A stretch of 64,000 bases of DNA, taken from Shigella phage ESh17. The notes under the pieces were generated by a model, which did no database searches, was not told the DNA's origin, and was given only the letters and a program-made list of their open reading frames with translations. This document shows positions 1 through 64,000 of this stretch, piece after piece. The position numbers and the translations under genes were made by a program. The stretch lies in sequence record ON528727; one strand, given 5' to 3'. The first letter of the stretch is position 1. The number at the start of each line of letters is the position of its first letter.

Positions 1-59
1 GAAATTTTCTCACCGGACTTTTTAATTAAATCAGCAGTTATTTCTTTAACAATTGCCAT
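1..59 (-). CDS. 48: Partial CDS, N-terminus of baseplate tail-tube cap protein (gene 48 position); continues beyond window start
   Basis: Minus-strand ATG about 57-59 reading MAIVKEITADLIKKSGEKI, directly downstream of gene 29 stop; synteny 29-48 in T4. Confidence 0.45.
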   Translation of the reverse strand, partial: MAIVKEITADLIKKSGEKI

Positions 60-67
60 ATTATTCC

Positions 68-1840
68 TTAATTAACTCCAGTCGCATCAAATACACCAGG
101 AGCAGTCGTGCTCGTTACGGGTGTCATATTATGAACGACAGTATTTTTCTTAATAACATTATTAGTATTATTGATTGAAGGAGATGCTTGTTGAACAGGA
201 GCTTGCTGTGCTTTGTTCTTTTCTATTACCTGGACTTGTTTTGCTTCTGGCGATTTAGCAGAAGTTTCAGGTTTGGCATTAGGCTGATTTTTCTTGAGCT
301 CTTGATAAGTAGCATCAATTTTAGAAAATCTAGCAGCAAGTTCTTTTTTAACTGCCGGTGAATTATTTAAATCCGGGTCATCCATTCGTTTTTTAAGGTC
401 TTCATAAGCAGCTTCAACTGATTTAACCGTTGAGTCTTTACTCATATCAGCCGAATCAGCATATTTTTCAAAACGAATCATCGCGGCCCGAGCTTCATTA
501 GCCTTCATTAAAGCATTTTTTCTTTCTTCAGGTGAAAGTTGCTTTAATTTTTCTTCTTCTGCTGCACGTTCTTCGTCGGTAGTTAGTGCTTCTTTATTAT
601 CAACCCCACGAATCCAATTAGATGCACGAGTTTTCCAATTAGCAATTTTATCTAATCCTTTTGCTATCGGACCAAGGTCTCCGTTCATTCGTTTATCTTG
701 ATAATTTGCAACTTTTTCCTGGTCTTCTTTATTGAGAGATGCTCCAGTAGAATTTTGGAAATTTTCTAATGCTCTTCCTTCTACTTCATCAGCAGTATCC
801 TTCATACCAGGAATGACTCGAAGAATTGCTGCAGATAATTTAGCCATACCTAATTGAATAAGTTCACCTAAATTAAAAAGAACACTTCCGAGTCCTTCAA
901 CAATAGCTGCTGTCAATCCACCCCAATCTCCCGCTTCCCAAAGTTGTTTAATTTTATCAATAGAATCAAAGATGCTCTGTAATAAAGGACCCCATGTTCC
1001 GGTTTCGCTAGAGAATTTAGTAAAGTTGCCACTATATAAATCCCAGGCTTTTGAAAATTTATCTGACCAGTATTTAAAATGAACCATCAACAGGTCTATT
1101 CCAACAACAACAGCCAATATCATTGCAGTCATTTTAGCAGCTTCAATAGCAGCACTGACGGTGTACTTAAATAGCATGCTTGATATTTTATCAGTAATTG
1201 AAATGGATTTTTTAAATCCAAAATCAACAGTCTTCGTTAATTTATCTAAAGCTTGAGATAATTTTAAGTTAAATGCTTCTTTTTTCTGTTTTTCTTCTGG
1301 CGATTCTTGTTTGGGTTCAACTGGCTGAGGGGTAGGGAAAAAATCAGCGTCAGGATCATTATTAACTGCTTCAGGGGCCGGTAATAAAGGACCCACAGAT
1401 TCAGCTGTATCATCCTCAACAACTTTAACAGGAATAGCATTTTCGACTACTGCTAAACTCGTTCCAGTCTGTTGAATTCCAGCTGTCTGAATTTTTTGTT
1501 CTAATAAACTCGTTAATTTATCTAATTTGCTTCCGAGTGATTCGCCTATTTCTTTATTGATATTATTGCCAATTTCAACAGTTTCGGCAATTAACTCAGA
1601 ACCTGCGGTAGTATCACTCACTGCGCTTTCTACGTTGTCAATTGCTCCAACTATTTCATTCGATTTTTCTTCGACAGTTTGAGCTATTAATTCAGAGGCA
1701 GCTTGAGCATCATCTAATTTTGTAGAAATGTTATTAAGACCAGATAAAGTATTAGAAGCGGATTTAGCCGCTTCCTGTGTTGGTTTATTATCTGAAATAA
1801 CTTTTCTACGCATCGTTTGCATTTCTTGTGGCTTTTTCAT
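68..1840 (-). CDS. 29: Baseplate hub subunit / tail length determinator gp29
   Basis: 590 aa ORF, same length as T4 gp29; synteny with 28/27/51. Confidence 0.85.
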   Translation of the reverse strand: MKKPQEMQTMRRKVISDNKPTQEAAKSASNTLSGLNNISTKLDDAQAASELIAQTVEEKSNEIVGAIDNVESAVSDTTAGSELIAETVEIGNNINKEIGESLGSKLDKLTSLLEQKIQTAGIQQTGTSLAVVENAIPVKVVEDDTAESVGPLLPAPEAVNNDPDADFFPTPQPVEPKQESPEEKQKKEAFNLKLSQALDKLTKTVDFGFKKSISITDKISSMLFKYTVSAAIEAAKMTAMILAVVVGIDLLMVHFKYWSDKFSKAWDLYSGNFTKFSSETGTWGPLLQSIFDSIDKIKQLWEAGDWGGLTAAIVEGLGSVLFNLGELIQLGMAKLSAAILRVIPGMKDTADEVEGRALENFQNSTGASLNKEDQEKVANYQDKRMNGDLGPIAKGLDKIANWKTRASNWIRGVDNKEALTTDEERAAEEEKLKQLSPEERKNALMKANEARAAMIRFEKYADSADMSKDSTVKSVEAAYEDLKKRMDDPDLNNSPAVKKELAARFSKIDATYQELKKNQPNAKPETSAKSPEAKQVQVIEKNKAQQAPVQQASPSINNTNNVIKKNTVVHNMTPVTSTTAPGVFDATGVN

Positions 1841-2370
1841 TCAAATAATCCAATAATATTGCCAATTCCGGTTATTGGACCATTAGGGCCAGGAATTGCT
1901 AAAGTTGTAGAAATATCATTTGCCCATTTTAAAACAAATGCTGGCATCTCAAGAAAATTAATTTCTTTAACTTCATCATTGATCTTAAGCAAGCATTTGG
2001 ATAACATATCGCTTACAGTTAAAAATTGTTCAAATTTTCCAGGAGGTCTAAAATAAAATGTATTTCCTTGGTATTGAAATTCCAATCTTTGGCATACATA
2101 AACGTCATTAATATCATAAGTATAACCATCTATTTCTTTACGAGATTTAATCTTTCCATTAAATTCTAGCAAATGAATAGAAACGAAATCAACTTCTGCC
2201 GGTGATAAATTTGGACAAATAGAATCAATAAGAAGCTTTAAATTTTCATCAGGACCTTTAACATCTTTTAAAATGTTATAATGTTTAAGACCCATCTTAG
2301 GAATAGAAACTTCTTTATTACTTATCGGAAGAACTACTTTCTTCAGTGGTAGTATCAGTTTTAAATTCAT
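1837..2370 (-). CDS. 28: Baseplate hub distal subunit gp28
   Basis: ORF track gives 191 aa (to 2412); internal ATG at 2368-2370 gives 177 aa matching T4 gp28; overlaps 3' end of gene 27. Confidence 0.75.
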
Positions 2371-3490
2371 TTTTAACCTTAACTGGGTCGATTGTTTCCA
2401 GTTTCGTTGCATTAGTGAACATGTAAAGATGAGTTACGGAATTATTATTTGATAATTCGTGAATAACTTCATCAACGTAAAATTCTGTTTTAAATTGGTT
2501 TTTACTATCATTAAAAATAATTTTAACGCCAGGAGTCAAGTTAAAATTACCGACAGTAGAACATTTAGCATAGCCATCATATTGCGCCATAGTCTGAAGA
2601 CGAATAGCTTCTTCATATCCATTTCTATAAGTCATTTCAGAATAAGCACCTGACCTTGACACTACAATAGAGTTTTCACCCTTTCCTGTAGTAATCATTG
2701 GCAGTGAAGAATCTAAAAACGAATGAGCATAGATAGTAGCATTTTTCATTGGATCACGTTTATGCGGGTTTGATTTAGTCAACCAAACAAAATCATATGC
2801 TAATGGATATTTCAATTCTTGGACGAATTGACCTATTAAAGTTGGCTCACCTACAATCATTGGATATGGTTCTTGATTTATCATCATATCATAGTCCATC
2901 ATGTTAACTCCCATGATGTCTTGCCACACAAATACAAATTTGTCACTTCCTACAGCTAGAGCAACTTCTCTTACATAGGACAAATAATTTTCAAATGTAC
3001 TAGTCCATGGAATATCAGGAACATAAGCATTTATAGCATTTATTGCTGGAGTTAATAATGTGCGGTCTTGATAAATGACACCAAGCATTTCTTTTATAGA
3101 TTCACCTGCATCAGGGAAAAATGGTCTACCAAATTTAAGATTTTCTATAGAATGAATAGTTCCCAATTCAATAGCAATGATGTTATCGCCTTTTGAATCT
3201 ACTGACACGGAAAAATGCTTGCATCCATAAATTCGTGTTTTAACATTATTAATATCGTTTGCATTAGCTACAGAAATTTGAATTATTTCATTTCCATCCA
3301 TTTTTGTGTGGATATTTTTAGAATCATAAAACTGCAGCATTCCTTCATTTCGTCCATAAAGAGAATCCCGCATAGTTAATGTGGTAATAGTAGCAGCTAA
3401 TTCAACAAATCTATTATTACTCCAAGCGTCGTAGCTATCAAATAATTTAACGCTGAGATTTGGATATCCGGGGCGTTGCAACATACTCAT
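2318..3490 (-). CDS. 27: Baseplate hub subunit gp27
   Basis: 390 aa ORF, T4 gp27 size; synteny. Confidence 0.85.
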
Positions 3491-4239
3491 TATTGTTTAT
3501 CCTTCTCAATCAGTTTTAATACGAATCCGCGCTCGGCAGGAATCATTTTCATTATTGAATTTAAGCTATAATTACTTTTTACGAGTGTGTGATTAATTTG
3601 ATAAAAAGTAAATATCTCATCTGGGTTAACTAATAGCTTAAACACGTCTACTATATCAGTGTATTTTTTAATGTACTTATTACAGCATGACATATGTAGA
3701 GTTAAATTAATAGGATTCATTGCATCGAGAATTTTTTCTAATGTTTCTATCTCGATGGCGTCAACTAGTTCTATTTGACTGGACTCGCTAATTTCCTTCC
3801 AATCATACCATATTTCATCTACTTGAACAGAATGAATATTTTCAGTAATCATCTTTGCTTTATTTTCATAAAACTCAGAAGGAAACTTTAATTTAATTTT
3901 AACATTAGCTACATCAAAAACAGGTTCCTTTAATTCTTTTTGATATATTTCAAATGGAACTGTCTTTTCTTTTTTACATTTTGGACATACAAATGTGACC
4001 GGTACTTTAGTTTTACCTATTGACCCTACAAATACCTGCAAAAATATAAATGGTTGCCAAGTCTTCGGATAGTCTCCAAAATAATCGGCAATTAAATCAG
4101 CAATTATTTCTTTTTGTTCTTGTGGTGACCGATGTTCTATATCGTTTCGAACTAACAAAAAATCTCGATAATCTTCTACCGTAAATGGTTTAAAACGATG
4201 AACACCATCTGGTAATTTACAACGAATAATGTTTGCCAT
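3490..4239 (-). CDS. 51: Baseplate hub assembly catalyst gp51
   Basis: 249 aa, T4 gp51 size; divergent from gene 26 with shared late-promoter region. Confidence 0.85.
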
Positions 4240-4256
4240 AGATGCTCCTTTTATTC

Positions 4257-4264
4257 TATTTATA
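4257..4264 (-). promoter_or_regulatory. T4-type late promoter (TATAAATA on minus strand) for gene 51
   Basis: TATTTATA on plus strand, overlapping the gene 26 promoter. Confidence 0.55.
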
Positions 4265-4268
4265 AATA
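4261..4268 (+). promoter_or_regulatory. T4-type late promoter TATAAATA for gene 26
   Basis: Exact TATAAATA 22 bp upstream of ATG. Confidence 0.6.
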
Positions 4269-4289
4269 TGATAAATAAAGGAGCTAAAT

Positions 4290-4916
4290 ATGTATGAATA
4301 CAAATTTGATGTGAGAGTTGGTTCTAAAATAATCAATTGTCGCGCATTCACGCTTAAAGAATATCTAGAACTTATTACTGCCAAAAATAATGGTTCCGTA
4401 GAAGTAATTGTTAAAAAGCTAATCAAAGACTGCACAAATGCAAAAGATTTAAACCGCCAAGAATCAGAACTATTGTTGATTCATTTATGGGCACATTCTC
4501 TTGGTGAAGTTAATCACGAAAACTCCTGGAAGTGCACCTGTGGAACTGAAATACCAACCCATATAAATCTATTACATACACAAATAGATGCACCAGAAGA
4601 CCTCTGGTATACACTGGGTGACATTAAAATTAAGTTCCATTACCCTAAAATTTTTGATGATAAAAATATAGCCCACATGATAGTATCATGTATAGAAACG
4701 ATTCACGCTAACGGGGAAAGCATTCCAGTTGAAGACTTAAATGAAAAAGAACTGGAAGATTTATATTCTATCATCACAGAGTCAGATATTGTAGCTATAA
4801 AAGATATGCTTTTAAAACCTACTGTTTATTTGGCTGTTCCAATTAAGTGTCCAGAGTGTGGAAAAACCCATGCTCATGTAATAAGAGGACTCAAAGAATT
4901 CTTTGAGCTATTGTAA
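4290..4916 (+). CDS. 26: Baseplate hub subunit gp26
   Basis: 208 aa, T4 gp26 size; CxC...CPECG zinc-binding-like C-terminus; TATAAATA 22 bp upstream. Confidence 0.85.
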
Positions 4917-5314
4917 TGGCAAATATTAATAAGCTTTATTCTGACATTGACCCAGAAATGAAAATGGATTGGGACAAAGACGTTTCTAGATCCCTTGGAT
5001 TAAGGTCAATTAAAAATAGCCTTTTGGGAATTATTACAACCAGAAAAGGGTCAAGGCCATTTGACCCAGAATTTGGATGCGATTTATCTGACCAACTTTT
5101 TGAGAATATGACTCCTCTTACTGCTGACACGGTTGAGCGTAATATCGAAAGCGCGGTAAGAAACTATGAGCCACGTATTGATAAATTATCAGTTAATGTG
5201 ATACCGGTTTATGATGATTATACTCTGATAGTAGAAATACGCTTTTCGGTCATCGATAATCCTGATGATATTGAGCAGATAAAACTGCAACTGGCTTCCA
5301 GTAATAGAGTATAA
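4916..5314 (+). CDS. 25: Baseplate wedge / sheath initiator gp25
   Basis: 132 aa, T4 gp25 size; ATGA-type overlap with gene 26. Confidence 0.85.
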   Translation: MANINKLYSDIDPEMKMDWDKDVSRSLGLRSIKNSLLGIITTRKGSRPFDPEFGCDLSDQLFENMTPLTADTVERNIESAVRNYEPRIDKLSVNVIPVYDDYTLIVEIRFSVIDNPDDIEQIKLQLASSNRV

Positions 5315-5340
5315 TGCTTCACGTATAAACGTGGTATAAT
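5315..5340 (+). promoter_or_regulatory. T4 middle promoter for uvsY (MotA box + -10)
   Basis: MotA box TGCTTCA at 5315-5321 and TATAAT at 5335-5340, 13 bp apart. Confidence 0.6.
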
Positions 5341-5380
5341 GAATCTAAGTCCATCCAATAACAATTGAATAGAGAACAAT

Positions 5381-5794
5381 ATGAAATTAGAAGATCTTCA
5401 AGAAGAATTGAAGAAAGATGTGTTTATAGATTCGACTAAATTACAGTATGAAGCAGCTAATAATGTGATGTTATATAGTAAATGGCTTAATAAGCATTCA
5501 AGTATTAAAAAGGAAATGCTTAGAATTGACGCGCAAAAGAAAGTTGCTCTTAAAGCTAAATTAGACTACTACTCGGGACGAGGAGATGGTGATGAATTTA
5601 GTATGGATCGTTACGAGAAATCAGAAATGAAGACAGTTCTATCAGCTGATAAGGATGTTTTAAAGGTTGATACCTCGCTGCAGTATTGGGGGATTTTATT
5701 AGATTTCTGTAGTGGAGCTCTTGATGCTATCAAATCACGCGGATTTGCTATTAAGCATATTCAAGACATGCGGGCATTTGAGGCTGGAAAATAA
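5381..5794 (+). CDS. uvsY: Recombination mediator UvsY
   Basis: 137 aa, T4 UvsY size; preceded by MotA-box middle promoter. Confidence 0.85.
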   Translation: MKLEDLQEELKKDVFIDSTKLQYEAANNVMLYSKWLNKHSSIKKEMLRIDAQKKVALKAKLDYYSGRGDGDEFSMDRYEKSEMKTVLSADKDVLKVDTSLQYWGILLDFCSGALDAIKSRGFAIKHIQDMRAFEAGK

Positions 5795-6018
5795 TGAGAT
5801 ATAGCATTGATGATGCTTTTAATTATGAAGAAGAATTTGAAACTGAGATTCAATTCTTAATGAAAAAGCATAATCTTAAGCGTCAGGATATTCGTATCCT
5901 GGCCGACCACCCGTGTGGTGAAGATGTCCTTTATATTAAAGGAAAATTTGCCGGATATCTTGATGAATATTTTTATTCTAAAGATATGGGCATTGATATG
6001 CATATGAGAGTTATATAA
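5794..6018 (+). CDS. Small conserved protein UvsY.-1
   Basis: 74 aa ORF, overlapping stop/start with uvsY; T4 synteny. Confidence 0.7.
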   Translation: MRYSIDDAFNYEEEFETEIQFLMKKHNLKRQDIRILADHPCGEDVLYIKGKFAGYLDEYFYSKDMGIDMHMRVI

Positions 6019-6021
6019 ATA
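6014..6021 (+). promoter_or_regulatory. Late promoter TATAAATA upstream of uvsY.-2
   Basis: Exact TATAAATA 25 bp upstream of ATG 6047. Confidence 0.5.
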
Positions 6022-6046
6022 GATATATAATTTAGAGGAGACAATC

Positions 6047-6214
6047 ATGTCAGATAAGATTTGCGTTGTCTGTAAAACTCCAATCGATTCTGCATTGGTT
6101 GTTGAAACAGACAAAGGTCCTGCACATCCTGGGCCTTGTTATAATTACATTAAAGAACTACCAGTTTCAGAAAGTTCGGAAGAACAATTAAATGAAACGC
6201 AACTTTTGCTATAG
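6047..6214 (+). CDS. Small zinc-ribbon-like protein (uvsY.-2 position)
   Basis: 55 aa ORF not in track (<60 aa); RBS GAGGAG, TATAAATA at 6014-6021; CVVC...GPC cysteine pattern. Confidence 0.6.
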   Translation: MSDKICVVCKTPIDSALVVETDKGPAHPGPCYNYIKELPVSESSEEQLNETQLLL

Positions 6215-6237
6215 TGTGACCTTTAGTCTATAGTTTT

Positions 6238-6266
6238 GGCCCTTCCTTTTTGGTTGGGCCTTTTTT
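6238..6266 (+). terminator. Hairpin + T-run after uvsY operon (convergent with uvsW.1)
   Basis: GGCCC...GGGCC stem followed by TTTTTT. Confidence 0.4.
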
Positions 6267-6269
6267 AAT

Positions 6270-6512
6270 TTAAAAGCTTTCTTCTACTTCATCGTCTGAA
6301 TCTTCTAATTCAGCTCTTTTTCCTGCCAAAGCATCTCTGACTGAGATGTCATCAGTATCTTTTAATTCAGTTTCTTTAACTCTTTTCTTATAATAAGCTT
6401 CAAGTTCTTCTAAACCTTCTAATGTTTGACAAGAGGCAATTTTACCCATAAATTCATCAATAGAAGCTTCATAAAGAAATTGTTTAAATTCTAGTAACAT
6501 CTTTTTCTCCAA
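6270..6512 (-). CDS. UvsW.1 small acidic protein
   Basis: 80 aa ORF immediately downstream of uvsW on minus strand. Confidence 0.65.
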   Translation of the reverse strand: MEKKMLLEFKQFLYEASIDEFMGKIASCQTLEGLEELEAYYKKRVKETELKDTDDISVRDALAGKRAELEDSDDEVEESF

Positions 6513-6525
6513 AGGGCCGAAGCCC

Positions 6526-8034
6526 TTATAAATTAACTGTTTTCATTACGTAATTAAATTTTTCATCTGCGTAGCGCTGAATACGATCAATGCCGTGTTT
6601 TAAAAGATAGTTTAAATGAACATATTTCTTTTTCGTATTAGCAGATTTTGGCTTAACACCACAATCATCTATGAGGTCCCAGACTGTTGCTATTGTCTTA
6701 GAACCATGCTTACGTAATACACGACCGATTGTTTGTAATACAATGATTTTTGATTTAACACCATGCGCTAAAACAACGTGATGCAGATTTTTAACTGAAA
6801 TACCAGTAGAAAATACACCATAACTAGCTACTATAATTATTCCTTTACCATTTTCAGCTAAGGTTTTCATTATATTGCGGGTTTCGGTATCAACTTCCCC
6901 TGATACGTAATAAACTTTATCGTACTCATTTTTAATTAAATCGAAAATAGCTTTACCATGTGATACATGTTTAAACATGACAAAAGCGTTTTCATCTTTT
7001 TGCGCAAGCTTAATAGCTAATTTAGCGATCCATTTATTTCTTTTACTAAGCCCCGTAATAATTTTTATTTCTTCTTGATAAGTTTTTCCCTTTAATTTAG
7101 TAGTGAACTCATCGGGATAGCGAAGAAAAATACTATTAATTTTTAGCTCAGTTACTTGTCCATCTTCCATTAACTTAGAAGTCGTTACTGGCTTAAATAT
7201 TTCACCAAACATTCCAACATACTGCATGATATTGGCTTTGCCATCACGTAATGAACCAGATAGACCAAATTTGAACATGCAGTTATTTAAACCTGATATG
7301 ATGGATGAAATACTTTTTCCTGTAGCAAGATGACATTCATCATTCATCATCATTCCAAACTGTGAGAACCATTCTTTCGGTTGTTTTACTACAGTTTGCC
7401 ATGTACCAACAACGACTGGTGCATCATTTTTATATTTATCATCTTTTGATGCTCCGCCACCAATTTTCTTTATCATTGCATGACTGAATAAACGATAGTC
7501 AACGAAGTCATCAGCCATCTGAGTTGTCAGAGCAGTTGTTGGAACAATGATAAGAATTTTGCCTTCATAATTTTCCAAATAATATCGCGCAAGCAAAGCT
7601 TGAATTAAAGATTTACCAGCGGATGTTGGAAGATTAAGAATTCTACGACGATTAACTAATCCTTCGAACACTGCATCTTTTTGATACCAGTGTGGTTCAA
7701 TTCTTTTATTTCCTGAATAGATTTCTAATTTAGAAAGCCATTCATCAAAATCTTTTCTTGATAATTCTTCTTTTTCGTTAATTTGTGGGTCAATCCAGGC
7801 TTTATAGCCAAAGTTATCACAGAACTTTTTAATTTGCCCGACTAAGCCGAATGGAAGAAGACGATTATAATCTAAAAGACGGATTCGTCCATCCCAGTTG
7901 CCATATCTGAAGCGAGGATTAAACCTATATCCATCGGCCTCAAACGAAAAGAAATCTCTTAATTCGTGGAACGTGCTCTCTTCACAATCGATGCGTACAT
8001 GGCTGAAGTCGTGAAAATGTACTTTAATATCCAT
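6526..8034 (-). CDS. uvsW: UvsW RNA-DNA / DNA helicase (SF2)
   Basis: 502 aa; helicase motifs LPTSAGKS (Walker A) and MMNDECH (DExH-like); T4 UvsW size. Confidence 0.85.
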   Translation of the reverse strand: MDIKVHFHDFSHVRIDCEESTFHELRDFFSFEADGYRFNPRFRYGNWDGRIRLLDYNRLLPFGLVGQIKKFCDNFGYKAWIDPQINEKEELSRKDFDEWLSKLEIYSGNKRIEPHWYQKDAVFEGLVNRRRILNLPTSAGKSLIQALLARYYLENYEGKILIIVPTTALTTQMADDFVDYRLFSHAMIKKIGGGASKDDKYKNDAPVVVGTWQTVVKQPKEWFSQFGMMMNDECHLATGKSISSIISGLNNCMFKFGLSGSLRDGKANIMQYVGMFGEIFKPVTTSKLMEDGQVTELKINSIFLRYPDEFTTKLKGKTYQEEIKIITGLSKRNKWIAKLAIKLAQKDENAFVMFKHVSHGKAIFDLIKNEYDKVYYVSGEVDTETRNIMKTLAENGKGIIIVASYGVFSTGISVKNLHHVVLAHGVKSKIIVLQTIGRVLRKHGSKTIATVWDLIDDCGVKPKSANTKKKYVHLNYLLKHGIDRIQRYADEKFNYVMKTVNL

Positions 8035-8036
8035 AA

Positions 8037-8654
8037 TTATGCCTTACTAAATTTGCCTTTAGAATCTCTTTTCATGAGACGACCTTTAATAAATCCGTCG
8101 GGAATAATACCGTCTGGTTGTATTAATTTATTTATTGCACCATTATTGACCCAAAAAGTTCCTGTGGTAGTTGGTTTGACTTTACATCCTTTTCTGGACT
8201 TTCTATTAGGATGAACCATCCCTTTTACAAATCCTTCTGGAACAAGTTCTCCAGGTTTAATAAAAATATTTTTAGTTCCATTAGTGTAACAAGTTGTACC
8301 TAATACCGTGCCCGGTGAGTTTTCAAATCTCTTAGCGGAAGATTCTTTCATCTTTGCTATAACCTCTGTAGTCATAACAATTCCACCAATTCCACCAGGT
8401 TTCATATTATAATAATTTTTGCTTTTTATTATTTCAGGAGTTATAATTTCTTCTTCATACATGTACGCTTCTTCGGAAGTTTTAAACTCTTTTAGTATTG
8501 TTCTAGAGAAATTGTTTTCACCATATTTCTTTATAGCCTGCTGAATTGCCTTACCGGAACCAAGGTAACCATCATTCAAGTCATCAGTAGAGTGTTTTCC
8601 TATATACTTTTTACCATTTATTAGATTTGTTGTTTCATATACAAAGTGGTACAT
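8037..8654 (-). CDS. segE: GIY-YIG homing endonuclease (SegE-like)
   Basis: 205 aa; N-terminal GKKYIGKH...DGYLGSG GIY-YIG motif; position between uvsW and inh as T4 segE. Confidence 0.8.
   Translation of the reverse strand: MYHFVYETTNLINGKKYIGKHSTDDLNDGYLGSGKAIQQAIKKYGENNFSRTILKEFKTSEEAYMYEEEIITPEIIKSKNYYNMKPGGIGGIVMTTEVIAKMKESSAKRFENSPGTVLGTTCYTNGTKNIFIKPGELVPEGFVKGMVHPNRKSRKGCKVKPTTTGTFWVNNGAINKLIQPDGIIPDGFIKGRLMKRDSKGKFSKA
8037..8654 (-). mobile_element. segE: Free-standing homing endonuclease gene (selfish mobile element)
   Basis: GIY-YIG HEG inserted between conserved genes uvsW and inh. Confidence 0.6.
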
Positions 8655-8703
8655 ACTATTTTCCGAGTAATAAATATATCTATATTTATACTGAGGAAAT
8701 ATT

Positions 8704-9384
8704 ATGATAGATAAAGATTATATTGCAGAGCTGAAGGCTCTTGATGATAACAAAGAAGCTAAAGCTAAATTAGCTGAATATGCTGAACAGTTTGGTATAA
8801 AGGTCAAAAAGAATAAATCTTTTGATAATATCGTTGTTGATATTGAAGAAGCCCTCCAGAAGCTCGCTAGTGAACCTATGCCAGAGACTGATGGGTTATC
8901 TATTAAAGACTTAATTGATGCTGCTGATGCTGCAGAGGGATTAAAATATGACGATGAAGAAGTCAATCCAGAAGCAGCACTTCTGATTGATTCTCCGGTT
9001 AAATCTGACATTAAAATTGAAGTAGTAGAAACGGATAAAATTCCTGAAAATACCGATGTTTTGATTGAAGATACTCCTTTTGTTGAAGAAAAATTTGAAC
9101 AGGCTGTAGCTGAAATTATTGAATCTGAAAATCCGTCTGTATTTACTCTTCCGGAAAACTTTAGCCCGAATCTTCAGTTGATTGGAAAAAATCCAGGATT
9201 CTGTACTGTTCCTTGGTGGATTTATCAATGGATTGCTGAAACTCCGGATTGGAAATCTCACCCAACAAGTTTTGAGCATGCGTCAGCACACCAAACTTTA
9301 TTTAGCTTAATTTACTACATTAATCGTGACGGATCAGTTCTAATTCGTGAAACACGTAATTCTTCTTTCGTAACATTAAAATAA
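8704..9384 (+). CDS. inh: Inh, inhibitor of prohead protease
   Basis: 226 aa, T4 Inh size; upstream of hoc. Confidence 0.7.
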   Translation: MIDKDYIAELKALDDNKEAKAKLAEYAEQFGIKVKKNKSFDNIVVDIEEALQKLASEPMPETDGLSIKDLIDAADAAEGLKYDDEEVNPEAALLIDSPVKSDIKIEVVETDKIPENTDVLIEDTPFVEEKFEQAVAEIIESENPSVFTLPENFSPNLQLIGKNPGFCTVPWWIYQWIAETPDWKSHPTSFEHASAHQTLFSLIYYINRDGSVLIRETRNSSFVTLK

Positions 9385-9393
9385 GGATAATTT

Positions 9394-10524
9394 ATGACTT
9401 TTACAGTTGATATAACTCCTAAAACGCCTACTGGAGTTATAGATCAGACTCAGCAGTTTACTGCTACACCCAGTGGTCAAACTGGAGATGGACCTATTAC
9501 ATATGCTTGGACTGTAGACGACGCTCCGCAGGAAGAAACGTCAGCAACTTTTAGTTATGTACTAAAAGGACCTGCCGGTCAAAAAACTATTAAAGTAGTT
9601 GCAACAAACCCAGTTCCAGATACTGATGCTGAAACAGCAGAAGCTACTACAACTATCACAGTTCAAAATAAGACACAGACAACTACTTTAGCTGTAACTC
9701 CTGATAGTCCTTCAGTTGGAGTAATTGGAACCCCAGTTCAATTTACTGCTGCCTTATCTTCTCAACCAGTTGGAGCGTCTGCTACGTATCAATGGCACGT
9801 TGACGGTTCTCCTGTAGGCGAAGCAACTTCTGCTACATTCAATTACACTCCTACCACAAGTGGAGTAAAAAGAATTAAATGCGTAGCCCAAGTAACTGCT
9901 GAAAATTACAATGAAAAGGAAGTTACTTCGAATGAAGTATCATTAACAGTTAATAAGAAGACAATGAATCCACAGGTTACATTGACTCCTCCTTCTATTA
10001 ACGTTCAACAAGATGCTTCGGCTACATTTACTGCTAATGTCACTGATGCACCAGAAGAAGCACAAATTGCTTATTCATGGAAGAAAGATTCTTCTCCCGT
10101 AGAAGGATCAACTAATGTGTATACCGTTGATACGTCATCTGTTGGAAGTCAAACTATTGAAGTTACTGCTATCGTTACGGCAACTGATTATGATAGTAAA
10201 ACTATTACAGCAGAAGGTCAAGTTCAAGTGACTGATAAAGTTGCTCCAGAACCAGAAGGTGAATTACCTTATGTTCATCCTCTTCCACACCGTAGCTCAG
10301 CTTACATCTGGTGCGGTTGGTGGGTTATGGATGAAATCCAAAAAATGACCGAAGAAGGTAAAGATTGGAAAACTGATGATCCAGATAGTAAGTACTACTT
10401 GCATCGTTACACTCTTCAGAAAATGATGAAAGACTATCCAGAAGTTGATGTTCAAGAATCACGTAATGGATACATCATTCACAAAACTGCTTTAGAAACT
10501 GGTATCATCTATACCTATCCATAA
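9394..10524 (+). CDS. hoc: Hoc, highly immunogenic outer capsid protein (Ig-like repeats)
   Basis: 376 aa, T4 Hoc size; three internal repeats of the form TYxWxVDxxPxxxxTSATFxY... Confidence 0.85.
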   Translation: MTFTVDITPKTPTGVIDQTQQFTATPSGQTGDGPITYAWTVDDAPQEETSATFSYVLKGPAGQKTIKVVATNPVPDTDAETAEATTTITVQNKTQTTTLAVTPDSPSVGVIGTPVQFTAALSSQPVGASATYQWHVDGSPVGEATSATFNYTPTTSGVKRIKCVAQVTAENYNEKEVTSNEVSLTVNKKTMNPQVTLTPPSINVQQDASATFTANVTDAPEEAQIAYSWKKDSSPVEGSTNVYTVDTSSVGSQTIEVTAIVTATDYDSKTITAEGQVQVTDKVAPEPEGELPYVHPLPHRSSAYIWCGWWVMDEIQKMTEEGKDWKTDDPDSKYYLHRYTLQKMMKDYPEVDVQESRNGYIIHKTALETGIIYTYP

Positions 10525-10530
10525 TCATAA

Positions 10531-10550
10531 GGGGCTTCGGCCCCTTTTTT
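10531..10550 (+). terminator. Rho-independent terminator after hoc
   Basis: GGGGCTTCGGCCCC hairpin followed by TTTTTT. Confidence 0.7.
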
Positions 10551-10613
10551 CATTTTGAAAGCACACAAAACACAATCAGAAAATGGTGTATATAATGGCA
10601 CCAACTCGATAAC

Positions 10614-10829
10614 ATGAGATTGATTATGAGAACTGAGGTTGTGGTGTTTACTCTTCATGAGTCTGGAAAGTCATTCATTGAAATTGCTCGTGAATTAAAC
10701 TTACAGGCGAAAGAAGTGGCTGTATTATGGGCTCGAGCTATGACTGCTAAGAATAAATTTGAAACTCGAGAAAAAGTTGTCTATAGAAAAAGACATATCA
10801 ATAAAAAGGTGAAAAATGGAACAGTATGA
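10614..10829 (+). CDS. Hypothetical small protein (24.3 position)
   Basis: 71 aa ORF; synteny between hoc and rnlB. Confidence 0.5.
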   Translation: MRLIMRTEVVVFTLHESGKSFIEIARELNLQAKEVAVLWARAMTAKNKFETREKVVYRKRHINKKVKNGTV

Positions 10830-11094
10830 TCTTTATGAAAATGAATCTTTTGCTAATCAATTACGTGAAAAAGCATTAAAAAGTAAACAGTTTAAGCTAG
10901 AGTGTTTTATTAAAGATTTTTCAGAACTTGCTAATAAAGCAGCTGAACAAGGTAAAACATATTTTAGTTATTATTGTACTGCTCGCGATAAATTGATTAC
11001 TGAAGAAATTGGTGATTGGCTGAGAAAAGAAGGATTCAGCTTTAAAGTCAATAGTGATCAGCGTGATGGTGATTGGTTAGAAATTACATTTTGA
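10816..11094 (+). CDS. Hypothetical small protein (24.2 position)
   Basis: 92 aa ORF overlapping previous by 14 nt. Confidence 0.55.
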   Translation: MEQYDLYENESFANQLREKALKSKQFKLECFIKDFSELANKAAEQGKTYFSYYCTARDKLITEEIGDWLRKEGFSFKVNSDQRDGDWLEITF

Positions 11095-11103
11095 GGATTA
11101 ATT

Positions 11104-12108
11104 ATGTTTAAAAAGTATAGCAGTCTTGAAAATCATTACAACTCTAAATTTATTGAAAAACTTTACAGCTTGGGATTGACTGGCGGCGAATGGGTAGCTC
11201 GTGAAAAGATTCACGGCACAAATTTCTCGTTGATTATTGAGCGTGATAAAGTGACTTGCGCTAAACGTACTGGACCGATTCTTCCTGCTGAAGATTTCTT
11301 CGGTTATGAAATTATTTTAAAGAATTACGAAGATTCTATTAAAGCTGTCCAAGAAATTATGGAAACTTCAGCTGTTGTGACTTATCAAGTTTTTGGCGAA
11401 TTCGCTGGACCTGGCATTCAGAAGAATGTTGATTATGGCGATAAAGATTTTTATGTATTTGACATTATTGTCACTACCGAAAGTGGTGATGTAACTTATG
11501 TTGATGATTACATGATGGAATCGTTTTGTAATTCATTTGGGTTTAAAATCGCTCCACTTTTGGGTCGTGGTAAATTTGAAGATCTTATTAAACTTCCAAA
11601 TGATTTGGATTCTGTTGTTCCGTCTTATAATTTTACCGTAGATAATGCAGGTTTAATTGACGCTAACAAATGTGTTTGGAAAGCTGAAGCCAAAGGCGAA
11701 GTATTTACCGCTGAAGGATATGTATTGAAACCTTGCTATCCTTCTTGGCTGCCTAATCGCAATCGTGTAGCCATCAAATGCAAGAATTCTAAATTTAGTG
11801 AAAAGAAAAAGTCTGATAAGCCTATTAAAGCTAAAGTTGAACTGTCAGAAGCTGATAACAAATTGGTGGGGATTTTAGCTTGTTACGTTACACTAAACCG
11901 AGTAAATAACGTTATTTCTAAAATTGGCGAAATTGGTCCAAAAGATTTTGGAAAGGTGATGGGACTAACTGTTCAAGATATTTTGGAAGAAACTTCTCGT
12001 GAAGGTATTACTCTAACTCAAGCGGATAATCCTTCTTTGATTAAAAAGGAATTAGTTAAAATGGTACAAGATGTACTTCGTCCGGCTTGGATTGAATTGA
12101 ATTGGTAA
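11104..12108 (+). CDS. rnlB: RNA ligase 2 (Rnl2)
   Basis: 334 aa, T4 Rnl2 size; nucleotidyltransferase lysine motif EKIHGTN. Confidence 0.85.
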
Positions 12109-12111
12109 GTT

Positions 12112-12144
12112 AAATAAAAAGGGACCGAAAGGTCCCTTTGTTTT
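12112..12144. terminator. Bidirectional terminator between rnlB (+) and gene 24 (-)
   Basis: GGGACCGAAAGGTCCC hairpin flanked by A-run upstream and T-run downstream. Confidence 0.65.
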
Positions 12145-13426
12145 ATTCATCAATGATAATTTTTGGTAGCTTAACACCTAATAAAACAGACAAATCTGAA
12201 CGACCCGCCATTTTATCCATGTCTCCACCATCAATTACTCTTGCTTCTTTTTCATCTTTTGCTACGGTGTAAGGATTTGCAGATAAAGCATATCTAACTA
12301 ATAAACCGATAGACGGTTGCAAGCTTTCTGGATCAACAACAACTTTAAATGCACCTACATGTTCAGGGTCATCTAAGTCGAGACCTTCTGTATACGGAGC
12401 ATAGAAAATTGATCCAACAATTTCTTTTTCACCGATATTTTCTACTACGCCAACGATTACATAATCTAATGGGCTGTTAGTATCGCAATAAAGTGGTAAA
12501 CCATTAGCTAAAAACCCATAGGCATTTTGTGAAAGATATTTATCATCTTCTGGTTTATGTTTTAACCAACCTGATGCAGCAAGAATCGCGGCGGCACGAG
12601 CAGAAGCTACACAGAACGTTGCTGTATAAGTTGATTCTTTTTGGATATGCGAAACCATTTCACATACCATTCGGTATAATGAACGACCAGCTTCAGGAGC
12701 AGATGCATAACTCAAATCAATGAATCCGGTATCAGTAATTCCTGTAACTTTATAGCGTTTTGACACTGTAATCAAAGACTGCAGAATATCTTTATTGATT
12801 TCATCTGCCATTTCAGTTGCAAGCAAATCTTCTAAGAAATTAGGAGCATCGAATCCATTTGCTTCTAAATCTTGCGCTAATTCAACTGTGATGCCAGTTT
12901 TAAGTTTACGAGATTTAACCGCGGTTTGCCATTTATTAATCTGGAATCTAGCATCCGCAATTTCACTATCAGAGCTTTCAAATTTGCTTGTTACTGCAGC
13001 ATCAGAAAATAGACGAACCTTTAAAAGAACGATTGCAATCTGAAGAGCTAATTCTAAATCGCTTTCTTCAATATCAGCAAATGGTGTATCTTCTAATACT
13101 TTATAAACGATATTATTATATTTGAATAAATCGCCTTTATTGAGAGTTAATTTAGACTCTTCTGTTAATTCTGTGATTTGTTCTCGGTCTACGTATCCAG
13201 CTTCGCCAGCGTAAGTAGCACCAGTTTTAAATGTAAATTCATTGTCTGGGTTAAGGTATTTGATACCATAAAAAGCAGCAACAGGTTGATTAGTTCTTTG
13301 TGTTGCTACAATGTCAGAATATATTAATTTAGTGGTAGCGCGAGTCAAAGCAACGAGATTTGGGCGACCGATTGAGTTGCTATTCGTTGTGGTTGATTCG
13401 CGCAGAAGTTCGTTGATTTTAGCCAT
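12143..13426 (-). CDS. 24: Head vertex protein gp24
   Basis: 427 aa, T4 gp24 size; paralogue of gp23 fold; synteny. Confidence 0.9.
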   Translation of the reverse strand: MAKINELLRESTTTNSNSIGRPNLVALTRATTKLIYSDIVATQRTNQPVAAFYGIKYLNPDNEFTFKTGATYAGEAGYVDREQITELTEESKLTLNKGDLFKYNNIVYKVLEDTPFADIEESDLELALQIAIVLLKVRLFSDAAVTSKFESSDSEIADARFQINKWQTAVKSRKLKTGITVELAQDLEANGFDAPNFLEDLLATEMADEINKDILQSLITVSKRYKVTGITDTGFIDLSYASAPEAGRSLYRMVCEMVSHIQKESTYTATFCVASARAAAILAASGWLKHKPEDDKYLSQNAYGFLANGLPLYCDTNSPLDYVIVGVVENIGEKEIVGSIFYAPYTEGLDLDDPEHVGAFKVVVDPESLQPSIGLLVRYALSANPYTVAKDEKEARVIDGGDMDKMAGRSDLSVLLGVKLPKIIIDE

Positions 13427-13453
13427 TGCGCTTTCCTTTTGGTTTATATGATT

Positions 13454-13461
13454 TATTTATA
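13454..13461 (-). promoter_or_regulatory. Late promoter (minus strand) for gene 24
   Basis: TATTTATA on plus strand about 28 bp upstream of gene 24 start. Confidence 0.55.
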
Positions 13462-13476
13462 CCATAAAAACAACTA

Positions 13477-13496
13477 AAGGGACCCGAAGGTCCCTT
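13477..13496 (-). terminator. Terminator hairpin after gene 23 (minus strand)
   Basis: AAGGGACCCGAAGGTCCCTT hairpin; T-run on minus strand after the hairpin. Confidence 0.6.
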
Positions 13497-13509
13497 AAAT
13501 CGTCAAAGA

Positions 13510-15075
13510 TTAGATACCTTTAACATATACACGGCGGAAGTAAGCGTTTTTACCAAGGCTATTCAGAATAGAAGGCATACCGCTTTGGATGCGAGAAGCC
13601 GGAGCCTGAGCAGCGGATTCTGCAAATGGGTTGATACCGATACCGTAACGAGTTTTGAATCCCATTACTGGTTGGAAGTTCTTCGGATCGGAACCACGCA
13701 GCGGAGTCAGCGCTACATATGGAGCGTAGTAAATACCAGCATCCATTTCGTTCGGACCTTTATAACCTACAGTGAAATAATCCTGTTTAGCATACTGGTC
13801 GATATATACGCGGTATTTACCACCCAGAACACCAGCAAATACTGACTTGGTAGTATCAGTGTTAAAGCCGGTAGCCAGACCCTGTGCAGCATAAGAAATG
13901 CCGGTATCAACTGAAGCCAGAACGTTAACTACGTTACGGGAAGCGATAATGAAGTTACCTTCACCACGACCGGTCTGACGAGCAATTTCAACTGCTTCTT
14001 TGTCAATCTGGAACAACAGAGCTTTAAAGGATTCACCCGCCCAGCGAGCACCACGAATATCAATCGGATCCTGGAAGTCAAATACACCAGCTTTAGAACC
14101 CGGAGTCAGGGTCATACCAGATTTACCAACCTGTGCGGAGTAGTTAATCCAATCAACAACTTCACGGTTGATTTCTAGCATGATTTCGGTAGCCAGAATA
14201 CCAGACAGTTCAGCATCAGCATCCATACCGTGAACAGCGCGGAGGTCTTGTGCTAATTCGATAGAGTAAGCAGCTTTCAGCTGGCGAGATTTAGCTTCGA
14301 TAACTTGTTTATCGATACGGAAGCCCATTTCATTCCATGGGTTATCGGTAGAACCATTGAAACCTTCCTGAAGTTCAGCGATAGAAGTAGCCATGCCTTC
14401 AGCGATTTCTACCAGTACACCAGCTTCCATTTGTTTCTTAACTTCGGCATCTAATTTAGCAGCATCAGTCGCACCAGCATCAATTGTTACTACAGCGGAA
14501 GCTTGCAGATATACAGTGCCAGTTTCCTGGAAGAAGTGAGAATAGATGTCACCTACAACGGTTTGTGTGCTAGCAGCCAGAGCTGGGAATTTCTTAGCAG
14601 CACCCTGACCAGAGAACATTGCATCTGGACCATACATTGGGTGGAATGCTTCTTTAGCACCGGCAGCCACTGGGTCTTTACCATATACTGCGCGCAGTGC
14701 GAATACCTGGCCAGTCGGGCTGTTCATCGGCTGAACACCACAAATATCGAAAGCAATCAGGTTAGGAATAGCACGACGTACCATACCCATAACAGCTGGG
14801 CCAATCTGGGTTACTGCGCCAGAAGTCTGACCTGCAGCGATGTTAGTAGCATTGTAACCATGGTCACCGCCGATTTCAGCTTCTGTTAAGAAAGAACCAA
14901 ATGCCTGAGCAATTTTTTCGTCTTTATATTCCGGAGCTGTCTGGAAATCTTTTTCCTGGTTTTCAAAGATTTTAGCGATAATCGCTTGTTTGCTATTAGC
15001 AATTTCCGGTAAACCTTCACCTTCCAGTAATGGCTTCCATTTGTTCAAAAGTTCAGCTTTAGTTTTGATAGTCAT
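13510..15075 (-). CDS. 23: Major capsid protein gp23
   Basis: 521 aa, T4 gp23 size and sequence character; synteny 22-23-24. Confidence 0.92.
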   Translation of the reverse strand: MTIKTKAELLNKWKPLLEGEGLPEIANSKQAIIAKIFENQEKDFQTAPEYKDEKIAQAFGSFLTEAEIGGDHGYNATNIAAGQTSGAVTQIGPAVMGMVRRAIPNLIAFDICGVQPMNSPTGQVFALRAVYGKDPVAAGAKEAFHPMYGPDAMFSGQGAAKKFPALAASTQTVVGDIYSHFFQETGTVYLQASAVVTIDAGATDAAKLDAEVKKQMEAGVLVEIAEGMATSIAELQEGFNGSTDNPWNEMGFRIDKQVIEAKSRQLKAAYSIELAQDLRAVHGMDADAELSGILATEIMLEINREVVDWINYSAQVGKSGMTLTPGSKAGVFDFQDPIDIRGARWAGESFKALLFQIDKEAVEIARQTGRGEGNFIIASRNVVNVLASVDTGISYAAQGLATGFNTDTTKSVFAGVLGGKYRVYIDQYAKQDYFTVGYKGPNEMDAGIYYAPYVALTPLRGSDPKNFQPVMGFKTRYGIGINPFAESAAQAPASRIQSGMPSILNSLGKNAYFRRVYVKGI

Positions 15076-15093
15076 TTGTGTTAACCTTTAAAA

Positions 15094-15903
15094 TTAGAAA
15101 CGAGATGCGACTTTCGCATATACACTTACAATATCTTCTGCACCCTGTGCAGCTTTATCTTCTACAGCTTCAGTGACGAAATTCAGTCCGGCTGCTTCAG
15201 TATCAGGAGTATTTATACTCTCAGTAATAGTGCTTTCATCTTTATTAGATTTCTTCACCATTTCTACGATTGCACTCAATTTACTTGAGAATGCATCTGA
15301 ATAATCCATACCTTCGACCAGAGCAGAGACTTTTTCTTTTTGAGACTCAGTCAGATCTTTAGTACTTTCGCTCAATGCCACTTCACGCTGCACATAATTG
15401 ATATATGCGTCACGCTTATTGAGTTCTTCGAACAGACGAGCTGATTCTTCTTTATGTTCTTGCAGCTCTTCTTCCATTTCAGCTACAACATCAACTGATT
15501 CTTCTGGAACAACAACGTTGTGTTCAACAAAGAGCTCTTTTAATCCACCAAGCATGGATTCAAACAGTTCGGCTTTGATGCCTTTATCAACTGCTAATTT
15601 ATTTTCAGCGAGCCATTCTTTCGCAAGATGGTCAATGAATTTAGAAGCTTGCTCAGCGATTTTCTTCTCAGCTTTTTCTTCGGCTTCTTCTTTATTTTTT
15701 TCTACTTCTTCTTCTGCTTTTTCAGCAATTTTAGCGATATGAGATTCAGCTAATTTAACGGCGTGCTGCTTGACGGTAGCTTCGAATACAGTGCCGAAAG
15801 TTTCTTTTGCTTCCGGAGAAATATTAACTGATTCGAAAATACTATCAAGAGCAACGGAAGCATCAATTTTCTGCGCTTCGGCAATCAGTTGTTCTTTAAG
15901 CAT
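15094..15903 (-). CDS. 22: Prohead core scaffold protein gp22
   Basis: 269 aa, highly charged coiled-coil, T4 gp22 size. Confidence 0.88.
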   Translation of the reverse strand: MLKEQLIAEAQKIDASVALDSIFESVNISPEAKETFGTVFEATVKQHAVKLAESHIAKIAEKAEEEVEKNKEEAEEKAEKKIAEQASKFIDHLAKEWLAENKLAVDKGIKAELFESMLGGLKELFVEHNVVVPEESVDVVAEMEEELQEHKEESARLFEELNKRDAYINYVQREVALSESTKDLTESQKEKVSALVEGMDYSDAFSSKLSAIVEMVKKSNKDESTITESINTPDTEAAGLNFVTEAVEDKAAQGAEDIVSVYAKVASRF

Positions 15904-15933
15904 TTTGTAGTCCTGTTGTTTAGATAATAATAT

Positions 15934-16572
15934 TTATAACGCTTTTTTCATGGCCTCTGCGAGAGCCATATAGGCGTCATCGGCACTTGTATCGGCTTCC
16001 GCCGTCTGTGATTCGGTAATTTCCTTAGGAGTTACCCATGCATCTGGAGCACTTGGACCCCATACTGCATCAACACCTACAGTTAATTTGAATCCTTCGT
16101 TTACGATACGATAACCTTTATTTGTGTCAGTCAATGAACCTAATCCACGAGAAGAAACTCCTGGAATCCATCCGGCACGAATATTAGCTGCTAATTTATC
16201 TCCAGGACCATGGTCACCTTCAATAACACGAGCTCGTCCGTATACGTCATTTCCTTTCCACCACATATCTTCTATAATGATAGCGGCTTGCATCGGGTCA
16301 ACATTAGCGCGTGGAGGATGATTTAATTCTCCGAGAGCTTGTTTAGTTAAAACTTGCTCATTAATATAGTCTTTTACCGCTTTTTCTAATATGCGTTTTG
16401 GATAAAGACGTTTATTTCTATTGACGACTTCCGCTTGCATGAATATTCCTTCGATGTATAAACCTGGTTTTAAACCTAAGTCTTTTCCATCATGAGATTC
16501 AAGCATTGGTACGCCATCAATAATTTCGCCAGGTTGACCCCAAGTTTCAATTAGTAATTGGGGTTCATTCAT
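15934..16572 (-). CDS. 21: Prohead core protease gp21
   Basis: 212 aa, T4 gp21 size; synteny. Confidence 0.88.
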   Translation of the reverse strand: MNEPQLLIETWGQPGEIIDGVPMLESHDGKDLGLKPGLYIEGIFMQAEVVNRNKRLYPKRILEKAVKDYINEQVLTKQALGELNHPPRANVDPMQAAIIIEDMWWKGNDVYGRARVIEGDHGPGDKLAANIRAGWIPGVSSRGLGSLTDTNKGYRIVNEGFKLTVGVDAVWGPSAPDAWVTPKEITESQTAEADTSADDAYMALAEAMKKAL

Positions 16573-16997
16573 TAGCTTAATCCTAATGCTTTACGGCGTT
16601 TAAGAGCTTTTTTACGCTTACGCTGAGCACGAGATTGACCTGCTGGATTGGCAATCTTCGTTTTGGTAGCTTTGCGAGCAATTTGTCTACGTTTTGCTTT
16701 AGACAGCCCGGTGGTTTGAAATGCATTACGTTCACGCGTCTTGCGGTCTTTAGTACGTGTAATTTCACCACGGGCGGAAACATGTTTAACGATAAATTCA
16801 TTTAGCGGCATATTTTCATTAATAGAAGCTAATGCAACCGCTAAATCAGTTTCATCATCAAGCATATTCTCGACAATTGTATTTATATCGTCTTTATTTA
16901 AAGCAGAAGACAATTCGTCAAAGCGACCCTGTGCTTCAGGAATAAGTGCTTCGACATTCTCGAGAACTAATTCATGAGTTTCAGGGATCAGAAGCAT
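16572..16997 (-). CDS. 68: Prohead core protein gp68
   Basis: 141 aa, basic C-terminus; T4 gp68 size. Confidence 0.8.
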
Positions 16998-17244
16998 TAT
17001 TCATCATCCTCGTCTTCGTCATCTTCATCAGAGTCTTTGTCTTTTTTGTCGTCTTTATCATCACTATCTTCGTCTTCGTCATCATCCTCGTCATCAGGTT
17101 CTTCACCTTCGATTAAGAAATTACGAGCGATAGCGATTTTTTCTTCTTTAATTAAATCAATCGTTCTTGCAGCCATGGCTTCAGCAAATAATTTACGAGC
17201 GGCTACGAGGTCGTTTGATTTAATAGCTTCAATTAAACCTTCCA

Positions 17245-17245
<1 letters not shown>
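16997..17245 (-). CDS. 67: Prohead core protein gp67 (polyacidic tail)
   Basis: 82 aa with C-terminal poly-Asp/Glu run. Confidence 0.8.
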
Positions 17246-18870
<1,625 letters not shown>

Positions 18871-18902
18871 TTAAGCAGGATGGGGATTTCTCCCCATTCA
18901 TT

Positions 18903-19394
18903 TTATTCCCAATAATCGAGAGCAAGAGTTACTTCAAATGTTTGGATTTCATTGTTTGAATCCCAATCTAATTGAAGTTCACCCACGTTAGTAGGCCACA
19001 GACCTTTAATTTCAATTTCTTTTGTTACTGTTTTAGCGTCACGAGCATATTGACGAACGATAGCGCTCTTTTTATACTCTGCAGGTTTTCCACCAGTAAT
19101 TTCGTTTCCTTGCCCCGCAGCAATGCTTTGCCAATCAACGAACTTCTGGCGAGCATCATGAGCTTCATCGTTCATTACTGTAACAGTCCAGTCATCGAAT
19201 GTACGATCGCCTGCTACGTTAATTTTACGGTTCATAAATCCGACTGGAATTTTTTCTACAATACCAGCTGGTAGAGCAGTAGCTTTACATTGGAACGTAA
19301 AATTTTGTCCAAGATAAGAAATTTCTACTTGGAATAAGTTAGGTCGAGCAAAATCACCAGATTCAAACGCTCGTGTTACATCATCTACAAACAT
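18903..19394 (-). CDS. 19: Tail tube protein gp19
   Basis: 163 aa, T4 gp19 size; two upstream TATAAATA late promoters. Confidence 0.9.
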   Translation of the reverse strand: MFVDDVTRAFESGDFARPNLFQVEISYLGQNFTFQCKATALPAGIVEKIPVGFMNRKINVAGDRTFDDWTVTVMNDEAHDARQKFVDWQSIAAGQGNEITGGKPAEYKKSAIVRQYARDAKTVTKEIEIKGLWPTNVGELQLDWDSNNEIQTFEVTLALDYWE

Positions 19395-19408
19395 ATTAGC
19401 CTCTGTAG

Positions 19409-19416
19409 TATTTATA
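19409..19416 (-). promoter_or_regulatory. Late promoter (minus strand) for gene 19, proximal
   Basis: TATTTATA on plus strand 15 bp upstream of gene 19 start. Confidence 0.55.
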
Positions 19417-19467
19417 TCCCTATGTTTAACCTAGGGCATATAGAATTAAAGAATTAAGGATATAGTG

Positions 19468-19475
19468 TATTTATA
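19468..19475 (-). promoter_or_regulatory. Late promoter (minus strand) for gene 19, distal
   Basis: TATTTATA on plus strand directly downstream of the gene 18 terminator hairpin. Confidence 0.5.
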
Positions 19476-19476
19476 T

Positions 19477-19494
19477 GGCCTGCCGAAGCAGGCC
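19477..19494 (-). terminator. Hairpin after gene 18 (minus strand), immediately followed by gene 19 late promoter
   Basis: GGCCTGCCGAAGCAGGCC perfect 7-bp stem with GNRA-like loop. Confidence 0.5.
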
Positions 19495-19510
19495 TTTAGA
19501 ATGCACCGTA

Positions 19511-21490
19511 TTAACCTGCAAGACCAGTTAACTCATCGAAATCTGCACCAGTAGCAGTTGCTACGAAGTTTAAGGTAATGTAGTTAATGCTTCTAGCCGG
19601 TTGGATGTAGAATGTTGCAACAAACTCATTTCTATCAATTACTGACGGAGTATTATTTGTTGTATCGCAAACTACACGATATTCATAAATTCCACCGAGA
19701 GCTTTAATTCCCTGCAAGTATTGGGCAGTTTCTGTGCGGAATGATGAACGAGTAAACGCGTTGTTTAATTCGAACAAACGATATTTTGAACTACGTCCGA
19801 TATTCGTTTTCAACATATTAAACAGACGACGAACGTTAATACGATCAAATGGAGAAGGAACAGAAGTAGCTGTTTTATCACCATACAATACGTAACCATC
19901 ACCACCTGTACCAGTTACTGGGTTGATAGCTTCTTGGTATAAACGGTCACGCTGAGCCTGGCGAGTTTCAATAGCAAGTTTAATAACGTTCAAAATTTGG
20001 CCACGATTATAACCAGCTGGAGACATCCAAGTCTGAGATACGTTATCAGTTCTTGCGCATAAACCAGCAATATCAGCTGCTAATGGAACCCAACGATTCA
20101 CATCATTATATTTGTCATACTGATATTTGTAGTTGCCGTCGATTGCTGCATAGGTTGAACTGATATTAAAATTATTATCAGTGTATGAACCTGCTGCAGT
20201 TCTCCAATTGACTAAGTTATCAACAGCACGAGTTACAGGAATTCCAACTACAGTTTCGCGCGGAGGAGAACACAATACTAAGCAATCTTGACGAGCATCC
20301 CCGATTGAAACAACATGTTTTTGGACAGTAGATGCTGTTTCTAAAGATTCACCGGCACAAGAACCCGCAATAAACAGTTGAACGTCAACAGATTCACGGT
20401 CAGCAAAAAAGTCCCAAGCTTCCATCAAATCTCCTGCTGTTACTTCAGCATTTGATGATAATCCACCAGACAGAGTTAAAATTCCAGAGAAGCCTTCTGG
20501 CCAGTTTTGTGCAGTTGCAAAAATATATTCTGAACCACCTTTTGCGAAAAAGTCATCGATATAGATGTTACTATCGTAAATATCTTTTTCACCACGCTTA
20601 GTTGAAAGAACAACGCTTTGAACAATAGCATCATTACGACGAACTATAATAGCATACTGTGAATCAGTTTGTGGTCCATATCCAAACACTGCTTTAGCAG
20701 TAGATGCACGAGTACCACCGCCCGGATAAATTGGGAGTAATGCAGAAGCTCCTTTTGCGTAGTCAGCTTTAGATACAATTTCAATTTCAATTTTATCGCC
20801 TAATTCGCCTGGATAAAGAGCTACTACTCCTGGAATTCCGTATTTTTCGAGATTTGCTTGAAAGTCAACCGCTGTCATAGCAGCTTCAGCATTTTCAATT
20901 TCAGCTAATAAAATACCAGAATCAGTAATAATTTTTCCAAGAGTTATTACTGCGGCTAAACCAGAGGAAGACGAAGAAATTTCTGCAGTCCAGTTAGAAC
21001 CTAATGTTGGGTATTCACCGACTTCTTTAGCTTTAGCGATAATTTTTGCAGTAGGAATATTAATTTTCTTAATTTTTCCATCTGCGTCTACTTCAGTAAT
21101 TTTACCTTCAGTTTCAATATCATCTGAAACATATTTGACCGTGATTTTATCTCCAACTGCATAGTTACTACCTGGGGTAGAAATTGTGTATTCAATATTA
21201 CCAGCAATCGGAGATGAGTTTTTAGCGGTATCTCTATCAACAGCACGAACTACTCGTAAGTCATTTCCGTACTGTAAGAAATTCATCGCAGACATAAAAT
21301 AGTCAGCAGTTTCAGCGGTTGGTTGACCAAAAGTATTAACTAAATCTACTTCATTTGTAACCTGTTTAATCTGAAAAGCAGGACCCCACTGGAATTTACC
21401 GGCCAAAGCTGCTGTACCAGTAGAGTTATTAACCACGGTGCTTTGAACCGTAGTTTCTTTGAGCTCAATGCCCGGAGATAATAAAGTCAT
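19511..21490 (-). CDS. 18: Tail sheath protein gp18
   Basis: 659 aa, T4 gp18 size; late promoter 29 bp upstream. Confidence 0.92.
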   Translation of the reverse strand: MTLLSPGIELKETTVQSTVVNNSTGTAALAGKFQWGPAFQIKQVTNEVDLVNTFGQPTAETADYFMSAMNFLQYGNDLRVVRAVDRDTAKNSSPIAGNIEYTISTPGSNYAVGDKITVKYVSDDIETEGKITEVDADGKIKKINIPTAKIIAKAKEVGEYPTLGSNWTAEISSSSSGLAAVITLGKIITDSGILLAEIENAEAAMTAVDFQANLEKYGIPGVVALYPGELGDKIEIEIVSKADYAKGASALLPIYPGGGTRASTAKAVFGYGPQTDSQYAIIVRRNDAIVQSVVLSTKRGEKDIYDSNIYIDDFFAKGGSEYIFATAQNWPEGFSGILTLSGGLSSNAEVTAGDLMEAWDFFADRESVDVQLFIAGSCAGESLETASTVQKHVVSIGDARQDCLVLCSPPRETVVGIPVTRAVDNLVNWRTAAGSYTDNNFNISSTYAAIDGNYKYQYDKYNDVNRWVPLAADIAGLCARTDNVSQTWMSPAGYNRGQILNVIKLAIETRQAQRDRLYQEAINPVTGTGGDGYVLYGDKTATSVPSPFDRINVRRLFNMLKTNIGRSSKYRLFELNNAFTRSSFRTETAQYLQGIKALGGIYEYRVVCDTTNNTPSVIDRNEFVATFYIQPARSINYITLNFVATATGADFDELTGLAG

Positions 21491-21518
21491 TTTTAATCCT
21501 CTTTAATATGCTTTAATA

Positions 21519-24659
<3,141 letters not shown>

Positions 24660-24700
24660 GATTTCTCCTAATCTGGGCTTTAATTAGTTTATAATATTTA

Positions 24701-26402
<1,702 letters not shown>

Positions 26403-26414
26403 TTAAAATCCTTT

Positions 26415-26430
26415 GGGGCCTTGCGGCCCC
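26415..26430 (-). terminator. Hairpin between wac and gene 13 (possible attenuator)
   Basis: GGGGCCTTGCGGCCCC; weak T-run. Confidence 0.4.
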
Positions 26431-26433
26431 ATG

Positions 26434-27897
26434 TTATGCTGGTGATAAAAAGGTAGAAAGCAATACCCATTCGCCGTCTTTACGAACGTAAGCTTGGCCA
26501 TCTTTTGGAGCTTCAGGAATATAACCTGCTTCTTGGAGAGCTTGAACATCGCCTTGTAAAGAAGATATATTGCCTTTAGCTGTATTCACTTCTTGTGTAA
26601 CTGATGCAATGTTGGTTTCGTTAGCTTTTATTGAATTGGTTAATCCGCGTTCTTCAACAGTTGAACCATTTGGGTTAGTTCCATTTACTAAAGTATTTAA
26701 CGCTACAACTTGCCCTTTAATTCCTGTGCTGTTATTACCAATCTCTACTTGTAGGTTTTGAACATCGTTATTCAAGCCTGAAACAGAAGTTTCAATTGTA
26801 GAAACTCGGTTTAAAAGAGACCCAGGAGGAGAAGGTTGTCCACCGCTAGAATCAGTTCCAACAATTTGGTTTAACCACGAAACATTCGCTCTTAAACCAG
26901 ATGAAGTGTTTTCACCGACGATTCCATTTAAAGATTCGATTGAAGTTGTATTATCTTTGATTTGGCCTTTAATACTCGAAGGAATATCATCTGAACCAAT
27001 AGAAGTTTCAATAACGGTTAAACGCTGTTTAATACCTCCACTTTGATTTAGCTCTAAATTAATAGATGCAATATTATCAGTGTTTGTATTAACACTAGTA
27101 ATAATCGAATTATTTCCTGGATATCCTATTGAGGTCTTAATAGCACTAATGTCAGACTCAACTGTTGTCTGTTTAGTGTCAATTTCATTTAAACGACTAT
27201 AAACGTTCTGTGAAAATGATGGTGGTTTCGGTCCAAGCTCTTCGCGAAGATTACCAACTTCAATAGTCAAAGAACCTACATCAGATTCAATAAATTTTGT
27301 TTCTAATTCACTTAAACGTATTCCCTGTGAAGTAATGACATCAGTATTATTAATAATGCGATGCTTCATTCCACTACTAGGATTTCCTACAACAGGAAGA
27401 CCATTAATATCTTGACCGGTGTATTGTCCAAGTTCACGCTTTATCCACAGTAAATCATTTCTGATTGTTCTGTATACAGAGTTGGCCTCGGAGTTAAATG
27501 GACCAATATCAGCAAGAATGTTGTCAACAGTACTATTAGTTCCATTTAATATTTCTGTATGTTCACTGGTTAGCGTTTTGAGGTCAGAAATATCCTTTTT
27601 ATTGATACTTATTTGCGCTAAAGCTTCAATATCACCAGATACATCTAAGATGCCCTGGATGGTTTTAATATCACTATTTGCGGTTTCTAAAGATGTTTTA
27701 AGTATTCCAATGTTTTTATCAAGAACTTCAACATTTCTTAGTACAGAAACTGTAGGTCTATTCATTGAACCTTCGCTTCCATACTGTGTGTCAGCTCCTA
27801 ATATTTCTTCGCCGTTTTTAATCCAGGAAATGCGGCTCTGGCCCTCCGCAGGAGGGCCGTCAACGAATGGTAAGTCATTCAGTACAATATCTGTCAT
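26434..27897 (-). CDS. wac: Fibritin (whisker antigen control)
   Basis: 487 aa; C-terminal foldon [27 protein letters not shown]; coiled-coil heptads. Confidence 0.92.
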
Positions 27898-29477
27898 TCT
27901 TTTACCTTAATTATGTAGTTTAAAGAAATGTTCCATGGACGTGTTTCATTTCCAATTAATTCAGGACGATTTAATGTATATTTGGAATTTCGTTGTGATG
28001 CCGGGTCAATTTCATATCCGTCATTGGTGAAGTATGAACGGTTATCCCAGTCAAGTCCTTTACGTGTACCAACAAAATTTGATCTACGGGTATTACCGAA
28101 TGCTCCAGAATCATCATGCTCACCAAATCCGCCAGCATGTTTATGATAAGACATCTGTTGTTTCTGTACTTCACCAACATATCCACCAGTACAACCTACA
28201 CCTAATCTAGGCTTACCAAACTGGTCATTACCATTAACATTTGGATTTGTTAAGTGAGAGCCACGACCAGAGCCGCGAACAAAAAGACCGCGCATATCAG
28301 GTAATCCAGGATTTGATGAACTTCCGCCATATCTTGTTCCAATTCTAGAAGCATATAATGGACAATCTGATGCTGAAACAGTTCCGCCATGGCAAAAACG
28401 CCAAGCATCACTAGGAAGACTATCAGCGGCCCACATCATAATAGCTCCGACAGGAATGGTTCTATCAATTTCATTTTGTGTTACGACACGCTTACCTTGA
28501 ATATAACCACCGGTCATGTTAACTGTTCCGGTAATATTTGCTCCACCTGAAGCTATCGTGAGCGTATTATTAATGCGAAGTGTTCCATTAATCGTTTGAC
28601 CACCTCTTTGGTGGATAACATCAGCATTCCAAGCTAGTGCTGATGAAGCATCACCTCCACTCTGTGAGCCGGCAGTTGTAGTTAATTTAACTACGCCTCT
28701 CATTGACGTTGTAGAACCACGACCATTAAGAGTTGCGCCAGTAACCGCAACAGAAGCATTATTAGAGTTAACTTCTGATTGTGTTCCTAATTTAATTACG
28801 CCTTTATATTCTTCAGTAGCAGATGAATTCATAAACGTATAAGGAGAAATTGCATAGCCTTCTCTTAAAGTTCCCTGACGAACCTGCGCTACTGTTGCTA
28901 ATTGAACAACACCTTGGTCCGATTCAGTAGCTGTGGTTTCAGAAGGAGCAATTTGCGCAATTAATTTAATAGCTAACTGCTGTGTTTTTAATGGAGTCAT
29001 TGCAGTAGTATCATCTGCACCAGCTAATGCTTGCGGTAGAGATGAAATTTTAATAACACCATTCGAGGATTCAGTTGAAACTCGTGTTTCAAACGCATTA
29101 TTAAGAGCAACAGTAAATTTAGCTGGAGTTATAGAAGATTCATTATTAACTCCGGCAATGGCTTCATCATTGGTTGAATATCTTGTTAATCCGTAAACAG
29201 TTTCAGTTGCGTTTGGATATGATAATCTTGTTGCCAACGTTGCTGGTGTAACTGCTTTGGTATTATTAGTTCCATCTATAACTTCCTGTTCAGTGGCAAG
29301 AAATAAAATTCCCTTTGTTGTTGACGATGCATCAGGAACTCCATTTACGCCAGCAGGAGAAATGGCTGCTATAGCAGCCTGAACATCAGTAATCTCTGGT
29401 GGAAAATTCGTATCGGTAGGATCAAATTTTACATAACGAGATTCATTAGAAACGTGTTGATATGTATTATTACTCAT
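27894..29477 (-). CDS. 12: Short tail fibre protein gp12
   Basis: 527 aa, T4 gp12 size. Confidence 0.9.
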
Positions 29478-30133
29478 GCTGTTCTCTCAAAATGATAAAA
29501 TACTGTAGGAGTCTGCTGATTATCTAAAGTTACAGTTTGTGCGCCTAATAAATTCCATGTACCATAGCCAGGTTTAGACTCAGAAATAATTTCCTGCGAA
29601 ATAGTTATTCCATATGTAGAATATGTGCTTAATACATGTTTTTGATTATCTAAATAAGTAACTTCTAATTTACTACCATCTGTTGGATGGTCTTTATATG
29701 AGTTGATAGCAGTAAATGACGCAATAGCTTCTTGAAGGGCAACACGAACTTTTGCAACAAACTCAATTGCCGTCATTCCAGTTGTTGCTGAAACTGGAAG
29801 ACCAAATACTAATACCGTAACAGGAGAACCCGGAGGAAGAGAATCGTCTGTTACAGTTCCAGAAAATGCCCAATAATCAGTTTGAGAAACACCCTCAGGA
29901 GAAACACCAGTTTTATTAGTAATAATTGTACCAACGTCTTTTATAGAAAAATTATGAACGTCATTAATAGCTGATTCTACGTTTGGTTCATAAAATCCTT
30001 TTGCTAATTGAGAAATTGTCACTGACCCAACTGATTGACGATTCATTACATCTATATTACCAGCTTTAGGTCTAAAACCAAGAAAATCGGCTAAGCGGGA
30101 AATAACTCCCGCTTTATTATTAAGTAAACTCAT
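29474..30133 (-). CDS. 11: Baseplate wedge protein gp11 (short tail fibre attachment)
   Basis: ORF track 225 aa; ATG at 30131-30133 gives 219 aa (T4 gp11 size), overlapping gene 10 stop. Confidence 0.8.
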
Positions 30134-31941
30134 TATGCAATCCTTATCCAACGATAAACTGTAATATATGGTTGAATGTTAGTTATTGATGTTGGCGGAG
30201 TGTGAGTAGAGTTAGTAGATGCTTTAGCTTCACGGTATTTAGTGTAAATTGGACCGGATTCATCTGGATCGTATTGACACCCACCAACAATGACTGATCC
30301 ATTTTCATCAACTATTAGAACTTCTTCATCTGTTTCAGTTGCAGGAAGATTAGCATTTTCCAATGTAACAGAAGTAGAACCACCTGTTCCACCTGCAGTA
30401 TGCGAAGGATTTCCGCCAGAATCTAAATCGTTGTTATTTAGAGCAAAATTCGGATCCGAAATATCTTCATTCCATCCAACTAAAACTTTTCCTTGCCCAA
30501 ATAATTTCCATGAGCCGAATCCCATATATGTAACAGGGTTGTTTGGATTAACAGCGTTTTCATATATAGTTCCAATAGGATAAATCGTATCAAAGATATT
30601 TGAAACAGCATTAAATTCGCGTTGATAAGATTGAACTGCTTCTACATTTGGCCAACCAATTTTATCAAAGTCTGTTAAATTTACATCACCGGAAATATCT
30701 ACTCCTGGTCCTTGCGATACATAGAGATTATCAGTTTCATCAATAATCTCATCTTTCGTTAATAATGTACCCAAATCATTATTAAACCAGGTGATATTGA
30801 TAATGTCACCATGCTCAAATACTCTATCGAAATGTAAAATTTCCGGTATGCCGTTTTCATCAGTTTCAACTGAATAATCGGTATGAGATTGTTCCCAAGT
30901 TCCACCTAAAACAGAGCATTCTACTTCATCGTCTGAATCGGCACCAACACAATGAAATAATGGCATTCCAACTGTGCCAGCCAATTCCTGCAAAATCCCG
31001 TTAAAACGAACCTCAAGAGAGTTAGGATTAATAGGTTCTCCTGGAATTAATCCAAAAGCAGAAAATGGAATTGATTTCATTGTTGATAAATCAGTAACGT
31101 AAATGCTTCCTTCTAAAGAAGTTTTTGACGTTAATTTTGAATCTAACACTCTAATTTGACGTCTTGTATATGAACTTCTCCACTGTGATACGCCATCCAT
31201 AAATGTTTCAATTTGAACAGTATCACCAATATTACAAGGCTGTCTTAATCGAATATTAAATCCATCAAGAGGAACTAATTCACCTTCGTTTTCGCCCGGA
31301 GAGCCAAAATCGCTGTTTTCACTAAATACATCGCCGTAATACAATTCGTTACCACGATGTTTTACTCTGATGTTATTTACATTATAACTAGTTCCACGGA
31401 AAACATCTAAAAAGTCTGTTTGTCCTTGGACTTCGACTAAAAATTCTTTACGAGCTACATTACTAATGTCTGAACTGGTAATTTTGTCAATTTGTTTATT
31501 TTTGACATATTCCCAACGTCCTGGAGCACAATACACTAGTTCTAAATCGCTGAATTGAACATTAATTTCAACTGGTACTGCAGACCCTTTAATCGTATCG
31601 CCGGAAGCAGCTACTAGTGTAACTGGGTTGACGTTCCACGTAGCAAATACGTCTCTAGCTCTAATTACCTTGTTGTAATCATTAACTGTACCCTTTGGAA
31701 GATTTATAGTCACTCTTCCAGAAGATGTATTAATAGCGTATGATTTTCCCCATTCTGCTGTTAATGTTTGTCCTGATGAAGCATTATAAGTTTTCCAGGC
31801 ACCGGCTGAATATGGAACATCACCATCACCGAGTTCATAATAAAGCTCATCAAAGTTTTCATTTATTTTTATACCACCTTTACGCAGGTAGTCACCGGTA
31901 CCATCATCAACAACATTACCGATATTAATATTTTGTTTCAT
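30133..31941 (-). CDS. 10: Baseplate wedge protein gp10
   Basis: 602 aa, T4 gp10 size. Confidence 0.9.
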
Positions 31942-32807
31942 TATTGAGCCACCCCGATTTTCTGCGTAGCGATAACTTTAACTGCTGCTCTCATACCGAC
32001 AGTTGAAGAACTTATAGTCGCCGTTACGTAATTTTCTTTAATACTAAATGCAATATTAGCGATTTCGTCTTCTTCGGTTTCATTCCCAACTCGCATGACA
32101 GCATATTCAGAAGAAATGACCTCTGAATTAACAGTATCCACAAGAATATTTATTTCTGCTGTTTTAATTTTTCTTCCATCTACCGATTGGCATGTAACTA
32201 GCAATTTAGCCATATTGTATTCAGTGCGATGAAATAATGGAATGTCAACTGATCCAGATGTAGAAATATTCCATGTACCTTCAGCTGGTGATTCCTTTTG
32301 TCCAAACATACTTTCAATAGAATAATTCCAAACCGATGTAGAATTATCAGATGAAATACAGCGTAAAGTTACTTTACTATATGGACTAGTTACTACTAAA
32401 TTACCTGAAACACCTTTAATTGAATCAATAGCTTGAATTGTCAAAGGATTAGTAACTGATATTGATCCATTAGAGTTAATGAATTCGACACAATCGCCGA
32501 GTTCGCCTCTTTCAATGATAACTTTAACACCTACAGTAGAGGTATCAATGTCATGCCTAGTGCCAACTTTTACTGGAGTTGCATACTCTGCAATAGAGTG
32601 TTTTTGATAATATCCAGTAGCATGGATAATTTGACCATCTGCTCCGGTGCCATTTGCTACTGCCATTTTACGTTGATCGCCAAACGCATTATAAATTGCG
32701 TTAAAATCACTATTAATTTTATTACCACCGTCGAATAAGATATCACCAGTAGAAGCGTTACCAATTTCGCCGGTATCAATCAATTTCTTTGGTTCTTGAA
32801 TGAACAT
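31941..32807 (-). CDS. 9: Baseplate wedge / long tail fibre socket gp9
   Basis: 288 aa, T4 gp9 size; late promoter and hairpin upstream. Confidence 0.9.
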   Translation of the reverse strand: MFIQEPKKLIDTGEIGNASTGDILFDGGNKINSDFNAIYNAFGDQRKMAVANGTGADGQIIHATGYYQKHSIAEYATPVKVGTRHDIDTSTVGVKVIIERGELGDCVEFINSNGSISVTNPLTIQAIDSIKGVSGNLVVTSPYSKVTLRCISSDNSTSVWNYSIESMFGQKESPAEGTWNISTSGSVDIPLFHRTEYNMAKLLVTCQSVDGRKIKTAEINILVDTVNSEVISSEYAVMRVGNETEEDEIANIAFSIKENYVTATISSSTVGMRAAVKVIATQKIGVAQ

Positions 32808-32831
32808 AGCGGTTTCCTTATGAGTTTATAG

Positions 32832-32839
32832 TATTTATA
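32832..32839 (-). promoter_or_regulatory. Late promoter (minus strand) for gene 9
   Basis: TATTTATA on plus strand 25 bp upstream of gene 9 start. Confidence 0.55.
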
Positions 32840-32847
32840 AAGAAAAA

Positions 32848-32865
32848 GGGAGCCCATGGGCTCCC
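32848..32865 (-). terminator. Palindromic hairpin between gene 8 and gene 9
   Basis: GGGAGCCCATGGGCTCCC. Confidence 0.45.
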
Positions 32866-32870
32866 TTAAT

Positions 32871-33875
32871 TTAAAATGTAAACAGAATATTGATTTCTTC
32901 TGTCTGATCCATTGCCATAATAATAGGTGGCCTATTTTCCATATAAATCATTTCGCCCGAATGCCTCATTAAATCTTCCGGATCATAATAATCCTTTTCA
33001 GCTTTAACATTTGGGTCATTTGGATGAGCTTTAGCTTCAAGAGGATTCGTGATTATTGATATTTGTCTAAATCCTTTATTTCCTGGCAATGCAGCTTCAG
33101 GAAAATAAACTGAATCTAAATATGCTTTAAAACGGATAGTATTTGCCTTAACACGGTAAATTAATCCAAAATCATCTTGCTGCCAAGTGAGATTATCTTC
33201 ATACCCCCATCTAGCCGGGTCTTCTTTTAATTCCTCAGGCCAAGGAACCACGATATATTCATTCGTGCATCTATTTATAGATACATCAGGCGGAATCTCA
33301 AAAAGATATTCCCAAACATATCCGTCGCCGGGTTCGATTGTTCCTTCCGCGTCTCCTCGACCTTCAGGAGGAGTCATTGACCTAGCAGAAGGAGTCCATT
33401 TTCCACCTAATTTGAGGCATTCATCCTTATCAGTTAAAGATGCTATTGAACACATTCCGGTATCAGGAACATCTAAACAACGATACACTAACCAACCCGC
33501 GCCTGATTCAGTAGCGTTGTAAGGAGCTGAGTTACACACTACAATATCGTTAATTCTAAATGTGTATGGATCCGGATATCTAGTATCTCCCCAATCTCTG
33601 CGAGGAATAACAGCATCAAGCATTGATGGAAGAACCTTTACTGTTCCCATCATATGCGTCCACATGTCAGTTACGCCTAATACAGAATCGGTTGGATAAG
33701 GTGGGGCAAAGCCCACCTCATTTTCATTTGATGACCACGGTTCTGATCTTCCAAATGTGATAAAGATAGTGTTTTTATCCGGACCACTTCCAATTGAATT
33801 ATAAAAATTCAACATTTTTTCTGTTCTAAATTTTGAAGTAACTATCGCACGATAGATAACACTTGAATCATTCAT
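32871..33875 (-). CDS. 8: Baseplate wedge protein gp8
   Basis: 334 aa, T4 gp8 size. Confidence 0.9.
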   Translation of the reverse strand: MNDSSVIYRAIVTSKFRTEKMLNFYNSIGSGPDKNTIFITFGRSEPWSSNENEVGFAPPYPTDSVLGVTDMWTHMMGTVKVLPSMLDAVIPRRDWGDTRYPDPYTFRINDIVVCNSAPYNATESGAGWLVYRCLDVPDTGMCSIASLTDKDECLKLGGKWTPSARSMTPPEGRGDAEGTIEPGDGYVWEYLFEIPPDVSINRCTNEYIVVPWPEELKEDPARWGYEDNLTWQQDDFGLIYRVKANTIRFKAYLDSVYFPEAALPGNKGFRQISIITNPLEAKAHPNDPNVKAEKDYYDPEDLMRHSGEMIYMENRPPIIMAMDQTEEINILFTF

Positions 33876-36800
33876 CTATTTTAACCTGTGTTGGATTTTC
33901 AGGGTCTCTTGGATTTCCTATATTGTCTTTTAGACGTTTATTAACTAAATCTCTAAATTGCGCAAATGTTGTTCCAGATGCATCAAATAAAGGACTCATT
34001 AATTTACGTCGTTCAGACGGCAATTGACCTTGAAATATTGAATTATTATTTTCAGCATTATAGTCATCAGGAAGAGGATATTTTACACCAGCCATTGGGC
34101 CAGGCTCATAAATTGCTTCGCCTGTTACCGAATCATGCTCAATTTCACCAGTTGGAGTCAATTTAGCTACTCTATCAGCATATTCAGTAGGCAATCCAGA
34201 ATCCCATTTATAGTTTTTGTATTTATTAATTATAGTCTCTGTATGTTTAAGAGTTAAACCAACATTAATAAACATTGTTAAAAGTGTAATTGCTATAAAT
34301 CCAAATCCTACTGGATGAACAAAACGAATAACGTCAGATTTCCAGCGGGAAGAAGGTAAATTGGATTTAATTTTCATTACATAATATGATCTACTTCTAT
34401 TAATATAGTCTATATTGTTTTGAAGCAAATCCTTTCCTTTGACCCCACGAATAATTTCGCCTTCAAAACTAGGGAGTCTTTCTGCTTTAACTTCTTGACC
34501 AGCAATTAATCGTCCTAAAAGATTATGAATAGTTACGGTCCATTGCAATTTACCATTAGAATAGCTTCTTTCTATATAAGTAACATTACATCTTCCTGTT
34601 GCCGTATAAATCGTTTGTCCTACTAAATCTTCAGTCAAAGAATCAGATTGAACGATTATATCATATTCAGTACCAGCCCCAGATTCAATTTCAATTTCAA
34701 CTTCTTCATTATAAAGAACTTTAAAAAGAAACTTGTATGATGCTTCAATTCCTTTAGTAGAATAAAAATCATAGCTACGTGATTCAAAGAATCTCGCAAC
34801 AGCATCGCGTTTATCAGCATTTAAATAAATGTTTCTTTTATATATCTCTGACCACAAATATTCCCATGCATGCTCTTCTCTAGGATACTGATTACGAATT
34901 AAATTTCGTAAATTATTGTATTGAGTTCCGTATCCATCAGAAAGATACTGAATATATGCTTCGCAAAATGCTTCAAAATTCGAATCCTGTAACAAATAAG
35001 AATCAGGCATCATTGTGCCAATTAATGGTCTTAAATCAGGGTCAGCTAATCCACGCTCTTCTTCTGGTGACCAAGGAGTCTCATGCTCTTGGTTTTGTAA
35101 AAATGCTTTTAAAAATACTTCAGTTGGCTTCCAAATAATTTCTACTGTATCTCTCACACGATAGTTAAAATCATAGTAAGAAATTATTTCACCGGAGGCT
35201 TTGTAGAAAAGCATTCCTGATGCGTATTTTTTAAATCCAGTGAATTTGACATTTGGCATTACTATAGTGCAATCACCATCATCCCAGTATTCATGAACTA
35301 ATCTATCTGGTGATGTTTCCGGAATATTTTCTATAACTTTGGTGTATTTTAAATCAGCATAAACTACTACAGCTCTATCAGAGTTGTTTATCCAACAACG
35401 TGTGTTAGATTTTTTAGACCAGTTAAAGAACGGTTCTGCGTAGTATTTCATTGGCTGAGGCGTAAAAGTTTCCCAATCAGATTTTTCATCCGCTATAAAT
35501 GCCATCATATGATAATGCTTATCAGCTAACCATTCACGAGGAAATTCATATTTGACAGCACCAATTAACTGATATTTTGCTGCAGTTTCAGGGTCATTAA
35601 CAACATTATCACTTAAAAATTTAAAATTGCTCGAAGACAGAGAAACTAATTTACCGTCAGTTGACATATTCGCATATCCGGGTTGAATACGTCTTCTTTC
35701 TTCTTCGGTATTACCGAAAACTCTTTTCCATGTTTTTTCATCATGATTTAAAACATATATTCCTTTATCAGCAGAATCAATTATTTTTGATGTTCTCGGA
35801 TTGGCATTTAATGTTTCAACTTCTCCAATAATAAGAGCAAAAACTTTATCACCGATAGAATCCATTTTATAGCATACTGCTTTAGGATTTCCAGTTATAG
35901 TCATTGTATCAGGTTCAAAAAGTCTTTCCGAATATGTTGGAGATAATGGATCAGAATCTATAGGTGCATTACTCGTTTTTATGTATCTAACTTTGTCTCT
36001 GGCGACAACGTAAATGTAATCATCGGTGCAAGTAATAGCTTCTGCAATGCGGTATACATTCGCTGGTAAAGTCGCATAAGTGGCAAAAATTTCTACATCA
36101 AATCCTAGATGCAATTGGTCACCAAGTTTAGCGAATGTTATATCCTGTGAACTAAATCTGACATCATCAGCTGACCATCTAACATCAGTAGATTTGCGGC
36201 CATAGAAAATCTTGTCGTATCCTAGAACGTATGTTGTGTTCGCAGATTGGTAATATACTGTCTTAGATAAAGGATATCCTACACGGTCATTGAAGAGCTT
36301 TACAGCTTTCCAAGTTTGTCCTTTATCATTGGATACTTTAACTACGGGTTGATAGCGCTCAAAAAGATATAGAATCCCTTCTGATTCCATCAAATAAACT
36401 CGGTTAATATCCTTACATACTTGCTGAATAGAACCTTGTATTTCATGATACTCATTTTCACCAATAATAAAATTACTTATTGATGAAACATCAACATATG
36501 ATGGGCTGAATTGGAACGATTCATTCATCAATGCAGCCATTATAGTGTCATTATTAAAATTAACATAATCAGAATTATTAAGAGTAAATTTTTCCTGAAT
36601 GAATTTATTGGCTAATTGCATTTCAATCATGTTTTGAAATGTATAAGCATTTGTAGCAAAAGTTTCAAACTCTTCGGTATAAATCCAATCAGACTGCTCA
36701 AAATCTTGCGCCGCCGTAGCTACTCTAATAATGTATGTTGTTAATGGATCAGCATCATCAAAAAAGAAACTATTATTTGATGTATATCCTAAATTAATCC

Positions 36801-36966
36801 AACGATATTGATTACTCGGGAGTTTTTCCCCCGAGTTTGTTTTTGTCTCAGCGATTTCTACAAAATAGTAGAAATTAGCACCAACGTCATCCCAGCGTAC
36901 TTGCACCTGATTTGCGGATAACTTGGAAATTCTGAGACTAGTGACTGAAGGTGCTTTTACTGTCAT
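33868..36966 (-). CDS. 7: Baseplate wedge initiator gp7
   Basis: 1032 aa, T4 gp7 size. Confidence 0.9.
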   Translation of the reverse strand: MTVKAPSVTSLRISKLSANQVQVRWDDVGANFYYFVEIAETKTNSGEKLPSNQYRWINLGYTSNNSFFFDDADPLTTYIIRVATAAQDFEQSDWIYTEEFETFATNAYTFQNMIEMQLANKFIQEKFTLNNSDYVNFNNDTIMAALMNESFQFSPSYVDVSSISNFIIGENEYHEIQGSIQQVCKDINRVYLMESEGILYLFERYQPVVKVSNDKGQTWKAVKLFNDRVGYPLSKTVYYQSANTTYVLGYDKIFYGRKSTDVRWSADDVRFSSQDITFAKLGDQLHLGFDVEIFATYATLPANVYRIAEAITCTDDYIYVVARDKVRYIKTSNAPIDSDPLSPTYSERLFEPDTMTITGNPKAVCYKMDSIGDKVFALIIGEVETLNANPRTSKIIDSADKGIYVLNHDEKTWKRVFGNTEEERRRIQPGYANMSTDGKLVSLSSSNFKFLSDNVVNDPETAAKYQLIGAVKYEFPREWLADKHYHMMAFIADEKSDWETFTPQPMKYYAEPFFNWSKKSNTRCWINNSDRAVVVYADLKYTKVIENIPETSPDRLVHEYWDDGDCTIVMPNVKFTGFKKYASGMLFYKASGEIISYYDFNYRVRDTVEIIWKPTEVFLKAFLQNQEHETPWSPEEERGLADPDLRPLIGTMMPDSYLLQDSNFEAFCEAYIQYLSDGYGTQYNNLRNLIRNQYPREEHAWEYLWSEIYKRNIYLNADKRDAVARFFESRSYDFYSTKGIEASYKFLFKVLYNEEVEIEIESGAGTEYDIIVQSDSLTEDLVGQTIYTATGRCNVTYIERSYSNGKLQWTVTIHNLLGRLIAGQEVKAERLPSFEGEIIRGVKGKDLLQNNIDYINRSRSYYVMKIKSNLPSSRWKSDVIRFVHPVGFGFIAITLLTMFINVGLTLKHTETIINKYKNYKWDSGLPTEYADRVAKLTPTGEIEHDSVTGEAIYEPGPMAGVKYPLPDDYNAENNNSIFQGQLPSERRKLMSPLFDASGTTFAQFRDLVNKRLKDNIGNPRDPENPTQVKIDE

Positions 36967-38945
36967 TGTGATATAGGCTCCAAATCGATAGTTAAGTATT
37001 GTGGACGTAAGTCATTTTCAAATACAATCAGTGAACCATCGCGAGTAAAGATAACATCATCGGTTGGGTCAGAATATAATTCAATAGTCTGAACTTCAAA
37101 TTTTTCAGATGTTAAATTAATTTTAGCGATATTCCAATAAATCATGTCAGCTGGATAATTTATTTCACCGATAACATAATATTTGTCACGTCCATCAGAA
37201 TTTGCTAATTTATTAAAATCATTGCCTGTATACGGCTGAATGTTTTCATTTTCTGTAACATCGCCAGAAGCAAATGGACCAATAATAACTTTACCAATTC
37301 CTTTAGAATCTCGGTCTGTTGATACTATACGAACGTCATATAATACATCTTCTTCTAAACCAGTATCAGGATTTACAACCTTTCGTCCAGAATTAAATGA
37401 AAACGTATTAGATTCCATAGAACGATCTTTTATTTGATTATTGTATTTAATACCCGCTTCAGGTGTTTTATAGAAGTTTTGTACTTCACGAACCATTTGA
37501 ATAGTCGCTGATGAACCAATGACAGAATGATCTGCATCATCTACATATGTCAACATCTTAGACTTGGCAAAAGACGAGTTAAAAATTTCTACATCTTCGG
37601 TATAATAGCGATCAATTTTATCAATTATTTGACCTTCAAGCCACTGCTCGGATTCTTGCAGTTTATTTAAAGCATATGTGACTTTTAAATTAGTCTTAAT
37701 AAAAAGATAATTAGGAGAAATAATTGATGGCGTAATAGGAGCTAAATTATAGTCTTTGAGATAATTTTTAATATCTTCACGTTGTACAGTAGTTAAATAC
37801 AATCCTGATTTAGGTTTAGCAGCAATAAATGCATACCCAGGTTTAGTAGAATCAGTGAAAGTCTGAACAGCTTGAATAATAGAACCAAATCTCTCTGAAA
37901 CAAATGTATCGTAGTCAGTCGCAGTTACGCATCGTTGTTGGGTTTCACGTTTAATAGTACCCAATTCGCGAATACGCTCAATATCTTCTGGATCACCGCC
38001 GCCATCTGCCCCAACAAAATCTGGGTCATCGTTTGGATTTTCATTAATATTGATGACAGTTATATTTGTTAATGTATCTGCATATGAAAATCCGACTGCG
38101 CCATTCGCATCTGCACCGTTAGTACTGATGTACTCAATAACAATCGTAGAGTTCTGGGTAGGTTTAAGACCTCCGATATAATTAGCGGTCAAAGCTCCTT
38201 CAGAAGCATTAACAGAAATTTCACCTTCACCAAAATAGAATTCAGTGTTTCCATCAATAGTTTCACGCATATAGTAAATCGTTGATGTTGAACCAGCATG
38301 AACCATTGACTTTCTCGTCCAGTTAATCCATTCCGCTCCATCAACATATAATTTAACCTGGTTTCTATCAATATTTTTATCATAAATGATAATAGGTGTT
38401 AATTTATCATAAATGATTTCAGTTCTTACTATACGTCCCTGGGCCAATTTTAAACGCGGAAAATATTGGTTATTTTTATCACGAATAGCAATAACGTCTT
38501 CGGTAGAAACGAAGTTGTATGGATTAACAGAAGTATCTTTTGCATATGCTAAAAAGCGAGTTCCGCGAGGAATTGTAATGTAATTCCTATTCAATGCGTC
38601 GGTGCATGTTAACATAATTTCGGTCTGCGCAGCGGATTTTGAAGTAGGTAAATATCCGTTATCTTGTGCAGCTTGAACAACTGAACTTCGTAAGTTAGCA
38701 GTACGCATAAAGCTTTCATACACAGCAGCATTACCAAACTGCTGAATGTATAATGTATTATAAGCTAAAAGGTCACACAGAACGTTTAATCTTGAGCCTT
38801 CAAAATCATAATCCAAAAATTCATTTTGGCCATTAAGCCATTCAATGAGGTTTTGTTTTATTTCAGCAAACGTACCCCCGACGAATATCTCGGGAATAGC
38901 ATTTGCTGTTCTTGTTAATTGATAATTTACAGGGGTATTTGCCAT
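36963..38945 (-). CDS. 6: Baseplate wedge protein gp6
   Basis: 660 aa, T4 gp6 size. Confidence 0.9.
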   Translation of the reverse strand: MANTPVNYQLTRTANAIPEIFVGGTFAEIKQNLIEWLNGQNEFLDYDFEGSRLNVLCDLLAYNTLYIQQFGNAAVYESFMRTANLRSSVVQAAQDNGYLPTSKSAAQTEIMLTCTDALNRNYITIPRGTRFLAYAKDTSVNPYNFVSTEDVIAIRDKNNQYFPRLKLAQGRIVRTEIIYDKLTPIIIYDKNIDRNQVKLYVDGAEWINWTRKSMVHAGSTSTIYYMRETIDGNTEFYFGEGEISVNASEGALTANYIGGLKPTQNSTIVIEYISTNGADANGAVGFSYADTLTNITVININENPNDDPDFVGADGGGDPEDIERIRELGTIKRETQQRCVTATDYDTFVSERFGSIIQAVQTFTDSTKPGYAFIAAKPKSGLYLTTVQREDIKNYLKDYNLAPITPSIISPNYLFIKTNLKVTYALNKLQESEQWLEGQIIDKIDRYYTEDVEIFNSSFAKSKMLTYVDDADHSVIGSSATIQMVREVQNFYKTPEAGIKYNNQIKDRSMESNTFSFNSGRKVVNPDTGLEEDVLYDVRIVSTDRDSKGIGKVIIGPFASGDVTENENIQPYTGNDFNKLANSDGRDKYYVIGEINYPADMIYWNIAKINLTSEKFEVQTIELYSDPTDDVIFTRDGSLIVFENDLRPQYLTIDLEPISQ

Positions 38946-38953
38946 TTTAAATC

Positions 38954-39247
38954 CTATTTAATGAATACTTTAGATGATGCCTGAGCCACAGTATCACCGC
39001 ATGATATTGGATCAGCCATTTGAACAGCTTTCTTTCCCGTGACATATACCTTAGATGTTCTAGGTTGTGTCACTCCGCCATGTGTTTCATATGGCTTTTT
39101 AATTTCTGTATGTTCTGTAATTGGATCGCCTGCTACTAGAACAGCAATTCCTCCAGTGAATACTTTACTTTGTGTAGCATTCACAACTGTTGGAGGCCAC
39201 GCTTCATGGCCAGCAGTAACACACTTATCATAACTTAATCCTGACAT
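38954..39247 (-). CDS. 5.4: PAAR-repeat spike tip protein gp5.4
   Basis: 97 aa, T4 gp5.4 size, immediately downstream of 5/5.1. Confidence 0.8.
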
Positions 39248-39805
39248 TTATGGCCTCTCATACACATAGCTTCTCAATTTATTAGCCCAACGACTCCAAT
39301 TTCCAACTATAGTTTTAGTATAATTTTTAACGAGAGTTTTTCTTACTGGAGCAGGAGGATCCGTCGGTTCAGTAGTATCAGAAGATGACCTAGAATTACT
39401 GCCAGAACCTCCAGATTCACTTTGTTCTTGGTAGTCATATATTAATGTTACTTCGTAAGTGAATGTCTTCTGGAGATTTTGAGGAGCTTTCCACAAATAC
39501 AACTGAGTATCAGAATCAGTAGGAAGTTCTTCCCATGAAGCAGCAGTTTTAAATTCATCGCCTAAACGATATTTCAACGCGTCATCTCCAAATCCAAACA
39601 CAGATTCATATGTTCCATATAAGCGATTTTCTTCTACTAAAACCCCAGGAGTTTCTTCGTAACTAGTTATATTTATAGATACTAACGTTTCACCTGTTTC
39701 TAATTGAGCGGTAAAGGTGACGTCGATAGAAGAACCTTCCATGGATTCTCCTAAATCAGCGCTCATTGGAAGTATATTAGCCAATGTCAATCCTCGATCC
39801 ATCAA
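39248..39805 (-). CDS. Hypothetical protein (5.1 position)
   Basis: 185 aa ORF overlapping 3' end of gene 5. Confidence 0.7.
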
Positions 39806-41504
39806 TTGTGTATTGACCAGATGAAATAGAACTCATAGATGCCATTTTTTCTGTCCAATCACCACCAACGTCCCAATCAACTGTCCCAGCAACTTTCCAA
39901 GAAAGATTTCCATTTACTGTATTAGTTTGATTACCTTCAACTAAAGTGGTAGCATCTCCTTTAACTGTAATGTCAGCATTACCTTCAACTACAATAGTAA
40001 CATTACCTTTAACTAGGATAGTTCCATTACCTTCAACCGTCTTAGTTTCATCGCCACGTACAAATATTGTATTGCTTCCATCGATTTGATGTAAACGATT
40101 ATCCATGTTGTAATAAATTTCTGATCCACCGACGTTAGTCTTTTTATCACCGGCTACCAAAAAATTACCATCAGCATTTGTTATATCATACAAATTATCA
40201 ACAGTTTTTCTTGTTCTTCTTCCTGACGGTGATACTTCTTCATAAGTTCCAGTTGGATGAACTAATCTGTATCGTTCTTGCCCAGGGGTATCATCAAATT
40301 CTTGGATATGTCCACTTTCAGTTTCCATCGTATGCACATAAGGATACTCACCTTTATATGAAGAAACTGGTTCTTTGAATAAAATTCTCGAGTCATTTGG
40401 AATAGGAGGATCAGCAGGGTCAGAAGATTTAGCTACAGTAGCAGCCATTGCAGATAAAGACCTAGCTGGTGTTTTCACTTCAACACCATATGATTCCAAA
40501 TTTCCCGTAAGAATAATCATGGTAACACGGGATGCACGACCCTTTGTTTGTTGATACCACAATGAATCACGACCGGCTTTATACGCTTTTTCCCAATCTC
40601 CTGCTAACATAGCAGTTAACATTGTGTTAAATTTAGCTACACCACCAACACCCATCTGAAATGCCATATTTTCTAACGCCATTTGACGAGAACGGTTGAC
40701 AGCTTGCCAGACTGGTCCTACTTTAGAATGTGATTTAATGTCACGTTGCATATCAGCCAAATCACGCTCAAATAAAGTCGTCGCCTCTTCCATTGTAATA
40801 GAACCTGGGTTTCCAGTAATTTCACGACCAACTTGTTTTGATAAAACTTTATTAATTTGAGCCATATCACGAACTGGCTGCTTCATAATAAGATGACCAA
40901 TACCAATTGTCGGATATCCTTCTGTATCCCAATAAACTTTTAGTCTTAATCCTTCATCACGGCGAAGCATGTCAGCCATTGACATATTTGGATTATCATC
41001 GGTTGGAATTTCTGATAGCGGTCTATCATCGGGATTTATCGCAGTATCTAGATTGCTATCTTGGATAATATTAGAAGACGAATCATATCCTACTTCTCCG
41101 CCTTGGTTTAATACGTTCGTATCATTTCCTAAACGTCTAGGATACTGCCCAGTTGGGTCAGAAAATCCTTCAAGTCTATTCGGTTTTTCGCGAACTATTC
41201 CACCATACGTGCCAAGGACAATTCCGTTAGTTTTCCATTTGTCTAAAAAATGACCATAAACTCTAGTTCCTTCTACCGGACCAGTAACGGAGCCTCCAAT
41301 TCCTGACATTGCTGCAGAAGTTATAGGTTGAATAACTGACATCCATGGTAATTTTTCAGTTGGAATACCCATTACATCACCTTGTGCTCTTTGAGGTGGA
41401 TGCAGACCAACAACACGAACACGAACACGACCTAATTTTAATGGGTCCATTCTATCTTCAACAACACCAACAAACCAATTGAGGTTATTACTTATCATTT
41501 CCAT
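39777..41504 (-). CDS. 5: Baseplate central spike + tail lysozyme gp5
   Basis: 575 aa; internal lysozyme domain DEGLRLKVYWDTEGYPTIGIGHL paralogous to gene e; C-terminal VxGxxxxxx beta-helix repeats. Confidence 0.92.
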   Translation of the reverse strand: MEMISNNLNWFVGVVEDRMDPLKLGRVRVRVVGLHPPQRAQGDVMGIPTEKLPWMSVIQPITSAAMSGIGGSVTGPVEGTRVYGHFLDKWKTNGIVLGTYGGIVREKPNRLEGFSDPTGQYPRRLGNDTNVLNQGGEVGYDSSSNIIQDSNLDTAINPDDRPLSEIPTDDNPNMSMADMLRRDEGLRLKVYWDTEGYPTIGIGHLIMKQPVRDMAQINKVLSKQVGREITGNPGSITMEEATTLFERDLADMQRDIKSHSKVGPVWQAVNRSRQMALENMAFQMGVGGVAKFNTMLTAMLAGDWEKAYKAGRDSLWYQQTKGRASRVTMIILTGNLESYGVEVKTPARSLSAMAATVAKSSDPADPPIPNDSRILFKEPVSSYKGEYPYVHTMETESGHIQEFDDTPGQERYRLVHPTGTYEEVSPSGRRTRKTVDNLYDITNADGNFLVAGDKKTNVGGSEIYYNMDNRLHQIDGSNTIFVRGDETKTVEGNGTILVKGNVTIVVEGNADITVKGDATTLVEGNQTNTVNGNLSWKVAGTVDWDVGGDWTEKMASMSSISSGQYTIDGSRIDIG

Positions 41505-42078
41505 AAGATTTCTCCATTATACGTATAAGGTCGTTCATAAATGAATTGATGTCTGATTTTGCTATTATTTTTATTTGACGAAGTTTTTCATTTTCAAGAA
41601 CAGCAGCTTCATACGTATCGACCGCAGCAAGTGCTCCTTCATATTGAGGATATTTTCTAGCTTTATCGCCTTTGTCATACCAAACATATGGATTATCATC
41701 ATATGATACTAAATTATAAAATTTTTCACCGTTCTCGTTCACGTGATATACTATTTGGTCTCCACCTACGTTTTTGTATTTTTGTATAGATGCTTGATAA
41801 GCAGCTTCTTGCGAAGTAATCCATCCATAATACGGATCATAATTATCATTACACATCAATAAAACCCAATACAGCTGTGGATTTCCATATATAGCATTTG
41901 CTAATTCTTCCGGGCGTGGTGAACCTTTAATATAATAAGTACGTAAGCGGTATCCCGCAAGAGCGCGTTTAAAATAGTCTTTATAGTTTCTAAAAATATC
42001 TGTCATAGGAATAGTCGGCGCGTTTTTATTCACCGTTTTGGCCGCATATTCAATCGGATCAAAAAATGTAAAGAGCAT
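41488..42078 (-). CDS. 53: Baseplate wedge protein gp53
   Basis: 196 aa, T4 gp53 size; divergent late promoter. Confidence 0.88.
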   Translation of the reverse strand: MLFTFFDPIEYAAKTVNKNAPTIPMTDIFRNYKDYFKRALAGYRLRTYYIKGSPRPEELANAIYGNPQLYWVLLMCNDNYDPYYGWITSQEAAYQASIQKYKNVGGDQIVYHVNENGEKFYNLVSYDDNPYVWYDKGDKARKYPQYEGALAAVDTYEAAVLENEKLRQIKIIAKSDINSFMNDLIRIMEKSYGNDK

Positions 42079-42091
42079 GGGCCCTCCTGTT

Positions 42092-42099
42092 TATAAATA
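42092..42099 (+). promoter_or_regulatory. Late promoter TATAAATA for gene 4
   Basis: Exact TATAAATA 27 bp upstream of ATG 42126. Confidence 0.6.
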
Positions 42100-42106
42100 T
42101 ATTATC

Positions 42107-42114
42107 TATTTATA
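42107..42114 (-). promoter_or_regulatory. Late promoter (minus strand) for gene 53
   Basis: TATTTATA on plus strand 29 bp upstream of gene 53 start; divergent pair with the gene 4 promoter. Confidence 0.55.
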
Positions 42115-42125
42115 AGGAGAATCCA

Positions 42126-42578
42126 ATGGCATATTCTGGAAAATGGGTTCCTAAAAATATATCAAAGTATAGAGGTGACCCTAAAAAAATTACGTATAGA
42201 TCAAATTGGGAAAAATTCTTTTTTGAATGGTTAGATAAAAATCCAGAAATTATTGCATGGGGTAGTGAAACAGCAGTAATTCCTTATTTTTGTAATGCAG
42301 AAGGGAAAAAACGTAGATACTTCATGGATATTTGGATGAAAGATTCTTCTGGACAAGAATTTTTTATTGAAATAAAACCTAAAAAAGAAACACAACCACC
42401 AGTTAAACCAGCACATCTAACAACCGCAGCGAAGAAAAGATTTATGAATGAAATTTATACATATTCTGTTAATACTGACAAATGGAAAGCAGCACAGTCT
42501 TTAGCTGAAAAGCGTGGAATAAAATTTAGAATTCTAACAGAAGATGGATTACGAGCTCTTGGCTTTAAGGGGGCATAA
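42126..42578 (+). CDS. 4: Head completion protein gp4
   Basis: 150 aa, T4 gp4 size; TATAAATA at 42092-42099. Confidence 0.85.
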
Positions 42579-43402
42579 TGGCTATTTTTCAAATAATTAA
42601 TGAAAGCACTCCCCAAGTTCCAAAGGTTAAGCAATCATTAAACGAAAAGAAATGGATTCAAATAGGTCTTGAATATAAAAAGGCCAAAGCAAAAGGAATG
42701 ACAGGAAAACAATTTGCTGAAGAAAGAGGAATCAAATACTCTACGTTTACTTCGGCAATGTCAAAATATGCTTCAGGAATTAAAACGGCTGAAAAGATTC
42801 AAAAGCTTGAATCAAAACCAATGAATAAACTCAATAAGCAAGAAAGACAACTGCTTATGATAAATTCATTCAGGCAAACATTGCGTGATAAAATTCGTAA
42901 TGAAGGCGCAGCAATTAATAATAAAACCAGAAAGTGGTTTGCTGAAACTATTAAGCAAGTAAAAGGACATAAAGTTGTTCGCCCGCAGCCGGGACGAATA
43001 TATGCTTTTGCTTATGATGCTAAACACAAGGAAACTCTTCCTTACTGGGATAAATTTCCTTTGATAATTTACCTTGGTTTAGGTAAGCATAATTTAATGT
43101 ACGGATTAAACTTGCACTATATTCCACCTAAAGCTCGTCAGCAATTTCTAGAAGAGCTTTTAAAGCAATATTCAAATACACCTACTATTACTAATAAAAC
43201 GAAATTAAAAATTGATTGGAGTCAAGTGAAAGGATTTAGGGGTGCAGACCAAATGATTAAGGCATATATACCTGGTAATATTATGGGTAGCCTTGTTGAA
43301 ATCGCCCCGAAAGATTGGGCGAACGTTGTGTTGATGCCACTTCAGCAGTTCGTTTCAAAAGGAAAACGTTTCTCTGCAAACAAAGTCTGGTCAAATATCT
43401 AA
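42578..43402 (+). CDS. 2: DNA end protector protein gp2
   Basis: 274 aa, T4 gp2 size; ATGA overlap with gene 4. Confidence 0.85.
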
Positions 43403-43508
43403 TTCTATTATCTTCCATTCTTTTCTGTTGTTTGTTCTAAATGGAATTGAATGGAAGGGACTTAGACCCATTATACCACCAACAGTTATAAAGCATTATG
43501 AGGAATAT

Positions 43509-44039
43509 ATGTCGCAAGCTCTGCAACAAATTTTTAACCAAGCAAATACAACTAACTTTGTAGTATCAATACCACATAGTAATACTACATCTGCTTTTAC
43601 TTTAAATGCTCAGTCAGTTCCTATTCCAGGAATTAGAATACCTGTTACTGATACCGTGACTGGGCCGTTTGGACTGGGCCGAGCACAACGTCCAGGTGTT
43701 ACATTCGAGTATGATCCACTCATTGTGAGATTTATAGTTGATGAAGAACTTAAGTCGTGGATAGGAATGTATGAATGGATGCTAGGAACTAGCAACTATC
43801 TTACAGGTGAAAATACTGCTCAAAAAACAGGTCCTGAATACATTACGCTTTACATCTTAGATAATAGCAAAACTGAAATCGTGATGTCAATAAATTTTTA
43901 TAAGCCTTGGGTTTCTGACCTGTCTGAAGTAGAATTTAGCTACACAGAAGATTCAGACCCGGCTTTAGTATGTACTGCAACGATTCCTTACACCTATTTT
44001 CAAGTAGAAAAAGATGGTAAAATTATAGCAGAAGTTTAA
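43509..44039 (+). CDS. 3: Tail tube terminator / tail completion gp3
   Basis: ORF track 203 aa; ATG at 43509 with RBS AGGAA gives 176 aa (T4 gp3 size). Confidence 0.8.
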   Translation: MSQALQQIFNQANTTNFVVSIPHSNTTSAFTLNAQSVPIPGIRIPVTDTVTGPFGLGRAQRPGVTFEYDPLIVRFIVDEELKSWIGMYEWMLGTSNYLTGENTAQKTGPEYITLYILDNSKTEIVMSINFYKPWVSDLSEVEFSYTEDSDPALVCTATIPYTYFQVEKDGKIIAEV

Positions 44040-44088
44040 TGCTTCAGTTTTGTGTGTTATAATCTTAATTAAATTTGAGGAGAAACAC

Positions 44089-44813
44089 ATGAAACTAATC
44101 TTTTTAAGCGGTGTAAAGCGTAGTGGAAAAGATACTACTGCAGATTTTATCATGAATAATTATTCTGCAGTTAAATATCAACTTGCTGGTCCTATTAAAG
44201 ATGCATTAGCTTATGCATGGGGCGTATTTGCAGAAAACACTGACTATCCTTGCTTAACTCGTAAAGAGTTTGAAGGAATTGACTATGATCGTGAGACTAA
44301 TTTAAATCTGACTAAATCAGAAGTAATCACGATTATGGAACAAGCATTTTGCTATCTTAATGGTAAAAGCCCAATTAAGGGTGTGTTTGTTTTTGATGAC
44401 GAAGGACAAGAATCAGTTAATTCCGTAGCATTTAACAAGATTATTGACGTTATAAATAATATTGAAGATCAATGGTCAGTCCGTCGTCTGATGCAAGCCC
44501 TAGGTACGGATTTGATTGTTAATAACTTCGACCGCATGTATTGGGTAAAATTATTTGCTTTAGATTATCTTGATAAATTTAACTCAGGTTATGATTATTA
44601 TATCGTTCCTGATACTCGTCAAGATCATGAAATGGATGCGGCTAGGGCGATGGGTGCTACAGTAATTCATGTAGTTCGTCCTGGTCAAAAATCCAATGAT
44701 ACACATATTACAGAAGCTGGATTGCCAATTCGTGATGGTGATTTAGTAATTACAAACGATGGTTCTCTTGAAGAACTTTTTTCTAAAATTAAAAATACAC
44801 TAAAGGTACTATA

Positions 44814-44814
<1 letters not shown>
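44089..44814 (+). CDS. 1: Deoxynucleoside monophosphate kinase gp1
   Basis: ORF track 254 aa; ATG at 44089 after GAGGAG gives 241 aa (T4 gp1 size); P-loop GVKRSGKDT. Confidence 0.88.
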
Positions 44815-45523
<709 letters not shown>

Positions 45524-45530
<7 letters not shown>

Positions 45531-45553
45531 CGCTGATGAGGTAGTGATACTAT
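45524..45553 (+). promoter_or_regulatory. T4-type early promoter (GTTTAC -35, TGaTACTAT extended -10)
   Basis: GTTTAC at 45524-45529, 18 bp spacer, TACTAT at 45548-45553; drives IP-like gene. Confidence 0.6.
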
Positions 45554-45583
45554 TATCTCATCAAAATTAATTAGGAAAATAAA

Positions 45584-45841
45584 ATGAAAACTTTCAAAGA
45601 GTTTGCTACAAAAACTACTATCACCGAATCTTCCCACGGTATGGAAGTAAAGCTTGGAATGGCTTTAGCTGAAGCTGAGCGTCTTTTCTCTCGTATTAAA
45701 GAACTTGCTGCTGCAGTCGATCCTTCATCTTTTAAAGGAGACCAAACTAAAGTTAAAGCGCTTTTAGCATTATGCTCTGATGCAGGCGAAATCGCTAAGA
45801 ACGGTTCTAAGATGAAGAAACGATTAGAAGATTTAAAATAA
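45584..45841 (+). CDS. Internal (capsid-injected) protein, IPI-like, with capsid targeting sequence
   Basis: 85 aa; N-terminus MKTFKEFATKTTITE matches T4 CTS MKT(Y/F)xEF with I-x-E cleavage motif; own early promoter. Confidence 0.6.
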   Translation: MKTFKEFATKTTITESSHGMEVKLGMALAEAERLFSRIKELAAAVDPSSFKGDQTKVKALLALCSDAGEIAKNGSKMKKRLEDLK

Positions 45842-45860
45842 TTTCACAAAGTTGTTTACA
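45831..45860 (+). repeat. Repeated stop+promoter cassette, copy 2
   Basis: See copy 1. Confidence 0.7.
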
Positions 45861-45883
45861 TAGGGTTTTAGTTGTGATACTAT
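45854..45883 (+). promoter_or_regulatory. T4-type early promoter
   Basis: GTTTAC 45854-45859, TGaTACTAT -10 45878-45883; same module as 45524. Confidence 0.6.
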
Positions 45884-45911
45884 TACCCTATCAACTACTG
45901 AGGAGAATAAA

Positions 45912-46097
45912 ATGAAACGTTGTGAATTAATTCGAAATGTTGCTATTGCAATTTCTGCTTCCGCTTTTAGTTTTTCAATGTTTGTTGGATTTATATGCGG
46001 ATTATTAACTACAGCAGAAAATGTGTTTTCGCTTGTAGTAGCATTTTTAATTGGTTTAATCGCTATCGTTATGGATAAAATTTCTAAAGGTGAATAA
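45912..46097 (+). CDS. Small hydrophobic membrane protein
   Basis: 61 aa ORF, two predicted TM stretches; early promoter upstream. Confidence 0.55.
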   Translation: MKRCELIRNVAIAISASAFSFSMFVGFICGLLTTAENVFSLVVAFLIGLIAIVMDKISKGE

Positions 46098-46508
46098 ATG
46101 AGTATTAACGAATATTATGTTTATGCCGGGGATTATGCAAATCCTTCTCATTTTGAAGGTAATTTAATACCTGATAAAGTTTTTAATACTCCTTTTGAAG
46201 CGTGGAGTTGGATTGAAAGTAAAAATGGATTTTCTTACCGTTATGTTGAAGTAACTGATTGGAGAGGAACTAAATATCCTAAAGACCATTATTACGTAAA
46301 TCCATCTAAGGTAAATTTTCTTTTATTCGCAGGTGATAATTATTATCCTTGCGGTGGATATGATGATTTAATTGCGTATGCTGAAACAGAAGATAAGCTG
46401 CGTGATATCATTAAAGAAAATGAAAATAAACTAGATTATGGTTCCAATCGTTTCGACTGGTGGCAAATCGTAAATGCCCATACTCATGCTATCGTTGATA
46501 GAGGCTGA
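46098..46508 (+). CDS. Hypothetical protein (ORFan)
   Basis: 136 aa ORF, overlapping stop/start with previous gene. Confidence 0.6.
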   Translation: MSINEYYVYAGDYANPSHFEGNLIPDKVFNTPFEAWSWIESKNGFSYRYVEVTDWRGTKYPKDHYYVNPSKVNFLLFAGDNYYPCGGYDDLIAYAETEDKLRDIIKENENKLDYGSNRFDWWQIVNAHTHAIVDRG

Positions 46509-46533
46509 CAATGATTCTTTATGCTAAAGTACT
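46507..46533 (+). repeat. Duplicated gene-start module AATGATTCTTTATGCnAAAGTA, copy 1 (truncated 15-codon ORF)
   Basis: Matches 46963-46989 with 1-2 mismatches; copy 1 reading frame stops after MILYAKVLPYRNDIA. Confidence 0.6.
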
Positions 46534-46582
46534 ACCTTATAGGAATGATATTGCTTAAATTAATATTGAGGTAGCTGAGACT

Positions 46583-46963
46583 ATGAAATTAATTAAATCG
46601 GGTGGAACCAGATGGGTACTACTAACACGTAAGTATGCTATTAAGTTCCCTATCCCCAAGACATGGAAACACTTCGTGCAGGGTATGCTCAGCAATCTTA
46701 CAGAAGGTCAGTGGAAGGGGTATGATAACAAGCACCTATGCCCGATAGCATACTCAAACAGATTTGGTCTCATGGTTGTGATGCACAAAGCAGAGCCAGT
46801 TGAGGATAAGGAGCTTTTTAAATCTGATTTGCAAAAGCTCTATAATGATGTTGATGGTGATGAATGTAGAACGCTTGACCGTGATTTCTTTGAGTATGAT
46901 GCCTTTCCAAAGAACTTTGGCTACTACAAAGGTAGATTGGTCAAGATAGACTACGGAGTGTGA
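46583..46963 (+). CDS. Hypothetical protein (ORFan)
   Basis: 126 aa ORF with RBS GAGGTAG. Confidence 0.6.
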   Translation: MKLIKSGGTRWVLLTRKYAIKFPIPKTWKHFVQGMLSNLTEGQWKGYDNKHLCPIAYSNRFGLMVVMHKAEPVEDKELFKSDLQKLYNDVDGDECRTLDRDFFEYDAFPKNFGYYKGRLVKIDYGV

Positions 46964-46989
46964 TAATGATTCTTTATGCAAAAGTATCA
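46963..46989 (+). repeat. Duplicated gene-start module, copy 2 (start of 97-aa ORF)
   Basis: See copy 1. Confidence 0.6.
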
Positions 46990-47259
46990 TCCATTGAAAA
47001 TGGATATAAATATGATCAAGACGCGGCTAAAGCCTTGATCGATGATTATGGCGTTTTAACGTGTTTTGAAGTTGAAAAGGTTTATGTTGACCGTTCATCT
47101 TCTCAAGTTAAATTAGTGAAGGAAGACCGTAAATTTAATACAGTAAATTTTGATTTCTTTATTGAAACGGAAAAAGGTCCTCTTGAATATGATATTTTCA
47201 AGAATCCTTTGGGTCTTGAATGTATTGAATATACTTACATTAATATGGTGAGCAAATGA
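46966..47259 (+). CDS. Hypothetical protein (ORFan)
   Basis: 97 aa from ATG at 46966 (track starts at GTG 46960); N-terminal module duplicated at 46511. Confidence 0.55.
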   Translation: MILYAKVSSIENGYKYDQDAAKALIDDYGVLTCFEVEKVYVDRSSSQVKLVKEDRKFNTVNFDFFIETEKGPLEYDIFKNPLGLECIEYTYINMVSK

Positions 47260-47771
47260 ATATTTGTTTAGGTACTACAATTCCGCAGGGTTATGTGATT
47301 GATGTAACTACATGGGAAAATGACGGTGACAACTATAAAACCAAAACATTGTTTGGTGTAGAAGAGAATGAAATCTTACAATTCCAATATCTTTTAAAGA
47401 AGTTTAAAAGTAGACATTCTAGCACAAAAGTTGAACGTTATTGCGGTAATGGCTTGTTCAGCGAGCAATCGCTTTTTATCTATGAATACTTGGTTGAAGG
47501 ACTGTTCTCAGACCAGCTTTATCCAGAATTCATTAAAAAGGTCTTTGATATAGAAGTTGACCTTGGTAATAAATCTGAAGAAGATGAAGAACGTGTATTT
47601 GACTTATTCTTTGTGAATGGTAATAAAGTGCTTGAAGGACTTATTAATATTTTAGGCAGTGCTTCTGAATATTATGATTATGATTTTCTGCGCGTAGTTG
47701 AGAGTGTTAAATACTCTTATATAGAAAAAGAAATTGTTTTGCCGACTGTTAAAATGTTTAATTTGCTTTAA
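47256..47771 (+). CDS. Hypothetical protein (ORFan)
   Basis: 171 aa ORF, ATGA overlap with previous. Confidence 0.6.
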   Translation: MNICLGTTIPQGYVIDVTTWENDGDNYKTKTLFGVEENEILQFQYLLKKFKSRHSSTKVERYCGNGLFSEQSLFIYEYLVEGLFSDQLYPEFIKKVFDIEVDLGNKSEEDEERVFDLFFVNGNKVLEGLINILGSASEYYDYDFLRVVESVKYSYIEKEIVLPTVKMFNLL

Positions 47772-47832
47772 GAATTATTTGTTATTATTAACTCATACCG
47801 CACTGATTAATACCCTCTATCATCAAGGGTTC

Positions 47833-47856
47833 TTGCTTGAGAGCCTTTGTTAATAA
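47833..47856 (+). promoter_or_regulatory. Possible middle promoter for tRNA cluster
   Basis: TTGCTTGA MotA-box-like at 47833-47840 with TAATAA 11 bp downstream; weak. Confidence 0.3.
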
Positions 47857-47857
47857 T

Positions 47858-47930
47858 TGGGAATTAGCCAAGTTGGTAAGGCACTGGATTTTGATTCCAG
47901 GATGCAAAGGTTCGAGTCCTTTATTCCCAG
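47858..47930 (+). tRNA. tRNA-Gln (anticodon UUG)
   Basis: Cloverleaf by hand: acceptor TGGGAAT/ATTCCCA, anticodon loop TTTTGAT, T-arm GGTTCGAGTCC. Confidence 0.8.
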
Positions 47931-47931
47931 C

Positions 47932-48018
47932 GCGAGAATGGTCAAATTGGTAAAGGCACAGCACTTAAAATGCTGCGGAATGATTTCCTTGTGGGTTCGA
48001 GTCCCACTTCTCGCACCA
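47932..48018 (+). tRNA. tRNA-Leu (anticodon UAA), class II with long variable arm, encoded CCA
   Basis: Acceptor GCGAGAA/TTCTCGC, anticodon loop CTTAAAA, T-arm GGTTCGAGTCC. Confidence 0.8.
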
Positions 48019-48023
48019 AATTT

Positions 48024-48097
<74 letters not shown>

Positions 48098-48107
48098 ATT
48101 TAATTTA

Positions 48108-48181
48108 CTCCGTGTAGCTCAGTTTGGTAGAGCGCCTGATTTGGGATCAGGAGGTCCAAGGTTCAAATCCTTGTATGGAGA
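48108..48181 (+). tRNA. tRNA-Pro (anticodon UGG)
   Basis: D-arm TAGCTCAGTTTGGTAGAGC, anticodon loop TTTGGGA, T-arm GGTTCAAATCC; acceptor with two G-U pairs. Confidence 0.7.
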
Positions 48182-48183
48182 CT

Positions 48184-48273
48184 GGAGGCGTGGCAGAGTG
48201 GTTTAATGCACCGGTCTTGAAAACCGGCAGTCGCTCCGGCGACTCATAGGTTCAAATCCTATCGCCTCCGCCA
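48184..48273 (+). tRNA. tRNA-Ser (anticodon UGA), class II
   Basis: Acceptor GGAGGCG/CGCCTCC, anticodon loop CTTGAAA, long variable arm, T-arm GGTTCAAATCC. Confidence 0.8.
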
Positions 48274-48279
48274 GTTTTT

Positions 48280-48355
48280 GCTGATTTAGCTCAGTAGGTA
48301 GAGCAACTCACTTGTAATGAGAAGGTCGGCGGTTCGATTCCGTCAATCAGCACCA
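48280..48355 (+). tRNA. tRNA-Thr (anticodon UGU)
   Basis: Acceptor GCTGATT/AATCAGC, anticodon loop CTTGTAA, T-arm GGTTCGATTCC. Confidence 0.8.
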
Positions 48356-48356
48356 A

Positions 48357-48431
48357 GGCCCTGTAGCTGGAAGGTTCAAGCAAGCGACTCATAATCGCCA
48401 GATGGTGGTTCAATTCCACCCAGGGCCACCA
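48357..48431 (+). tRNA. tRNA-Ile (anticodon CAU, presumably lysidine-modified; could be read as Met)
   Basis: Acceptor GGCCCTG/CAGGGCC, anticodon loop CTCATAA, T-arm GGTTCAATTCC. Confidence 0.65.
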
Positions 48432-48443
48432 AATTATGAATTA

Positions 48444-48530
48444 GGGGAGTTATCCCGTAGAGGTAGCGGTGTGGACTGTAAATCCATTGTCATTGCGACT
48501 CGGGTGGTTCGACTCCATCACTCCCCACCA
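48444..48530 (+). tRNA. tRNA-Tyr (anticodon GUA), class II
   Basis: Acceptor GGGGAGT/ACTCCCC, anticodon loop CTGTAAA, long variable arm, T-arm GGTTCGACTCC. Confidence 0.6.
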
Positions 48531-48534
48531 ATTT

Positions 48535-48609
48535 GGATGTGTAGCTCAGTGGTAGAGCAGTTGACTGTTAATCAATTGGTCCATGGTTCGAATCCATGCA
48601 TGTCCGCCA
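48535..48609 (+). tRNA. tRNA-Asn (anticodon GUU)
   Basis: D-arm TAGCTCAGTGGTAGAGC, anticodon loop CTGTTAA, T-arm GGTTCGAATCC. Confidence 0.7.
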
Positions 48610-48723
48610 AATTTGTGACAACTGTCACATTAATATCTACTTGACGCGATTATAAGGGTTGAACTGATCACTCTTCTCTTAATTTCGTGTGAAGACATCT
48701 TGATTGTTGGAGTAGGTATTAAT

Positions 48724-48799
48724 GTGGCCGTAGTTCAGTTGGTAGAACTCGAGATTGTGATTCTCGTAGTCATGGGTTCGACTCCCATCGGTCACCCCA
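48724..48799 (+). tRNA. tRNA-His (anticodon GUG)
   Basis: D-arm TAGTTCAGTTGGTAGAAC, anticodon loop TTGTGAT, T-arm GGTTCGACTCC, discriminator C; no encoded G-1. Confidence 0.65.
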
Positions 48800-48803
48800 A
48801 TTA

Positions 48804-48879
48804 CGGGGCATAGCTCAGAAGGAAGAGCAAGGACCTTCTAAGTCCTAGGTCGTAGGTTCGATCCCTACTGCCTCGACCA
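48804..48879 (+). tRNA. tRNA-Arg (anticodon UCU)
   Basis: Acceptor CGGGGCA/TGCCTCG, anticodon loop CTTCTAA, T-arm GGTTCGATCCC. Confidence 0.8.
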
Positions 48880-48897
48880 ATTATAAGTGAGGAAAAT

Positions 48898-49248
48898 ATG
48901 AAAGGTAATGTTTATTTAGTAGTTCATGATTTAACATTCTATTTTAATCATAATGATACTGTTATTTCTGAACGTGTAATTAATTTACTTTATCAGCATG
49001 CAGATTATGTTTATGTTGAAAATGAATTTGGCCATTGGCAATTTCTCAAAAATCGTTCATTTGGTTTAGATGGTTACGAATACTTTGATCGTAAAGACCT
49101 TTTAGATACAATTCCATTATCTACACAATATCAAAATCATAAGTCTTTACATAAATGCCGGCTAATTCGAAATGCTGAATCTGCGTATGAAGCAATTGAT
49201 TTATGGCGTAAACGCCGTGAACAAATTGATGCTTTAAAAGAATATTAA
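48898..49248 (+). CDS. Hypothetical protein between tRNA cluster and structured RNA locus
   Basis: 116 aa ORF with RBS GAGGAAAAT. Confidence 0.6.
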   Translation: MKGNVYLVVHDLTFYFNHNDTVISERVINLLYQHADYVYVENEFGHWQFLKNRSFGLDGYEYFDRKDLLDTIPLSTQYQNHKSLHKCRLIRNAESAYEAIDLWRKRREQIDALKEY

Positions 49249-49254
49249 GAAACC

Positions 49255-49558
49255 GGGTCGCTACCGGTAAGTCGTCGGACTGATGTTCCCTGAGTAAGGA
49301 ATTGCGTTAATAATCTTTGCGTTTATTGATGCCCTCTTACATCACAGCAGAAACGGCGCACCGAATTATCGATTCGAGGAAATATCTTTGCCGTAAGCCG
49401 AGTAGCGTTTTTGACGGAACGTTCGGATATGGTCGAGATATGGCCTTTTAAAAATATTGAGTAGCGTCAACTGCTTAATAACCGGGTTCGAATCCCGGCG
49501 TTTCGTACAAACACTTGCCTTAGCAGGTGGAACCCCGACAAGGTTGCCGCAAGGCTTA
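49255..49558 (+). ncRNA. GC-rich ORF-free structured RNA locus (candidate T4 rnaC/rnaD-like stable RNAs)
   Basis: About 300 nt without ORF, GC-rich relative to flanks; tRNA-like T-arm CCGGGTTCGAATCCCGG at 49482-49498; ends in strong terminator. Confidence 0.45.
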
Positions 49559-49585
49559 GCCCCAGCCGAAAGGTTGGGGCTTTTT
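49559..49585 (+). terminator. Rho-independent terminator, copy 1
   Basis: GCCCCAGCC-GAAA-GGTTGGGGC hairpin + TTTTT. Confidence 0.7.
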
Positions 49586-49631
49586 AGTATAAATAAGTAT
49601 ATTAAATCTACAAATTAAAACAGGAAATAAG

Positions 49632-50105
49632 ATGAAATCATATACTCAATTTTTAAATGAAGCGGTGTTAAATGAAGCGTCTAGCACCGAAATTCAAGCT
49701 GTCGCAAAAGCAGCCATTGCAGCGGGTAAATATTCCTATAAAGATGCTTCTGATGAATCACGATTCCAATTTGCTCGCGACATGAAAGCAGAAGGATTTA
49801 CGGGGAATGCTGTTAGTATGGCCTGGAAAAGTTTAGTTGCTACTGGCGCTGCTTTTGCAAAGGCTTCGGGTAAACCTGCTCCTAAAGCAGATCCTAAAGT
49901 CACACAAGAGAAAAATATCGTTAAAGGAATTATCTCCAAATATGAAGCTATCCTTAAAGAGCTTTTAGTAATCAAAACTGAAGGCCAAAAGCTAGCTCGT
50001 GCTTATAGTTTCAAAGATAACCCACATGCTCACTCTCTTGAGTATGTTGAAGACATCCAAAAAATTATTAAAGACCGCATTTGGTCTGCTAAACAAATCA
50101 AATAA
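49632..50105 (+). CDS. Internal (capsid-injected) protein with capsid targeting sequence
   Basis: 157 aa; N-terminus MKSYTQFLNEA with L-N-E cleavage motif; flanked by near-identical terminators. Confidence 0.6.
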   Translation: MKSYTQFLNEAVLNEASSTEIQAVAKAAIAAGKYSYKDASDESRFQFARDMKAEGFTGNAVSMAWKSLVATGAAFAKASGKPAPKADPKVTQEKNIVKGIISKYEAILKELLVIKTEGQKLARAYSFKDNPHAHSLEYVEDIQKIIKDRIWSAKQIK

Positions 50106-50113
50106 CATTCTTA

Positions 50114-50140
50114 GCCCTAGCCGAAAGGTTGGGGCTTTTT
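50114..50140 (+). terminator. Rho-independent terminator, copy 2 (near-identical to 49559-49585)
   Basis: GCCCTAGCC-GAAA-GGTTGGGGC hairpin + TTTTT. Confidence 0.7.
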
Positions 50141-50273
50141 GGTATCTAGGCCTTTCCAGGCCTCTCTAGACATCATTTAGTTTCTACCCTTTATAATATA
50201 TTATCCTATCCTTTGATTTCCCCTCCCTGCCCTAGAATTCCCCAAAACTTTTTAAAAATTTTTTCACAAAACG

Positions 50274-50303
50274 GTTTACATCCTTGTCCTTCCATGGTAC
50301 TAT
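50274..50303 (+). promoter_or_regulatory. T4-type early promoter
   Basis: GTTTAC 50274-50279, TGgTACTAT -10 50298-50303. Confidence 0.6.
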
Positions 50304-50346
50304 ACAACTATCAACTACTGATACAGAAAACAACTTGGAGAATGAA

Positions 50347-50610
50347 ATGGATAATTACGGTGAGCTGTTCAACTTCTTTATGAAATGTGTTTCAGAAGAT
50401 TTCGGTCGTACAGTGAATGATATTAAAGTTATCGGTCCTGATCATCCGTTGTTTGAAACTTACGCAGTAATGGGTAATGAAGATGGTCAGTGGTATACTG
50501 TAAAGGTTGTGATTAACATGTTCACTGCTGAAAGTTATGTTAAACTGTCTTCTAAAGTTTATCATGATAATGATGAAATTGCTGAAGAATATTTCAATAA
50601 TATGAAATAA
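50347..50610 (+). CDS. Hypothetical acidic protein
   Basis: Track ORF starts at 50284 inside the promoter; ATG at 50347 after GGAG gives 87 aa. Confidence 0.55.
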   Translation: MDNYGELFNFFMKCVSEDFGRTVNDIKVIGPDHPLFETYAVMGNEDGQWYTVKVVINMFTAESYVKLSSKVYHDNDEIAEEYFNNMK

Positions 50611-50640
50611 GTTTACACAGGCTCATGATTGAGATATTAT
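50611..50640 (+). promoter_or_regulatory. T4-type early promoter
   Basis: GTTTAC 50611-50616, TATTAT -10 50635-50640. Confidence 0.5.
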
Positions 50641-50666
50641 GAGCCTATAACTTTGAGGAGAACATT

Positions 50667-50999
50667 ATGAAACGTAACTTTAGTAAAGCTTTTTGTAATA
50701 GAAATTATTATCCTGAAGAGCTTTTTGAATCTAAGGACTTTGAAGAGTTTAATGAACGCTCTCAAAACATGCCTGTACAATGGGTGTTGGATTATGCTAA
50801 ACGTATCTTTGAAGGTGTACGTTGGTTCAGTCCTGATGATGAAGCCCCATATTTTCAAAGGGCATGGTCTATAGTCAATCAAGCTTATATTGATGCTTTA
50901 GAAAATATTAATATTATAGATGATGATGCTTTGTTAATCATCGATGAGTCTATTAATAGTAGTATCGATAAATTTATTGATGAATTGGACGAAGAATAA
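50667..50999 (+). CDS. Hypothetical acidic protein
   Basis: 110 aa ORF, RBS GAGGAG, early promoter upstream. Confidence 0.6.
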   Translation: MKRNFSKAFCNRNYYPEELFESKDFEEFNERSQNMPVQWVLDYAKRIFEGVRWFSPDDEAPYFQRAWSIVNQAYIDALENINIIDDDALLIIDESINSSIDKFIDELDEE

Positions 51000-51029
51000 G
51001 TTTACAAACTCTTGGGAGTAGAGTATAAT
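51000..51029 (+). promoter_or_regulatory. T4-type early promoter
   Basis: GTTTAC 51000-51005, TATAAT 51024-51029 embedded in inverted repeat GGGAGTA...TACTCCC. Confidence 0.55.
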
Positions 51030-51073
51030 ACTCCCACGGATTATAAAACCCTTAATTAACTAAAGGAAATGCT

Positions 51074-51667
51074 ATGAACATGCTGAAGAAAATTGTTGAG
51101 TTTATTCGCACTAAACTTGGTTCTGCTATGGCTAAAAATCTATCTGTTGAAGAACAGTATACTGCTGCGGCAGCAAAACTACTTGATAAGATTAAAGATC
51201 TAAAAACTGCTTCTGTTAAATCTATTAATGAAGAAAAGCGTATTCGTGAACTTATTGTCGAAAAGAATAAGCAGGCCGAATCAAAAGAGCGTGAAATTCG
51301 CAAGCTTCTTTCTGAAGGTCAAGATGTAACAATGCATGCTAAACTCGGTTTACTATATCGTCGAACAGCTGAGCAGTTGACTACTAAAGCTGATGGTTAT
51401 GCTGAAATGCGAATTGAAATTGCCAAGAAAGTAGTTGAGTTAGATGATGCTCGCCAAGAACTTGCAGTTAAATTGGAATATATCCGTGAAACTCGTGCTG
51501 CGAATGCCCTCGGAATTAGTACTGCCGATGATGTAGTTGAAATTGCAGCGCTGACTAAGGTTGATATTGAAGATACTCTTGCCCGAGTTGAAACCTTTAA
51601 TGGCAATATTTCTGGGGTTGAAACTACCTCTGCCGATGTTCAGGAATACATTAATTCTCTGAAATAA
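51074..51667 (+). CDS. Coiled-coil protein, possibly PspA/IM30-like
   Basis: 197 aa, helical heptad-rich; early promoter at 51000-51029; hairpin after stop. Confidence 0.5.
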
Positions 51668-51672
51668 TGATA

Positions 51673-51690
51673 AGGGGCTTCGGCCCCTAT
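51673..51690 (+). terminator. Hairpin after coiled-coil gene
   Basis: AGGGGCTTCGGCCCCT; poor T-run. Confidence 0.4.
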
Positions 51691-51708
51691 TACTTGGAGT
51701 AAATAGGA

Positions 51709-52314
51709 ATGAAAATGCAAAGTGATTTCAATTCAATGTTTGAAGAGTTCCAAAGACAGGTTGATGTTCCAGATCAATTACTAAATGCTCTTAAACGTAT
51801 GGCAGAAGGACGTAATTACTATTGGGGGTCTTCATATGAAACTGATGAAAGTCTTTCTGGATTTTATAAAGGTAAAAAGTCTTTAATACGTCCTGGAATA
51901 CTCATTAAAAGTATTGAATCAATTCATTCATTGACATGTGATTTTGATGTTGAATTTACTGATTTCATTTCTCCTGAATGGACGGTTTGTTATTTAAACG
52001 ACGATTATGATTATCTTGGCGTTTATAGTTTAAGTGACGCATGGTTTAAACGTAATTTACAAAAGTCAAATTTGTTCTATATTGATACTACGGTAAAATT
52101 TCAGGGAAAGAAATATTTCTTTACTCTTATAGTTGACTCTGAAACAAAATATGAAAATAAGCGTATTCTTAATAAAAAGAATATCTTAACTATCGTTGAT
52201 GATCTTTTTGATAAATTCGTGGAAAATCCTAATTTTGAAAGCGATTTATTATTAGAAAAATTTGTTAAGGAATGTAGAGAATATGTCAAAGCCATCACTA
52301 TACCTTCCAAGTAA
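51709..52314 (+). CDS. Hypothetical protein
   Basis: 201 aa ORF. Confidence 0.6.
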   Translation: MKMQSDFNSMFEEFQRQVDVPDQLLNALKRMAEGRNYYWGSSYETDESLSGFYKGKKSLIRPGILIKSIESIHSLTCDFDVEFTDFISPEWTVCYLNDDYDYLGVYSLSDAWFKRNLQKSNLFYIDTTVKFQGKKYFFTLIVDSETKYENKRILNKKNILTIVDDLFDKFVENPNFESDLLLEKFVKECREYVKAITIPSK

Positions 52315-52675
52315 ACCTGTGAAGTATGAACTAAAGCGTCAGCTAATTCCTACTGATGTATTAATAGGTCCTGTGACAGCTATATCATTTGTAATTCTAT
52401 TGGTTGTTGGAATGGTTATAGACTTTATGACTGATATTGAATCTGGCGTAATATTTTTGTTAGTATTAATTCTTCCATTAGTAGTTCCGCTTTTATTAGT
52501 ACCTATAAATTGGATAGGATATTGGTATCAAGGAAGACACTATCGTAAACGTGTACGTGATTGGAAAGCTCAGTGTAAAAAGATTAAAAAGGAACATCAG
52601 CTTAAACTTGCTGCGCATGAATTTGATGAAATTATGAAATTTGTTAAGGAATCACGATGCAAAAGCCAAAACTAA
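52283..52675 (+). CDS. Small membrane protein, paralogue 1 of 3
   Basis: Track 52262..52675; ATG at 52283 gives 130 aa; TM stretch then basic tail with QCKKIKKEHQ. Confidence 0.55.
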   Translation: MSKPSLYLPSKPVKYELKRQLIPTDVLIGPVTAISFVILLVVGMVIDFMTDIESGVIFLLVLILPLVVPLLLVPINWIGYWYQGRHYRKRVRDWKAQCKKIKKEHQLKLAAHEFDEIMKFVKESRCKSQN

Positions 52676-53019
52676 ATAAAGTCAAATATTCTCTTCCTGA
52701 GTCATTTTTAATTTTTGCTGTAGCGTTGGCTGCAGCTCTTGCGGGTAGTCTTTTTGGATTGTTAATTGACTGTCTTATTTTAAACATTGACGGCACAGTA
52801 AATATAATAGAAGTTTGGAGTGAACTTCACTATACTAAAATTATTTCATTATTTTCATTCTTTGGTACAATGTTATATTTTCATTATGATAATTTTAAAA
52901 TAAATTGGCAAAGAAAAAAGGATTACAAAATACAATTAAAGGAATATAATAGCTACATGTCTTATATTGAAAAAGAATCAATGGAAGAGTTTGTGAGTGA
53001 TTGTAGGAAAATTAAATGA
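52657..53019 (+). CDS. Small membrane protein, paralogue 2 of 3
   Basis: 120 aa; TM stretches; C-terminus EEFVSDCRKIK. Confidence 0.6.
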   Translation: MQKPKLNKVKYSLPESFLIFAVALAAALAGSLFGLLIDCLILNIDGTVNIIEVWSELHYTKIISLFSFFGTMLYFHYDNFKINWQRKKDYKIQLKEYNSYMSYIEKESMEEFVSDCRKIK

Positions 53020-53485
53020 TTTTAAAAACTCGCTGGTATGATTTAGATGATGGGGATGATGGCATTTCAGTTGATAGAGTTGACTGGAATGGTTGTTCCG
53101 AAGATATGAAAAATTTGTTGATTAGGGAGTTTAGAATGGGATATCAAGCAGCTAAGCCATCTATTATAACAGATGATAAATTCGTGTGTATTCATAATGG
53201 TCGTGCTAAGTTAACGAACGCTGATTGGTTCACAGATAAAATTATGATTCTGTGGTATATTATTAGTCTTCCTGTGACATCATTCGTATTTTACTTTTTT
53301 ATAAAAAATCCAATGGACAGAATAGGAGATTGGATTCTTTTAACCATACTTGTTAATATTTTTACAGCAGCAATATTATCTGGGATATGGTGCGTGTTCA
53401 TTGAAATGCCATGGCGGCTACGCAGACAGCAAAAGATTTTTGATGAAAAGAAATACACTCAAAATTTAAATAACTTTATCACTGA

Positions 53486-53504
<19 letters not shown>
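53016..53504 (+). CDS. Small membrane protein, paralogue 3 of 3
   Basis: 162 aa; TM stretches; C-terminus NNFITECRKLK. Confidence 0.6.
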
Positions 53505-54473
<969 letters not shown>

Positions 54474-54477
54474 AGTT

Positions 54478-54507
54478 GTTTACTTTCTCCTAGAATTGTG
54501 ATAGTAT
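54478..54507 (+). promoter_or_regulatory. T4-type early promoter upstream of IPIII-like gene
   Basis: GTTTAC 54478-54483, TGaTAGTAT -10 54502-54507. Confidence 0.6.
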
Positions 54508-54567
54508 ATTCACAGTTACTTGAAGAGATAAATTATTAATTAAAATATTTACATTTAAAGGATACAC

Positions 54568-55041
54568 ATGAAAACATATCAAGAATTTATTACTGAAGCA
54601 GCTATTAATTCTCAAATTATTGCTGAATCTTTTACTGATCTTTTGAAATTTAAAAAAGGTCAAAAAATCACTGCTGTATTGGATGATGGTACAGAAGTTG
54701 AGATGGATGTACAGGGATATAATTATGCAGTAGATGGAAAACTGTATAATAAATCTCATGCTAAATTTGATTCATTTGACGACTTTGTTAATACAGTTGA
54801 AGATGAAAAAACTCGTAGATCCATTGCAACTGGCGACGCTAAGGTTCTTATGGCACATGGCCATGAACGCATCCGCGCTAAACAGAATAAAATGGGCGAA
54901 GATAATTTTGCATTAGTTGGTTATCAATCTGGTAAACAAACTTATGGCTATCAACGTACTGCTACCATGTATAACAAAAATGGTAAAATTGCCTTTGTGA
55001 ATAGTAAAGGTTCTATTCAGTACGTTAAATCGTTCAAATAA
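54568..55041 (+). CDS. Internal (capsid-injected) protein, IPIII/IPII-like
   Basis: 157 aa; N-terminus MKTYQEFITEAAINSQIIAE (CTS with I-T-E and I-A-E motifs); early promoter upstream; adjacent to e as ipIII in T4. Confidence 0.65.
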   Translation: MKTYQEFITEAAINSQIIAESFTDLLKFKKGQKITAVLDDGTEVEMDVQGYNYAVDGKLYNKSHAKFDSFDDFVNTVEDEKTRRSIATGDAKVLMAHGHERIRAKQNKMGEDNFALVGYQSGKQTYGYQRTATMYNKNGKIAFVNSKGSIQYVKSFK

Positions 55042-55194
55042 GCAAATAAGAAATATGGGAACAAGCTGGACCTCATGATTCTGTGAGGGATTCCCGCCAA
55101 CCTGTAATAAGGTCGAGCCCAAGTGCGGTAATGGGTAAATACAGAAATGGACAATTCATGCGCCATGGAATGGCCCAAATTTAGAGAGAATAAA

Positions 55195-55734
55195 ATGAGA
55201 ACATTTTTAACTGGTCCTTATCTATCCCTGATGAATGCTTTTACACACCATTCTGATGCTAGAGTAGAAGAAATTTGTAAAAACGATTATATCCCACCAT
55301 TTGAAGAATTACTTAAACAGTATTGCACACTTCGACTAGATGGTGGACGTCAATCCGGTAAATCAATTGCTGTGACTAACTTTGCTGCTAATTGGCTGTA
55401 TGATGGCGGAACAGTTATTGTTCTTTCTAATACTTCAGCTTACGCTAAAATTTCTGCAAATAACATCAAAAAGGAATTTTCGCGTTATTCTAATGATGAT
55501 ATACGTTTTCGTTTATTTACTGATTCTGTGCGCAGTTTTATTGGTAATAAAGGAAGTAAGTTCAGAGGTTTATCGCTTTCGCGAATTTTGTATATAATTG
55601 ATGAGCCTGTCAAATCTCCTGATATGGATAAGATTTATAGCGTCCATATTGACACTGTACACTACTGCTGCAATAGTAAATGTTGCATTGGTGGTATTAC
55701 TCGTCCACAGTTTTTCGTAATCGGAATGCAATGA
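55195..55734 (+). CDS. Small P-loop NTPase of unknown function
   Basis: Track 55147..55734; ATG at 55195 gives 179 aa; Walker A GGRQSGKS and Walker B ILYIIDE; Cys-rich C-terminus. Confidence 0.55.
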   Translation: MRTFLTGPYLSLMNAFTHHSDARVEEICKNDYIPPFEELLKQYCTLRLDGGRQSGKSIAVTNFAANWLYDGGTVIVLSNTSAYAKISANNIKKEFSRYSNDDIRFRLFTDSVRSFIGNKGSKFRGLSLSRILYIIDEPVKSPDMDKIYSVHIDTVHYCCNSKCCIGGITRPQFFVIGMQ

Positions 55735-56060
55735 TGACAGACACTCAGCTTTTCGAATATCTTTATTTTTCGCCAAAAACTATTAAAAATAAATTGGTGA
55801 ATCATTTTGAAATTTTAGCAAATAATAACATTTTGAGCGAATTTTATCCCAAGCAATACAAATTACAAAAAGGCGTATTCAAAGGATGCAGAGTTTTGTG
55901 TACTGCTCCTAATGCACGGCTAATGAATAAAATTCCATATTTTACCATGGAATTTATTGATGGGCCTTTTAAAGGACTAATCACCCAAAGTTTAATGGCA
56001 TATGATTCTGAGCCATTTTTAATTAAAGAACAATCTTGGATAAATTTATTTTCTAATTGA
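55731..56060 (+). CDS. Hypothetical protein
   Basis: ATGA overlap with previous gene; 109 aa. Confidence 0.55.
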
Positions 56061-56067
56061 GGTTTAT

Positions 56068-56430
56068 ATGAAAGCATATCAAATTCTTGAAGGCACACAT
56101 AAAGGTACTATTTATTTTGAAGATGGTATTCAAGCACGAATTATTGTTTCTAAAACCTTTAAAGAGGACTCTTTTGTAGACCCAGAAATTTTCTACGGTT
56201 TGCACACCCGTGAAATTGAAATTGAATCACAGCCTACAGTTAAAATTGAAGGTGGTCAACACCTGAACGTAAACGTTCTGCGTCGTGAAACTCTGGAAGA
56301 TGCAGTTAAGCATCCGGAAAAATATCCGCAGCTGACCATCCGTGTATCCGGATATGCAGTTCGCTTTAACTCTCTGACTCCGGAACAGCAGCGCGACGTT
56401 ATCGCTCGTACCTTTACTGAGAGTTTGTAA
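56068..56430 (+). CDS. Autonomous glycyl radical cofactor (GrcA/YfiD-like)
   Basis: 120 aa; C-terminal about 60 aa carry the glycyl-radical motif RVSGYAV and match the GrcA C-terminus as I recall it; 3' half has host-like codons. Confidence 0.8.
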
Positions 56431-56651
56431 TGGCAAAGATAATTATTGAAGGTTCTAAAGATGTGCTAAATGCTTTCGCCGAGTGGTTTAGTAATTCAGG
56501 CGAACAGCAATTTAACGAAGCCTGGAATATGGGTGATATTGATGGAATTTATCCTACGACAGAAATTTCTGTTCAAGGATATGGCATTCATGAACCTATT
56601 CGTTTAGTTGAATATGATTTATGTACTGGTGAGGAAGTCAAATATGATTGA
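56430..56651 (+). CDS. Hypothetical small protein
   Basis: 73 aa, overlapping stop/start with GrcA-like gene. Confidence 0.55.
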   Translation: MAKIIIEGSKDVLNAFAEWFSNSGEQQFNEAWNMGDIDGIYPTTEISVQGYGIHEPIRLVEYDLCTGEEVKYD

Positions 56652-56910
56652 AGACATTAAAGGTTATAAGCCGCATACTGAAGAGAAAATCGGTAAAGTG
56701 AATGCTATCAAAGACGCTGAAGTTCGTTTAGGACTTATCTTTGATGCTTTATACGATGAATTTTGGGAAGCATTTGATAGCTGTGAAGATGATGAACTCG
56801 CGAAGAATTACGCCGAAAGCCTCGATCAGTTAACTATTGCTAAAACGAAACTCAAAGAAGCAAGTATGTGGGCTTGCCGTGCTGTGTTCCAACCAGAGGA
56901 AAAATACTAA
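56644..56910 (+). CDS. Hypothetical small acidic protein (vs.4 position; possible Acb2-like nucleotide sponge)
   Basis: 88 aa from ATG 56644 (track 56608); assignment by synteny and size only. Confidence 0.45.
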
Positions 56911-57188
56911 TGGCTCAATTAAGTGCAGGGTTTGGTTATGAGTATTATACTGCACCTCGTCGTGTATCTGCCGCTCCTAAGAAAATTCAAAGTCTTGATG
57001 ACTTTCAGGAAGTAGTCCGTAAAGCTTTTCAGGACTATGCACGTTATCTTAAAGAAGATTCACAGGACTGTCTCGAAGAAGATGAAATTGCTTACTATGA
57101 GCAGCGTCTTGAACAGCTTAAAAACTTACGTGAGGTTCGTGCAGAAGTTTCAAAGTCTATGAATAAATTGATTAGATTTAAAGAATAA
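56910..57188 (+). CDS. Hypothetical protein
   Basis: 92 aa from ATG 56910 (track 56868), overlaps previous stop. Confidence 0.55.
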
Positions 57189-57190
57189 CT

Positions 57191-57220
57191 GTTTACTTTT
57201 CCTCTTGACTGTGGTATAAT
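57191..57220 (+). promoter_or_regulatory. T4-type early promoter for regB
   Basis: GTTTAC 57191-57196, TGgTATAAT -10 57215-57220. Confidence 0.65.
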
Positions 57221-57247
57221 TTTTCTATCAGTTAAGAGGAGAATAAC

Positions 57248-57709
57248 ATGACTATCAACACAGAAGTTTTTATCCGTCGAAATAAGCTTCGTCGTCATTT
57301 TGAGTCGGAGTTTCGTCAAATTAACAATGAGATTCGTGAGGCATCAAAAGCAGCAGGGGTCTCATCGTTTCATCTAAAATATTCTCAGCATCTTCTTGAT
57401 CGTGCAATTCAACGGGAGATTGATGAGACATATGTTTTTGAATTATTCCATAAAATAAAAGACCATGTTTTAGAAGTTAATGAATTCCTGAGTATGCCTC
57501 CGCGTCCTGACATTGACGAGGATTTTATTGATGGGGTTGAATATCGTCCTGGACGTTTAGAAATCACAGATGGAAATCTTTGGCTTGGGTTTACAGTTTG
57601 TAAACCTAATGCGAAGTTCAAAGACCCGTCGCTTCAATGCAGGATGGCAATTATTAACAGTCGTCGTTTACCAGGAAAGGCTTCTAAAGCAGTAATTAAA
57701 ACTCAATGA
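57248..57709 (+). CDS. regB: RegB site-specific endoribonuclease
   Basis: 153 aa starting MTINTEVFIRRNKLRRHF, T4 RegB size and N-terminus as I recall it; own early promoter. Confidence 0.75.
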   Translation: MTINTEVFIRRNKLRRHFESEFRQINNEIREASKAAGVSSFHLKYSQHLLDRAIQREIDETYVFELFHKIKDHVLEVNEFLSMPPRPDIDEDFIDGVEYRPGRLEITDGNLWLGFTVCKPNAKFKDPSLQCRMAIINSRRLPGKASKAVIKTQ

Positions 57710-57716
57710 GGTAAGC

Positions 57717-58262
57717 ATGAGAAAAGCACTACTCGCTGGTCTATTGGCCATTTCAATGATGGCACATAGCTCCGAGCATACTTTCAGTAATGTCCAACTC
57801 GATAACATGCGTTACGCGTATCAATTCGGGGAACAGTTTTCTAAGGATGGAAAATATAAAACACACAAAAATATCCACAAGAGCGGATTAGGTCATATAA
57901 TGGCTGCTATTTTATGGCAAGAAAGCTCTGGCGGAGTTAATTTAAAATCTAAACCAAAGCATCACGCCTACGGAATGTTCCAAAATTATTTGCCTACTAT
58001 GCGAGCAAGAGTTAAGGAACTTGGTTATAATATGACCGATGCTGAAATAAAAAGAATGTTGAATAAACGATCCAATTCAGCTTCCTGGGCGTACATTGAA
58101 CTTTCTTATTGGTTAAATATACATAAGGGCGATATAAGAAAAGCAATATCCTCTTATAATTCGGGATGGAATGTTAAAGCAGGTTCTAAATATGCTTCTG
58201 AAGTCCTAGAAAAGGCTAATTACCTTAAAAATAATAAACTTTTGGAAATAGTAAATGACTAA
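57717..58262 (+). CDS. Secreted protein with lytic-transglycosylase-like motif (vs.1 position)
   Basis: 181 aa; signal peptide MRKALLAGLLAISMMAHS; ESSGG...YGMFQ resembles SLT-domain catalytic motif. Confidence 0.5.
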   Translation: MRKALLAGLLAISMMAHSSEHTFSNVQLDNMRYAYQFGEQFSKDGKYKTHKNIHKSGLGHIMAAILWQESSGGVNLKSKPKHHAYGMFQNYLPTMRARVKELGYNMTDAEIKRMLNKRSNSASWAYIELSYWLNIHKGDIRKAISSYNSGWNVKAGSKYASEVLEKANYLKNNKLLEIVND

Positions 58263-58596
58263 AATTTTGGTTTTATGTATAGGATTAATTTCATTTTCTG
58301 CGTTAGCAGATACATCATATACTGAAATTAGAGAGTATGTAAACCGTACTGCAGCGGATTATTGCGGGAAAAATAAAGCATGCCAAGCTGAATTTGCGCA
58401 GAAATTAATATATGCATATAAAGACGGAGAAAGAGATAAATCAAGTAGATACAAAAACGATACATTATTAAAACGATATGCTAAAAAGTGGAATACCTTA
58501 GAATGTTCAGTTGCGGAGGAGAAAGATAAAGCCGCTTGTCATTCAATGGTTGACCGTTTGGTAGATTCTTATAATCGAGGATTGAGTACTAGATGA
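58255..58596 (+). CDS. Secreted small protein (vs position)
   Basis: 113 aa; signal peptide MTKILVLCIGLISFSALA; four Cys. Confidence 0.5.
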   Translation: MTKILVLCIGLISFSALADTSYTEIREYVNRTAADYCGKNKACQAEFAQKLIYAYKDGERDKSSRYKNDTLLKRYAKKWNTLECSVAEEKDKAACHSMVDRLVDSYNRGLSTR

Positions 58597-59072
58597 TTGT
58601 AAAATATATCAAGGGCGATATTGTCGCCCTATTTCTTCAAGGTAATATTATTGCGCACGGGTGCAATTGTTTTCATACTATGGGTTCAGGTGTAGCGGGT
58701 CAATTAGCAAGAGCCTATCCCAAAATTTTAGAAATAGATAAAACCACTACTGAGTACGGTTCTCGTGATAAATTAGGCGATATGTCTATTGTTTTTAAAC
58801 ATAAACCTAATGGTTTTGGCATATGTTATAACTTGTATACGCAATACGAACCAGGTCCTAATCTTGATTATGGTGCTTTAGTAAACTGCATGATAGAATT
58901 AAATCTACAGGCAGAAACCCTTTTGTTTAAACCGGTAATTTACATTCCACGCATAGGTTGTGGTATTGCTGGCGGCGATTGGGATAAGGTTTCTAAATTA
59001 ATCGACATGTTTACTCCTGATATTGATTTAATAGTGGTGGATTATGAAAGTACATTACCCGCATCCGTTTGA
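58593..59072 (+). CDS. Putative macro-domain (ADP-ribose binding/hydrolase) protein
   Basis: 159 aa; HGCNCFHTMGSGVAGQL and GCGIAGGDW resemble macro-domain motifs; weak call. Confidence 0.4.
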   Translation: MIVKYIKGDIVALFLQGNIIAHGCNCFHTMGSGVAGQLARAYPKILEIDKTTTEYGSRDKLGDMSIVFKHKPNGFGICYNLYTQYEPGPNLDYGALVNCMIELNLQAETLLFKPVIYIPRIGCGIAGGDWDKVSKLIDMFTPDIDLIVVDYESTLPASV

Positions 59073-59256
59073 TCCTAAAAACAAAGCAGTAATTATTCGT
59101 CAATGGGAACGCATTTGCCGTACTAAATGTCCAATTAATAGTCCACATGATGTAGATAAAGACTACATTGGAACATTCGTTGAATATACCTTTATTGATA
59201 AGAAAGGTCGTAAACAACATGTAGAAGAATATTGCTTAAAGGTTACATGGTTATGA
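59044..59256 (+). CDS. Hypothetical small protein
   Basis: 70 aa ORF overlapping previous 3' end. Confidence 0.5.
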   Translation: MKVHYPHPFDPKNKAVIIRQWERICRTKCPINSPHDVDKDYIGTFVEYTFIDKKGRKQHVEEYCLKVTWL

Positions 59257-59459
59257 GCCAAACTAGTATTCTTAAAAATGCCCACTGTGAAAAGTGTAAG
59301 TGGCCTGTTGTTTTTGCTTTATGCAACGATGAAATGGCTTGTGATTTCGATTATTGGTGCTATTGTTCTAATAAAGGATGCATCAATCATAAAGGTGAAG
59401 GATTTTATTCAGGATTTTATCCTTATCCTGATTTCGTTAAAGAAGGTAAACCAAAATGA
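59253..59459 (+). CDS. Cys-rich small protein (putative zinc-binding)
   Basis: ATGA overlap start at 59253 (track 59232); CEKCKW...C...C...CYC...C pattern. Confidence 0.5.
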   Translation: MSQTSILKNAHCEKCKWPVVFALCNDEMACDFDYWCYCSNKGCINHKGEGFYSGFYPYPDFVKEGKPK

Positions 59460-59641
59460 ATAATTTTGAGTTACAATACGAAGTGTTACGTGAGCTTGAT
59501 AATTTAATTGAACTCGCTGTTAATAAAGGTTTTGCCATTGGAATCGGTCAAAAAGATACTGGTCATTTAACTATGGAAATATTTAAGCAAAAGCGAATTA
59601 TTTTAAAACTCCTGGAAATTAATATATATGAGTCTGAGTAA
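59456..59641 (+). CDS. Hypothetical small protein
   Basis: 61 aa ORF, ATGA overlap. Confidence 0.5.
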   Translation: MNNFELQYEVLRELDNLIELAVNKGFAIGIGQKDTGHLTMEIFKQKRIILKLLEINIYESE

Positions 59642-59813
59642 AGAACAAAAAGATAAATTGTTTGAGCTTATCCATGAACTTCTAGATGAGCATATAGAAG
59701 CAAACACTTTTTATGATGAATACGGCCCGCTATCTCCAGAACAGCAGGAAGAATTTGCTGATCGGTTTGATAAGAAAGAAAACGAATTAATAGCTTATGT
59801 GAATACGCTTTAA
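59628..59813 (+). CDS. Hypothetical small acidic protein
   Basis: 61 aa ORF. Confidence 0.5.
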   Translation: MSLSKEQKDKLFELIHELLDEHIEANTFYDEYGPLSPEQQEEFADRFDKKENELIAYVNTL

Positions 59814-59822
59814 GAAGGTGAT

Positions 59823-60404
59823 ATGGCGAGTTTAATTTTTACTTATGCAGCAATGAATGCTGGAAAATCTGCTTCTCTTTTGACTGCTGCACATAATTAT
59901 AAAGAACGTGGAATGAGTGTATTAGTTCTTAAGCCTGCTATTGATACTCGCGATTCTGTCTGCGAAGTCGTTTCTCGCATTGGAATTAAACAGGAAGCGA
60001 ATATTATTACAGATGATATGGATATTTTTGAGTTCTATAAATGGGCTGAAGCACAAAAAGATATTCATTGCGTATTTGTAGATGAAGCTCAGTTTTTAAA
60101 AACTGAACAGGTGCATCAATTAAGTCGAATTGTTGATACATATAATGTTCCTGTTATGGCTTATGGATTAAGGACTGATTTCGCTGGAAAATTATTTGAA
60201 GGTTCTAAAGAACTTTTAGCGATTGCAGATAAACTTATTGAACTAAAGGCAGTTTGTCATTGCGGCAAAAAAGCGATCATGACAGCTCGATTAATGGAAG
60301 ATGGAACACCAGTTAAAGAAGGTAATCAAATCTGTATTGGTGATGAAATTTATGTTTCTTTGTGTAGAAAACATTGGAATGAATTAACTAAAAAGCTCGG
60401 TTAG
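59823..60404 (+). CDS. tk: Thymidine kinase
   Basis: 193 aa; P-loop AAMNAGKS; C-terminal CHCG...C...C zinc ribbon. Confidence 0.9.
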   Translation: MASLIFTYAAMNAGKSASLLTAAHNYKERGMSVLVLKPAIDTRDSVCEVVSRIGIKQEANIITDDMDIFEFYKWAEAQKDIHCVFVDEAQFLKTEQVHQLSRIVDTYNVPVMAYGLRTDFAGKLFEGSKELLAIADKLIELKAVCHCGKKAIMTARLMEDGTPVKEGNQICIGDEIYVSLCRKHWNELTKKLG

Positions 60405-60446
60405 TGCAAAAGTTATAAATAGGTTTATCTAACTAAAGGGGTATAT

Positions 60447-60659
60447 ATGCTACAATTAACTGAAAAGCAACTTCGCAATCTTACTGTGCTTCAATTAGAT
60501 GAAATTCGTAGGGAAGTTGGAAATATCATTTCAGCTTTGCGTCGAGAAGTATCACTCAACCAATCTCCGGCAGACTATACTAGATTGCGAAATTTTGAAA
60601 AATACCTTGATAAAGTTAAGGCCGTGCATCGGCATAAAGTAAATACAGGACAAAAATGA
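60447..60659 (+). CDS. Hypothetical small protein between tk and rI
   Basis: 70 aa ORF. Confidence 0.55.
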
Positions 60660-60671
60660 TAGGAGGCCTTT

Positions 60672-60965
60672 ATGGCCTTAAAAGCAACGGCACTATTTGC
60701 CATGCTAGGATTGTCATTTGCTTTATCTCCATCGATTGAAGCGAATGTCGATCCTCATTTTGATAAATTTATGGAATCTGGTATTAGACATGTTTATATG
60801 CTTTTTGAAAATAAAAGCGTAGAATCATCTGGACAGTTCTATAGTTTTATGAGAACGACCTATAAAAATGACCCGTGCTCTTCTGATTTTGAATGTATAG
60901 AACGAGGCGCGGAGATGGCACAATCATACGCTAGAATTATGAACATTAAATTGGAGACTGAATGA
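60672..60965 (+). CDS. rI: Lysis inhibition regulator RI (periplasmic antiholin)
   Basis: 97 aa; MALKATALFAMLGLSFALSPSIEANVDPHFDKFMESGIRHVYMLFENK... near-identical to T4 RI. Confidence 0.92.
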   Translation: MALKATALFAMLGLSFALSPSIEANVDPHFDKFMESGIRHVYMLFENKSVESSGQFYSFMRTTYKNDPCSSDFECIERGAEMAQSYARIMNIKLETE

Positions 60966-61348
60966 AATTCAGCGACTTTTCACAAAGTGGAAAACCTTCA
61001 AAGGCAGATGAATACTTAGGTTTATTAATGGCTGCACAAGCTTATTTTCATTCTGCACATTTTGAAACTAAAAGTTATGCTAGACACAAAGCATACGATT
61101 TTATTTTCTCCGAGTTGCCAGATTTGATTGATAAATTTGGTGAGCAATATTTGGGGTATTCTGGTAGAAAATACACGCCTTCAATTCCAGATGCCAGTAA
61201 ACTTCCTACCGACACAATTAAAATGATTGATCGCATACTAGACCAATCTAACAGCATTTACAAAGAAATGCCTCCAGCCATTCAAAGCACGATAGATGAT
61301 ATTACTGGAATGTTTTACCAGAGTAAATATCTTCTTTCCCTCGAATAA
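60962..61348 (+). CDS. Hypothetical protein downstream of rI
   Basis: 128 aa ORF, overlaps rI stop; terminator follows. Confidence 0.6.
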
Positions 61349-61352
61349 CGTT

Positions 61353-61376
61353 AGTCTCCTTCGGGAGACTTTTTTC
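61353..61376 (+). terminator. Rho-independent terminator after rI operon
   Basis: AGTCTCCTTCGGGAGACT hairpin + TTTTTT. Confidence 0.7.
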
Positions 61377-61385
61377 ATTTTACCG

Positions 61386-61415
61386 GTTTACTTTCCGTTT
61401 GAGCTGTGATACTAT
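61386..61415 (+). promoter_or_regulatory. T4-type early promoter
   Basis: GTTTAC 61386-61391, TGaTACTAT -10 61410-61415; follows terminator 61353-61376. Confidence 0.6.
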
Positions 61416-61443
61416 ACAACTATCGGATAAAGAGGAGAACATC

Positions 61444-61632
61444 ATGAAAATTGAAGCACTCAATCAAGAAGGAAATATCTACGTCATCATTAATGGTGAT
61501 TTTTTCGTCGACATGGATGAAGTTACTAGTGAAGAACTTGTAGAACTTCTTAAGAAACGTTATAATATGTGTGATGAAGTTGCAACTCACATGGCGTGTG
61601 CAATATTCTCTCTGTCATATGTGGTGGAATAA
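61444..61632 (+). CDS. Hypothetical small protein
   Basis: ATG 61444 after GAGGAG (track 61399 starts inside promoter); 62 aa. Confidence 0.5.
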
Positions 61633-61835
61633 TGATTAGTATAGAGCAAGCAGATAAAATCAAGGAATTAGTGGCTTCAATTCGTAAAGCAGATGAAGAG
61701 CTGATTGACTTTGCTTGGTATTCATCGGGTATTTCGAATAAAGGCATTAAAGACTTTGAAACTAAAGTGGATAATGCTTTAGAAGCGTTAGATATGTTTC
61801 TTGATGAAATTATCGATCATAATACGAGAGTTTAA
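61632..61835 (+). CDS. Small helical protein, paralogue family member
   Basis: 67 aa from ATG 61632 (track 61596). Confidence 0.5.
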   Translation: MISIEQADKIKELVASIRKADEELIDFAWYSSGISNKGIKDFETKVDNALEALDMFLDEIIDHNTRV

Positions 61836-61837
61836 GT

Positions 61838-62032
61838 ATGCTAACACGTGAACAGTTTGAAAAAATCATTAAATTAGCACGTGATATTGAAATAGATTCA
61901 TACCAATTAGCAGTTGAGCATTGTGAAGGATATTCATACGACGGTATAGAAGCAGCTAAAAGAGATTTGGATAAATCCAAAGCTAAGTTAGTTCAATATC
62001 TTGAAATGATTAGGTGGAATAATGAAAACTGA
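61838..62032 (+). CDS. Small helical protein, paralogue family member
   Basis: 64 aa ORF. Confidence 0.55.
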   Translation: MLTREQFEKIIKLARDIEIDSYQLAVEHCEGYSYDGIEAAKRDLDKSKAKLVQYLEMIRWNNEN

Positions 62033-62195
62033 AAAGCAGATGTTTTTAATGAAGCTAATTGAAGAATATGCTAATGCAGTTTCTGACTATGAGTATTCTG
62101 CTCGGGAAAGAGGTACGGCTTTCGCAAAGGAAGAAATGAAAATCATGGTTGATGCTCACACAAAGCTTCAGAATTTTATTGAAAACGTCATTTAA
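62022..62195 (+). CDS. Small helical protein, paralogue family member
   Basis: 57 aa ORF not in track (<60 aa): MKTEKQMFLMKLIEEYANAV... Confidence 0.45.
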   Translation: MKTEKQMFLMKLIEEYANAVSDYEYSARERGTAFAKEEMKIMVDAHTKLQNFIENVI

Positions 62196-62197
62196 TG

Positions 62198-62227
62198 GTT
62201 TACAAGTTGGCAAGGTTATGGTATAGT
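62198..62227 (+). promoter_or_regulatory. T4-type early promoter
   Basis: GTTTAC 62198-62203, TGgTATAGT -10 62222-62227. Confidence 0.55.
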
Positions 62228-62359
62228 AATCTTGTCAACTTCCAAGGAGAAGAGAATGAAAGTTTTGTTTGTTGTGTATGTGATGATTCAATATAATTAC
62301 CCAATGTTTACTTATAATCTGGTGAACAATATTATTGATATGATTCAGAGGAGTATGTA

Positions 62360-62545
62360 ATGACAAGTGAGCAGGCTTTTAAATTAAGAGAATTAATTGA
62401 GACGTATAGTAAAGCTGTTCATACATCAACAATTATTGATGAATCAGCTTTCTCCGGACATGCCAACAAGATTAAATACAAAACTCTTATGGAAGAAGCT
62501 AAAGTAAATCTTGATTCTTATATTGAAACTTTAATTGGTAAATAA
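62360..62545 (+). CDS. Small helical protein, paralogue family member
   Basis: 61 aa: MTSEQAFKLRELIETYSKAV... Confidence 0.55.
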   Translation: MTSEQAFKLRELIETYSKAVHTSTIIDESAFSGHANKIKYKTLMEEAKVNLDSYIETLIGK

Positions 62546-62546
62546 T

Positions 62547-63089
62547 ATGAAAGCTGTAATTGAAACAACTGATTTGTTCGGTGACCTAGTTATCGAAAAA
62601 CGCGGTAATGTATACGTTCTGACGCAGGAAGACGATAGTATTACTATTCTTCCTATGGAACTGGCTGCGATTTTATCTTATGCTCCCTCAGGAGTTACCG
62701 GTGTAACTAATATTACAGACGACCTCCAAGTTCGTTTTTATCGTGGCCTTTACGGCGGTAATATTGAAACTGAATTTATGTGTCTTTCTATCAACAATTG
62801 GGCAACATTCGTTGCCAAGGTGAAAGAATTCTTGGAATCTGAAACAGTCGAAACACCCGAAAAGGCTAAACTTCAATGGGCTAAAGATCGCGGTGCTAGC
62901 ATTATTAATCCAGTAGCTGCAAATTATACTACGACTTTGGATGTCAAGACTTCTTATGAAGATGGCGATGTCGTACTTGTTCGCCAAATTGATGATTCTC
63001 GAGCACATATTGTCACATTTACCAAAGACGAAGCTATTGCACTAAAGACTTATCTTGATTCTGTTATTCCAACTATGATTTCAAAGTGA
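62547..63089 (+). CDS. Hypothetical protein, tandem paralogue A
   Basis: ATG 62547 (track 62535); 180 aa; C-terminus ALKTYLDSVIPTMISK. Confidence 0.55.
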   Translation: MKAVIETTDLFGDLVIEKRGNVYVLTQEDDSITILPMELAAILSYAPSGVTGVTNITDDLQVRFYRGLYGGNIETEFMCLSINNWATFVAKVKEFLESETVETPEKAKLQWAKDRGASIINPVAANYTTTLDVKTSYEDGDVVLVRQIDDSRAHIVTFTKDEAIALKTYLDSVIPTMISK

Positions 63090-63095
63090 GGAAAT

Positions 63096-63617
63096 ATGTT
63101 TATTTCAAGTGGAAGTGGTTTAATTCGTGTTGAATTTAAAAATGACATCTTTCTTATTCAAGGAGATGATATTATTAAAATGAGTTATGACGAAATCAAG
63201 AAAATTTGTCATGCTCTTGAAAGTCATGGAAAAGTGAACGCTGTTATTGATATTGGCGATTTATGGGTGACACTTTATGAAGTATCCGAAGGATTTAACA
63301 TTGAAGATGAAAATAACATTTTAGCTATTGATAAAAGAAGTGATTTGTTTGATGTATTAAAAGTTTATGAACAGTCAAATGGCGGAAGAAAAGCTGTATT
63401 GATTTATCAAAAACCGCATTCATGTGGAACTGCTTCAATCATTTCAAATATTGAAGATGAAACTGATACTTATATGTGTGTTTTAAAAGCTGGTGGTGAC
63501 CGTCATCCGGATTTTATTTCTATTCGTCAAAACAATGGAGAAATTTCATTATCAAAATCAGAAGCTGAGGCTATGATTAAGTATTTAACAACTGTTACAC
63601 CTTCAATGAAAGGATAA
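63096..63617 (+). CDS. Hypothetical protein, tandem paralogue B
   Basis: 173 aa; C-terminus AMIKYLTTVTPSMKG. Confidence 0.55.
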   Translation: MFISSGSGLIRVEFKNDIFLIQGDDIIKMSYDEIKKICHALESHGKVNAVIDIGDLWVTLYEVSEGFNIEDENNILAIDKRSDLFDVLKVYEQSNGGRKAVLIYQKPHSCGTASIISNIEDETDTYMCVLKAGGDRHPDFISIRQNNGEISLSKSEAEAMIKYLTTVTPSMKG

Positions 63618-63619
63618 TT

Positions 63620-64000
63620 ATGATTATTAATGAAAACTCTTGGCACTTTAAAATTTACTCGGCATTTAACAGCACATGGAATCGTCCAAAAACGTTATGT
63701 GCTTATTTTTGGAAAACGTTTCTCCCGGTATTAGCTGTTTCAATTGTTGGATTTGCAACTTTAGCAGGTGCCGCAATCATTGGCCAAGAAATTTTAATTA
63801 AATTCTTTGTCTTTAGTAGTCTATGGACATTAGTTCCGGCTTCAATTGGTATAGGTATTTTAACAATATCAATAATGGTTCTTATTGCAGTCGCGGCGGT
63901 AATTGGTCCTTCCTGGTTGTTAGACAAATATAACGACCGAAAGCTCAATAAAGAAATTGAACTCATTATACAAAACGAAGAACGAATCAAAAATGGACTT
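63620..64000 (+). CDS. Partial CDS, membrane protein (continues beyond window end)
   Basis: ATG 63620, open to window end; hydrophobic TM stretches; not in track; antisense ORF 63703..63990 rejected. Confidence 0.45.
   Translation, partial: MIINENSWHFKIYSAFNSTWNRPKTLCAYFWKTFLPVLAVSIVGFATLAGAAIIGQEILIKFFVFSSLWTLVPASIGIGILTISIMVLIAVAAVIGPSWLLDKYNDRKLNKEIELIIQNEERIKNGL

Follow-up and report, generated by a model that had tools for sequence, protein, structure and literature searches.

The stretch between gene 57B and the tRNA cluster of Shigella phage ESh17 (sequence record ON528727, of which a window of 64,000 nucleotides was analysed) raises the question of what its open reading frames (ORFs) encode and how they came to stand together. 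A sequence-only reading had described six ORFs without recognisable domains, a capsid-targeted small protein and five ORFans, brought together by recent cassette shuffling. The six ORFs themselves, all on the + strand between 57B (45056-45511) and tRNA-Gln (47858), were borne out by ORF inspection with their coordinates unchanged, and can be described, with their left border, as follows:

45056..45511, + strand: 57B, which is Acb1, an anti-CBASS phosphodiesterase (Pfam PF23474 Acb1, E 2.6e-60; 100% identity to T4 57B), the conserved left border of the locus
45584..45841, + strand: ip5 (ORF1), internal head protein Ip5, 85 aa (100% identity to Ip5 of RB32, RB15 and Bas37)
45912..46097, + strand: trna.4, a 61-aa hydrophobic protein, GRAVY 1.22 (100% identity to T4 Trna.4; phrog_1692)
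46098..46508, + strand: trna.3, a 136-aa acidic protein (99.3% identity to T4 Trna.3; 764 phage records)
46583..46963, + strand: ORF4, a 126-aa protein with a minimal protein-kinase-like fold ("mini-kinase")
46966..47259, + strand: the intact copy of trna.2, 97 aa counted from the ATG (91.4% identity to T4 Trna.2; 798 phage records)
47256..47771, + strand: a 171-aa acidic ORF, orthologue of RB32ORF135c (98% identity to the RB32 and PaulHMueller orthologues; phrog_2290)

This region is the long-known variable "internal protein" (ip1) locus of the T-even (T4-like) phages, as had been proposed together with its hypervariability among relatives. Its gene order is colinear with that of T4, RB32, T2 and Bas37, the ip5 slot lying between 57B and trna.4, and trna.4, trna.3 and trna.2 are orthologous to the T4 genes and follow the same order. 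The 171-aa ORF, absent from T4, is shown to be an RB32-type gene that many T4-like phages have upstream of the tRNA cluster (573 phage records, Klebsiella and Aeromonas T4-like phages among them). The label of five ORFans does not survive these assignments: three are T4 genes, one corresponds to RB32ORF135c and ORF4 is a horizontally acquired gene. The supposed lack of recognisable domains holds for Pfam and NCBIfam only, where, as in searches of PDB sequences, none of the six ORFs gave a significant match, save a weak alignment of the ORF4 profile to TTK; PHROG families match all six (E 1e-28 to 1e-68), and a kinase-like fold is present in ORF4. The further possibility, that all the ORFs might prove to be T4 core genes with assigned functions, came true in part, with four of the five others conserved in T4-like phages and three of them present in T4, without assigned function. 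An Rfam scan of 44800-50500 returned 11 tRNAs and nothing else. The region is the block of early genes that runs from ipI to trna.2, here in a mosaic Tequatrovirus, and this explanation, taken jointly with the roles proposed below for Ip5 and ORF4, is regarded as quite probable. Much of the result is ordinary, as descriptions of the ip1 locus and Ip5 go back to 1994 and T4 genes account for most of the "ORFans"; the new item of the locus is the rare ORF4 insert, seemingly studied by nobody. A more far-reaching reading, tentative and given somewhat less than an even chance, is that ORF4 belongs to a family of "half-kinases", about 120 aa long, which is spread across phages and has gone undescribed; a second and more modest one is the inhibition by Ip5 of a defence of uropathogenic Escherichia coli (UPEC) CFT073, such as c5421.

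The origin of ORF4 can be read from two features at its edges:

46511..46558, + strand: truncated duplicate of the trna.2 start, MILYAKVLPYRNDIA followed by a stop, the left insertion scar (repeat; empty-site comparison)
46526..46971, + strand: horizontally acquired module made up of ORF4 and a 57-nt leader (no counterpart in T4 or RB32; phi G17 identity; GC3)

The ATG ATT CTT TAT GC start of trna.2 occurs twice, within a 31-nt repeat of 87% identity (46501-46531 and 46956-46986), and its first copy meets a stop after 15 codons. By our own estimate, the exact 15-mer of this repeat would be expected about 0.004 times by chance, and the repeat, far beyond chance, is also confirmed by the site without insert in T4 and RB32. 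T4 and RB32, otherwise colinear, have an empty site at the position of the module, and exactly the interval 46526..46971 shares 74% DNA identity with the Gamaleyavirus phi G17, with a GC3 of 0.45 versus 0.15-0.27 in the genes around it. An insert of about 446 bp coding for the 126-aa kinase-fold protein is therefore shown to have inserted about 15-20 nt into trna.2, with duplication of the junction between the trna.3 stop and the trna.2 start, so that trna.2 was kept intact. The duplicated ORF start with one truncated copy (46511 and 46966), already noticed in the earlier reading, is thus a genuine scar of the ORF4 insertion, and the sole duplication in the locus that marks a discrete event.

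ORF4 can be assigned with confidence to the protein-kinase-like fold. It contains a kinase N-lobe (beta1-3, alphaC, beta4-5) and, in order, the beta3 Lys, the alphaC Glu, a catalytic-loop D-x4-N and a DFG-like Asp (D-Y-G). Among 76 divergent family members, conservation of K21, E41 and D123 is 100%, position 106 has either D or E throughout, position 108 is Lys in 57 (giving D-x-K-x-x-N) and position 111 is N in 49 and S in 26. The entire C-lobe (activation segment and helices alphaF to alphaI) is missing, and the C-terminal end lies 3 residues past the DFG-like Asp in ORF4 and in 62 of the 76 relatives. In kinases, it is the C-lobe in which the elements for substrate binding and the hydrophobic core normally reside. 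At the level of sequence, the ORF4 profile aligns weakly to the HSDLKPANF...IDFG motif of TTK (E 0.07-0.1 for the best kinase matches among PDB sequences), no Pfam or NCBIfam kinase model matches (PDB sequence E at least 0.07) and hhalign against T7 gp0.7 indicates no homology (probability 0.09%).

The family comprises more than 1000 clusters at 50% identity, almost all of 110-135 aa (as are nearly all of the best 150 matches to ORF4), distributed over T4-like, T5-like, N4-like, Felix-like and jumbo phages. Within Tequatrovirus, ORF4 is found in 9 records only, and an identical protein is encoded by Bas45 (PaulHMueller). These proteins may represent a half-kinase family that keeps every catalytic residue of protein kinases and ends three residues past the DFG-like Asp. 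Other reduced kinases, such as OspG/NleH (about 170-200 aa), Bud32, the RIO kinases and the archaeal RNA kinase Ark1 (173 aa), keep a reduced C-lobe, which ORF4 lacks, and show no significant sequence similarity to it; a literature search on kinases of about 120 aa found nothing relevant. The only well-studied precedent for a phage kinase is that of T7 gp0.7 and JSS1_004, early kinases that act as promiscuous, broad anti-defence factors and, unlike ORF4, have a full-length domain together with a DNA-binding C-terminal domain. The survey of kinases in the BASEL phages that accompanied that work listed only homologues of the T7 kinase in four Autographiviridae phages, plus P1vir Doc, and its list does not contain the Bas45 protein identical to ORF4.

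Whether the missing half leaves an enzyme has to be weighed. It is unlikely, although a serious alternative, that ORF4 is a nucleotide-binding pseudokinase, a decoy or sponge, or a functionless N-terminal remnant of a full-length kinase, as the loss of the C-lobe and activation segment, the Ser at position 111 in part of the family and a 267-aa homologue annotated as Ser/Thr kinase in phage Kc263 would allow. Against this, the short form is the rule and not a remnant, as the common end point of most relatives indicates; the invariant K21, E41 and D123 and the always acidic position 106 are more than nucleotide binding alone usually needs; and the C-terminal extension of the Kc263 homologue contains no Pfam domain. 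A split kinase formed by ORF4 and the downstream Trna.2 was also considered and rejected: the ORF4 homologues of phi G17 and A7_1 precede unrelated genes, and T4 has Trna.2 without ORF4. The preferred reading is that ORF4 would be an early-expressed, putative ATP-binding phosphotransferase acquired from an unrelated phage, probably needing a partner or dimerisation in place of the C-lobe, and that it would act on a host or defence component. If active, the family would contain the smallest protein-kinase-like enzymes known, redefining the minimum size of the kinase fold, and would be an overlooked early-acting phage effector; phage kinases would then form two unrelated classes, this one and that of T7 gp0.7.

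The first ORF of the locus had been proposed as an uncharacterised injected factor. It already has a name, since it is identical to Ip5 (phrog_3499), which was named in 1994 and is listed as internal head protein in the annotations of RB32, T2 and other phages; at 95% identity or more it is present in about 250 phage records, T2 among the carriers in addition to those given above. Its N-terminus was confirmed as read, and contains one further feature:

45584..45628, + strand: capsid-targeting leader MKTFKEFATKTTITE (alignment to the T4 IPI leader MKTFKEFTSTTTPVSTITE; ITE site; rules of PMC9026906)

Ten leader residues suffice for packaging, with targeting directed by residues 4 and 7, and the prohead protease gp21 cleaves after L/I-x-E (PMC9026906). 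Ip5 starts with MKTFKEF, in which position 4 is aromatic and position 7 is Phe (in a loose form, this leader pattern fits 3 of the 479 Met-starts in the window), and its leader ends with I13-T14-E15, which fits the gp21 motif and is identical to the ITE of T4 IPI. The sequence ITE|SSHG is invariant across 5 Ip5 clusters, and one variant has a leader of only 10 residues, MQTYQTFITE. The capsid-targeting leader and cleavage site proposed earlier are thus supported and, given both, the product is very probably packaged and injected, as far as its sequence can tell; a literature search for virion proteomics or cleavage data on Ip5 found none. Cleavage after Glu15 is predicted to yield a product of 70 aa and 7.5 kDa with a pI of 9.2. 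The leader is predicted to be disordered, and the model of the protein is a helical hairpin of medium confidence (pLDDT 71) for which Foldseek returned generic helical hairpins only (E > 0.4), with no IPI* structure among the PDB matches; such a predicted hairpin says nothing on the target.

Ip5 resembles IPI*, the injected T4 inhibitor of CT596 GmrSD, in its locus between 57B and trna.4, its flanking promoter cassette, its leader type (MKTFKEF...ITE) and its processed size (70 aa versus 76 aa for IPI*). However, the leader is the sole similarity in sequence (14 of 26 residues including ITE, with BLASTP confined to residues 1-22), and the mature protein, predicted as a two-helix hairpin, showed no similarity to IPI* in sequence or among the Foldseek matches. 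Despite carrying both Ip5 and Ip7, T2 remains subject to restriction by four GmrSD enzymes: CT596GmrSD, UTI89_C2960 and, according to PMC12373910, those of ECOR21 and ECOR17. Since T2 has Ip5 and yet is restricted by CT596GmrSD, Ip5 does not do the job of IPI*. All four internal proteins of known function are specific inhibitors of type IV restriction: Ip1, Ip2 and Ip3 each inhibit a different GmrSD (PMC12373910), and a 77-aa leader-bearing protein at the same locus in Bas37 (Bas37_0260) inhibits McrBC (HIDEN-SEQ preprint, 2025). The last of these differs from Ip5 in its unrelated mature sequence (phrog_8111 versus phrog_3499), and its gene is absent from the window. By this precedent, the most likely target of Ip5 would be a modification-dependent (type IV) nuclease, other than the CT596, UTI89, ECOR21 or ECOR17 GmrSD and seemingly present in CFT073, a strain that encodes the GmrSD homologue c5421.

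The pointer to CFT073 comes from the supplementary Tn-seq data on Bas37, in which insertion mutants in bas37_0261 (Ip5) were depleted about 4-fold on this host only (log2FC -2.09, adjusted p 0.00000), a modest effect in a single pooled comparison from a preprint supplement that its authors do not discuss. The same data revealed no Ip5 phenotype on four other hosts, with log2FC of -0.01, -0.01 and -0.13 on CFE299, CFE303 and CFE331, and the gene is non-essential on K-12 (18 of 18 TA sites hit). Insertions in 57B were likewise depleted on CFT073 (-1.56) and, because of this, a local or polar effect there is possible. The dispensability of ip5 on K-12, its lack of effect on the CFE strains, the basic and simple predicted hairpin, and the restriction of T2 and T6 by every GmrSD tested would also fit a small charge-neutralising or DNA-condensing capsid filler without specific target, in a dispensable slot whose variability reflects neutral drift. 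This is considered improbable in view of the host-specific depletion, the type IV precedents and the near-invariance of mature Ip5 (94% mean column identity over five sequence clusters), which argues for selection on its sequence. Under the preferred reading, ip5 would be expressed from an early-type promoter of its own, with late read-through as a probable second source; the protein would be taken by its 15-residue leader to the prohead core, cleaved by gp21 after I13-T14-E15 and injected with the DNA as a basic 70-aa helical hairpin that would block one specific host defence. So far, every internal protein studied has exposed a type IV restriction specificity that was new; Ip5 ranks among the commonest alleles of these proteins, its pairing with CFT073, to which a public Tn-seq table points, is testable and, if true, Ip5 against a CFT073 defence (e.g., c5421) would be the fifth internal protein with a known target.

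The other duplication pointed out earlier involves the ends of 57B and ip5:

45496..45564, + strand: cassette copy 1, the last codons of 57B, TAA, the promoter TTTACA-17-TACTAT with TG extension and a hairpin TGATGAG/CTCATCA around the -10 (repeat family D1, promoter scan)
45826..45894, + strand: cassette copy 2, the last codons of ip5, TAA, the same promoter and a hairpin ATAGGGT/ACCCTAT (repeat search, promoter scan)

The two copies form a 69-nt direct repeat of 81% identity, which includes a perfectly matching 31-nt core, GATTTAAAATAATTTCACAAAGTTGTTTACA, covering the stop codon and the promoter with its TG extension; by our estimate, chance would yield an exact 31-mer about 1e-12 times in 3 kb, and the repeat is real and far beyond chance. 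The promoter scan places the promoters at 45525 and 45855, and upstream of 57A-57B-ip5 there is TATAAATA at 44451. The stop-plus-promoter cassette also borders ipI in T4 and, in RB32, all the ip genes, and PaulHMueller has it as well; it is therefore ancestral and no evidence of the recent shuffling of which it had been taken as a sign. Each ip-slot gene stands between copies of this stop-plus-early-promoter cassette, which, with the shared leader codons, supply homology for swaps of ip alleles between co-infecting phages. A functional RNA hairpin at the -10, suggested by the two pairing versions, was rejected, since the RB32 Ip9>Ip7 spacer mixes their arms and the pairing is lost, which indicates recombination inside the cassette and not selection for structure. 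That six lineage-specific ORFans were assembled by recent shuffling in this phage is very improbable, and in its strong form already refuted by the three T4 genes, the occurrence of every ORF in about 100 to about 800 phage records and the cassettes at the same positions in T4, RB32 and PaulHMueller, although the rarity of ORF4 in Tequatrovirus and the lack of an exact match to the combination of Ip5 alone, ORF4 and the 171-aa ORF among 50,697 phage records (the best covers 91%) speak for it; what stands of it is the weaker statement that this is a mosaic locus.

A third leader-bearing ORF, unannotated, is present in the window at 49632-50105, and its product would be expected to be cleaved after Glu15 (LNE|ASS). 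The ip1 island, singled out by the sequence-only reading as the best place in the window to look for an injected anti-defence factor, is debatable in that rank, this ORF being a less explored candidate; its presence suggests that T-even phages package more proteins than have been catalogued.

The window belongs to a T4-like Tequatrovirus phage, and the sequence-only reading of its ip1-like island is accurate as an observation: all six plus-strand ORFs are present where it placed them, and both duplications that it saw are real, a 69-nt repeat (45496 and 45826) and a 31-nt repeat (46501 and 46956). Following it up gave three useful results: a lead to a host for Ip5, the identification of ORF4 as a very small protein with a kinase fold, carried on a mobile module, and, outside the island, a third ORF that has a leader and is unannotated. 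The region is arranged as follows:

Upstream of the island: gp3
44050-44814: gp1 (dNMP kinase), upstream of the island
44814-45056: 57A, upstream of the island
45056-45511, plus strand: 57B, Acb1, an anti-CBASS phosphodiesterase (Pfam PF23474, E 2.6e-60)
45584-45841, plus strand: ORF1
45912-46097, plus strand: ORF2
46098-46508, plus strand: ORF3
46583-46963, plus strand: ORF4 (126 aa)
46966-47259, plus strand: ORF5
47256-47771, plus strand: ORF6 (171 aa)
47858-48879: tRNA cluster of 11 genes, downstream of the island

57B had been taken merely as a conserved flank; being Acb1, it places a proven anti-defence gene beside the start of the island. The tRNA cluster (Gln, Leu, Gly, Pro, Ser, Thr, Met/Ile-CAU, Tyr, Asn, His and Arg) contains no segB homing-endonuclease gene, whereas that of T4 has 8 tRNAs with segB inside. 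The exact island arrangement has no match among 50,697 phage genomes, the best of which, PaulHMueller, covers 91% of the island, and over the 24 kb around it the best matches reach 95-97% coverage and 97-99% identity, so this phage is a new mosaic built of known parts.

Most ORF identities are settled by colinear comparison with T4, RB32, PaulHMueller (Bas45), T2 and KarlGJung (Bas37). ORF1 is Ip5; ORF2, ORF3 and ORF5 are Trna.4, Trna.3 and Trna.2 (100%, 99.3% and 91% identity to T4), Trna.3 being present in 764 and Trna.2 in 798 phage records; ORF6 is an orthologue of RB32ORF135c (98% identity), absent from T4, present in T2 and found in 573 phage records, Klebsiella and Aeromonas T4-like phages included. 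ORF4 is missing from T4, RB32 and T2, and is 100% identical to bas45_0262. Neither Pfam nor NCBIfam matches any of the six, and PHROG families cover all of them. Given this orthology and family membership, "ORFans", as the five ORFs after the first had been called, is the wrong word, and "conserved genes of unknown function" is the right label for four of them. Transposon insertions in the Bas37 orthologues of trna.4, trna.3 and trna.2 are neutral on every host examined; T4 Trna.2 has been co-purified with the DRT1 defence protein (PMC13275509). T4 late-promoter motifs occur inside trna.2 (TATAAATA, 47005-47012, plus strand), about 250 nt 5' of the 171-aa ORF, and within gene 1 at 44451, on the 5' side of 57A-57B-ip5.

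The proposal that the hypervariable ip1 locus encodes an injected protein with a leader is correct, although not as a novelty, since Ip5 is already named and widely annotated. It is found at ≥99% identity in 177 phage records and at 95-99% in 72 more, a paralogue (about 48% identity) adjoins the lysozyme gene in another 228, and only five clusters exist in a collection of 5.8 billion proteins, so the protein is confined to its phage group. Its similarity to T4 IPI is restricted to the leader (MKTFKEFATKT----TITE versus MKTFKEFTSTTTPVSTITE). Work on IPIII has shown that ten leader residues are enough for packaging, that positions 4 and 7 matter in targeting and that gp21 cleavage follows (L/I)-x-E (PMC9026906). 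The Ip5 leader carries Phe4, Phe7 and I13-T14-E15, all five clusters share ITE followed by SSHG without change, and in one variant the leader is 10 residues long, MQTYQTFITE. Packaging and cleavage of Ip5 are thus well-supported predictions; no proteomic evidence on it was found in the literature. The predicted mature protein (70 aa, 7.5 kDa, pI 9.2) is modelled as a two-helix hairpin after a disordered leader (pLDDT 71), for which a fold search returned no informative neighbour.

The 69-nt repeat, with an exact 31-nt core, opens with the preceding gene's last codons and its stop (…DLK*) and continues with TTTCACAAAGTTGTTTACA, 17 nt, and TACTAT preceded by TG; each copy then has a short hairpin across the -10 element, followed by a near-identical ribosome-binding region and ATGAAA. 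The hairpins lie at:

Window, 45530-45562: first copy
Window, 45860-45892: second copy
RB32 locus, 2615-2697: RB32 counterpart

This stop and promoter cassette had been read as a sign of recent shuffling, which does not hold, as T4 has it ahead of ipI and trna.4, RB32 ahead of Ip5, Ip9, Ip7 and trna.4 alike, and PaulHMueller ahead of its ip gene. Its presence in all three makes it the ancestral recombination scaffold of the locus, which the RB32 annotation describes as "flanked by 43 bp direct repeat". The hairpin exists in two sequence versions, both paired (TGATGAG/CTCATCA and ATAGGGT/ACCCTAT), and the RB32 Ip9-Ip7 spacer combines both in a form that no longer pairs, pointing to crossovers inside the cassette, within the GTGATACTATTA core. 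Even close relatives differ in what the locus holds: Ip5 and Ip7 without trna.3 in T2 (AP018813, 5547-6433), Ip5 and a 77-aa McrBC inhibitor in Bas37 (4554-5121), Ip5, Ip9 and Ip7 in RB32, and Ip5 alone in the window. A third copy of the cassette core (TTTCACAAAACGGTTTACA then GGTACTAT; 50262-50280, plus strand) lies outside the ip locus, just 5' of an ORF at 50284-50610.

Internal proteins of known function are all specific inhibitors of type IV restriction: Ip1, Ip2 and Ip3 each inhibit a different GmrSD (PMC12373910), and bas37_0260 (77 aa), adjoining ip5 in Bas37, blocks McrBC (HIDEN-SEQ preprint). Four enzymes are excluded as Ip5 targets, because T2, with Ip5 and Ip7 at its ip1 locus, is still restricted by CT596GmrSD and UTI89_C2960 (PMC4437046) and by the ECOR21 and ECOR17 enzymes (PMC12373910). 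In Extended Data Table 7 of the HIDEN-SEQ preprint, the abundance of Bas37 mutants grown on clinical isolates is set against that on K-12 BW25113. There, bas37_0261 (Ip5) has a log2 fold change of -2.09 on CFT073 (adjusted p 0.00000, 17 TA sites), and of -0.01, -0.01 and -0.13 on CFE299, CFE303 and CFE331, a result on which its authors do not comment. CFT073 encodes a GmrSD homologue, c5421 (PMC4437046). This depletion is a lead and not a result, since it is about 4-fold, polar effects are possible and 57B insertions are also depleted on that host (log2FC -1.56, adjusted p 0.003).

In T4 and RB32 the trna.3 stop is directly followed by the trna.2 start (…GATAGAGGTTGATGATGATTCTTTATGCGAAAGTATCATCC…). 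The window and five other Tequatrovirus genomes checked (PaulHMueller, vB_Eco_EL, PhiZZ30, G10400 and ECP52) carry an insert of about 446 bp that lies some 15-20 nt inside trna.2; a second copy of the junction to its right leaves trna.2 intact, and the left copy is a 15-codon stub. The insert matches Gamaleyavirus phi G17 at 74% DNA identity over a span that begins 57 nt 5' of the start of ORF4 and ends 8 nt beyond the stop, and the right junction of the insert shares microhomology with the T4 site (TGAnnATGAtT). GC3 is 0.45 in ORF4 versus 0.15-0.27 in neighbouring genes. Homologues occur in 101 phage records (9 at ≥95% identity) from very different groups: Vequintavirinae, Gamaleyavirus, Felix-like and Asteriusvirus jumbo phages, and phages of Aeromonas, Erwinia and Ralstonia.

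The AlphaFold2 model of ORF4 (pLDDT 89, pTM 0.79, 29-sequence alignment) has the order beta1-beta2-beta3-alphaC-beta4-beta5-helix-short helix-beta-beta, and kinases make up all of the 50 top Foldseek matches, led by Legionella Lpg2603 (E 5.8e-4). Searching 1.84 billion representative proteins with a profile gave 1016 members at E ≤ 1e-3, of which 427 reach E ≤ 1e-10; almost every one of the top 150 is 110-135 aa long. Seventy-six members with just 29-49% identity to ORF4 all share G7, R10, K21, E41 and D123; every one has Asp or Glu at position 106, Lys occupies position 108 in 57, position 111 holds Asn in 49 and Ser in 26, and the protein ends exactly three residues past D123 in 62. The family has a glycine loop, a beta3 Lys, an alphaC Glu, a D-x-K-x-x-N catalytic loop and a D-Y-G magnesium-binding motif, and lacks an activation segment and a C-lobe; its profile matches TTK/Mps1 over HSDLKPANF…LIDFG weakly (E ~0.07) but consistently. 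We infer a putative ATP-dependent phosphotransferase that would need a partner or self-association, a non-catalytic nucleotide-binding role being a serious alternative. The only functional precedent for a phage kinase, T7 gp0.7/JSS1_004, disarms defences by phosphorylation, and T7 gp0.7 has no homology to ORF4. When the BASEL collection was surveyed for phage kinases, the only ones reported were T7-kinase homologues from four Autographiviridae phages and the Doc of P1vir; that list does not include the Bas45 copy of ORF4. No Pfam or NCBIfam model matches the family and no paper on it was found; in GenBank a few homologues from jumbo phages bear the annotation Ser/Thr kinase.

Outside the island, two ORFs carry similar leaders:

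49632-50105, plus strand: 157-aa ORF, phrog_2280 "unknown function", starting MKSYTQFLNEAVLNE followed by ASS
54568-55041, plus strand: second annotated internal protein, 157 aa, phrog_3155 "internal virion protein", starting MKTYQEFITE followed by AA

The latter lies directly 3' of the lysozyme e gene (53979-54473), an ipII/ipIII-type locus. The former has a bona fide capsid-targeting leader with an L-x-E site for gp21, Glu15 being invariant; its homologues start with MKTYNEFLNESVLTE, MKTYNEFLMTE or MKFKEFLAE, each followed by AS, or with MKSYAEFLTE followed by QS. A T4 late-promoter motif (TATAAATA, 49588-49595) lies 37 nt upstream. Found in 511 phage records and named a hypothetical or generic "phage" protein in 25 of the 25 listed, the ORF probably encodes an internal (injected) protein that has been missed, at a third locus. 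In the HIDEN-SEQ table, bas37_0244, the Bas37 orthologue of this ORF, behaves neutrally on the hosts examined. In the same table, insertions in two hypothetical genes, bas37_0239 and bas37_0240, are very strongly depleted on CFT073 (log2FC -3.62 and -6.49) and not on CFE299 or CFE331; by gene order both fall between the tRNA cluster and nudE/lysozyme e, in a block that has its counterpart in the window.

Follow-up and report, generated by a model that had tools for sequence, protein, structure and literature searches.

Oxygen cleaves pyruvate formate-lyase (PFL), and the T4 protein Y06I, like Escherichia coli YfiD/GrcA, is an autonomous glycyl radical cofactor that restores the cleaved enzyme (Wagner 2001, as described in PMC8683613). 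Two NCBIfam families of 78-80 aa, GrcA2 and GrcA3 (NF008341 and NF038360), consist of the glycyl-radical C-terminal domain without an N-terminal half. For the cyanophage genes psbA and psbD, intragenic recombination between host and phage, including T4-like phage, has been described, which leaves mosaic genes with host-like patches (PMC1484495).

Here we analyse a stretch of 64,000 nucleotides from Shigella phage ESh17 (sequence record ON528727; hereafter the window) and its gene vs.6, the features of which are compiled in Table 1. In our assessment it is very probable that vs.6 of T4-like phages encodes a spare radical domain and is an old grcA homologue whose 3' tract has been overwritten by host grcA, seemingly repeatedly. 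The T4 gene lies, like the window gene, between vs.7 and vs.5, encodes 120 aa and carries the same host-derived tract, so that the mosaic is not special to ESh17; the two differ by two residue changes in the variable stretch just 5' of the patch (T47A and S54P) and by the patch haplotype, which is GTA/GGA/GAG in the window and GTT/GGT/GAA in T4. E. coli GrcA (YfiD; PDB 6OWR) is a full-length homologue that has its C-terminal 61 residues and the RVSGYA motif in common with vs.6. The N-terminal half of vs.6, in contrast, is only 27-35% identical to that of E. coli GrcA and 7 residues shorter, and the phage gene sits in an early-gene cluster, whereas E. coli grcA adjoins ung. GrcA2 and GrcA3 match vs.6 in the C-terminal domain, but vs.6 retains a diverged N-terminal half. 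With the psbA-type pattern, vs.6 shares a discrete host-identical tract with diverged phage sequence to its left and right in a single open reading frame, a tract composition that matches the host and not the phage, and independent events in different phage-host pairs. It differs from psbA and psbD in gene, host group and habitat, the vs.6 phages being enterobacterial T-even phages, and in that its 171-nt tract has fixed limits, given by the extent of homology, and is near-identical to the current host species.

Table 1. Features of the vs.6 locus in the window
Feature	Position	Strand	Description and basis
Shine-Dalgarno-like GAGG	56059..56062	+	5 nt before the vs.6 ATG; overlaps the vs.7 stop TGA (56058-56060); direct sequence reading
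vs.6 (T4 Y06I) coding sequence	56068..56430	+	120 aa; ORF list, AR1 and T4 annotation as vs.6, Pfam PF01228, PDB 6OWR
Phage-native 5' half	56068..56245	+	AT-rich; anciently diverged homologue of the GrcA N-terminal half
Host-derived tract, essentially E. coli grcA	56246..56418 (codon frame 56248-56418, GAA GGT ... TTT ACT)	+	170/171 identical to E. coli FDAARGOS_497
Synonymous site Val68 GTA/GTT	56271	+	A in the window, as in FDAARGOS_497; T in T4 and most phages, as in E. coli B, CFSAN051542 and DH5a
Synonymous site Arg73 CGT/CGC	56286	+	T in the window and T4; C in AR1, L005 and RB69, as in E. coli DH5a (K-12)
RVSGYA glycyl-radical motif	56341..56358	+	Residues 92-97; translation and codon display
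Radical glycine Gly95	56350-56352	+	Codon GGA, GGT in E. coli; sole mismatch to E. coli inside the tract
Phage-native tail GAG AGT TTG TAA	56419..56430	+	Stop overlaps the vs.5 ATG (vs.5 = 56430-56651)

Identity and neighbourhood of vs.6

The window is a segment of a Tequatrovirus (T4-like) genome, with positions 55000-57800 being 99.2% identical to Shigella phage SHBML-50-1 and 98.1% identical to AR1. According to the AR1 and T4 annotations, the plus-strand genes follow in the order e (lysozyme), an internal protein gene, vs.8, vs.7, vs.6, vs.5, vs.4, vs.3, regB and vs.1. The vs.6 product is a stand-alone small protein (about 14 kDa), encoded with its own Shine-Dalgarno sequence and stop codon; a scan for promoters and terminators around the gene returned sites no more frequently than in shuffled sequence. 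An earlier reading made from the letters alone (the sequence-only reading) had pointed to a T4 homologue, and the window gene is indeed the orthologue of T4 vs.6, the two products being identical at 118 of 120 residues.

That reading had also called the gene GrcA-like on account of an RVSGYA motif and had stated that the C-terminal ~60 residues match E. coli GrcA. Both statements are borne out: Pfam PF01228 (Gly_radical) scores 67.1 bits on residues 60-101 against a cut-off of 22.2, the GrcA structure 6OWR matches residues 22-120 with E = 9e-42, and residues 60-120 are identical to residues 67-127 of E. coli GrcA at all 61 positions, the open reading frame ending with the 59 residues quoted earlier. 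Homology to GrcA extends along the whole length of the protein, N-terminal half included, as judged by the 6OWR match, BLASTP and hhalign. With a Gly_radical domain, a 6OWR match and a homologous N-terminal half, the predicted protein fits the structural definition of GrcA. It stays below the threshold of the NCBIfam GrcA equivalog TIGR04365 (154.8 versus 170 bits) because its N-terminal half has diverged, although RefSeq phage records name proteins of this type GrcA. We infer that the vs.6 product is Y06I, because vs.6 is the only GrcA-like T4 gene that our searches returned.

Several phage records label the protein as pyruvate formate-lyase. A full-length enzyme of this kind was considered and rejected, as TIGR01255 reaches 89 bits against a cut-off of 994 and the protein has no ~760-aa barrel with Cys418/Cys419. 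The PFL match to vs.6 is confined to the last 63-65 positions of PFL, and PDB chains of PFL match at residues 697-759 only.

A tract of host grcA inside a diverged phage gene

From the window alone, the earlier reading had proposed a mosaic gene in which a recently captured host segment, from about 56250 to 56430, has GC-richer codons of enterobacterial style. When vs.6 was compared by BLASTN with 5426 complete E. coli genomes, only query positions 179-363 (56246-56430) aligned, and they hit grcA with 97.8% identity (181/185) in all 5426; the 5' half gave no nucleotide alignment to any of these genomes. In a pairwise alignment to E. coli grcA, 84 of 178 positions are identical to the left of the boundary and 178 of 182 to the right (Fisher p = 7e-31). 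By both comparisons, the gene is a mosaic, its 3' half being of host origin down to the nucleotide sequence.

Within the core tract (56248-56418), a single synonymous mismatch (GGA/GGT at Gly95) separates the phage from the grcA of E. coli FDAARGOS_497, corresponding to a dS of 0.023. Host-like sequence starts with GAA GGT GGT at 56248; the preceding codon, ATT versus GTT in the host, is not host-like, nor are the last three sense codons, GAG AGT TTG versus GAA AGC CTG in E. coli. The left boundary proposed earlier (now 56246-56248) was therefore accurate, but the right one was not, since roughly the last 12 nt of the gene lie outside the host tract. A tail reading GAG AGT CTA is common to Mosigvirus, Slopekvirus and Pseudotevenvirus, among them lineages that lack a recent host patch. 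We regard the vs.6 tail as phage-native because a GAG AGT YTR tail occurs in phage lineages whose 3' halves are far from any host. The idea that GAG AGT was kept as the ribosome-binding site of vs.5 was dropped, since T4 has GAA there. Just 5' of the tract, codon 54 (56227-56229) encodes S in the window, P in T4, Q in AR1, T in the phage L005 and H in RB69; it lies among the variable codons 46-55 of phages that are otherwise near-identical, and its variability may reflect diversifying selection or junction-associated change.

The composition of the gene changes at the same place. GC content rises from 0.33 in the 5' half (GC3 0.20) to 0.497 in 56248-56418 (GC3 0.43), which, against a window mean of 0.360 (sd 0.047), gives the tract a z of 2.9 and puts it in the top 1% of 171-nt windows. 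All Leu codons (5/5) are CTG and all Pro codons (3/3) are CCG, codons that account for 7% of Leu and 14% of Pro in the long open reading frames of the window, and the tract employs CTG, CCG and CGT as E. coli does. The gene is thus neither uniform in composition nor devoid of similarity to host grcA, and the codon shift noticed in the sequence-only reading is real. Within the 64 kb, an equal GC content is reached only in gp23 (the major capsid gene) and in the tRNA cluster. The gp23-like gene (13510-15075, minus strand) contains the only other protein-coding stretches with a GC content of ~0.50 and has no nucleotide match in E. coli. The tRNA cluster (47858-48879) comprises eleven tRNA genes on the plus strand; positions 48441-48595, around tRNA-Tyr, match tRNA-Tyr/tRNA-Thr genes on ~80-111 kb E. 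coli plasmids at 84-91% identity (255 of 5426 genomes, chromosomal hits none), and these plasmids may be phage-plasmids. When the entire 64 kb was compared with E. coli by megablast, the vs.6 tract was the sole chromosomal match.

An older relationship to grcA underlies the tract. The N-terminal halves of vs.6 and GrcA are 35% identical by BLASTP (E = 3e-6), and a profile-profile comparison of phage and host N-terminal halves with hhalign gives a probability of 97.4% (E = 1.4e-11, 62 columns). By these comparisons, vs.6 is best described as a full-length homologue of grcA that is old and diverged and that has had an internal block replaced by host sequence. Such an internal replacement, flanked by phage-native sequence on both sides, is the pattern of homologous recombination and not of illegitimate capture of a gene end. 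E. coli grcA has no composition break (GC 0.48 in the N-terminal and 0.49 in the C-terminal half) and its divergence from K. pneumoniae grcA is of similar extent in the two halves (dS 0.84 and 0.65). This uniform composition and even divergence indicate that the transfer went from host to phage.

Age, recurrence and competing explanations

The tract is present in all Tequatrovirus and Mosigvirus sequences examined, and about 640 phage records of these genera contain the 3' half at an identity of at least 95%. In ~153 phage records, the 5' half is only 80-90% identical to that of the window; the counts fit Mosigvirus-like genomes whose 3' half falls in the 95-99% band, as in RB69 (96.8%). Relative to RB69, the 5' half has a dS of 0.45 in the window and 0.39 in T4, and the tract one of 0.073 and 0.024, respectively. 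In a sliding comparison of the window with RB69, identity reaches a maximum of 93-100% in the tract, compared to 67-90% in flanking genes and 67-73% in vs.5. Judged by these divergences, the tract is younger than the genera Tequatrovirus and Mosigvirus. Differences between the window and its close relative L184 are not concentrated in the patch, and such a close pair is uninformative; a metagenome scan with a junction-spanning pattern returned five phage contigs only, too few for population statistics. The 142-kb record PV654520.1, named "Pseudomonas phage vB_PSGBLB0006", carries an E. coli-type vs.6 tract (98.4%) and may be a mislabelled or contaminated Tequatrovirus record.

A GC-rich patch of a different origin (GC3 0.60 in KPV15) was found in ten Jiaodavirus genomes, where it matches K. 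pneumoniae grcA. KPV15 shows 1 mismatch to this gene over about 52 codons, with an identical run of 140 nt, versus 24 mismatches to E. coli grcA over the 171-nt patch, and the best match of the Jiaodavirus tract in a host grcA panel without K. pneumoniae is 88%. The 5' half of the Jiaodavirus gene is about 73% identical to that of the window, and its tract is followed by a distinct phage-native tail of its own. By sequence, then, the Jiaodavirus tract is an event independent of the E. coli-type patch. The nine Jiaodaviruses beyond KPV15 have the same tract with 1-7 scattered synonymous differences from one sampled K. pneumoniae allele, many of them GC to AT, a pattern that resembles the decay of an older patch more than continual renewal; in PSE-D1 the right edge lies two codons further. 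The K. pneumoniae grcA used here was taken from a chromosome filed as a plasmid in PLSDB, where CP125156.1, a 5.37-Mb K. pneumoniae chromosome, is labelled as a plasmid. In LR134122.1 (K. aerogenes), grcA is annotated as truncated because of an extra A in an A run. In L028, the IMG/VR copy of KPV15, the vs.6 frame is broken in the 5' half and an 80-aa C-terminal open reading frame remains, which is either a sequencing error or a pseudogene.

The search for further recent patches was negative in Karamvirus, Pseudotevenvirus, Slopekvirus, T5-like, Aeromonas and jumbo phages, whose 3' halves reach at most about 84% identity to any of 80 host species (only 70-80% for the T5-like, Aeromonas and jumbo-phage homologues). 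Although the 57 residues spanning the patch are unchanged in Pseudotevenvirus, 27 of the 171 nt are not those of E. coli (dS 1.4). Slopekvirus has 32 mismatches to K. pneumoniae grcA, every one of them synonymous, and Karamvirus has 32 to E. coli (dS 1.2, dN 0.05), a few amino-acid changes included. Slopekviruses of Klebsiella (KMI9, L019 and L020) encode the Klebsiella-type LLDAVEHP, and the closely related Pseudotevenviruses (phi5 and L014-L016) the E. coli-type LEDAVKHP, with 3' halves that are more than 30 nt from either host gene. These residue types could be older, decayed conversions or the result of convergence.

Polymorphism shared with the host bears on how often the E. coli-type tract was acquired. 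At positions 56271 and 56286, the four sampled E. coli grcA genes form three haplotypes (GTA-CGT, GTT-CGT and GTT-CGC), and the same three recur in phages: GTA-CGT in the window, GTT-CGT in T4 and most others, and GTT-CGC in AR1, L005 and RB69. As exact 90-mers, the three were found in 19, 324 and 49 phage records, in that order. T4 agrees with E. coli B REL606 and CFSAN051542 over an uninterrupted 178 nt, and AR1 with DH5a over 175 nt. The chance that the phage-variable codons include both E. coli-variable sites with the same bases is of the order of 0.005-0.03, by a rough count in which about ten codons vary in the tracts read. These shared haplotypes point to repeated host-to-phage transfer, short of proof, on the basis of four host alleles, about 15 phage sequences examined over their full length and two synonymous sites that vary in both; phage-phage spread of a few captured alleles, or parallel mutation, might produce them as well. 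Taken with the Klebsiella-type patch, the evidence points to repeated events, with clear cases from only two host groups. Of the recently captured host segment proposed in the sequence-only reading, the host origin and the recent age stand, but a single event looks unlikely in view of the independent Klebsiella-type patch and the shared E. coli polymorphisms.

Tract type does not always follow the host of isolation. Tequatroviruses isolated on Yersinia or Salmonella (fPS-90, PYps14T and BCPSen_003) still have an E. coli-type tract, and a Jiaodavirus from Salmonella and one from K. aerogenes (PSE-D1 and Shinkou) have the K. pneumoniae type. Conversion would thus not be fast relative to host switching, or the isolates would mostly grow on the other host in nature; either way, the tract would reflect the long-term host of the lineage rather than the host of isolation.

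The strongest competitor to repeated overwriting is a single capture from E. coli in one T-even phage, followed by phage-phage recombination across Tequatrovirus and Mosigvirus, with no continuing host exchange and with ordinary mutation as the source of patch variation. T-even phages recombine freely, most of them have the same tail and the same left edge (ATT GAA), one haplotype dominates (324 of ~640 records), and the E. coli type persists in phages isolated on Yersinia or Salmonella, all of which a single capture would explain. It would, however, need parallel mutation, since the two commonest phage-variable sites are the E. coli-variable sites, where the bases and the three haplotypes coincide as well. 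Depending on the phage, it is a different E. coli allele that is matched without interruption over 175-178 nt, and the separate Klebsiella-derived patch means that the process occurred at least twice. We therefore consider a single capture unlikely, though worth keeping in view.

The other explanations carry far less weight than repeated overwriting or a single capture. A transfer in the reverse direction, in which E. coli obtained the 3' half of grcA from a T-even phage, has a precedent in the two-way exchange reported for cyanophage psbA (PMC1484495). We nevertheless hold it to be very improbable: the tract has the GC content and codon usage of the host and stands out within the phage, E. 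coli grcA has an even composition throughout, its tract is as far from K. pneumoniae grcA as the rest of the gene, and all 5426 E. coli genomes carry it. More improbable still is that no transfer took place and that purifying selection and convergence on host-optimal codons made the 3' half of an ancient phage gene identical to the host's. Hosts and many phages have almost the same C-terminal 60 residues, and grcA is a highly expressed host gene, as this account would have it; but other phage genera with the same 57 patch residues differ from the host at 27-32 of 171 nt, synonymously and with dS above 1, the shared codons include the non-optimal CAA, AAG, CAT, TAT and GTA, Klebsiella phages match Klebsiella codons instead, and the identity ends abruptly at both edges. 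The assembly of host reads into a phage contig has no specific point in its favour and a negligible probability, the lowest of all, as more than 600 phage genomes that were sequenced independently, T4, T2 and RB69 among them, have the same in-frame junctions, and phage-native codons lie on both sides of the tract within one open reading frame.

Proposed role, mechanism and significance

By analogy with the near-identical T4 protein, vs.6 would provide a spare glycyl-radical domain for oxygen-damaged PFL, a role that the sequence-only reading had suggested and that has been demonstrated biochemically for Y06I (Wagner 2001, as described in PMC8683613). If it acts as T4 Y06I and E. coli GrcA/YfiD do, the host activase PflA would place the radical on Gly95, and the protein would then replace the C-terminal domain of oxygen-cleaved host PflB, thereby maintaining fermentative production of acetyl-CoA and formate during infection. 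In the literature searched, we found no report of a vs.6 phenotype in infection.

T-even phages degrade host DNA, their homologous recombination is very active, and marker rescue from cytosine-containing plasmids is routine in T4 genetics. The phage lineage took up a full-length grcA long ago, and this copy has diverged since. In the scenario that we favour, constraint at the protein level preserved enough similarity between its 3' half and host grcA to permit homologous recombination. This conserved half would have served as the homology block that permitted a first, rare conversion, in which fragments of host DNA, evident as the source of the tract, replaced the 3' stretch, presumably by natural marker rescue or gene conversion. 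The left limit of the tract would be the end of phage-host similarity and the right limit the end of the gene, beyond whose stop codon the tract would not extend; for lack of flanking homology, a few bases at either edge would tend to stay phage-native. Near-identity after the first conversion would make repeats easy, so that tract and host allele would tend towards concerted evolution.

Neither the gene nor its biochemical role is new, and recurrent host-to-phage conversion is here a new example of a process known from cyanophage psbA. In the accessible literature, we found no description of a nucleotide mosaic or of host-to-phage conversion in a phage grcA; an earlier one is possible in a subscription journal, Wagner 2001 included. 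The overwriting of phage genes by host copies has so far been documented mainly for cyanophage photosynthesis genes, and vs.6 provides a sharply bounded case in which a lytic coliphage has overwritten part of its own gene with the host copy, in independent E. coli and Klebsiella versions. It also calls for caution in annotation and contamination filters, as a perfect host match of 170-190 nt inside a phage genome is real here.

The conversion is directly testable in T4 and E. coli, and the tract could mark the long-term host of T-even isolates. We give even chances to the broader proposition that the vs.6 3' half is in continuing concerted evolution with host grcA, T-even phages repeatedly marker-rescuing the allele of the infected cell in several genera and host species. 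If this is true, the 171-nt tract would record the recent host history of a phage lineage, the phage radical domain would be kept exactly matched to host PflB and PflA, and vs.6 would offer a rare, measurable instance of a strictly lytic phage that is still acquiring sequence from a bacterial chromosome by gene conversion.
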